Source: the human T2T-CHM13v2.0 reference genome, Homo sapiens. From it: a stretch of DNA of 64,000 nt. The DNA is taken from assembly GCF_009914755.1 (NCBI RefSeq), contig NC_060936.1; one strand, given 5' to 3'. Within the stretch, counting starts at the first letter, position 1. Every line of letters starts with the position of its first letter. Below, piece by piece: positions 1-64,000 of this stretch. The position numbers were made by a program, and so were the translations under genes. The notes beneath the pieces were generated by a model. That model was not told the origin of the DNA. It worked only from the letters and a program-made list of their open reading frames with translations, and did not search any database.

Positions 1-59
1 ATCTGGGTTCTAAGCATTTGACATTATTAAACAGCTAAATGAAAGAGAACAGAAGGGTT

Positions 60-648
60 GCAAAGTAGAAAATGTATTTTATTTTTAAATTGAACGCCAT
101 TATATTTGTAATAACATTGCATGCTAAGAAGCATTAGGCAGCTCTGTCAGTTCCTGCTTCATACAGTCTAAATAAAACTGGAGAGCAATTTCTGAGAAGC
201 CAAGGGGGTGAGGATCTCATGTCTACCCCAGAGCGATTCCCAAGAATAGCAGGTCGGAAGTTCTAAGGTACAAGTGAAAGGCTGTCTGAAGTTCTGTTTG
301 GTTGTTGACCTACTGCTGGCTGCTAGGTTTGCCCAAGGGGTATCAGCGATAATAGGCTAGTCATAGGTCAGTCATTGCACAGATACACTCATCATCCTGG
401 GAAGGCCTCGGATGTGCCTGGAACGACCGATGTGAGTCATGAAGGCCCCCTTGGAAGACCACATCCAACCCCATACTTCTCACCTGGACTGTGACTTAAG
501 CAAAGTCCTCCTGAAGACCAGAGAGATGATCTACCATGAGTGTGCTCCGTCGGAAAACACCCAAATCCTTAAGGACATACAACCTCTTCCTGGGACCCCA
601 CATCCACCCTTGCTCTGGGGGTGGCCTAAATGAGGGTGAAGACTCAGC
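60..648 (-). other. Candidate terminal exon / 3' end of a minus-strand transcript
   Basis: Minus-strand acceptor-like CCCCTTATTCTTCTAG near 649-664, then unique sequence, AATAAA (tttatt at 78-83) and a U-rich downstream element. Product not recognised. Confidence 0.3.
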
Positions 649-1005
649 TAGAAGAATAAGGGGCAGCAAACATACCTGCTTGTTACAAAAGAAAAGAGAG
701 CAGTCAACACTCAATCTTGTTTCCTGACATCACCTGAGTCTGTAACTCCATCGGAGGATTTAGGGGGCAAAAATTAAACTCTCAAAAATGATTTTAAAGA
801 TTTTAACCTGTAATTTAAAGAGTAAACATTTGTCATCCTGTTTTGGGTTGCACTGTGTCACAAACCAGAAACAAATAAAATTTTCAAACCAGCAGCTAAC
901 TTTAGCACGGTTGAGCCGGGACCATCCACAGTGAGAGAGGCTGCCAGCACAGACAGTACCCTCTGCTGGGCAAAAGGGTCCCTACAGCCCCTCTTAGCAG
1001 GGCTA

Positions 1006-1573
<568 letters not shown>

Positions 1574-2871
1574 TTACCAACTGCTGCTCACAGCACTTTC
1601 TGCTGAAATGTTATTGCTGCTAAGGTGTCAGCAGATGAGAGACAAGTTTCTGCCTTCCCTTGAGACATCTGGATTTCCAAAGCAGGCTTTTGAAAGCTAA
1701 AAAGTTTTCAAGCCCCAAATGAGAATGGGTTTGGATTTATTCAAAAAAGGACCATACACATGGGAGAGAGATTTTCCTGGCACACTTCAAACCACATTTT
1801 CCAGGAAAGGAAGACTTTCAAGTAGCTCTGCTCAGGTCAGACTTAGGGATACGGGATACTCAAGGGATAGCATAGGATAGCCTGGGCAGAGTAGGGGGGT
1901 CGGGGGACATCCCTGTCTTCAACTGAAATGCAAGAATATGTTATAGAAGAACGATCACTATTGGGAAAAGGATGGTTTCATCTAATGTATTTGAAATTAT
2001 ACGAAGGGTTGGTTGATTCCACTTGACAACTATGTATGGAGATCCTCTTAGGAGCTATACTGTGAGATACTAAAGTATACAAAAATTACTAAGACACAAT
2101 GCCTACCCTCAAGGTGCTCAGTCTGGCAGAGGAGATAAACATGGAAATACCAATGCATTGAGGCCCATACTATACTAGCTTTATGTTCAAAGTGCCATCA
2201 CCCAAGAAGAAAGAGTGGAGGAGGCCTTTTCAAACATAAGTATAGAAGAGAGATCTTGACTTTAAAAATGCTAATCTCTCATATAAAAGTTTTTAATGAG
2301 GCTAGTGCTAGATAAGGGAAAGAAACGGAGAAATGAAGCAAAAATGAGACCTGTAAATTAAGTAAGACCTATTGCAAAAGAATTTTTCCTTTTGCTTTTT
2401 AAACTTGCAGCCATTTCAGATGCATAATTATTAACTGTGTCACAAGAATAAAAAAATAAACAGAGCATGGAAGATGATAGTGCACATAAATATTAGATCT
2501 TAATATTCATGAAACCTTGGCCATTCACTACATTTAGGGTTAGGGCCAGGAAACCAGAAGGTGAACAGAAAGAGAAAATTGTAATATAGAAGGAAAATCA
2601 GATGAAAGCATTACCAAATATTTCAATAAAAGTGGAACTAAGGCCAAATAGGACAAAAGGCAGAGCTGCAGAGGCAGATGATTTATTAACAGAGCTACTA
2701 AATTCTGTGTCAAGGGTAATTTCAAGTTACAAAGACTGAAGCTAAGAAAGAATGAAGTAGAAAGTCCAGAGAATTGGGAGTTTAGAGACCAGATTCTAGA
2801 CTTAGCTGCACTGCTGACAAATAAGGGGACCTCTGTAGACCTTGGTTTCCACATCTGTAAAAAGATAAGGT

Positions 2872-3172
<301 letters not shown>

Positions 3173-3175
3173 TTA

Positions 3176-3622
<447 letters not shown>

Positions 3623-3699
3623 TCAGGGAAGACAATCAAAGGAGACAAGAAAGGGTAAGAACAGTACTTGGGAATATTTTCAATTCAGTTATTGAACAC

Positions 3700-3960
3700 T
3701 GTGGTAGCAGCCTCCAAGATGGCCCCCAATAATCCTTGTCTCAAGTATTCACGTCCCTGTGTAATTTGCACCCACACTGTACCAAGGTTGTTCTCTATGA
3801 TTGACAGTATACAGCACAAATAATGGCAGATCACTTCCAAGATTCTTAGATTATAAAAGACTGCAGCCTCAGTCTTCAGTACCCTATCCCCATCCATCTG
3901 TATCTGCATCTGTATGTCTATGTCTATGTCTATCCCCATCTCTATCTCCATCTCTCTTGG
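3700..3960 (+). mobile_element. MLT1-family MaLR LTR fragment
   Basis: TGTGGTAGCAGCCTCCAAGATGGCCCCCAA start typical of MLT1F/G. Confidence 0.65.
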
Positions 3961-4604
3961 ATCGCCTGCTGTTTTGACTTACGTTTGATGCTCTTTTCAC
4001 TATACTGCATTGACTCTTTAAAATGAATTAATTTCATAGATAAATAAGGTTCAAGTGGATTAAGTAATTTGTTCAAGATTCTATAGCAAGTAGCTGAGCC
4101 TCTGCACTAACCTATCAAACACAACTCCATTGTTTAGGATAATCTTTTTCCTTCTGTCAAACTTCACTGACCTTGAGATAATTAGCTCAATGAACATTAA
4201 AAGAAACCAGAGCTGTCCTTGAAAGGTAAGCTGGGGTGTTTGCCTCAGGTCTTCCAATTCGAGGTGAGTGCTATATCAGTGATTCATACTTAGTGATCTA
4301 TTCATCCATTTACTCAACAAGTATTTTTTAACACCCATTTAAGCACAGTGGGTTGTAAGAAATACAAAATGCTGAGATTTATTAATCTAATCAGGAATAA
4401 AAGGTGAATGTCATGAAAAATTAGAATAAGATCATTATATGTCTGCCTGCTGAACGAATGATGTGAACAGTATATACAGTAAGCATTTAAAAAGAATCAT
4501 AGAACCTTAAAAAATGAAAGAATAAAGAAAATCCACTGTTTTCCGGAAAAATCATACCACACTCTCAGGCAATGGAATCTAGACTTAGAAACCCTGACTT
4601 TTTT

Positions 4605-4842
4605 TTTGTTTCCATTCATATTTTAGATTCAGGAGGTCCATGTGCAGGTTTGTTACAGGGTATATTGTGCGGTGCTGAGGTTTGGGCTTCCATTGATCCT
4701 GTCACTCAGACAGTGAACATACCACCCAATAGAAAGTTTTTCACGCTTTGCCCCCTTCCCTATCTCCCTCCTTTTGGAGTCCTCAGTGTCAGTTGTTCCC
4801 ATCTTTATGTCCATGTGAATCCAAGATTTAGCTCCCACTAAT
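4605..4842 (-). mobile_element. Old L1 (L1MA/L1PB) 3' end fragment
   Basis: CATGTGCAGGTTTGTTACA...TTTAGCTCCCACT is the reverse L1 3'UTR. Confidence 0.8.
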
Positions 4843-5072
4843 AAGAGACCCGGACTCTTATTCCCTCAAAGTTACTTTCTCTCATAGGGATAGCCCATCA
4901 GTTACCATTACGAATACTACCAGACCCCAGGAGACACTGCTTTCTCCTTTAATATTTTGGCTGTGACTTGGTCATCAGGCTAAAGAATTTAAACTCTGAT
5001 TCCATAATTGTTGAAAGTTTTTGAGCTAAATTCACAACAGGGATGAGAACTGAGGTGTCAGAGGCAGGGGGA

Positions 5073-5130
5073 TTGACGTCAACACCCCCAGCTCACACCG
5101 GGCCAGCAGGGCAGGACCACCACCTGGTGA
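5073..5130. promoter_or_regulatory. Full CRE palindrome plus CTCF-like motif
   Basis: TTGACGTCAA at 5073-5082 and CACCACCTGGTGAC nearby, in a locally GC-rich unique patch. Confidence 0.35.
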
Positions 5131-5216
5131 CAGGCACAGATGGGCAGCAGAGTCCTCCAGAGAGAGAGTGGGGCAGGGCACTAGAAGGGGCTGTGAGCGT
5201 TGCAGTGCTTGACTGA

Positions 5217-5593
<377 letters not shown>

Positions 5594-6208
5594 AAGACCC
5601 TTTTTTAGCTTCATGAAGAGCAGAGAAAAATGCAGGTGTTTTAAGAAGATTGATATGGCCCTAGGTTCTCAATATTTTTAGCTTTCTGGCCCTCTGGTGT
5701 CATGAAGTCACAGTAAAGATAACAGAAACTACCTACTTTCAGCATATGCTGATTTTCACAGAGGATTGTGAGAAATGGACTGCAAAAGTAAAAAGGGAAA
5801 ATTCCAAGCAGGAATGAAAAAAATATTTGAATCTATGCATGTTTTTCAAGTCAGGAGGTAAACAAGGGCTCCTTTTTACCCCTAGAGGCCCCACAGGCAC
5901 CTTGAGTTTACTGTGCTCCAGAGTGTTGGTTTTCTCCTTAGTACCTGTCCTTCCTTTTACATTCTGTGATATGGTGAATGACATCACCATCTACGCACTT
6001 AGGCCCAAATCCAAGGAGCAATTCTCTCTACCTCTTCTTCCTCCTGACCCTACAATCAGTGACTATATTGTAAATTCTGCTTCCTGAATATCTCTCTAGT
6101 CTATGTCCTCACCTTCTTATTTACTATGTGAGTCTTGGTGAAAACTCTCATTCTCTCTACCCCAGATCGAACAGTTCCTTTAAATGGATGGGTATTTCTC
6201 AAAGATAA

Positions 6209-8457
6209 TGTATTAGTCCCTTCTCACACTGCTAATAAAGACATACCTGAGACTGTGTAATTTATAAAGGAAAGAGGTTTAATGAACTCCCAGTTCCACA
6301 TGGCTGGGGAGGCCTCACAATCATGGACAAAGACGAAGGAAGAGCAAAGGGATGTCATACATGGCAGCAGGCAAAGAGAGAGCTTGTGCAGGGGAATTCC
6401 CATTTATAAAACCATCAGATCTCATGAGATTTATTCACTACCACGAGAACAGTATGGAGAAACCACTCCCATGGTTCAATTATCTCCACCTGGCCCTGCC
6501 CTTGACACATGGGGATTATTACAATTCATGGTGAGATTTGGGTGGGGACACAGCCAAACCATATCATTCCACCCCTGGGCCCCTCCTAAATCTCATGTGC
6601 TCACATTTCAAAACCAATCATGCCTTCCCAACAGTCCCTTATAGTCTTAACACATTTCAGCATTAACTCAAAAGTCCACAATCCAAAGTCTCATCTGAGA
6701 CAAGGCAAGTTCCTTCCACCTATGGGCCTGTAAAATCAAAAGCAAGTTAGTTACTTCCTAAATACAGTGGGGGTACAGGCATTGGGTAAGTACACCCATT
6801 CCAAATGGGAGAAATTGGTCAAAACAAAGGGCTACAGACCCCAGGCAAGTCTGAAATCCAGTGGGGCAGTCAAATCCTAAAGCTCCAAAATGATCTCCTT
6901 TGATTCCATGTCTCACATCCAGGTAATGCTGATGTAAGAGGTGGGTTTCCACAGTCTTGGGCAGCTCCACTCCTGTGGCTTTACAGGGTACAGCCCTGTT
7001 TTCAGCTGCTTTCACAGGCTGGCATTGTGTGTCTGCAGCTTTTCCAGGCACACAGTACAAGCCGTCAGTGGATCTACCATTCTGGGGTCTGGAGGATGGT
7101 GGCCTTCTTCTCACAGCTCCACTTGGCAGTGCCCCAGTGGGGACTCTGTGTGGGGTCTCCCACCCAACATTTCCCTTCCACACTGCCTTAGCAGAGTTTT
7201 TCCATGAGGGCTCCACCGCTGCAGCAAACATCTGTCTGGAGATACAGGCATTTCCATACATCCTCTGAAATCTAGGCAAAGGTTCCCAAACCTCAATTCT
7301 TGACTTCTGTGCATTTGTAGGCTCAACACCATGTGGAAGCTGCCAAAGCTTGGGGCTTGCACCTGCTGAAGCCACAGGCCAAGCTGTTCTTTGGCCCCTT
7401 TTAGCCATGACTGGGATGCAGGGCACCAAGTCCAAGACTACACAAAGCAGCAAGGCCCTGGGCCTGGCCCAGGAAACCACTTTTCCCTCCTAAGACTCCA
7501 GGCCTGTGAAGAGAGGGGCTGCCATGACGACCTCTGACATGCCTTGGAGACATTTTCCCCATGGTCTTGGTGATTAACATTTGGCTCCTCATTACTTATG
7601 CAAATTTCTGCAGCTATCTTAAATTTCTCCTCAGAAAATGGGTTTTTCTTTTCTACCACATCATCAGGCTACACATTTTCTGAACGTTTATGCTCTGCTT
7701 CTCTTTGTGAATATAGAAAGCTGAATGCTTTTAACAGCACCCAGGTCACCTCTTGAAGGCTCTGCTGCTTAGAAATCTCTTCTGCCAGATGCCCTAAATC
7801 AGCTCTCTCAAGTTCAAAGTTCCACAGATCTCTGGGGCAGGGGCAAAATGCCATCAGTCTCTTGCTAAAACATAGCAAGTCTTGCTAAAACATGCCTCGT
7901 CTCCATCTGAGACCACCTCAGCCTGGACTTTATTGTCCATATCACTATCAGCATTTTGGTCAAAACCATTCAACAATTGCTAGGAAGTTTTTTCAAACTT
8001 TCCCTCTAAACCATTCCAACCTCTGCCTGTTACCCAGTTCCAAAGTCGCTTCCACATTTTCAGGTATCTTTATAGTAGTGCCCCACTCCTGGCACCAATT
8101 TACTGTGTTAGTCTGTTCTCATGATGCTAATAAAGACATACGTGAGACTGGGTAATTTATAAGGGAAAGAGGTTTAATGGACTCACAGTTCCACAGGACG
8201 GGGAGGCCTCACAATAAGGGAGGAAGATGAACGCGGAGCAAAGGGATGTCTTACATGGTGACAGGCAAAGAGAAAACTTGTGCAGGGGAACTCCCATTTA
8301 TGAAACCATCAGATCTCATGAGATTTATTCACTACCACGAGAACAGTATGGCAGAAACTGCCCCCATGATTCTGTTATTACCACCTGGCTCCACCCTGGA
8401 CACATGGGGATTATTACAGTTTAAGATGAGATTTGAGTGGTGACACAAACCATATCA
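6209..8457 (-). mobile_element. Full-length THE1 MaLR element (LTR 6209-6566, internal 6567-8103, LTR 8104-8457)
   Basis: Two ~355-bp homologous LTRs (TGT.TTAGTC...GCTAATAAAGACATAC...AAACCATATCA) flank a ~1.5-kb THE1-int sequence. Confidence 0.93.
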
Positions 8458-8719
8458 GACACTGTTCCATGATTGTATCAGTCAGCATCCAGCAGGAAGC
8501 TGGCTACGCATGCAGAGGTGACACTTGAAGACATTTGAATAAATAAATTATTTTCAAAGGTGTGGGCTGGTACAGGAACCAGCAAAGGATAGTGATGCAC
8601 CCCTAGATTAGCAATAGCAGGAAGTCATTGCCACTGTGAGGTCTGAAGGGGCAGAGGAAGGAGAGAACTATGGCTATAGAATCTAGAGTGAGCTGTAGCT
8701 ATAGAAATGGGACCTCTCA

Positions 8720-8870
8720 TTTTCATTACCAAAAATGATAAGTGTGTGAGGTAGCACGTGTTAATTAGCTCAATTTAGCCACTCCATAATGTATACATAT
8801 TTCAAAATAACATATTGTACACAATTAATATAGATAACTTTCATTTGTCAAATAAAAAACTAAAAATAAT
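8720..8870 (+). mobile_element. L1MA 3' end fragment
   Basis: TTAATTAGCTCAATTTAGCCACTCCATAATGTATACATATTTCAAAA followed by an A-rich tail. Confidence 0.75.
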
Positions 8871-8906
8871 GAACAAATGAAAAAAGGGACTTCCTAACAT
8901 GAATTA

Positions 8907-9270
<364 letters not shown>

Positions 9271-10333
9271 AAGGAAAGAAAAACAGATAGGAAGAAAATT
9301 TTCTGTGCTGTCTTTCTTCCTACCTCTGATCTCCTCCTGGTTTCCCCCATTGGCTGAACCCAACAAGAAGGGAGCAGGCAAGAGAGTCAAGCTGGGACAT
9401 TTCCAGAAGGTCAGCCTCCTGGAGTCAGGGTAGAGAAAGGTGGGGATCAAACCCAGATGGACAAAAGGAGAATATCCACAACAAAGGCATTTCACAGGAC
9501 CCATTTGCACATTAAAATATTTTAAGAGACCTCTGGCAAAGAAACCTCTTCAAATTTATTTACCCAGTGTTTTTCTGATCTTTCTGAATTTAATCTTGCT
9601 CAGCTGCATCTACTTCCTAAATGCCACCACGTATGACTTCTTAAAGCACAAATCTTAGCAAGTTATTTCTCTGCTCAAACATCTGTCGAAGGTTCCCCAT
9701 TACCATAAAATGGACGCCTCTCCCTGACCCTCATACCATCGCCCACCTAACATACACACATACCAGACCATCACTGACTCCTAATTTATACTCCAGGCTG
9801 ACTGAGCTGCTTAGGGTTCCCTGTTTCATGACCCCATGCGGTCCTTCCACCTAGAATGCCCCAGTGATCCCAATGCCTGCATTAATATGATCAAGTGGAC
9901 CCTTTTCATAAAACCTTTTCCAATGAACTAGACTGGATGACACTTATTTTTATGCTCCTGCGGTACTTCTTTAGGCTTGCAACTGGTCTATCATACAGTA
10001 GTAACTCTGTTTGATTTTTATCTCCTTGATGAGGCTGAAGAATGTCTTGAGGTCAGGCTCAGTGGGTAACACTGCTTTGTATCCCTGCTGCTCAGCTCAA
10101 TGCCCAGCAAACAATAGAGGCCCAGGGAATGTTGGTTGACTTGAGTTCTTCCTCTGTGTGAGAGCCATATGGGTGGTAAGCAAGCAGAAGTGAGATCTTT
10201 CCAGAACACACCCCCGAGTCATGAGCAGAGGGGAGACCAAAAATGTCTGCACCTTGGACTCCTTGTGTTTGGTTCTATTATTCCTACTCATAGACGCTGA
10301 AGTGACTGCTAGGAAAAAAATAATAAGATGTGA

Positions 10334-11036
<703 letters not shown>

Positions 11037-11706
11037 TTACAAATCAGATGGAAAAAGGTGAGGGGAATGCTTTCAATCCTAACTCTACCCCTTTACCAAC
11101 TGGGTGGCCAAGTTACTCAATGCCTTTAAGTCAGTTTCCCCATCTGCAAAATAAGAGTAAAACCCACCTCACACGGTTATTACCAGGATTTAATGAGATA
11201 GCATGGGATGGAGATTAGCAGAGACCTGATAAATTTGTGTTTCTGTTTCTACTACCTTAATTATCTCTTCTTTGAAGAGGCTGCCTTTCTAATTTTGGAA
11301 GCAGGCAGGTGACTTGGATGGGTGCAGTGAGGTATGCTACCTTGTTTGTTTAAATTTTTAAAAAAAATTAATTTCAAAGCTTCCTTATGGCAATCGTGTG
11401 ACAGAAATAAAACTAGGCAGTTGTTGCTATGCGACATCAGTAGCTTGCCGAGGGACTGGATATATCTTTGCTGTTACTTATCTTTAGTAGAATCTTGAGC
11501 AACATTTTTCTGACTACCCAATGTTATCCTGTTCTCATTATGTAAAAAAACAGTTGAGATGGGAAATTGGGGAGGAAGTCCTGCCCTGAGGTTCACTGGA
11601 TAACGGCTGGTCCACAGACACCTTAGTACAAGACTTTGTGTGTCCTCTTTCCATTTTTGGTTCTTTTTCCTTAATCTGTTTCCCCCCATTTTCTTCGCTT
11701 TTATAA

Positions 11707-12024
<318 letters not shown>

Positions 12025-12331
12025 AATCTAGGCCTTTCCTTGATGGTGTCTTTCTCAGTTTTGGTTGGGTGTTGGACCTTGACCCTTTTAAAGCAACAAA
12101 TATTAGGATTTATCTAAAAATTGGATTCATAGCTAGTCCATACAATAAATGTCTCTCTCTACTTTTCACTTAACAAAAGACATGACAAAGTTCATATAAA
12201 TGTTTTTTGTGAAATATTTAACTTCATGGTCTTGGGTTATTCTCATCTTCACTCGTGTGCTGGTGTACAATCTTCATACTTCATAGTTTCTTCTAACACA
12301 TTCCTTTCTTTGAAAAAAAAAAAAAAAAAAA

Positions 12332-12545
<214 letters not shown>

Positions 12546-13489
12546 TTAACTGCATTAAAAACAAATAAGTCTGCAGTAAAACTCCTAAATGTGTCTTGTC
12601 CCTAACTCCTCCCCTTTGTCCATGTCCCCTTTTCAATCCAGAGCTCTTACCAATTCTGTCCTTCCTACTCCTCTCTGCCGGCTCTTCTGCTCTCATCCAA
12701 GTACATGCTTGAGTTCACCTGACCCTTCTGCACTTTTCCATTCTCAATTCACTGGCAACAGTGTGTTGAAATTCTAAGCAAGTGCAGAAAAAGAGTGCAC
12801 AAGAAATCTAATGGGGGACATTCTAAAGGAGTCTGTGACCAGGTTTGAGGAAAAAGTCCCACTCAGGGTTAGAAAGCATCATGGGGGAGGGGTGAGCATT
12901 CTGAAGAAGGTGTGTTTGAGCTGGGAGGACTTACTCTGTGCTGCGAGAAGTGACTAGACAATAACAACACAATATTCTAATTTTGAAGGGAGCCCCAGGG
13001 CTTTTGTGCTGATACTTGTCCTACCCAACCCCCCCCCACCCCATCTCCAGCCTGTGTTTCTACGTTGGTCTTCTGCTCCAGCCAAAAGTATTTGCCTTGG
13101 CTTGAACTCACCCAGCTTTTCAGCATCAACTATGTAAAAGAGAAATGGTCAGAATGGAGTGGGATCCCTGAGAATATCTACTCTAACTCCCAGACAGTCC
13201 AAAACCTGAAGCCAAGAGATGGGCTAAAGTCACATAGCTTGTTAGTGTTATCAGACAGAGGGACCCGGTGTCACAGGCCCTGGCTTTCCAGCCAATGGGC
13301 CAACTGGCCAAAAGAGAGGCCTGGAGGGTGGAACTTTAAAGTAAGGCCTGTTTTGTCTAATTTATGTCCAGTTAATGACTAGAGGATGATGATGTATTTT
13401 TAATCTCAGAGAGAGGGGAAGGAAGACCCAAATGGGCACAGTTCCAGGCTATAAGGATTGTTGGCAAACAGATTCCTGTTTCCCTTATC

Positions 13490-14130
13490 AGTATATGGTA
13501 GCAAACATGTATTGAGTACCTACTGTTTCTGCATCCGACACTGGGCACTGGCGCACAGAGATGCAGAGAATACAATTCTTGTCCAGCCCTCAAAACTCGT
13601 GGACTAATGGCTAAACAAATCTCAAATTAAATAGAGCAAAAGACAGAATCCTGGGGGAAACGCTTTTTTTTTTCCCCCTGCACAAAGAAGGAATGATGAA
13701 TCCACCCTGTGAGGAAGAAGAGGTCAGAGATGGTCTCACAGAAGAAGTAGTTTTGAGTGGGGTCTTAAAGGGGAGATATGGAAGTGGCAGAGAGAAGGCC
13801 AAGGGCTCCATGCAGCTGAGGCAGCCCATGTAAACAGAAGGCGGCCATAACCAGCAGGGCATCTGAGCTTTGTTTCCCGTGAGAGGTGCTGTGGCACATA
13901 CAGTGTGTAGGAAAGAAATGGGGGGACTAGGATGAAAGGCTGGAAGCACAGAAAAGGGCTGGTACTGTAATGATAGGCCTCTGATTAATAAATCCATTTG
14001 CATATGTATATTCCACTTAGATAGGGAAACAATTTGCAGCCCTGGCATTTAGACCTGATCCTGTGAGCCACAGGGAGTAAAAAGGTTTTTAATAACAGGA
14101 GCATCATGACTGGGTTTGTGTGTTAGAAAG
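13490..14130. mobile_element. L2 fragments
   Basis: CAAACATGTATTGAGTACCTACTGT...CTGGGCACTGG and purine-rich L2 3' body motifs. Confidence 0.6.
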
Positions 14131-14449
14131 ACTTTCAGATTTCCATGACTGACCCTTCAAATGCTAGGTGAAATGAGCGAATGTTGCATCTTTCTGCAGG
14201 TGAAAGAACTGTAAAAGCAAAGCTATATTTACAAAGAGGAATATTTCAAGAAGACTTAGCTTGTTATGTCTGTTGAATTCTAAATAACAATGGTTATGGG
14301 TTAGGATAAGACCTAAGGAGGAAGAGCACATCATCTTTTACTCTGCAGGAGCTCTTTGAAGCTCTGTGTAAGCTTCTAAACCCATTAAACCATACAAAGT
14401 CTTATTTATAATACACAGAGTGACCCCCTACCTCGACAGCCAGATAATG

Positions 14450-14680
14450 GCAATCACTAACATCTGTATAACTCTCTGTATTCACAAAGCACTCTATTCC
14501 ATTTCCTGAGTCCCACAAAAACTGGATAGATGCTATTTTTGTCTCCACTTTACAGATGAGAAAACTGAGAATTAGAAAGGCAAAGTGACTTGCCTAAGGT
14601 AAGAGCCTATCAGGGATGGAGTTGAGAATTGAACCTGAGTTCTCTGGCTCCAAATTCTGATGTTCTTTCCATTGCATCCT
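14450..14680 (-). mobile_element. MIR
   Basis: Core TTTACAGATGAGAAAACTGAG...AAGTGACTTGCCTAAGGT. Confidence 0.8.
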
Positions 14681-15340
14681 GCTGGTAATCAGTAGGGTGC
14701 CAGACATCACAGCCAGATCACCTACCTAGAAACAAGAGACTGTGTTCTGCAACAGAAACTGCCACCAGTTGACTGATGATCTTGGCCATGTCCTTATCCA
14801 ACTAATAGGAATAATGACACCTGCTCACTGATGGTAAGGATGTTATAACACTTTGCAAAGTGTAGAGCACTATATAGGCATAATGCTCATCTGTATTCAT
14901 TTAGCATAATAACCTGATCTCCAAAAGCCTAGAAACTATCCATATGTTAGAGCCGCTGACAAAATATTTTCACCCAAAAACTGCCACCGTCACATGGAGA
15001 AGGGAGATCAGAAATAGGTCATATCTGTAATGTGTTCCTCTTCCAGATTCCAAAAAAATTTTAAAAAAAAGAAGGTATACTTTTGCAGCCAGTCCGAGTG
15101 ACACATAAGTCAGGCATTTTTTAAAAATCTGTTTTAAGATGGTAAATTAGTGGGCAAAGTTACTTCACCTTGAAGGACCTGAGAGAGGCCTTAGCTGTAA
15201 AATGATGGAGTTGGATGTGATAAACTCCATGATTCCTTCCTGTTCTAAGACTGAATTATTCTATGCATAAATGAAACAGATTTGTGTAAGATCGGATTAA
15301 GATCTTTTTGAGCCTCTAGGGGAGATTACTGAGAATGGGG

Positions 15341-15644
15341 TTTTGTTGTTGTTGTTGTTGTTTTTGAGACAAGGTCTCACTCAGTCACCCAGGCTGGAGT
15401 GCAGTGCCGCAATCTCAGCTCACTGCAGCCTTGACTTCGTGGGCTGCCGTCCTCCCACCTCAGCCTCCTGAGGAGCTGAGACTACAGGTGCATGCCATCA
15501 CAGCCAACTACTTTTTGTATTTTTTGTAGAGATGCGGTCTCGCTATGTTGCCCAGGCTGATCTTGAACTTCTGAGCTCAAGCGATCCACCTGCCTCAGGC
15601 TCCCAAAGTGCTGGGATCACAGGCATGCACCACCAAGCGTGGCC
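15341..15644 (-). mobile_element. AluJ
   Basis: Reverse Alu with (TTG)n tail. Confidence 0.9.
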
Positions 15645-15757
15645 TACTGGGAACAGTTTTTAAAGCCTATTTCTTGCTGTGAGCCTTACATCACTACCCA
15701 CGCCCCCACCGCAGGGGCAAGAGAACCTGAACTGATTGACCAGCCAACAGCCATAAG

Positions 15758-16075
15758 AGGTGGCTCATGCCTGTAATCCCAGCACTTTGGGAAGCTGAGG
15801 CTAGTGGATCACTGGAGGTCAGGAGTTTGAGATCAGCATGGCCAACATGGTGAAATCCCATCTCTACTAAAAACACAAAAATTAGCTGGGCATGGTGGTG
15901 GACACCAGTAATCCCAGCTACTCAGGAGGCTGAGGCAGGAGTATCGGCTTAAGCCCAGGAGGCAGAGGTTGCAATGAGCAGAGATCGTGCGGCAGACGTT
16001 GCAATGAGCCGAGATCGTGCCACTGTACTCCAGCCTGGGTGACAGAGCGAGACTCCATCTCAAAAAAAAAAAAAA
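15758..16075 (+). mobile_element. AluS with 30-bp internal duplication
   Basis: GGCAGA.GTTGCAATGAGC.GAGATCGTGC twice at 15961-16020. Confidence 0.9.
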
Positions 16076-16179
16076 GAGAGAGAGAGAGACACCACAGGCT
16101 TAAGAAAGTAAAGAGAAGTCTTCCTCTTTCTCCTCTCTCTATGGTAGCTGAAAAAAAAAAAAGAGAGAGTGGGGAAAGA

Positions 16180-16995
16180 AAAGACAGCCCAATTAAAAAA
16201 TGGGTAAAGGACTTGAATAGACATTTATCCAAAGAAGATACACAGATGGCCAATAAACACAGGAAAAGGTGCTCAACACCATTAGTCATCAGAGAAATGC
16301 AAATCAAAACCACCAAGAGACACACTTCACACCTACTAGGACAGTTATAATCAAAAATGTGGAAAATAAGTGTTGGTGAGGATGTGGAGAAATTAGAACC
16401 CTCGTACATTGCTGGTGGGAATATAAAGTGGTGCAGATGCTATGGAAAACAGTTTGGCAGTTCTTCAAAAAATAAACACAAAATTACCACAAAACCCAAC
16501 AATTCCATTTCTAAGTATATACACAAAAGAACTAAAAACAGGGACTCAAACAAATACTTGTATGGCAATGTTCTTTACAGCATTATTCACAATAGCCAAA
16601 AGATGTGGATAAGCAAAATGTAGTATATACATAGAATGGAATGTTACTCAGCCATAAAAGAAAGAATCCACTTATAATACATGCTACAACATGGATGAAG
16701 TTTGAAAACATTATGCTAAGTGAAATCAGCTAGACAAATTCCACTGGTATGAAATTCCACTTACGTAAAAGACACAATATGGTTTATAGGTTACCAGAGG
16801 ATTGGGGGAGGGGAAATGGGAGTTATTGCTTAACGGGTAAAGAGTTTCTGTTTGGGTGATAAAAAAAAGTTTTGGAAATAAGTAATAGTGATGGTTGCAC
16901 AATATCATAAGTGTAGTTAAGGCCACTGAATTGTCTCTCAAAAAGAATTAAAATGGCAATGTTTGTTTATAAATATTTTACCACAATAAGCAAAA
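16180..16995 (+). mobile_element. L1MB-type ORF2 end and 3'UTR
   Basis: Peptide [24 protein letters not shown] is the L1 ORF2 C-terminus; L1MB-like 3' end follows. Confidence 0.85.
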
Positions 16996-17047
16996 AAAGA
17001 AGGGAAGAGGGGCATGGCTTGCCCCAGTTGTATGTTTAAGAAGCCTA

Positions 17048-18700
<1,653 letters not shown>

Positions 18701-18715
18701 AATAATGCAAACATA

Positions 18716-18808
18716 TAGGAAGAAGGAGGAGGAGGAGGAAGAGGAAGAAGAGGAGGAGGAAGAGGAGGAAGAAAAAGAAGGAGAAGGAGGAGGAGGAGGA
18801 GAAGAAGC
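18716..18808 (+). repeat. (GAG/GAA)n purine tract
   Basis: Direct reading. Confidence 0.9.
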
Positions 18809-19250
18809 CACCGCCTAAGGCCACTGGGCTTGCTGACCTGCCCCAGAGCAAGAGAAGGAGCACCAAGGAGCAGGACTCAGGGGTATAGCTCGATGGGGGA
18901 GGGGCACAGATGATTCCCTTGGGTCTCTGTTTCCTGAGGCATGCAGAAGATGGATTCTACAATTTGCTGCAGACCCTCAGTAGGGAACCTTGGAGGACAG
19001 ATGTCCTCAATACCAATGCCAACAGAGCACCTGGGATGGAGCCTTATCAGGAGCACCTAAAGTCATTCCCAGTACTACCAGTGGCAAACCACTACCCTTC
19101 AAGCAACCAGCCAGACAGTGAGAATGATTAAAAGAAACGTGGGGAGGTGCCACCATCTGCATCCCTCAGCCTTGTTCCTGACTCAGTCTCAGGGAGGTAA
19201 GCAATGGAGGAAGGAGGGAGATGGAAAGAGCAGGTGATGACAGCCACCCT

Positions 19251-19684
19251 GTTGACCTAAAGAAAGAAATAAAGGCACAATTAACATAGAGAGTTTATTT
19301 GCGCCAAGGTTGAGGATGGCTACCTGGGACACACATTTAAGCTGCCTTGAGGAGTGCTTCTATTTAGTCTTTGTTACAAGCAGGTTTTTAAAGGCAAAAG
19401 GGGAGAAGGAGTGGGCAGATACAAAGTTGTTAGACAGGAATTCTCACTGATTTATGGAATTAACATTGGTTAGTGATTGGCTTTACGTTGTTGAACTACA
19501 GTGTATGAGTTATGATGTCCAGTGCAATGCATTTTATGGCTACTTGGCATCAGTTACTCTAGAGCCCACAGAGCAGGTGGCTTTAAGATGAAATGATTTA
19601 GCTCAAAGGGAAGTGAAACATGACTGCTGTCACACACTGTCACAATTCAATGCTTCACTGGGCCTGATAATTAAAGAGGGTTCA
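19251..19684. mobile_element. ERV1-class (MER4-group-like) solo LTR
   Basis: TGTTGACCTAAAG...GAGAGTTTATTTG.GCCAAGGTTGAGGA start with TG...CA ends; family from recall. Confidence 0.6.
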
Positions 19685-19761
19685 CTCCCTTCCTCTAGGC
19701 CCCGAAACCTGAACTGGAGAGAGGAGTGAGAGAGCTTTGAATTAAGCATCAGACAGATGTT

Positions 19762-20999
<1,238 letters not shown>

Positions 21000-21224
21000 A
21001 TGTTTTAAAATGAAGAGGACTAGGGCTCACAAACTGAAACAAGACTATTCTGAATAGCCCAAAGTGACCAAAGTAAAAGAAATCAGACTGAACTACCATT
21101 AAGGGAGCTGGTTCCCAAGAGAAAGTGGTGACTTGGCAGAGAAAAGTTGGTGGAAGTTATTGGACAAATCAATCATTCAGATTTACACCACAATGAGTTG
21201 AGTCAGTTTTAAAAACAAGTTGCA

Positions 21225-21745
21225 TAATGTGGAGATGTGTGCCAGTGTCCCCCAGTATGCTTTCTACCGATTCTTTTATAGATTTGCAAATAGATTTGCA
21301 ATTCTCAGCTGAGCAAATGTCCACTGAGAATCAAGAATACACTTTCTATCCTGCATTGCAGCTAGGTCTGAACATTTGACTAATTCTAGACAATGGAATA
21401 TACATGGAGACACCCTGTAGTTTGGAGACCTCCTTTAAAAGCCATGATCTAATACCCTTTGCTTTCCCCATCCACTTTCTTCTTCAAGCATTCTTACACA
21501 CTACTTCTTAAGATGTGAAGTTAGTGACTGGAGCTATAGCTAGCGTTTGGGATCATGAGGATAATGGTCACAGCCTCAAGATGACAGAAGCGCAACTAAG
21601 AATTCAGAATTCTTGGAAAATTTTCAAAGTAGAAAAATCACACCAGCCCTGGTCAGCCTACCTCCTTCTACTTGAAAAAGGAAAAAAAAATCTCTATTTT
21701 TAAAGCCACTGTCATTTTAGGCCTCTGTAACACAGCTGAACCTAA
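21225..21745 (+). mobile_element. MLT1 (J/K-like) LTR
   Basis: TTTAAAGCCACTGTCATTTTAGGCCTCTGTAACACAGCTGAACCTAAT 3' end. Confidence 0.6.
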
Positions 21746-22071
21746 TTTTATATGAAATATATACAAATTATATTATCACAAATAATCTATAAGTTCAAAC
21801 ATAAAGAAAAAAAGAACTATATAGTACCTCTTCACCTCAATTTAGTCAAAATAACATAGACACTAAAACCAACATTTATGGAGACCTTATGCAAGGAATT
21901 TTACCAATGGCTTCATATGCATTATTTCTTTCATTTTCTTAGTAACAGCTCTATAAATGTGTAACATTGTATACATCTTAGAGATGGAAAAGTGAAGACT
22001 TAAAGAAGTTAAATAATTTGCCCGAGGTCACACGGCAAGTATGTGTAGAATCATAATAAAAATCTACTCTT

Positions 22072-22380
22072 GGCCGGGCCTGGCAGCTCACACCTGTAAT
22101 CTCAGCACTTCGGGAGGCCAAGGTGGGTGGATTGCTTGAGCTCAGGAGTTTGAGACCAGCCTGGGCATAACAGTGAACCCACCTCTACAAAAAATTAGCT
22201 GGGCATGGTGGTGTGCACCTGTAGTCCCAGCTACTCAGGGGGCTGAGGTGGAAGGATCACTTGAGCCTGGGAATTTGAGGCTGCAGTGAGCCATGACCAT
22301 GCCACTGCACTCCAGCCTGGGCAACAGAGCAAGACCCTGTTTCCAAAAAACAAACAAACAAACAAACAAACAAACAAAAA
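22072..22380 (+). mobile_element. AluJ with (AAAC)n tail
   Basis: Alu dimer. Confidence 0.9.
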
Positions 22381-23589
22381 TACCATTCTATCTTACTCCT
22401 CTAAAGTCATGCCATTAGCCACTGTACGTTACACCTGCATAGAGGTTCTTCTGGCAAAGATTTATTCATATGGAGATCTTAGACAAATTGAACCACAATA
22501 AAATTTCGTAGAATTTTAATAATCTATAAATGAGGGATTTGTTTGATGTTAGATATAGGTGATGTTTGGTAATTAATAAGACAACAGAATGTTGTAGGAT
22601 TTGCTATCTTGGCTGCTATAACTCATACTACACGTCTACAAGACTGTTGTTTAAATAAAATGTAAGTAATTAATTCTTAATTTGTTTATAAACTGAGTAA
22701 TGCTGTACTATAATATGAACCCAATAATATGTTGGAAGACATCCACTGAAAAATATATAACACTAAGAAAATGCTGTGATAACCAACCTACAATTCTGGC
22801 CAAATAGAGCAGATAAGTTACTTGTGATAAATCTAATAAAGCAGGTTATTTGAGCTTATTTGTGTTGCTATTGTAGAAAGCAGAACTTCTCTGAGAATGT
22901 ATTGAAGAATGAGTTTAAATTTAACGAAGAAGGTGAAACAAACAGAAAATTTGAACATTAAAATAAGACAGTTGCCTCTGGTGACCAGTTACTTTGCATA
23001 TACCAGTTAAACGTTTTTGAGAGTGTAGAGATTCTAATTCACTGGCGTTACTTCAAAAAACTACATTTAGGAATACTCCTCAGAGAACCAATAATTACTT
23101 ACGTTGGGCCCACCCCATAGTAAAAGACTTGACACAGTGTAGATGTTTAATATATATTCGATAATGAAAGAACAGATGAGTGGAGATGAATTGATGGTGG
23201 TTAGGTAGATAAATGAGTAGATGGTTGAATAAATAAACATAAATTGTGCTTTATCAGTTTCAAGTAATTTTTACAGGGATTATCTCACTTGATCCTCAAA
23301 AGCATGCTGATAGTAGGTAAAAGAAGTGAGATTATTCTTACTTAAAAAATAAAACATTGGTTCCAAAATTTTGAGAGATTTACCTAGATTGACTTACTAT
23401 GTGAATCCTTGTCTCCCATAAACGTAAGATAATTTAGCTTGTTTACTGTTTGAGGAAAGGAAGGAGGAGAAGAGGGTCAGGAGAGGGAGGGGGGAGGAGG
23501 AGAAGAGGAGGAGGAAGAGGAGGAGGAGAAAAATACCTGTGTTATGATGTATTTCTTGAACAGGCCATGATACTTCACTCTCACATGCC

Positions 23590-24390
<801 letters not shown>

Positions 24391-24465
24391 TCGGTAAAAA
24401 TGTATGTTTACTGTTTCCATTGTTTCACATGTTTTTCTTCTTCTTGTCTACTTAGAAAATGCCTA

Positions 24466-25122
<657 letters not shown>

Positions 25123-25261
25123 TTAAAACCCAGATCAGTAATACATCTAGACCACCTTCTCTTATACTGTCTCATTCTCCAATAAATTTAACATCCTTTC
25201 TCTGTGTAGCTCCTGTGTATCTTAAATCTCTCTCTAGGATTGCATTAAAAATGTTGCACTC

Positions 25262-25607
<346 letters not shown>

Positions 25608-25655
25608 TCAAATTGAATTTGGTGAACAAAAATGTGCAGGTGGTGCTGTACTTAA

Positions 25656-26113
<458 letters not shown>

Positions 26114-26927
26114 GCTAGGGAACTACTCTTTCCTCACTACTTTTATGACTTTGTTAGCGGCATCTCTTTTCTCTCCATCCCCTTTAGGTCTCTCACTTAT
26201 AGCATTTTTTAATTAGTTCCCTTGGGGCTAATAACTGCAAGATATTTGAATGGCAACATTTTCTCCAAGAGCCCAAATGTTAATTCCAATGTCATCTTTG
26301 TTATTTCCCCCAACTTACTAAATAGGGTTCCTGGCGGCCAGCTTGGAGTGCCAAAATCCCCTGGCTGAAGAAACCTATTAGGCCTCCATTGCTTCCAATC
26401 TGTAGATTCCACTTAGATTTATTTGTAGAATTAATTACAGAAACTGTTTTATTCTTTTATATATATGACTTTTGTAGTAGTGTCTACCTGGGATATCTCA
26501 GTTTGCTGAGGTCACAAAGCCACTTGTTAAGATGTGATAGGACTATACTCAGATAGTACAGTGACATCACTAAACCTAAGGCTTACGGGAACCTAAGCCT
26601 CCATCATTTTCCTCCCACTTTTTGCCACACTCTAGCAGAGGTTTATTCAAGTTAGTATCTCTACTTCACTGGGAAGGATTGGGATTCAGCATTTTCATAT
26701 TTTTCTCTTTGATTAACCATTCCCCCACTCAAGACTGGCATTTCCTGTTTCGGTTGGGCCTGTTTAGACACATGTTGCTCAGCACAGCTGGTTGGGCATT
26801 TGCAGTCCAAGTGATTATCCTTGCACTTTTATATGGTGGCAGCATGCTGCAACAGGAAGCACGATGAAACTGCAGGCAGAAGGCCTGGGTTCTGGTCCTA
26901 GTTTTCTCATTAAATACCAATATGACC

Positions 26928-27279
<352 letters not shown>

Positions 27280-27435
27280 CTATGTCTCCATTTATCTGTA
27301 AAATGGGGAAATCCAAAACATACCATCTCTAGGGACACTTTCAGAAATAACATTGGATGCTTCTACACTTTACTTGAAAGGCACTTTATTCATTCAATGC
27401 CTTTTCAAAGTACTTCTATAAAAAAGAAATTTCAG

Positions 27436-27765
<330 letters not shown>

Positions 27766-27970
27766 TTAAGAAATCTCAGAGCCACCTTATAATCAGAACA
27801 CAGAATGATATGGTTGGAAGTCATGCTTTATAGAATTCTGATTTTTTATATATTTATATAAAAACATCTTGTATGATTATCCAGAATAGCATTGCCAACT
27901 CATCAAGCTTTCAGGGACGAGAGAGAGGGTGAGTAGATTGCTTCTGCTAGAGTTGAAATTAATAGCTCTG

Positions 27971-28294
<324 letters not shown>

Positions 28295-28359
28295 CTACCA
28301 AAGACAGCAAAAGGAACTCTATTTTCCCCTCAAGCCCAGCATAGAATTTGTTATCTACC

Positions 28360-28930
28360 TACAATGGTTGGTTTTTATGTGTCAACTTAGCTAGGCCACT
28401 GTACCCAGATATTTGCTCAAACACATCTGGAGATTCTGTGAAAGTATTTTTAGATGAGATTAACATTTAAATAAGTAAACTCTGAGTAAAAGCAGATTAC
28501 TCCCCATAATGTGGGAGGGCCTCATCTAATAAGTTGGAATCCTTAAAAAAAAAAAAAAAAAAAAAGACTGAGATCCCCTAAGGAAGACGGAATTTTCTGC
28601 CAGCAAACTACCTTTAGGCTCAAGCTGCAAAAATCAATTCTTCCCTGGGTCTCCAGCCTGCTGGTCTACCCTATGGATTTTGTACTTGCCTATCATGGGA
28701 GTATATATATACACACACACATATATATGCATATATATATTTATATATAGGCATCTATATATTTATATATGCATATATATTTATATATAGGCATCTATAT
28801 ATCTACATATATGCCTATATATATTTATATATAGGTGCATATATATATATATATAGGCATATATATATATATATTTAGAGAGAGAGAGAGAGAGAGATCC
28901 TTTCGTTCTGTTTCTCTGGAGAACTCTTCC
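28360..28930 (+). mobile_element. MLT2 (ERVL) LTR with internal (TA)n/(GA)n microsatellite
   Basis: TTTTATGTGTCAACTTAGCTAGGCC...GTACCCAGATATTTG start, GTTCTGTTTCTCTGGAGAAC end. Confidence 0.85.
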
Positions 28931-29533
28931 TGGACATAGAGGAAAATCTCATCCTGCCCTTATCCCCTCCCTTTATCCCATGAAGTTCTATTCCCCTGCC
29001 AGAAGATCCACTCACCTCAATAACAAATGCAACTGAAAGGGATCAATAAAGTGCCATGCACATGTTTGTTAACATAATAACAGTTATCATCATCATCATT
29101 ATTGTCATTTTAGTCAGACCATTTGAGAAACTAGACGTGGGGCCAACTGCGTATGCCCAGTATTATACAATGTGAAAGCCTGGGGTCTCTAAGGGAAGGC
29201 AGACCACACAGGGCAGGGGGCTATTGTGCTTTGCTTCCACAACCCACAACCCAGCCACACATCAGATTATTGAAACCACTCCTGCGAAAGAACAAAATTG
29301 GTTGATTATGCATTCATCCCACATAACTCTTGGCTCTAGCAATTCTCTACACCTCCGGAGATCTCTCATCTTCCTCTTCATCTACATTATCCAGAAAAGA
29401 AAAAAAGCCAGCTGTCAGAGGGAGTAATCTTTTTAGCACTTTTCCAATCAAAACCAGCCTTTGCTGACTTCCCCTGACTTCCTAGAATAAATCCTGCCTG
29501 GTCCCCAAAAAGCCTGATGGCTTTTTAGTGCAC

Positions 29534-29553
29534 TGGCTCCACCTAGTGACTGC
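29534..29553 (-). promoter_or_regulatory. CTCF-like motif
   Basis: Minus strand GCAGTCACTAGGTGGAGCCA resembles the core CCACTAGGTGGCGC. Confidence 0.45.
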
Positions 29554-30169
29554 TAGAGAGAATGCACCCAAACTTTCTCGGTTTGGATCGAGGTTACAGA
29601 ATTGACAGCTAAAAAGTCAGACAAGTTATTCACGATAGCCAGACGTTGATTTGAATTCCAAAGACTTCTGAGAAACACTGTATATAGCTCATTTTAGGAG
29701 TACCTAGCATAAGGTTAAGAGTATGTATTTTAAGTTCAGGTGTCTCTGAGTGCAAAATCTTGTTCAGCCTCCTACCACATTTTGCCTATATGACTTTGGA
29801 CAAGTCATTTACCTTATTTAAGCTTTAAGGCACTTATTTGTAAAAACTGAGTTAATTGTGAATACTTACTAGAAATTTTGTAATAATTAATATAGATAGA
29901 TAGTAGATGGATAGAGTGCTTAATAGACTACTTCATCCATAATAAACAATCAATAAACCATAGTTATTTCTATTAGCTACTTGGAAGACTTCCATAGAAT
30001 ATCCATTTCTCTGTGGGTCGATGCTTCTTACCCTTTTAACTGAGCTAAATAGGAGATTATGATCAATTTTTAAAGGCTACTTTAACACAATTTGAGTCTG
30101 ATAGATACAGATTTCCCTGCAGGAATTATGTATTCTTTGCCATGCTACTGCCTAGAGAGTAAATATTCT

Positions 30170-30465
30170 ATTTTATTTATTTATTTAAGACATAGTCTCA
30201 CTCTGTTGCACAGGCTGGAGCGCAGTGATGCAACCATAGCTGACTGCAGCCTGGAACTCTTGGGCTCAAAGAATCCTCCTGCTTCAGCCTCCCGAGTAGC
30301 TGGGACTACAGGCGTGTTCCACCACATCAGGTTAATTTTTTTACTTTTTGTAGAAATGGAGTCTTAGTATGTTACCCAGGCTGGTCTCAAACTCCTGGAC
30401 TCAAGCAATCCTCCCATGTAGGCCTCTCAAAGAACTAAGATTATAGGAGTGAACCACCATCAAGC
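30170..30465 (-). mobile_element. AluJ
   Basis: Reverse diverged Alu; TSD TAAATATTCTA. Confidence 0.9.
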
Positions 30466-32520
30466 TATAAATATTCTAGTGATTCAAGAAAGGCACTCAA
30501 TTTTTTAATTAAATGTGTGTCACATATGCTCCTTTGTTTGGTACTTAGATGGAAGTTCAAAGTTCATTCTTAAATCTGAGACCTTGGGAATATAATCTTT
30601 TAAATTATCTCCTATATCTGTTCTCAAAATAAATCAACAAAATAATTTTGGGTCTTTCTTGAATGCAAAACCGAAAGCACTTTTTAAAGAGTGAGGAGGA
30701 TCTGTTAGATGTTAAAGCACACCTGTTTAAGGTTGGCCATAATGTACCTTTGCTCAATCTCATAACCAAGTCTGACTTCCAGAATCCCTTAGTTTGTAAC
30801 ACCGCTGTCAACAGATGAACCCAGCCCTGCTCCTAGCCCTGTTCTTCCTTTTTGTTGGTTCCTAAGAAGCATATATTTTGTTTATAGTCCCATATTTCCC
30901 TATCCTTCATTCTGGATATAATTTTTCCACAAGGAAAAAGTATTTGTAGTATAAAGGACTGAATTAAGATCCATGGAATTTGCAAGCTTCTCTCAACTGA
31001 ATTGATTCAAGTCATGAAACCATATACAAGTCACAGCCTAAGTCTCAGTTTTGTATTTGAAAAATGGTGATACCTCCCCATCTTACCCTACAAAGTTATG
31101 GTGAATATAATAAATTAGTGTAAGTAAAAGACCTATGTGCATTACAAGATACTATACGAATATGAAACTAGCGCTTCCAGCTCAGGGTGAACACTACTAG
31201 TTTAAAATCCATTCCCAATCTTTTAAGTATGGAAACCCTCATGTGCCAGTTACTGTATTTTTACTGTATTTTACTGTAGTGATTGAGAAAATATAAGTTT
31301 TCATTTGGATTTCCATTCCCTCACAATAATTCCAAGGTCTCTCAAAGTGTCCTGGTCAGATACTTAGAATCACTGCCTAAATCAATAAGGAGATTAACCA
31401 AAGTTGGCCTCAACACACTGGGCTGCAGAATTTTTTCTTGTTTTCTGATTCCTCTAAACCAACTACTTTCCTTTCCTAAAGGTTTTCTATCACTTGCTAG
31501 GACTCCTGGTCCCCCTTCTTCTTTGCTGCTTTCTGGGATACTAGCCCATCTGTCACTTCTTCTGAAACTACTGATTATAAATTCCTAACAGTTATTCATA
31601 GTTAAACCTATATAAGTATACACCTCAAAAGAAGAAAACAAAATTGATGTCACACATTGAGATGGAAAGATCTGATTCCAAAGTACTGGTAAAAAGTACA
31701 AAAATACTCCCCTCCCCAGTCCTTGAGTTATTAATCATCTTGAGGTTGCAGTACTTAGACATCTGTTGGATAAAAGAACAGATTAGAGGGAGGCAAGGAA
31801 ATCTGCCAAGACCTGAGGCAGATGCTTCCTCTTAGACTTGGACCTCGTAGCAATGCGACATGTTCTGACTCTTTTCTCAGATCTAAGTTTTAACATCGCA
31901 TTTCTCCAATGTATTGGAACAGCTCCAGTAGAGGTAGAACTTGAACATAAGGAGTCCCAGGAATTATTGGGGCTACTTCATTCATTTATTCAAAAGAATT
32001 AATTGAGAGCCTACTCATTTAGCCTTGAATTATTCTAGGGCTGGAGATTTAGAAATAAAAGACATGCATTCAGGTGGGCAGGAACATCATTCATGACAGT
32101 GACTGAGTAAAAAGTGTTGAAAAAGAAATCAGCCCATGGTTTAAGCTCAAAGAACCAGCTGACTACAAGTCTTGTGCCTATGACTGGGCCTATGAATAAC
32201 AGGTGGACACAGCAGCAGTCTCCTTCAGCACTGCTTGGTGTGTCCCTTGATACGGCTCTTCATTCCACTGACATGGAAGCAACAGGATTGATCATTATTT
32301 TCTAGAGCATATTTACCAATTAAAGCCATTGGAAACTGGAAAAAAGGATTATATATGCATATCAACCTTCAAATAGCATACATGTGAGTTTGGTGTGATC
32401 TACCAACCTCTCCTTAGTAGAACAGATGGAAGGCTAGGCTAGTCTAGCTAGTTCTGTTCCAGATCTTCTTTTCTTCATTATTCCAATTCATTTTTGGCCT
32501 TTTAAGAATTACACAGACTT

Positions 32521-35353
<2,833 letters not shown>

Positions 35354-35489
35354 AAAACAAAACAAGAATTACACAGACTTTTACAATTAAGAATAAAATC
35401 TATAGATATTTTTGAAAGAAAAGAAAGAGAGAAAGAGGAAGGAAGGAAGGAAGGAGAGAAGAGAGAGAAGAGAGAGAAGAGAGAAGAAA

Positions 35490-35850
35490 GACCAGCCTGT
35501 CTAACATGGTGAAACCCCGTCTCTACTAAAAATACAAAAATTAGCTGGGCTTGGTGGCGCATGCCTGTAGTCCCAGCTACTCAGGAGACTGAGGCAGGAG
35601 AATCTCTTGAACCCGGGAGGCAGAGGTTGCAGTGAGCTGAGATCATGACCATTGCACTCCAGCTTGGGCGGCAGACCAAGACTCCCTCTCAAAAAAAAAA
35701 AAAAAAGAAAGAAAGAGAGGGGAGCAGAGGGGAGGGGAGGAGAGAGGAAGGAGAAGGGGGAGGGGAAGGGGAAGGAGAAGGGGAAAGGGAAGGGGGAGGG
35801 GAAGGGGAAGGAAGGGAAGGGAAAAGGAAGGGAAGGAAGGAAAGAAAGAC
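35490..35850 (+). mobile_element. 5'-truncated AluS between purine-rich (GA/GGAA) tracts
   Basis: GACCAGCCTG... start; G/A-only tracts at 35414-35491 and 35691-35849. Confidence 0.9.
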
Positions 35851-36112
35851 AGCTTCTGCCCTCAACATATTCACCATCTACTCGGGGATTCAGTTTATGG
35901 CACGGTGGCTGAGATTCGATGGTGAAAAAAATTCCAAGTTAGGGGGTGAGAGGGAATCCAGTGACTGCCCAGGGAAGGGGGTGTCGGAAGTAAGATTTGA
36001 AATATAAACACAAGCTCATTATGGAAGGAAGGAGTAACTTACTCTAGGTTAACCAGCAAGGTTCAGAAACTTGAAGAGAGCACAAGCATAAAAATGCAAA
36101 CTGAGGAACTGA

Positions 36113-36525
<413 letters not shown>

Positions 36526-37481
36526 TAAGTGGGAGAGCCGCACGATGGGATTTGCCAAAAAAAATGTCAAGTTCAATCATTCTGGGATCTATATTTCCCC
36601 CAAACCTCTTAACTCCCATTATGTTACCAAAGTCTCTTGCTTCCTATCCTGGCCTCCTGCCAATCCTTAGTCTCCTGCCCATCCAATCCATCCCCAACCC
36701 TTTGCAGAGTAGTCTTTCCCCTGCTCTCAGCTCTAGAATGGAATCCATGCCTAACGTTTCACACTCATGTTGTTGCCAGTCACCCTCCTCATATCTTAAT
36801 CTCCAGCCAACCTCACAAAATGCCATGCTGTTTTATGTCCCTACTATTATCAGCATTAATGTCTGGGACACCCTTCCTCCACTGTCCTGCTGATGGAGTC
36901 TCACTTATCTTTCAAAACCCAGTTCCAGTGTCTACCTTTGTGTGAAATCTGCCCCCATATGCCTAGGCACCCCTCCTTTGTGCCAACCCCATCCCTTACA
37001 CAGTTTCCTATTCCTGCATTTATACTCAACATGACTAGTCTCTGCTTGCTGGTTCACTACCTCCTTTTGTATTACCAGCGCCTTGTGGGAGAGATGTCAC
37101 CATCTTATCTTTGTATCCCCAGTGCTTAGGGCTGAGTTTAATGCTCAATACAGAATCAGTAAAAGAATAAATGAATGAATAATGTTCCTTCTTACAGATA
37201 AAGAAAGATGGTCCCAGCCTGTTATGGCAGAATAATTTTCTGAATTCTAAGCATGTAGCTATATACTTGAAAATGTCTGAAGTTATATTTGTTACTGTGG
37301 TAGAATACTGCAATCGATTTCTTTATATTACGCCTCCCAATTTCTCTTTTATGGAGACTATACACTCTCGGAAACACATGGATGGACATATGCTATGTTG
37401 CAATATTCTTCTCATACACTGAGAAACTCACCCAATGTATAGATATGTGTATACCCCAAGCAAACTTATATAAGACCTTAC

Positions 37482-37540
37482 CTTCTTTTCCTGTAATCCC
37501 ATCTGAATATTTTTGCAGCAGTAAAAGTACCTAACGTGCT
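37482..37540 (-). other. Candidate 59-nt internal exon
   Basis: Minus strand CTTTTTATTTTGGCAATAG| ... AAG|GTAAGG. Confidence 0.35.
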
Positions 37541-37872
37541 CTATTGCCAAAATAAAAAGAAGCCCAAGTATATATTTTCCTTTTCTGAAAAACATGTGTC
37601 CCAAAAGATTCTACTTTTGCTAAACCACAACTAAGTAATGTCAAGGTATTTGTGGAAAGAGTGACTGTTATTGGAGATTGAACTTGAAGCACAAGGCCAA
37701 AGAATCTTGTGACACGGAAATAGTGTCACAGGTCCTAAAAAGGTCATGTTCCCTGGACCTGCCTTCATGGTAACCAGAAGGGACCAATAATGGAGAATGA
37801 GAGAGGCTTCTCCAATATTTGACCTGCATATGATCCTGATACCAGGGAACCATACTGAGGCAAGGGTGAGTC

Positions 37873-38183
37873 TTTTTCTTTTCTTTTTTTTTTTTTTTTT
37901 GAGTTGAAGTCTCGCTCCATTGCCCACGCCAGAGTGCAGTGGCACAATCTTGGCTCACTGCAACCTCTGTCTCCTGGGTTCAGGCAGTTCTCCTGCCTCA
38001 GCCTCCTAAGCAGCTGGGACCACAGGCACGCGCCACTGCACCTGGTTAACTTTTTGTATTTTTAGTAGAGATGGGGTTTCACCATGTTGGCCAGGCTGGT
38101 CTTGAACTCCTGACCTCAGGTGATCAACCTGCCTCACCCTCCCAAAGTGCTAGGATTACAGGCATGAGCCACCACACCCAGCC
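37873..38183 (-). mobile_element. AluS
   Basis: Reverse Alu; TSD CAAGGGTGAGTCTT. Confidence 0.93.
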
Positions 38184-38344
38184 AAGGGTGAGTCTTAATA
38201 ATGACAGAGTGAATTCTCATCATATTAGTGGAACAGGAGTTCAGAGCTGGAATTAATTTAAAGTATATAAAGAAGCAAAAGGTAAAAACAAATTAAATAT
38301 CTATCAATTGAGCTGGTAATAAAATAGGTTAAAAGAAATAGGAT

Positions 38345-38745
38345 TTATGGTAAATTGGACTTTCAGTCCCAATCCTATCACCTACAGTAAGATTATATAT
38401 CTATGACCTAGCCATAACCTCAAGGTAGGTGAAGTAAACTTTCCCACTTTCTGACTATGGGTTTGGCCATACAAACTGATTTGGCCAATGAGATATTAGC
38501 AGATGTGATGTTAGCCGAGGCTTGAAATGCACTTGTGCATCTGTCATTGCCATGAGAAAAACATAGCCTAGTATTGACTGCCCCTCCATATGAAGCAACA
38601 CCACCTCAGCTGGTTTATCCACCTGCAATCAGAAACAGAGCAACACCAGTCCATCCACAGATGCGTGAGAGAGAAAGAAATGCCTATTCCTGTATGCTGC
38701 TGCTATTTTGTGATGGTTTGTACCCAGCAAAAGCTGACTGATACA
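38345..38745 (+). mobile_element. MLT1 LTR
   Basis: TTGGCCAATGAGATATTAGCAGATGTGATG...CAGCAAAAGCTGACTGATACA. Confidence 0.75.
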
Positions 38746-39489
38746 TGGGCCATCCATACAATAAAATCTTCTCTAGCTATTAAATGAGATAGACCTTGAT
38801 GAATTGATATAGAAGGATATTTAGGATACACCTGCAAGTAAAAACAGCAAGGTGCAGAGCAGTATAAATAATATGCTTTCATTTGTGGGGAAAAAAAGAA
38901 CATACATTTCTATATTTGTCTAAACAATATTAGACTATCTTTAGAAGAATGAATAAAAAGTTGTTAACTGAGATTGTCCCCAGAGAAGAGCACTGGCTGG
39001 CTGAGGGACAGAAGTGAAAGGGACCAATCAGTTGGAAAGCTTTTCAGTATTTAACAACTGGAGAGTCGCACTGGTGTCCACCAGCTGAGTAACCATCCTA
39101 GATGGACACGTTCTGGAAATAGCCTAGATTCCCCCTCTCACAGCTTTTTAGATCCCCCTTTCACAGTTTTCAGTATAGTCCATGCAGAAATTGAAGTGAT
39201 TTCAAGGTTTAAAGAGAGCTAGATTTAGTTGAGTAGATGAGGATCAGAGTAGGGAGAAAAAAGAAAACATGTACTAAAAATGGGTTTGCCATCCATGTAT
39301 TTTTAACAACTTATTCTCTGCTTCTCCCCCTCTGCAATACCATTTCTAAGCTCCCAGTACCATTCCTAAACTTGACATCATTATAGTCCACAGTATGTAG
39401 ATAACTGATTCAGTTACTTAAACATTTTTTAAAAGATGAAGTAAAAGAAATACTGTAATACAAAAGATTTTCTCACAACGTGGAAAGAA

Positions 39490-39490
<1 letters not shown>

Positions 39491-39536
<46 letters not shown>
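39491..39536 (+). repeat. (TA)n microsatellite
   Basis: About 23 perfect TA units. Confidence 0.97.
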
Positions 39537-39539
<3 letters not shown>

Positions 39540-39583
39540 TCAAATTTCACATAATCCAAGAAACATTATGAGGATAAGCGCAT

Positions 39584-39597
39584 GTTGCCATGGAAAC
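39584..39597. promoter_or_regulatory. RFX X-box
   Basis: GTTGCCATGGAAAC, one mismatch from the palindromic GTTGCCATGGCAAC. Confidence 0.5.
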
Positions 39598-41002
39598 TAG
39601 ATGTCATCATTAGCATCATCAACAGTCACTAAATGCCTGTTAGTGCTGTTTTGAGCTACTTCCTACTTTCACTAGAAAAGAAAGACATGATGCTTGCTGT
39701 GAAGGAATTTCTAATTTAAATGGCTTCTGAAACAGCACATGCTTGGTAAGGAAAGGATGAACCTTCACCATTCATCACTGCTAGGTTCCAGAGATAAAGA
39801 GATTAATAAGACTCCGTTTCTATCCACAAAGAGTTCAGTCTGGTGTGGGGGACACTCATGAATGGATGATTATTAGATAATGGGGAAATGTAGTGTTGGT
39901 TACACACAACTCCCAAAGCAATCAAATGCTGACAGATGAAGTGCATGCTTATTCAAGAAAAAGCAATCTGTTTATATATCTATTTCTTGCCTCATTATTT
40001 ATCCCTAAACATGTTTTAAGATTAATAATGCATAAGGGAGAAAACTCTCGATGTCCTCTCCCTGAATTCCTCTTACTATTCCTAGTTTTAACCTTAGTCA
40101 GTGAGATTCCCCTGTTCAAATGCAAACAAAGCTTTTATAAAAGTGTGAAGAATGGAACTGTGGTTTCTACAAGCTGTTAAGTCAAAGAAGGCATGAATAA
40201 TTTAGACTCCACCAACTGCCAATGATCATGCATTCCAAAACTCTGGATCCCAGGAGCCAGTGATAGGCAGGACACCTGGGATACAGAATATGCTCAGGAG
40301 AGTGATTAATCTTTATTTCCTCTGTATTGTCAGCAATTATTGATGCAGGCTGCTCGCTGCCTGTCTAGATCTACAATACTCTTGGCTTGCCCTCTGGAGC
40401 CCCACGTGTTGCCAACGTTCCACTTGTTACTTCTTGTTGGACCTCCATGGCATGGCCAACTGCCTAACCTCCTACACCCCATCTGCACCATCCACCAAAG
40501 ACTATGCTTTGCCTATCAGATTAGCCTTTTTCCTCTCTCCTGCAATAGAATCTGCCTTCAAGTGCCTGCTCTGCTAACAGAAAATCAGAGTTTTGTTATT
40601 CTAGTATAAAAGCAGGATTCTGTAGAGAAGTCAAAGCAAAAGAGAGTCAAGCTAATCACATACAGTGGCCTAGGATGTGGAATGTGGCACCCTAATCAAT
40701 TCCAGAGGGTTCTGGATTTCATAAAGGAGCTTCAATCCTAAGTGAATCCAGTCCCTCCGTAGCCATAACACTAATACGTCTCTCTCCTAGGCAATAGCAT
40801 ACTGGTGTTTAAGGGGCCTCTAAGAGTCACTCTCAGTTTCATAAGGAGAAAGAGTGGTCGAAGGAATTGGCAAGTTCACAAATTGCCTACAGTGAGTTTA
40901 AAAACAAAACCATTATCGGCTGGCTGAAGGATTGCTTGTTGTCAGCCTATGCAGTCAGCATCATGCTCAATAAATGTTAATTTCCTTTCCTAAATTAAAA
41001 TC

Positions 41003-41380
41003 CTAGCTACTCAGGAGGCTGAGGCACGAGAATCACTTGAACCGGGGAGGCAGAGGTTGCAGTGGGCCAAGACCCAGCCTGGGTGACAGAACTAGACTCT
41101 GTCACAGAAAAAAAAAAAAAAAACTTAATATGGGCTGGGTGTGGTGGCTCATGCCTATCATCCCAGCACTTTGGGAGGCTGAGGTGGGAAGATCACTTGA
41201 GACCAGGAGTTTTGAGACCAGCCTGGGTAAGACAGTGAGACTCCATCTCTAAAATAAATCAATCAATAAATAAATAAAACAAAATTTAACATGCAGGGCT
41301 TTGGGAAGCTGAAGTGGGATGATCACTTGAGCCCAGGAGTTCGAGGGCATCCTGAGCAACATAGCAAGACTCCATCTCTA
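41003..41380 (+). mobile_element. Alu right-arm fragment plus atypical Alu (41133-41380)
   Basis: Alu motifs; TSD AAAAACTTAATATG at 41119-41132 / 41387-41400. Confidence 0.8.
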
Positions 41381-41431
41381 TTTCTTAAAAACTTAATATG
41401 TAAATTATATGCTTTAAAAATTGGTATTTTC

Positions 41432-41991
41432 CCATTTGACCCAGCCATCCCATTACTGGGTATATACCCAAAGGATTATAAATCATGCTGCTATCAAGAC
41501 ACATGCACACGTATGTTTATTGCGGCACTATTCACAATAGCAAAGACTTGGAACCAACCCAAATGTCCAACAACGATAGAATGGATTAAGAAAATGTGGC
41601 ACATATACACCATGGAATACTATGCAGCCATAAAAAATGATGAGTTCATGTCCTTTGTAGGGAGATGGATAAAACTGGAAACCATCATTCTCAGCAAACT
41701 ATCGCAAGGACAAAAAAACCAAACACCGCATGTTCTCACTCATAGGTGGGAACTGAACAATGAGAACACATGGACACAGGAAGGGGAACATTACACTCCA
41801 GGGACTGTTGTGGGGTGGGGGGAGGGGGGAAGGATAGCATTAGGAGATACACCTAATGCTAAATGATGAGTTAATGGGTGCAGCACACCAACATGGCACA
41901 TGTATACATATGTAACTAACCTGCACATTGTGCACATGTACCCTAAAACTTAAAGTATGATAATAATAAAATGAAAAAAATAAAATAAAAT
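41432..41991 (+). mobile_element. 5'-truncated L1PA (PA4/5-like)
   Basis: Peptide PFDPAIPLLGIYPKDYKSCC, 3'UTR with polyA, TSD AAAAA..GGTATTTTC. Confidence 0.93.
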
Positions 41992-42096
41992 AAAAACGGG
42001 TATTTTCGAGAGGTTGAGACCACAGTGAGCCATGACTGCGCCACTATACTTCAGCTTGGGTGACAGAACAAGACCCTTTATCAAATAAATAAATAA

Positions 42097-42776
<680 letters not shown>

Positions 42777-43455
42777 TAACTACTAATAGTAAGAAAATTA
42801 ATTATGGAATTTATAGTATATGTAGAAGTAAATTAAAAATATGATGTAAAATATATAATAACAGTAGCACAAAGAAAAGAAAGACAGTAAAGTAAATACA
42901 CTTCTCTAACATTTTTATACCATATGTACAATGGTATAATATTTGAAAATAGACTGAAAAGTGAAAATATTTGTGTGTGTGTATATATATACGTATATAT
43001 ACAGTATGTCCTAGAGCAATCACCTTTAAAAAAAAAAAGGGCTGTAAGCCTAGTGAAGATAAAATGAAATCAGAAAAAAAAAATACTCAATCCAAAAGAA
43101 GTCAGGTAAAGACAAAAAGGAAAAATGAGCAGTTGAGACAAACAGAAAACAAACAGCAATATGGTGCATTTAAACATAACCATATAGATAATTACATTAA
43201 ATATAAATTGTTTAAACAATCAAAAAGTAGAGATTGTCAGACTGATTTTTTAAAAAGACTCAACTACATACTGTCTACAAGAAGAAACTCACTTTATACA
43301 TAGACATAGAGGGTTAAAATAAGAAGAAAAAATCCAAAGAAAGCTAAAATGCCTATATTAATATTAGATTAAGTAGATTTTAGAACATGAAGTATTAGTA
43401 GGGATAAAAAGAAATACTTCTTAAAGATAAAGAAGCCAATTCATTAAGAAAAGAT

Positions 43456-43730
43456 GGCTGGGTGCAGTGGCTCATGCCTGTAACCAGCACTTTGGGAGGC
43501 TGAGGTGGGCAGATTGCTTGAGATCAGGAGCTGGGTAACATAGTGAAACCTCGTCTCTACAAAAAGTACAAAAATTTGCCAGGCATGATGGTGCATGCCT
43601 GTGTCCCAGCTACTCAGGAGGCTGAAGTGGGAGAATCGCTTGAGCCTGGGAGTTGGAGGTTACAGTGAGCTGAGATCACGCCACTGGACTTCAGTCTGGG
43701 CAACAGAGTGAGACTCTATCTCAAAAAACA
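43456..43730 (+). mobile_element. Alu (J/S, internally deleted)
   Basis: Alu dimer motifs. Confidence 0.9.
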
Positions 43731-43732
43731 AA

Positions 43733-45092
43733 TTATATGTATAATATATATACACACATATATGTGCCCACATGTATGTACATATTACATATATGTACAT
43801 ATATATACATAGGTGTATGTACATATATGTACATATATAATATATACATATTAGTATATACTAATATACACATATATAGTATATACTATATATAGTATAT
43901 ACTATATGTGCATATACTACATACGTACATATATGTACATATACTACATACGTACATATATGTACGTATACTACATGTGTACATATACTACATACGTACA
44001 TGTATGTACATATACTACATATGTACATGCATGTACATATACCACATATGTACATGCATGTACATATACTACATACGTACATATATGTACATACATGTAC
44101 ATATTACATACGTACATGTACGTACATATTGCGTGCGTGCATGTATGTACATACATGTGCATATTACATACATACGTATATGTACATACACTATACGTGT
44201 ACATATTATATATGTGCATACACTATACGTGTACATATTACATACGTACATATATGTGCGTACACTATACGTGTACATATTACATACGTACATATATGTA
44301 CATACGCTGTGTGTACATATTACATACGTACATATATGTACATATGCCATATGTGTATATACTATATATACATATGTACATATGCCATGTGTATATACTA
44401 TATATTACTATATATACATGTATGTACATATGCCATATGTGTGTATACTATATGTACTATATATGTACATATGCCATATGTGTGTATACTATACTATATA
44501 TGTACATATGCCATGCGTGTGTATACTGGATGTAGTATATATGTACATATGCCATGCGTGTGTATACTATATGTACTATATATGTACATATGTCATGCGT
44601 GTGTATACTATATGTACTATATATGTACATATGCCATGCGTGTGTATACTATATGTACTATATATGTACATATGCCATGTGTGTGTATACTATATGTACT
44701 ATATATGTACATATGCCGTGTGTGTATACTATATATGTATGTACATATATGTGTAGACTATATATGTATGTACATATATGTGTATACTATATATACACAT
44801 AGTATATAGTATATATACATAGTATATATGTATATATAGTATATATGTATATAGTATATACATATATGTACATATTGTATATACATATATGTACATATTG
44901 CATATACATATATGTACATATATGTATACACTATATACATATATGTACATATATGTGTACATTATATACATATATGTACATATATGTATACACTATATAC
45001 ATATATGTACATATATGTATATATTATACATATAATTTTTATGACCATATAATTTTATGGTGCATATATATGTGTGTGTACATATATATATA
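43733..45092. repeat. Compound TA/CA-rich VNTR (~1.35 kb)
   Basis: Subarrays such as ATATACTACATACGTACATATATGTAC and the ~41-mer ATATGCCATGCGTGTGTATACTATATGTACTATATATGTAC. Confidence 0.95.
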
Positions 45093-45156
45093 ACTATTCT
45101 AAATATGTATCTACCTAATTACAGAGCCTGACTGATAAGAGAAACAGGAAAACCTA

Positions 45157-46946
45157 AATAGAAAGCCAAATCATGAGTGAACTCCCATTCACAAGTGCTA
45201 CTAAGAGAATAAAATACCTAGGAATGCAACTTACAAGGGATGTGAAGGACCTCTTCAAGGAGAACTACAAACCACTGCTCAAGGAAATAAGAGAGGATAC
45301 AAACAAATGGAAAAACATTCCATGCTCATGGATAGAAAGAATCAACACCGTGAAAATGGCCATACTGCCGAAAATAATTTATAGATTCCACGCTATCCCC
45401 ATCAAACTACCACTGACTTTCTTCACAGAATTGGAAAAAACTACTTTAAACTTCATATGGAACCAAAAAAGAGCCCACATAGCCAAGACAATCCTAGGCA
45501 AGAAGAGCAAAGCTGGAGGCATCACGCTACCTGACTTCAAACTACACTACAAGGCCACAGTAACCAAAACAGCATGGTACTGGTACCAAAACAGATATAT
45601 AGACCAATGGAACAGAACAGAGTCCTCAGAAATAACACCACACATCTACAACTATCTGATCTTTGAGAAACCTGACACACACAAGCAATGAAGAAAAGAT
45701 TCCCTATTTAATAAATGGTGTTGGGAAAATTGGCTAGCCATACGCAGAAAACTGAAACTGGACCCCTTCCTTACACCTTATACAAAAGTCAACTCAAGAT
45801 GGATCAAAGAGTTAAACGTAAGACCTAGGACCATAAAAATCCTAGAAGAAAACCTAGGCAATACCATTCAGGACACGGGCATGGACAAAGACTTCACGTT
45901 TAAAACACCGAAAGCAATGGCAACAAAAGCCAAAATTCACAAATAGGATCTACCTAAAGAGCTTCTGCACAGCAAAAGAAACTATCATCAGAATGAATAG
46001 GCAACCTACAGAATGGGAGAAAATTTTTGCAATCTATCCATCTGACAAAGGGCTAATATCCAGAATCTACAAAGAACTTACTTAAACAAATTTACAAGAA
46101 AAAAACAAACAGCCCCATCCAAAAGTGGGCAAAGTATATGAACAGACACTTCTCAAAAGAAGACATTTATGCAGCCAACAGACACGTGAAAAAATGCTCA
46201 TCATCACTGGTCATTAGAGAAATGCAAATCAAAACCACAATGAGATACCATCTCAGGTCAGTTAGAATGGCAATCATTAAAAAGTCAGGAAACAACAGAT
46301 GATGGAGAGGTTGTGGAAAAATAGGAATGCTTTTACACTGTTTGTGAGAATGTAAATTAGTTCAACCATTGTGAAAGACAGTGTGGTGATTCCTCAAGGA
46401 TCTAGAACTAGAAATACCATTTGACCCAGCAATCCTATTACTGGGCATAAACCCAAAGGATTATAAATCATTCTATGATAAAGACACATGCACACATATG
46501 TTTACTGCAGCACTATTCACAATAGCAAAGACTTGGAACCAATCTAAACATCCATCAATGATAGGCTGGATTAAGAAAATGTGGCACATACACACCATGG
46601 AATACTATGCAGCCATTAAAAAAGGATGAGTTCATGTCCTTTGCAGGGACATGGATGAAGCTGGAAACCATCATTCTCAGCAAACTATCACAAGATCAGA
46701 AAACCAAACACTGCGTGTTCTCACTTATAAGTGGGAGTTGAATAACGAGAACACACGGACACAGGGAGGGGAACATCACACACTGTGCCCTATCGGAGGG
46801 TGGGGGGCTAGGGGAGAGATAACGTTAGGAGAAATACCTAATGTAGGTGACGAGTTGATGGGTGCAGCAAACCACATGGCACGTGTATACCTATGTAACA
46901 AAACTGCACGTTCTGCACATGTAAGTCAGAACTTAAAGTATAATTT
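45157..46946 (+). mobile_element. 5'-truncated L1PA (PA7/8-like), degenerate ORF2
   Basis: [17 protein letters not shown]... ORF2 fragment with stops; TSD GAGAAA.AG.AAAACCTA (45139-45156 / 47419-47436). Confidence 0.93.
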
Positions 46947-46960
46947 AAAAAAAAGAGAGA

Positions 46961-47406
46961 TCCTTTGTAGGGACATGGATGAAATTGGAAACCATCATTC
47001 TCAGTAAACTATCGCAAGAACAAAAAACCAAACACCGCATATTCTCACTCATAGGTGGGAATTGAACAATGAGATCACATGGACACAGGAAGGGGAATAT
47101 CACACTCTGGGGACTGTGGTGGGGTTGGGGGAGGGGGGAGGGATAGCATTGGGAGATATACCTAATGCTAGATGACACATTAGTGGGTGCAGCGCACCAG
47201 CATGGCACATGTATACATATGTAACTAACCTGCACAATGTGCACATGTACCCTAAAACTTAGAGTATAATAAAAAAAAAAAAAAAAAAAAGAAACTGGAT
47301 ATAGCTGGATTTTAAATCAAAACCTGTGAATAAAATTAACAAATCGTGTTTTAACTTAAGCCAATTAAAAATAATATGTTAAAAAAAAAATAAAATAAAA
47401 TAAAAT
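46961..47406 (+). mobile_element. L1HS-Ta 3' fragment with 90-bp 3' transduction
   Basis: ACA at 47177-47179 and G at 47262 (Ta diagnostics), polyA, unique 47291-47380, second A tail, TSD AAAAAAAAGAGAGA (46947-46960 / 47407-47420). Confidence 0.92.
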
Positions 47407-47456
47407 AAAAAAAAGAGAGAGAAATAGAAAAACCTACAAACATATTGGAGATTTAA

Positions 47457-47805
<349 letters not shown>

Positions 47806-48518
47806 CCAAAGTTCCTCTTTTAGTAAGTGGTAGCACAGGTACACAGAAATAGATATAGAAGACTTAAGCAACACCATTGACCAAACTGACCTATTGCCTT
47901 CTATAGAACACAACACTCAACAACAGCAGAAAACACATTCCTTTCAAGTACACATGAAACATTCACCAAGATGGACTATATTTGGGGCTATAAAACAAAT
48001 TTCAATAAATGTAGTAGAATTTAAATCATAAACAGTATGTTCTTTGACCACAACTCAACTAATATCAATATTAAAATGACATCTAAAAAATCTCCAAATC
48101 TTTGGAAATTAACAATTCTAAATAATTCAGTAATCAAAGAACAAGTCACAAAAAAAAAACTGGAAAACATTTTGAATTTTAAAAAAATGAAAACAACATT
48201 TCAAAATTATAGGATACAGCTGAAACAGTCCTTAGAGAGAAAGGTATGTCATGTTAAATGCTTACATGAACAAAGAAGAAGGGTCTAAACTTTGATGATA
48301 AGAAACTAGAAAAAGAAGAGCAAATTAAACCCAAGGCAAACAGAAGAAATGAAATAATAAAAGTGTAGAAATCATTAAAATAGAAAACAGAAAAGCAACA
48401 CAGAAAATCAAAACCAAAAGCTAGGTTTTTTCAAATTTAATAAAATCTGTAGACCTCTATAGCCAGACTTAAGAGACAAAAAGAATTACACAATTTAACA
48501 AAGATCAAGAATAAAAGA

Positions 48519-48655
48519 GGCTGGGGGCAGTGGCTCTGTAATTCTAACACTTAGGGAGGTAGGGGTGGGAGGATAACTTGAGCCCAGGCATTCGAGACCT
48601 GCCCAGGCAATATAGCGAGAACCTGTTCTAAAAAATATTAAGAAAAAAAAAAAAG
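48519..48655 (+). mobile_element. FLAM monomer
   Basis: Single left-arm-like monomer with A tail. Confidence 0.8.
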
Positions 48656-49454
48656 GAATGAAGGAGGGAGACATCACTATAGATCCTAGAGATACAATAA
48701 AGAAACATTATGAATAACTTTATACCAATAAATTTAATAACCTACAAGAAATGGACAAATTCCTTTAAAAGCTAAAACTGCCAAATCTCATTCAAAAGGT
48801 AGATAACTTGAATATCATATACAAAAGATATTAAATTTATAGCTGCAAACATTCCCATAGAAAAATGTCTAGGCCCAGACGGTTTCAGTGGTGAAGGCTA
48901 TGAAACATTTGGATAAGAAATAATACAAATTCTACACACATTTACAGAGAGTAGAAGATGAAATTCCAGCTAATTTTATCAGGCCAACATTAATAGCAAG
49001 TCCAGACCAAGATATTACAAGAAAAGTACATATCATTATCTCTCATGAACACAGATGCTAAAATTCTTAAAAATATATTAACAAATCAAATCTGGCAACA
49101 TATAAAAAGAATAAACAAGTAAAGTTTCTCTTGGAATAGAGAATTTGCTCAATATTTGAAATCAGTCCATGTAAAAAGTAAAATCATATGATTATCTTAA
49201 GAGTTGCAGAAAAAGTATTTCATAAAATTCAATATGCCTTCATGATAAAAATTTTCAACAAGCTAAAAAAAATAGAATGAAGTTTTCTCAACCTGAAAAA
49301 GAAAACCTATAAAAAAAAGTATGCTAACATCACTTAAAGGTGAAAGACTGAATCCTTTCCCCCTAAGATCAGGAAGAACATCCATGCTCCCCACGCTTAT
49401 TTAACACCACTGGAGATTCTAGCTGGGGCAATAAGGCAAGAAAAAGAAGTACAT

Positions 49455-49867
<413 letters not shown>

Positions 49868-51064
49868 TTACAGGCTCTCAGAATAGTAGGCCAGTATACA
49901 TAAATTAATCGTGTGCTGGACAAAATGAAACTATGGTGCAAAAGCACTATTTTTAAAAAAAGAAAAAAAAAGCATTATAAGTTCTAGAAACTGGAAAAAT
50001 AGGGGAAAATCTTAAGAATTGAGAGGAGGGAAGAAAATATAAGTAATAAGGCTTAAGGAAGGAGAAAGACGGAGATCTTTGATCAATGAAACAACAGAGG
50101 ATCTGTTAATTTAATCTGGAGACGGACCTGATTGAGATCATACTAAAAAGTAAAATAGAAGCCATCAAGTCTGATTTGGAATAAACTCTCAGGAGATTCT
50201 TGCAATCAATTAGGCAAAAAAGATGCCAGCTTGGTCTCCAGCAAAGGAGAAGGAGAAAAGCAAACCATAATCAAGAGAGAGTTGGAAGATTAAATCAATT
50301 GGCTATTGACAAATGTGGAAGGGAAGAGAGAAGGGGGAGACCAGGGCTGCTCCCAGATATGGGGCTGCAGCAGGGAATGACAATGCCCTGCAGAGGAGCA
50401 GCTGTGCTGGCTTCAGTCTCTGACTCACAAAATACCCCAGGGAAAGAGCAGGTGTCATCTTTAGCTTCAACCATAAAGTGGCATGCGGTGCAGAGAGTGG
50501 CAGCCTGCCTGGGCCACTTTACCCTAAAATGTGGCACCCACTGGGTCCTCCACTTCAGCCACTGCCCCGGGCACTGGCATAATGGTCATTTACAACAATC
50601 ATTTCCCTTGCTCGCTTGCCTGGACACCTCCTGGGCCACAAAAGTGTGCCTCAAATTAGGCAACTGACATAATAGAGACAGTAGGACCTCTGTCTGAGTC
50701 GTGACCATTTTCTCTTCCCCTATCTTCTCTCAGGTTCGCTCTCTGAATTCTCCTGGGGGAGCTCCATCACCTATCAGCTTTTCTTTTTATGAAACTTGAA
50801 CATCTTAAGCTGAAATTAGCGACCCTTCCTGAATAGCAAAATGCAATCACCTTTACAGGACTCCAGATGTTTCAAATACAAAAAGCCATGGGCAGGAGTA
50901 ACGTTGCAATTCCATGCATGCCTCAAAAGGGATTCGCAGCCTAAGCATCCACAAGAGGGAGCTCTCTAGTACCTTTTCACTTTCTCAATAAAGATTTACA
51001 ATCACCTGCTGTGCACCAGGCTCTATGCTAGGAATTGGAGATACAATAATAAATAAAAATAAAA

Positions 51065-51825
51065 GGGCCAGCTGCAGTGGCTCATGCCTGTAATCCCAGT
51101 ACTTTGGGATGCTGAGGCGGGAAGATCACTTGAGCCCAGGAGTTCAAGGCTGTAGCAAGCTATGATTGTGCCACTGCACTCCAGCCTGGGTGACAGAGCA
51201 TAACTCTGTCTCTAAAAAAAAATATGTATTTATTTAGAGACGGGGTCTTACTCTGTCACCCAGGCTGGAATGCAGTGGCACAATCACAGCTCTTGGCAGC
51301 CTCAACTTCCCAGGCTCAGGTGTTCCTTCCACCTCCACCTCAGCCTCCCAAGCAGATGGTGCTACAGGTGCCCACCACCACACCCAGCTAATGTGTGTAT
51401 TTTTTGTAAAGACAGGGTTTCACCATGTTGCCCAGGCTGGTCTCAAACCCCTGGGCTCAAGTGATCCACCTGCCTTGGCCTCCCAACAAATTAAAATTAA
51501 AACTGAAAACATAAACACGGGAGCAGTGGTTCACGCTTGTAATCCCATTTTGGGAAGCCAAGGCAGGAGGAATGATTGAGTCCAGGAATTCGAGACCAGC
51601 CTGGGCAACATAGCGAGACCTCATCTCTACAAAAAAATTAAAAATAAATAAATTAGCCAGGTGTCATGGCATGTACCTGTCTTCGTTCTAGCTACTCAGG
51701 AGGCTGAGGTAGGAGGCTTGCTTGAGCACAGGTCAAGGCTGCAGTAAGCCATGTTCACACCACTGCACTCCAGCCTGGGCAACACAGTGAGACACTGTCT
51801 CAAAAAATATATAAAAAATAAATAA
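51065..51825. mobile_element. Alu cluster: monomer (+), AluJ (-), AluJ (+)
   Basis: 51065-51220 (+), 51236-51485 (-), 51518-51825 (+). Confidence 0.88.
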
Positions 51826-52216
51826 AAGATCCTGGCCTCATGGATCTTACATTTCTATGGGAGACACAATTAGTAAGTAAACAAGCGGCATAAAACATTG
51901 TGATAAAGTTATTTAAAAAAAAACCAGAATGATGAGATAGAAACTAACTAGAAGAGGACACTCATCAAGAAGGGCATCTCTGGGGAGGCAGCATTTAGGC
52001 TGAGACTTGAAGGGTGAGAATGAGCCTGCCTTGTGCTCAGTACAAGTGATGCAACAGAAATGATTATGCCATATATTTACAGCTCTACACGTTATTAGGG
52101 TGTGGTGTGGGATCCGTGGCAGAAGTGGTGCTGTTAGCATAACTCAATACACGAGGCTGTGCAAGGGAAGATAGTATTTTGAAAAACTACATTATGCGAC
52201 CTTCTCCCTAATTAAC

Positions 52217-52701
52217 TGTTAAGGAAAACTTATTCAGTGATACTAGTTAAAGCATGGCAAGGAAAACGTCATTCAGAACCATCACGATAGCTACAGGGAC
52301 CAGGGCAATGGGGTCTTGCAGTCAGGGAGAGACTGGGGCAACTCTGAATACAGCACAAGCAGGTGGGAATCATAATTGATGCCAACGAGCAGGGTGGATG
52401 TCAGTGGATGGAAAATTACTAAGAGGAAACATCAGGGGTGAGGGGGATTCTGGCTAAACCAACACAACAGGATTCTTGCTGAAGACAGGCCAGGGTGAAC
52501 AGGCATCGCGTTGGGGACGTGGGAGAGGAAAATTCTGATCAGATATCCAGGATGATCAGATACTGAGGATGAGGGGTTCTGGCTAAACTGACTTAGTAGT
52601 GTTCTTTGCTAAAACTGGATGTTGCAAGAAAGTGCATAGATGGGCTGAGCAGAAGATTTGGAAGCCTGACTAAACTTTGGCCAAGCAAAGAATCTTTGTC
52701 A
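52217..52701 (-). mobile_element. MER31-like ERV1 solo LTR
   Basis: Reverse complement begins TGACAAAGATTCTTTGCTTGGCCAAAGTTTAGTCAGGCT. Confidence 0.8.
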
Positions 52702-54789
52702 AAACCTAAAGTATCGTGGGAGAGAAGGAGGTGCAGATTGGATTGAGACTGTGAAAGAAGGAATGAGAAGAGCAGGAGTTATTATTCAACTTATAACATT
52801 CAAGAGATGGCGTAGCATAACAATAAACTAGATAACAGACACAATTGAGAGAGAAAGGATTCTCTACATTTTTAACTCACATTAAGTGTATCAAGAGCTA
52901 GTCCCGATGGACTATAGTAGATAGATTGGAAGTTAAAGAAACATCCGCCCTCTCCTGATGAAGGGGATTGTAGGACAGGAAGAAAGAGGAAGACAGGAGG
53001 TGGTCCCACAACGGGTTCCCAGTTTCCCGGAAGTAAGGCGGACAGGCTGAGGGGGAACACCGGGGACTGCAGGGAAATTGCTCCATTCCTTTTTTGGGAC
53101 TCTGGGAGGAGACATCTGCAGAGGGTATCCCTGCGCCAATATGGGTAAGAGAAGTTGGGCACCAGCATGACTTAGGGGCTCTGCTTCTCAAAACGCCCGT
53201 GGAACAGATTTTTTTGTTGTTCTTTTCCAATTACCCCTGATTCCCTAATAAAATACACTAAAAATGAGTCAATAGAAGAAGAAAATGAGGGAAAAAAAGG
53301 AATACAAGCTCAAGTTTTTTTATTAGATTCAATAGACATAAAATTCCTATCAACTTATTTTGAAAGTTTCAAACGATTCCACCAGACACTGTTGGAAGAT
53401 AGAACAGAGATTGAACTCAGCTTTTAAAAAGCAGGGGAGTCCCACAGAATGCCTGCCCCTTCCATGGTGGCTTTCTGGCACCCAGATATGTTAACTGGCC
53501 AAGCAGGTAATTTCTGTGTGTTATTATCTAAAAGTGTTTCTTTATGAAAACACTGGGTGGGACCACAGGGCAGTCTCGGGTGAGAGGAAAAAGGGACAAG
53601 AAGGTCAGACAGCCCCCAAGGAGAGTGGAATTGCTTTTCACACCAGAAAGAGCCTTGTATTCCTGCAGCCTCCCTAAATCATCCTGTGAGAATATGTTAT
53701 TAGCAGACACCTTCAGAATCCCCTGCTAGCATCCTAACAGTGCTCTTGCCAATAATCATTTGGCCACATGCATAGAGCCAGCAGCAAAGACTGGCTTTCA
53801 TTGTTTTATTCCTGGCAGTATATAGGCTTTCTGGCCTGAAGTAAGAGGAAGTAAGAAAGAAAAACATACATAATAAAATGGAGGAAGGTTCCAGCTCTCC
53901 CGGGCTTAGAAGGAGACCTGGTTCAATGCAACAGTATTTTACATTTAGCACTGTTACTTTGGGGGAAAGAAGAAATGAGACAAAAAAATGAAGAAGGTAG
54001 AGTGACATCAGGAAACCCTGGATAAAGCTAACCATTGCTACCTCCTTTCAGGGTGGCTGGTTCTCCTTGCTTCCTTTCTTTCTTTGCCACAAACACCAGG
54101 GTTCCAGAATTGTCCGCTTCTTCACAGGTACCACCACTTGGAATTTCCATATGTATCACGCTTGTCCGTAGAGGAAGACATAGCTGCCCCAAGAGATCCC
54201 CTTTCTATCTACACACAAACACAAGCAGCAGGGTCTTCGTGAATGTGAGAAACAAAGGGAAGGCAGCCGCAAAGATAATAGGTTCAAGGGATGCTGGTCT
54301 TGCTCAGCTGTTGCTGATTAATGGAGCTAGTGCACTCAATTAGAATAGGGTTCACCTGAGATTTGTCCCATCTCCAACTTTCCTCTGATAGAGCCTCCCT
54401 TCTATGTAAAAGGTAACCGTGTCTAGAGAGCCAATCAAGATAAAGTAATAGTGTCCTTTTTGTCCTACCTGGACCTGAGGACTTGTAGACTAGATAATTA
54501 CCAATCAAATAGGCCACTAAGAAGTCCAGAACTTAGTATCTCTGGCTTTATCATAATTGCCTGAACCTGCAGCTGTTTCCTATGCATCCTAGGCAGGGAT
54601 AACCTATAGTCTGAAGGAACTTGCCCTACTTTAAACTGCCCGCCAGTGCTCTTTGCAGAAAAAAAAAAAAAAAAAAATGGAGTTCAGGAAGTTGGGATAC
54701 AAATAAGAGTTTTGGAAAGGAAAAGACCAGTCCAGACAGAAAGGGCTGGACTGTTAATTGGCTGGCTAAATCAAAAGTCATCAGTATTT

Positions 54790-56490
<1,701 letters not shown>

Positions 56491-56973
56491 AATGTCATTA
56501 GTGTTTGAGGAAGGAGAGAAAAAAATAGAAACTTCAGACATACATTTGTTCAGTGCAAAACATTGTAAAATATACAGGGAAAAGTACTTTGAAATACATT
56601 CTAACTCAATCATAATGGTTGTGTGACTTTGGACAAGTTAATTTGTTTCTCTAGTTTCAGTTCCCTCATCAGCAATATGAGGAAAACTGGGTTTTTCTAA
56701 CATCATTGATGAATTTGACCGTGTATGTGCTGTATCGTATTGGCTTGACCCAGGTCCCATCAGGTTCTCCCACTGCCCTGGCTGCAGGTCTCAGCAGTTC
56801 GAGCTGTAAGAGGAGTAGCAGTGGCCTCCTCACCATCAAGATACCCGAGAGGAGGGCAATTCAGCCCAAGACACAGTGAAGGAAGATCCCAAGAGGAGAT
56901 GGGTGAGGTTGTCAGATAAACCTGCTCCTGCAACAGTAAAAACGAAAACAAAAAAGGCAGTGGGAAAGGATAA

Positions 56974-57783
<810 letters not shown>

Positions 57784-57890
57784 TAATAGAAAGCATACTA
57801 CATGGCAATATGGAGTCACAGTCCCGCACTTAATGTCTTGAACATTTTTAATCCTATTCCCGTGTTGTTTTTTAGTAGAATTGTTTCCTA

Positions 57891-58230
<340 letters not shown>

Positions 58231-58610
58231 TCAAAACCACATGTGCTCTGTAGCATCTTTGGTTGTGGTGGTCCTGTTTTCCTAGGAACTTTGTTAATGT
58301 GCTGTGAAAGATTGAAAATTTCAGTACGTAGTGTCTATGATATAAAATTGTTCATTGATGGTACTTACGTAACAGGTTATCCACATTTGAAGACACTGGC
58401 ATTTGATATCTTAAGGAAATTTGGCCTTCAAATTTCAAGCGGCAAAGTCATGAGAATATCTGTTTTTAACGCTTACAATACATGGCTTTTTAGATTTTTG
58501 GTACAAAATTGTGTACAAATTGTGTGCAAAATTGTGAAATGTCTGTGTACGTACTGATCCCCAACACAACCAATAAAATCTCAATTAGAGAAAAAGAATT
58601 GCTTGATCCA

Positions 58611-58875
58611 ACCTGCCCTGGCCTCTTGGCAGCTTGCCAAAGTGACAGCCCCCTGCCACTGCAGTTGCTTCCTCTCCTCATGCCACTCGCTGAGCTTCCA
58701 CACAGCTGCGTTGTTTCTGCCCCAGCAGGAGCCTTGGCTGCTCAGGCGCCCAAGTTCTACCCGACCGGACCCAGCTGTTGGCTTCCCCAGCAGCTGCTGG
58801 GGAAAAGTGGGCGACGGGGGCGGGTGGGGAGGCAAATAACACCCTGGAGGTCTGGGAAATTTAAAAATAATTAGA
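58611..58875. promoter_or_regulatory. Candidate enhancer module (NFI, 3x CAGCTG E-box, GC box, MEF2)
   Basis: TTGGCAGCTTGCCAA 58626-58640; CAGCTG at 58703, 58772, 58791; GGGGCGGG; TTAAAAATAA 58861-58870. Confidence 0.55.
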
Positions 58876-59449
58876 TGGTCAAGTTCTTCTGCTCTGAAAA
58901 TTTTTAAAAAGCAAGAAATAAAGAAAGAGAAAAAAAATCGTTAAATTTTGTCCAATGAAAAGCACAAAATAAGAAGCCACTGACGAATAAATCACTTACT
59001 TTTCCACCTTTCCAAACCTAATGGTCTGTTCTGGGTCTCAATGGATCTATGCAGCCTCTCAGGAGATGCCTTGTATGATGGGCTTGGCTGTGTCTTTGTG
59101 AAATAGTGATCTGCAGGATAAGAAAGATGCCACCTTATGTTTGCCTACCCTCCCTCCCTGCTTGAATTCCCTCCTTCCTTCTTCCTTCACTCTTGCTGCC
59201 CTGGAATTCCACTCCAAATAAAGTGTTAACGTATAAACTTTGTTTCAGACTCGTTGTTGTTGTTGTTGTTGTTGTTGTTAGTTTTTAGGGTTTTATACAC
59301 AATTCAAGGACAAAAGGAGTACCATGAAGATCAAAGGAAATAGCGTTGGGAAAGCCATTTGTAAGTGTTAAAGTAAAACTTATGCGCATAAAAAGTCCAC
59401 ATGATCTTGAACAAGAAAATAGAGCGGTATAAAATGGCGTGACTGGCAG

Positions 59450-60200
59450 TGCTGCTGAGATGTCAAGCGATTATGGTACAGAAAGAAAGAAGCACTTAAC
59501 TCAGCTGGGGGGTGAAGATGGGAGTAGAAGAGGGAGAAGCTCCAAATAAAAGAGGGCCTTTAGAATAGAGACAGCGCCTAGGCAGACGAGAGAAGGGTAT
59601 TTCAGGCACAGGCAGAGATGTGACATTCCAGGTGCCTAAGAAAGCCTGCCCCAGGAAATTCAGGAAGGAACAGAGTCCGAAGAACAGGTAGAGTCAGACC
59701 ATGAAGTACGCTGCCCACCACACTTGAGAGCTCGGACTTTTTTTCCTCGAGGCCATGAGTATTGCAGAGGAATGACGCTGTCGAGGGTTACTTTATAAAT
59801 AGATCGCCCAGACACTGGTGTGGAGGGCGAAGAGCAGAGAGTGAGCCCAGAAGTAGGAGAACAATCAGGAGGCCATTGCATCAGTACCGGAAATGAAGGT
59901 GGAGGGCTGATCCAAGGCAGTGGCTGTGGCAATGTAAAGGAGAGGCAGACTGAAGGTGTGTCTAGGAAGTAAAATCAATTTTCCTGAATGCGGAGGGCCA
60001 AGCAAGGAAAAGTCATCTAAGAAGGCTTCAGATTTCAGGTGTGAGCAGTTTAAGATGGACAGTAGTGCCACCCATCTGGATCAAAAATAAAGGAAGAGGA
60101 GCAGAGATTTGCTTACTTTTGGTGCCCAGGAATGGAGTAGTGTGCTGAATTTTAGCAGTCTAATAGACAATAAGCCAACGAAAATGTATATCTCCAATTC
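59450..60200. mobile_element. L2 fragments
   Basis: Purine-rich L2-like motifs (GGAGGCCATTGCA.CAGT.C.GG..ATGA.GGTGG..GGCTG). Confidence 0.55.
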
Positions 60201-60216
60201 AGTTAAGAATTTCTGC

Positions 60217-60522
<306 letters not shown>

Positions 60523-60869
60523 CTAGATTTTGGAAATTACCTCTGAAAAGTGTACGGAGTTACAAAAGTATGAAGGAGAAAATTTTAAAATATCAACAAT
60601 TGAGGGATAAACCAAGACCAGAAACCACTAACAACAGAAAAAGGGAAGGAGCCATCTAAATGGGAGAAGAGTAACCGAAAAGACTAGTATTCGAGGTGAA
60701 GAGATAAGAGAGTAAAGTATATGTGAGTAGTCAACAGATACGTCCAGTAAAATAAGAGCTAAAAAGTACACATTGACAGCAACTGGGAAGCCATTGCTTA
60801 TCTTAGCAAAAGTTGTTTTAGTGGGGTGGGGAAAGTGGGAAAGTGCCAGCAGTTTGTGGAAAAGTAAGT

Positions 60870-61640
60870 GGGAAACCCTCATTCATTGCTGGTGGGAGTG
60901 CAAAATCGTACAGCCACTTTGGAAGACAGTTTGCCAGTTTCTTATAATATTAAACTTACTCTTACCATATGATCCAGCAATTGTGTTCCTTGGTATTTAC
61001 CCAAATGAGTTTAAAATTTATGTCCACATAAAAACCTGAATATGAATGTGTATAGCAGCTTTGTTCACAATTGTCAAAACTTGGAAAGAACCAAGACGTC
61101 CTTCGGTAGGTGAGTGAATAAATAAGCTGTGGAACATCCAGACAATGGAATATTATTCAGTGCTAAAATGAGATGAGCTATCAAGCCATAAAAAGACACG
61201 GAGGAAACTTAAATGCATCGACTTAGCAAAATAAGCCGATTTCAAAAGTTTACATGCTGTATGATTCCAATTATATGACACTCTGGAAAAGGCAAAACTA
61301 TGGAGAATAAAAGAATCAGTGGTTGCTAGGAGTTAGGAGGAAAGGATGAACAGGCAGAGGATTTCTAGGAAGCAAAACTATTCGGTATGATACTATAATG
61401 GTGGATGCATGTCATCATGCATTTGTCAAAACCCACACAATGTACAACGCTAAGAATGAACCCTAATGTAAACTCTGGACTTGGAGTGATAATGACATGC
61501 CAATGTAGGTTCATTGTTTGTAATGAATGTACCACTCTGGTGAAGGATTTTGATAGTGGGGGAGTCTATACATATGTGGGGGCAAGAGGTATATGGGAAA
61601 TCTCTGTGTGTTCTGCTGAATTTTGCTGTGAACTTTATGT
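60870..61640 (+). mobile_element. L1MC-type 3' end
   Basis: CATTGCTGGTGGGAGTGCAAAAT...CAGCCACTTTGGAAGACAG and AACCCTAATGTAAACT.TGGACTT. Confidence 0.85.
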
Positions 61641-61664
61641 TCTGAAAAAATAAAGTCTATGTTT

Positions 61665-62290
61665 TTTGTTGTTGTTGTTGTTGTTTTTGTTTTTGTTTTT
61701 GAGACAGGGTCTCACTCTGTCACCCAGGCCGGAGTGCAGCGGTGCAGTCACGACTCACTGTAGCCTCTACCTCCTGGGCTCAAGTGATCCTCCCACTTCA
61801 GTCTCCCAAGTAGTTGGAACTACAGGCACATGTCACCACACCCAGCTAATTTGTTTTTTGTTTTTTGTTTTTTTTTTTGAGGTGGAGTCTCACTCTGTCG
61901 CCCAGGCTGGAGTGCAGTGATGCAATCTCAGCTCACTGCAAGCTCCGCCTCCCGGGTTCACGCCATTCTCCTGCTCAGCTTCCCGAGTAGCTGGGACTAC
62001 AGGCGCCCGCCACCACACCTGGCTAATTTTTTGTATTTTTAGTAGAGACGGGGTTTCACCGTGTTAACCAGGATGGTCTCGATCTCCTGACCTCGTGATC
62101 CGCCCACCTTGGCCTCACAAAGTGCTGGGATTACAGGCGTGAGCCACCGCACCCGGCCTAATTTGTTTTTTGTAGAGACAGGGTCTCGCTATGTTGCCCA
62201 GGCTGGTCTCAAACTCCTGGGCTCAAGCTATCCTCTTGCCATGGCCTCCCAAAGAGCTGAGATTACAGGTGTGAGCCACTGTGCCCAGCC
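61665..62290 (-). mobile_element. AluJ with AluY nested in its middle A-rich linker
   Basis: AluY at ~61861-62158; TSD CTAATTTGTTTTTTG. Confidence 0.92.
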
Positions 62291-62565
62291 TAAAGTATTG
62301 TTTTAAGTAGATGAGAGATGATAAGGAGGTGGAGATAATAAACATATAAAATTTTAAGCCATGTGGGTGTTAAAAGATGAAAATCTCTCAATTAGTCTAT
62401 AATGGCACTTAAATGCACATAAACTCCAGAAGGAAACCAAAACTAGTACTAGGGATGATGAGTGAGGAATGGAAGAAGGATAGATGAGGATACTGGAATA
62501 GAAGAATAAGGAGGGAACTTTTCACTATACAACTTTTTATACCTCTTGATTTTAAAACCATGTGT

Positions 62566-62957
<392 letters not shown>

Positions 62958-63024
62958 TGAATTTATCAATTACTCAAAAATCTAAATAAAACACCTATTA
63001 TATGCCAGAACATTTTTTTCTTCC

Positions 63025-63304
63025 TTTTTTTATTTTTTAATTTTACTTTAAGTTCTGGGATACATGTGCAGAACGTGCAGGTTTGTTACATAGGTATACG
63101 TGTACCATGGTGGTTTGCTGCACATATTGACCCATCCTATAAGTTCCCTCCCCCCACTCCCCACCCCTCAACAGGCCCTGGTATGTGATGTTCCCCTCCC
63201 TGTGTCCATGTGTTCTCAATTTTTCAACTCCCATTTATGAGTGAGAACATGCAGTGTTTGGTTTTCTTTTCCTGTGTTAATTTGCTGAGGATGACGGCTT
63301 CCAG

Positions 63305-63338
<34 letters not shown>

Positions 63339-63618
63339 GACACTGAGTCTCACCATGTTGCCCAGGCTGGAGTGCAGGGACACACTCTTATCTCACTGCA
63401 ACCTCCGCCTCCTGGGTTCAAGCAGTTCTCCTGCCTCAGCCTACTGAGTAGCTGAGAGTACAGGTGCGCCACCACGCCCAGATAATTTTTTTGTATTTTT
63501 AGTAGAGACAAGGTTTTGCCATGTTGGCTAGGCTGGTCTTGAACTCCTGGCCTCAGGTGATCCACCCGTCTCAACATCCCAAAGTGCTGGGATTACAAGC
63601 GTGAGCCACCATGCCCAG
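63025..63618 (-). mobile_element. L1PA 3' end fragment followed by AluS
   Basis: AAGTTCTGGGATACATGTGCAGAACGTGCAGG is the L1 3' end; reverse Alu at 63315-63618. Confidence 0.9.
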
Positions 63619-64000
63619 CTTGATAAACATTTCTTGATGTCTTGAGGAAGACTGGCAAACCCCCCAAGGAACCAAAACAGAGATAGAGGCTTGTAGGATC
63701 TGAGATTATGACCTGGAAATCCCTAATAGCTTTGAATGCTGATGAGATTGGCCTCATGAATACCAAAGATCTTGTGGAGAAAAAATAAAAAATCAGAAGG
63801 AAGAGCTACCATAATTGCTGAAATCCCAGGGAGCCGGGAGTAGAATGAATGAGAAATAATAGAGTTCAAAAACATTCTCTCAGTTAAGACTCAGCTAATA
63901 AGGTAGAAGGTAAAAAAGCATTTTTGTTATTATCCCAAACACCCAAGCTTAGTTGATTCTCTTTAAAAAATGCATACCAATTTCACTATGAAAAACCTGG

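What the first reader, a model, noticed from the sequence alone, without database searches (positions are those of the whole stretch)
46947..47436. L1HS-Ta insertion carrying a 90-bp 3' transduction, nested in an older L1 tail
Seen: a ~310-bp L1 3' end with ACA (47177-47179) and G (47262), then polyA, then 90 bp of non-L1 sequence (47291-47380; AATAAA at 47329, ATTAAA at 47364), then a second A-rich tail. A 14-bp TSD, AAAAAAAAGAGAGA, brackets the whole unit. Known: these nucleotides define the active human-specific Ta subfamily, and a double tail inside one TSD is the hallmark of 3' transduction. Inference: the 90-bp tag barcodes a full-length source L1 elsewhere, and this insertion may be polymorphic.
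Basis: partly seen in the sequence, partly recalled or inferred. Interest (0 to 1): 0.8.

Follow-up and report, generated by a model that had tools for sequence, protein, structure and literature searches.

The report
Truncated young L1 carrying chr6 tag
This is an ordinary short copy of the youngest human LINE-1 family that dragged 90 bases of chromosome 6 along when it jumped, and the parent element is missing from its chromosome 6 home in this genome.

Summary
A 310-bp 5'-truncated L1HS-Ta 3' end (46961-47270) is followed by 20 A (47271-47290) and 90 bp of non-L1 DNA (47291-47380). An A-rich tail follows (47381-47406). The unit lies inside a perfect 14-bp target-site duplication (46947-46960, 47407-47420), in the A-tail of an older L1.

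New here: the 90 bp has exactly one other copy in this genome. It is contig 6:95101570-95101659, 89 of 90 identical, within single-copy DNA. No L1 lies next to it. Homology starts at an L1-endonuclease-like site (TT|AGAA). It ends 11 nt after an ATTAAA signal, where the chr12 copy turns into poly(A).

This is a textbook L1 3' transduction. The source L1 never reached fixation: CHM13 carries the empty source site.

In the 1,019-genome long-read pangenome, one backbone node spans chr12:14057030-14077949, with no variant bubble over the insertion.

I could not establish whether the chr6 source L1 still segregates in people. This is an ordinary member of a well-known class, of low interest.

The parts
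46637..46946 (+). 3' end of the older host L1 (it continues upstream). It ends ...AGTATAATTT, just before its own A-rich tail.
   Evidence: 251 of 308 aligned columns are identical to the L1HS part; 324-bp period, 80% matches. It has A where the young copy has the diagnostic G, and GAG where the young copy has ACA.
46947..46960 (+). 5' copy of the target-site duplication AAAAAAAAGAGAGA. It is the start of the host L1's A-tail. The target reads TT|AAAA.
   Evidence: The last A (46960) is also the L1HS base before TCCTTTG, a 1-nt microhomology.
46961..47270 (+). 5'-truncated L1HS-Ta: the last ~310 nt, comprising the end of ORF2 and the 3' UTR. ACA at 47177-47179, G at 47262.
   Evidence: identical to 2 copies and 1 mismatch from 27 of the 29 copies compared. 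The usual difference is T (here) against C at 47126, a CpG site. The start lies 216 nt upstream of ACA.
47271..47290 (+). Internal poly(A) of 20 A. I infer that it is the copied genomic tail of the source L1.
   Evidence: A-run 47271-47290, length 20.
47291..47380 (+). Transduced 90-nt tag from contig 6:95101570-95101659. Each boundary is ambiguous by one A.
   Evidence: two matches in the whole genome, 100% (self) and 99%; 89 of 90 identical, G at 47360 against A on contig 6. The stretch from 47303 on is unmasked in NCBI's repeat file (hub note).
47329..47334 (+). AATAAA inside the tag. It was bypassed in this event.
47364..47369 (+). ATTAAA, the signal probably used. The tag ends 11 nt after it. 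On contig 6 a GT/T-rich stretch (GTGTTATTTTAGTTTTTC) follows.
47381..47406 (+). Terminal A-rich tail: A10 then (TAAAA)3 T. It is absent from contig 6.
47407..47420 (+). 3' copy of the target-site duplication AAAAAAAAGAGAGA. The rest of the host L1's degenerate tail follows (GAAATAGAAAAA...).
   Evidence: empty-site model reads ...ataattt aaaaaaaagagaga gaaatagaaaaacc....

Best explanation
A single L1 retrotransposition event by target-primed reverse transcription produced the whole 446-bp unit.

1. A full-length Ta-subfamily L1 once sat on the + strand of contig 6, directly upstream of position 95101570.
2. Its transcript read through the L1's own weak poly(A) signal and through an AATAAA 39 nt into the flank. 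It was cleaved and polyadenylated about 11 nt after an ATTAAA, 90 nt into the flank.
3. L1 endonuclease nicked the chr12 target at TT|AAAA, in the A-tail of an older L1.
4. Reverse transcription copied the new tail, the 90-nt tag, the source's 20-A genomic tail and only the last 310 nt of L1 before it stopped (5' truncation). The 5' end was joined at a 1-nt microhomology.
5. Repair produced the 14-bp target-site duplication.

The copy holds about 35 codons of ORF2 and the 3' UTR, so it is dead on arrival and has no evident function.

The source L1 is absent from this assembly, which carries the ancestral empty site. The source therefore never became fixed. It is either still segregating in people or has been lost by drift.

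Shown: the anatomy, the unique second copy, the empty site, and the near-identity to other young L1s. Inferred: that an L1 stood at the chr6 site, the read-through, and the order of steps.
For: Anatomy and TSD:
- Anatomy read directly and counted.
- TSD 14-mer: 4 matches in the window, 0.00 expected from 100 shuffles.
- The target reads ATAATTT|AAAAAAAA, which is TT|AAAA.

Subfamily and age of the L1 part:
- 40 of 706 first-look candidates were scored, and all were 310-nt full-length matches at about 100%.
- Of the 29 loci compared base by base, 2 are identical and 27 differ at one base. Of those 27, 23 have C and 1 has A at 47126; the other 3 (L013, L024, L025) share the T and differ elsewhere.
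- ACA at L1 positions 5,929-5,931 is the 'Ta' criterion used in PMC12350158 (Methods passage seen).

The tag and its source site:
- The tag has 2 candidates and 2 matches in 3.1 Gb: itself and C6:95101570-95101659 at 99%.
- The 810 bp after it and the 601 bp before it on contig 6 each match only themselves.
- The 1,500 bp upstream on contig 6 is non-L1.
- Homology begins at ...TTATTTA|GAAACTGG, an endonuclease-like TT|AGAA, and ends at ...ATATGTT(A). There contig 6 continues CAAAGTG and chr12 turns to poly(A), 11 nt after ATTAAA.

General background (passages of PMC13009371):
- About 25% of L1 insertions carry 3' transductions.
- 248 of 349 (71%) were shorter than 100 bp.
- 274 of 349 transduction endpoints had a poly(A) signal within the 10-30 bp window upstream.
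Against: - The defining partner, a full-length L1 directly 5' of the tag at the source locus, is not present in the only genome I could search. I found no report of one:
  - Text searches gave nothing relevant.
  - The supplements of PMC7058536, as far as held, list only 6q16.3 at hg19 102.8 Mb.
  - The supplements of PMC13009371 have no 6q15 or 6q16 source.
  - The MELT supplements gave no hit in 11 of 15 files searched.
- The cytoband name and the hg19/hg38 positions used in those searches are my own rough guesses, so these blanks are weak.
- The TSD is low-complexity, and the same 14-mer occurs twice more in the window.
- A shorter alternative duplication (AAAAAAAAGA, before the L1 and at the A20/tag junction) exists. 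It would need 4 unexplained bases (GAGA) at the 5' junction.
Confidence: 0.88

Rival explanations
1. Template-switch chimera. L1 reverse transcriptase primed on a short polyadenylated transcript from the contig 6 locus and copied its last 90 nt. It then jumped to the poly(A) tail of an ordinary L1 mRNA and copied 310 nt of it. No L1 ever stood at the contig 6 site.
For: - The contig 6 site is empty in this assembly.
- A usable ATTAAA with a GT/T-rich downstream element lies at the tag's end, so a local transcript could end there.
- Chimeric retrocopies made by template switching are described (recalled, not checked in a call).
Against: - The tag's 5' end falls exactly on an endonuclease-like TT|AGAA site. 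That is expected if it is the start of a source L1's target-site duplication and is a coincidence otherwise.
- The junction is a clean 20-A run directly after the complete L1 3' end, as in standard partnered transductions. These carry the conformation labels '...POLYA+TD+POLYA' in Supplementary Table 18 of PMC12350158.
- No transcript is known to me at the site.
Confidence: 0.07
2. Two independent insertions. A 90-nt orphan retrocopy, or orphan transduction, landed first in the old L1's tail. A solo L1HS later landed immediately 5' of it.
For: - A 10-bp repeat, AAAAAAAAGA, can be read before the L1 (46947-46956) and across the A20/tag junction.
- Orphan transductions exist: 48 were reported in PMC12350158 (passage seen).
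Against: - It needs a second hit at the very base where the first insert begins.
- It leaves GAGA (46957-46960) unexplained.
- It leaves the L1HS without a target-site duplication of its own beyond A-rich sequence.
- The perfect 14-bp repeat brackets the whole unit.
Confidence: 0.03
3. Chance resemblance or assembly artefact. The 90 bp is ordinary local sequence and the repeats are coincidental.
For: The flanking repeat is low-complexity and recurs elsewhere in the window.
Against: The 90 bp is 89 of 90 identical to a single-copy site on another chromosome. The homology starts and stops exactly at the two A-runs. The flanks on contig 6 are unique.
Confidence: 0.01

Closest known systems
L1 3' transduction ('partnered' transduction; Moran 1999, Goodier 2000 and Pickeral 2000 are recalled, and are cited in the reference lists seen)
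   Same: The L1 3' end, first poly(A), unique flank, second poly(A), a single target-site duplication and a TT|AAAA target. The flank ends 11 nt after a poly(A) signal. Its length is under 100 bp, like 71% of the transductions in PMC13009371.
   Different: The source L1 is not present at the source locus in this assembly. Only the empty allele is seen, so the parent is inferred.
L1HS Ta subfamily (ACA at 5,929-5,931, as used in PMC12350158)
   Same: The ACA triplet, G at 47262, and 309-310 of 310 identity to the 29 other young copies compared.
   Different: It is truncated at about L1 position 5,713. The Ta-0/Ta-1 positions (5,535 and 5,538) are missing, and the copy cannot move. It carries T at a CpG (47126) where 23 of the 29 compared copies have C.
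Transduction families traced to polymorphic, non-reference source L1s (for example the 208 source L1s of PMC12350158 and the 38 of PMC5668948)
   Same: A unique tag links a daughter to one source site, and the source is not fixed in the population.
   Different: Those studies trace polymorphic daughters. Here the daughter looks fixed or nearly so (no graph bubble), and only one daughter with this tag exists in this genome.
Template-switch chimeric retrocopies (recalled)
   Same: Two unrelated RNA-derived parts inside one target-site duplication.
   Different: Here the parts are in the order, and joined by the poly(A), that read-through transcription predicts. The tag starts at an endonuclease-like site.

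Membership tests
L1 3' transduction | Complete L1 3' end followed by a poly(A) run | tested here: met
   46961-47270, then 20 A.
L1 3' transduction | Non-L1 segment after the first tail, itself followed by a second poly(A) tail | tested here: met
   47291-47380, then 47381-47406. The second tail is absent at the contig 6 copy.
L1 3' transduction | One target-site duplication bracketing the whole unit, at an L1 endonuclease-type target | tested here: met
   A 14-bp exact repeat at 46947-46960 and 47407-47420, with target TT|AAAA. Caveat: the repeat is low-complexity.
L1 3' transduction | The segment maps to a unique locus elsewhere in the genome | tested here: met
   One other copy, C6:95101570-95101659, 89 of 90 identical, with single-copy flanks.
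L1 3' transduction | A poly(A) signal 10-30 nt before the end of the segment at the source locus | tested here: met
   ATTAAA ends 11 nt before the end of homology, and a GT/T-rich stretch follows on contig 6.
L1 3' transduction | A full-length L1 in sense orientation directly 5' of the segment at the source locus | tested here: not met
   No L1 in the 1,500 bp upstream in this assembly, and the 601 bp upstream are single-copy. This is expected if the source is polymorphic or lost. Other human genomes could not be searched, and the insertion rows for chr6 in PMC12350158 Table 18 are not held.
L1HS Ta subfamily | ACA at L1 positions 5,929-5,931 (pre-Ta has ACG) | tested here: met
   47177-47179 = ACA. 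The criterion is quoted from PMC12350158 Methods. One compared copy, L013, has ACG.
   G at 47262. No mismatch at this column in any of the 29 compared copies. The host L1 has A at the aligned column.
L1HS Ta subfamily | Ta-0 versus Ta-1 bases at 5,535 and 5,538 | not testable with these tools
   The copy starts about 216 nt before ACA, at about position 5,713, so these positions are absent.
L1HS Ta subfamily | Human-specific: empty orthologous site in chimpanzee and other apes | not testable with these tools
   No ape genome is held. This is inferred only from subfamily and near-identity.

The most novel reading that the evidence does not exclude
The contig 6 site (95101569/70, + strand) marks a retrotransposition-competent Ta L1 that is absent from CHM13. 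It may still segregate at low frequency in living people and may not be catalogued as a source element. The 90-nt tag, together with the G/A difference at 47360 that may mark the source haplotype, would then be a ready barcode. It could be used to find that allele and any further germline or tumour daughters.
Probability: 0.15. Interest if true: 0.3.

Novelty: new member of a known kind. Interest (0 to 1): 0.15.

Why it matters
It matters little beyond bookkeeping. It is a clean, fully resolved example of a short L1 3' transduction whose parent site can be named to the base. It also shows a daughter that outlived its parent: the daughter is present, and apparently not variable, in over a thousand genomes, while the parent never became fixed. 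If the parent still segregates, the tag identifies one more active L1 lineage. If it does not, this is a small fossil record of a lost active element. The copy is intergenic and truncated, with no sign of function.

Tried and rejected
- Further daughters of the same source: the 90-nt tag finds only itself and the source site. The 810 nt further downstream on contig 6 find only themselves. No second daughter is seen in this genome. The search skips very common words and scores only the best candidates.
- A published source L1 at the contig 6 site: text searches gave nothing relevant.
  - '6q16' with 'transduction' and 'source element': 0 papers.
  - '6q16' with 'LINE-1' and 'transduction': 2 irrelevant papers.
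  - '6q16.1' with 'retrotransposition': 5 irrelevant papers.
  - A 28-base stretch of the tag: 0 papers.
- Supplements searched:
  - PMC7058536: only 6q16.3 (file cut when stored).
  - PMC13009371: no 6q15 or 6q16 source.
  - PMC5668948: number prefixes 943-948 gave no genomic hit in 11 of 15 files; 4 files were not searched.
  - PMC12350158: no '95100', '95101' or '95102'. The insertion rows stop at chr2 and Tables 19 and 20 are not held.
- Supplements that could not be read: PMC13192797 and PMC9311842 were too large. PMC156586 and PMC8026704 are not held. Any of these may list the site.
- Node-number reasoning for the contig 6 site was undecided. There are 52 backbone nodes between chr6:94766246 and 95159612.
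- Naming the host L1 subfamily was not possible, because no repeat library is on hand.
- The T at 47126 as a lineage marker was rejected as evidence. It is a CpG site, and the 29 compared copies are the ones most like the query.

Full report
**Observation.**
- An older L1 3' end runs to 46946 and ends ...AGTATAATTT.
- The 14-mer AAAAAAAAGAGAGA follows at 46947-46960.
- A young L1 3' end covers 46961-47270, with ACA at 47177-47179 and G at 47262.
- A pure run of 20 A covers 47271-47290.
- Ninety bases of 24% G+C non-L1 sequence cover 47291-47380, with AATAAA at 47329-47334 and ATTAAA at 47364-47369.
- An A-rich tail (A10, then TAAAA repeats) covers 47381-47406.
- The same 14-mer recurs at 47407-47420.
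- Degenerate A-rich sequence follows (GAAATAGAAAAACC...), which reads as the rest of the old L1's tail.

Removing 46961-47420 restores a plausible old-L1 tail (empty-site model).

The 14-mer has 4 exact matches in the window against 0.00 expected in 100 shuffles. The two other matches, at 16068 and 16155, lie in or near A/GA-rich runs beside an Alu tail. Natural A-tails therefore make such words more often than shuffles suggest. From two unrelated copies in 64 kb, I estimate a chance copy within about 150 bp at roughly 0.5%.

**The L1 part.** A whole-genome search with 46961-47270 scored 40 of 706 first-look candidates. All were full-length matches at about 100%. Base-by-base comparison with the 29 other loci fetched gave these results:
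- 2 are identical (L005, L007).
- 27 differ at one base. In 23 the difference is C, and in one it is A, at 47126, where the window has T. This is a CpG-to-TpG change.
- Three others (L013, L024, L025) share the T and differ elsewhere. L013 has ACG instead of ACA.

These 29 are the copies most like the query, so the share with T is not a population figure.

ACA at L1 positions 5,929-5,931 is the Ta criterion given in the Methods of PMC12350158 (passage seen). That the G at 47262 is diagnostic is recalled. In the data, none of the 29 young copies differs there, and the host L1 has A.

The copy starts 216 nt before ACA, at about L1 position 5,713. It holds only the end of ORF2 and the 3' UTR, and it lacks the Ta-0/Ta-1 positions.

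Twenty-eight of the 29 compared copies read TTCATA|TCCTTTG (L013 reads TTCATG). The A at 46960 is therefore shared by target and L1, a 1-nt microhomology at the 5' junction.

The host L1 segment 46637-46946 is 251 of 308 aligned columns identical to the young copy (80%). It is a much older primate-type L1. I could not name its subfamily.

**The 90 bases.** A search of the window's own 3.1-Gb genome found two candidates and two matches: the window itself and contig 6:95101570-95101659 on the + strand, at 99%. In register the two are 89 of 90 identical, with G at 47360 against A on contig 6.

On contig 6 the segment lies in ordinary unique DNA. The 601 bases before it and the 810 after it each match only themselves in the genome. 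The 1,500 bases I read upstream contain no L1.

Homology begins at ...CACTTTTATTTA|GAAACTGG. It ends at ...AATAATATGTT(A), where contig 6 continues CAAAGTGTTATTTTAGTTTTTC and chr12 turns into poly(A).

The left boundary, read as TT|AGAA, is a common variant of the L1 endonuclease target. The list of variants is recalled. The right boundary lies 11 nt after ATTAAA and before a GT/T-rich stretch, which is the layout of a working cleavage and polyadenylation site.

**Mechanism.** The simplest account is a single retrotransposition.
1. A full-length Ta L1 stood in sense orientation directly before contig 6:95101570.
2. Its transcript ran past its own signal and past the first AATAAA, and was polyadenylated after the ATTAAA.
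3. L1 endonuclease nicked chr12 at TT|AAAA in the old L1's tail.
4. Reverse transcription copied the new tail, the tag, the source's 20-A genomic tail and 310 nt of L1, then stopped.
5. Joining and repair gave the 14-bp duplication.

This is the standard 'partnered' 3' transduction. Passages of PMC13009371 state three relevant figures: about 25% of L1 insertions carry one, 248 of 349 were under 100 bp, and 274 of 349 endpoints had a poly(A) signal 10-30 bp upstream.

The anatomy, the unique second copy and the empty source site are shown. The L1 at the source site, and hence the read-through, are inferred.

**The source L1.** This assembly has the empty site, and precise loss of an L1 is very rare (established knowledge). 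The source L1 was therefore never fixed. It is still segregating or it has been lost. I could not decide which.
- Text searches gave nothing relevant.
- The supplements of PMC7058536, as far as held, list only a 6q16.3 source at hg19 102.8 Mb.
- The supplements of PMC13009371 list no 6q15 or 6q16 source.
- MELT's supplements gave no genomic hit in the 11 of 15 files searched.

The cytoband and the hg19/hg38 positions used in these searches are my own rough conversions, so the blanks carry little weight.

The two resources in CHM13 coordinates that would settle the question were out of reach. The insertion rows of Table 18 in PMC12350158 are cut at chr2, and Tables 19 and 20 are not held. File S1 of PMC13192797 is too large. 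Graph node numbers leave 52 backbone nodes between the two nearest listed variants on chr6, which decides nothing.

**Is the chr12 insertion polymorphic?** The evidence I could reach says no.

In the held part of Supplementary Tables 13 and 18 of PMC12350158, the complex, deletion and chr12 insertion rows are present. No row lies at chr12:14058xxx-14059xxx. The class is called there: 'partnered' deletion rows exist.

The variant names also carry graph nodes. The insertion at 14057030 ends in node s526465, and the insertion at 14077949 starts from node s526465. One backbone node therefore spans the interval that holds the L1HS (14058961-14059420). No bubble of 50 bp or more exists there in the graph of 44 assembled and 966 long-read samples (graph description seen).

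This reading of the node names is my inference. Very rare empty alleles could have been filtered out.

**Rivals.**
- A template-switch chimera needs no L1 at the source site. It makes the endonuclease-like left boundary and the clean 20-A junction coincidences. I give it 0.07.
- Two separate insertions would need a second hit at the exact first base of the first insert, and would leave GAGA unexplained. I give this 0.03.
- Chance is excluded by the 89-of-90 match bounded exactly by the two A-runs.

**Verdict.** The tag has one second copy, at a single-copy site on contig 6 that is empty in this genome. The expectation of a full-length L1HS next to it is not met in this assembly. The suggestion of polymorphism at chr12 is not supported. 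The feature is an ordinary member of a well-known class, so interest is low.

Noticed in passing
window ~32835-35352 (masked stretch 32515-35372): The SVA here is polymorphic in people. [quoted passage not shown] Table 13 gives an AFR Fst of 0.278 and marks it multi-allelic, with nested insertions at chr12:14045369 and 14046375.
   Followed up: partly
window ~44120, ~44928, ~45030 (chr12:14056120, 14056928, 14057030): Three small population-differentiated structural variants lie 2-3 kb upstream of the finding, inside the masked L1 region: two 'COMPLEX' of 69 and 75 bp, and one 58-bp insertion, with AFR Fst of 0.20-0.31 (Table 13 of PMC12350158). I did not look at the sequence.
   Followed up: no
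window 16068-16081 and 16155-16168: The same 14-mer, AAAAAAAAGAGAGA, occurs twice more, 87 bp apart. The first follows an Alu tail, (A)n(GA)n. The second lies in another A/GA run. They may bracket a small insert or may be coincidental low-complexity sequence.
   Followed up: partly
window 47479-47528: A perfect (TGTTT)10 microsatellite heads an antisense Alu that starts at about 47529. It is probably the Alu's modified A-tail read on the other strand.
   Followed up: no
window 47126: T occurs at a CpG of the L1 3' UTR G-rich tract, where 23 of 29 compared young copies have C. Five other copies share the T: L005, L007, L013, L024 and L025 (L013 is ACG/pre-Ta-like). This could be recurrent CpG decay or a minor lineage marker.
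   Followed up: partly
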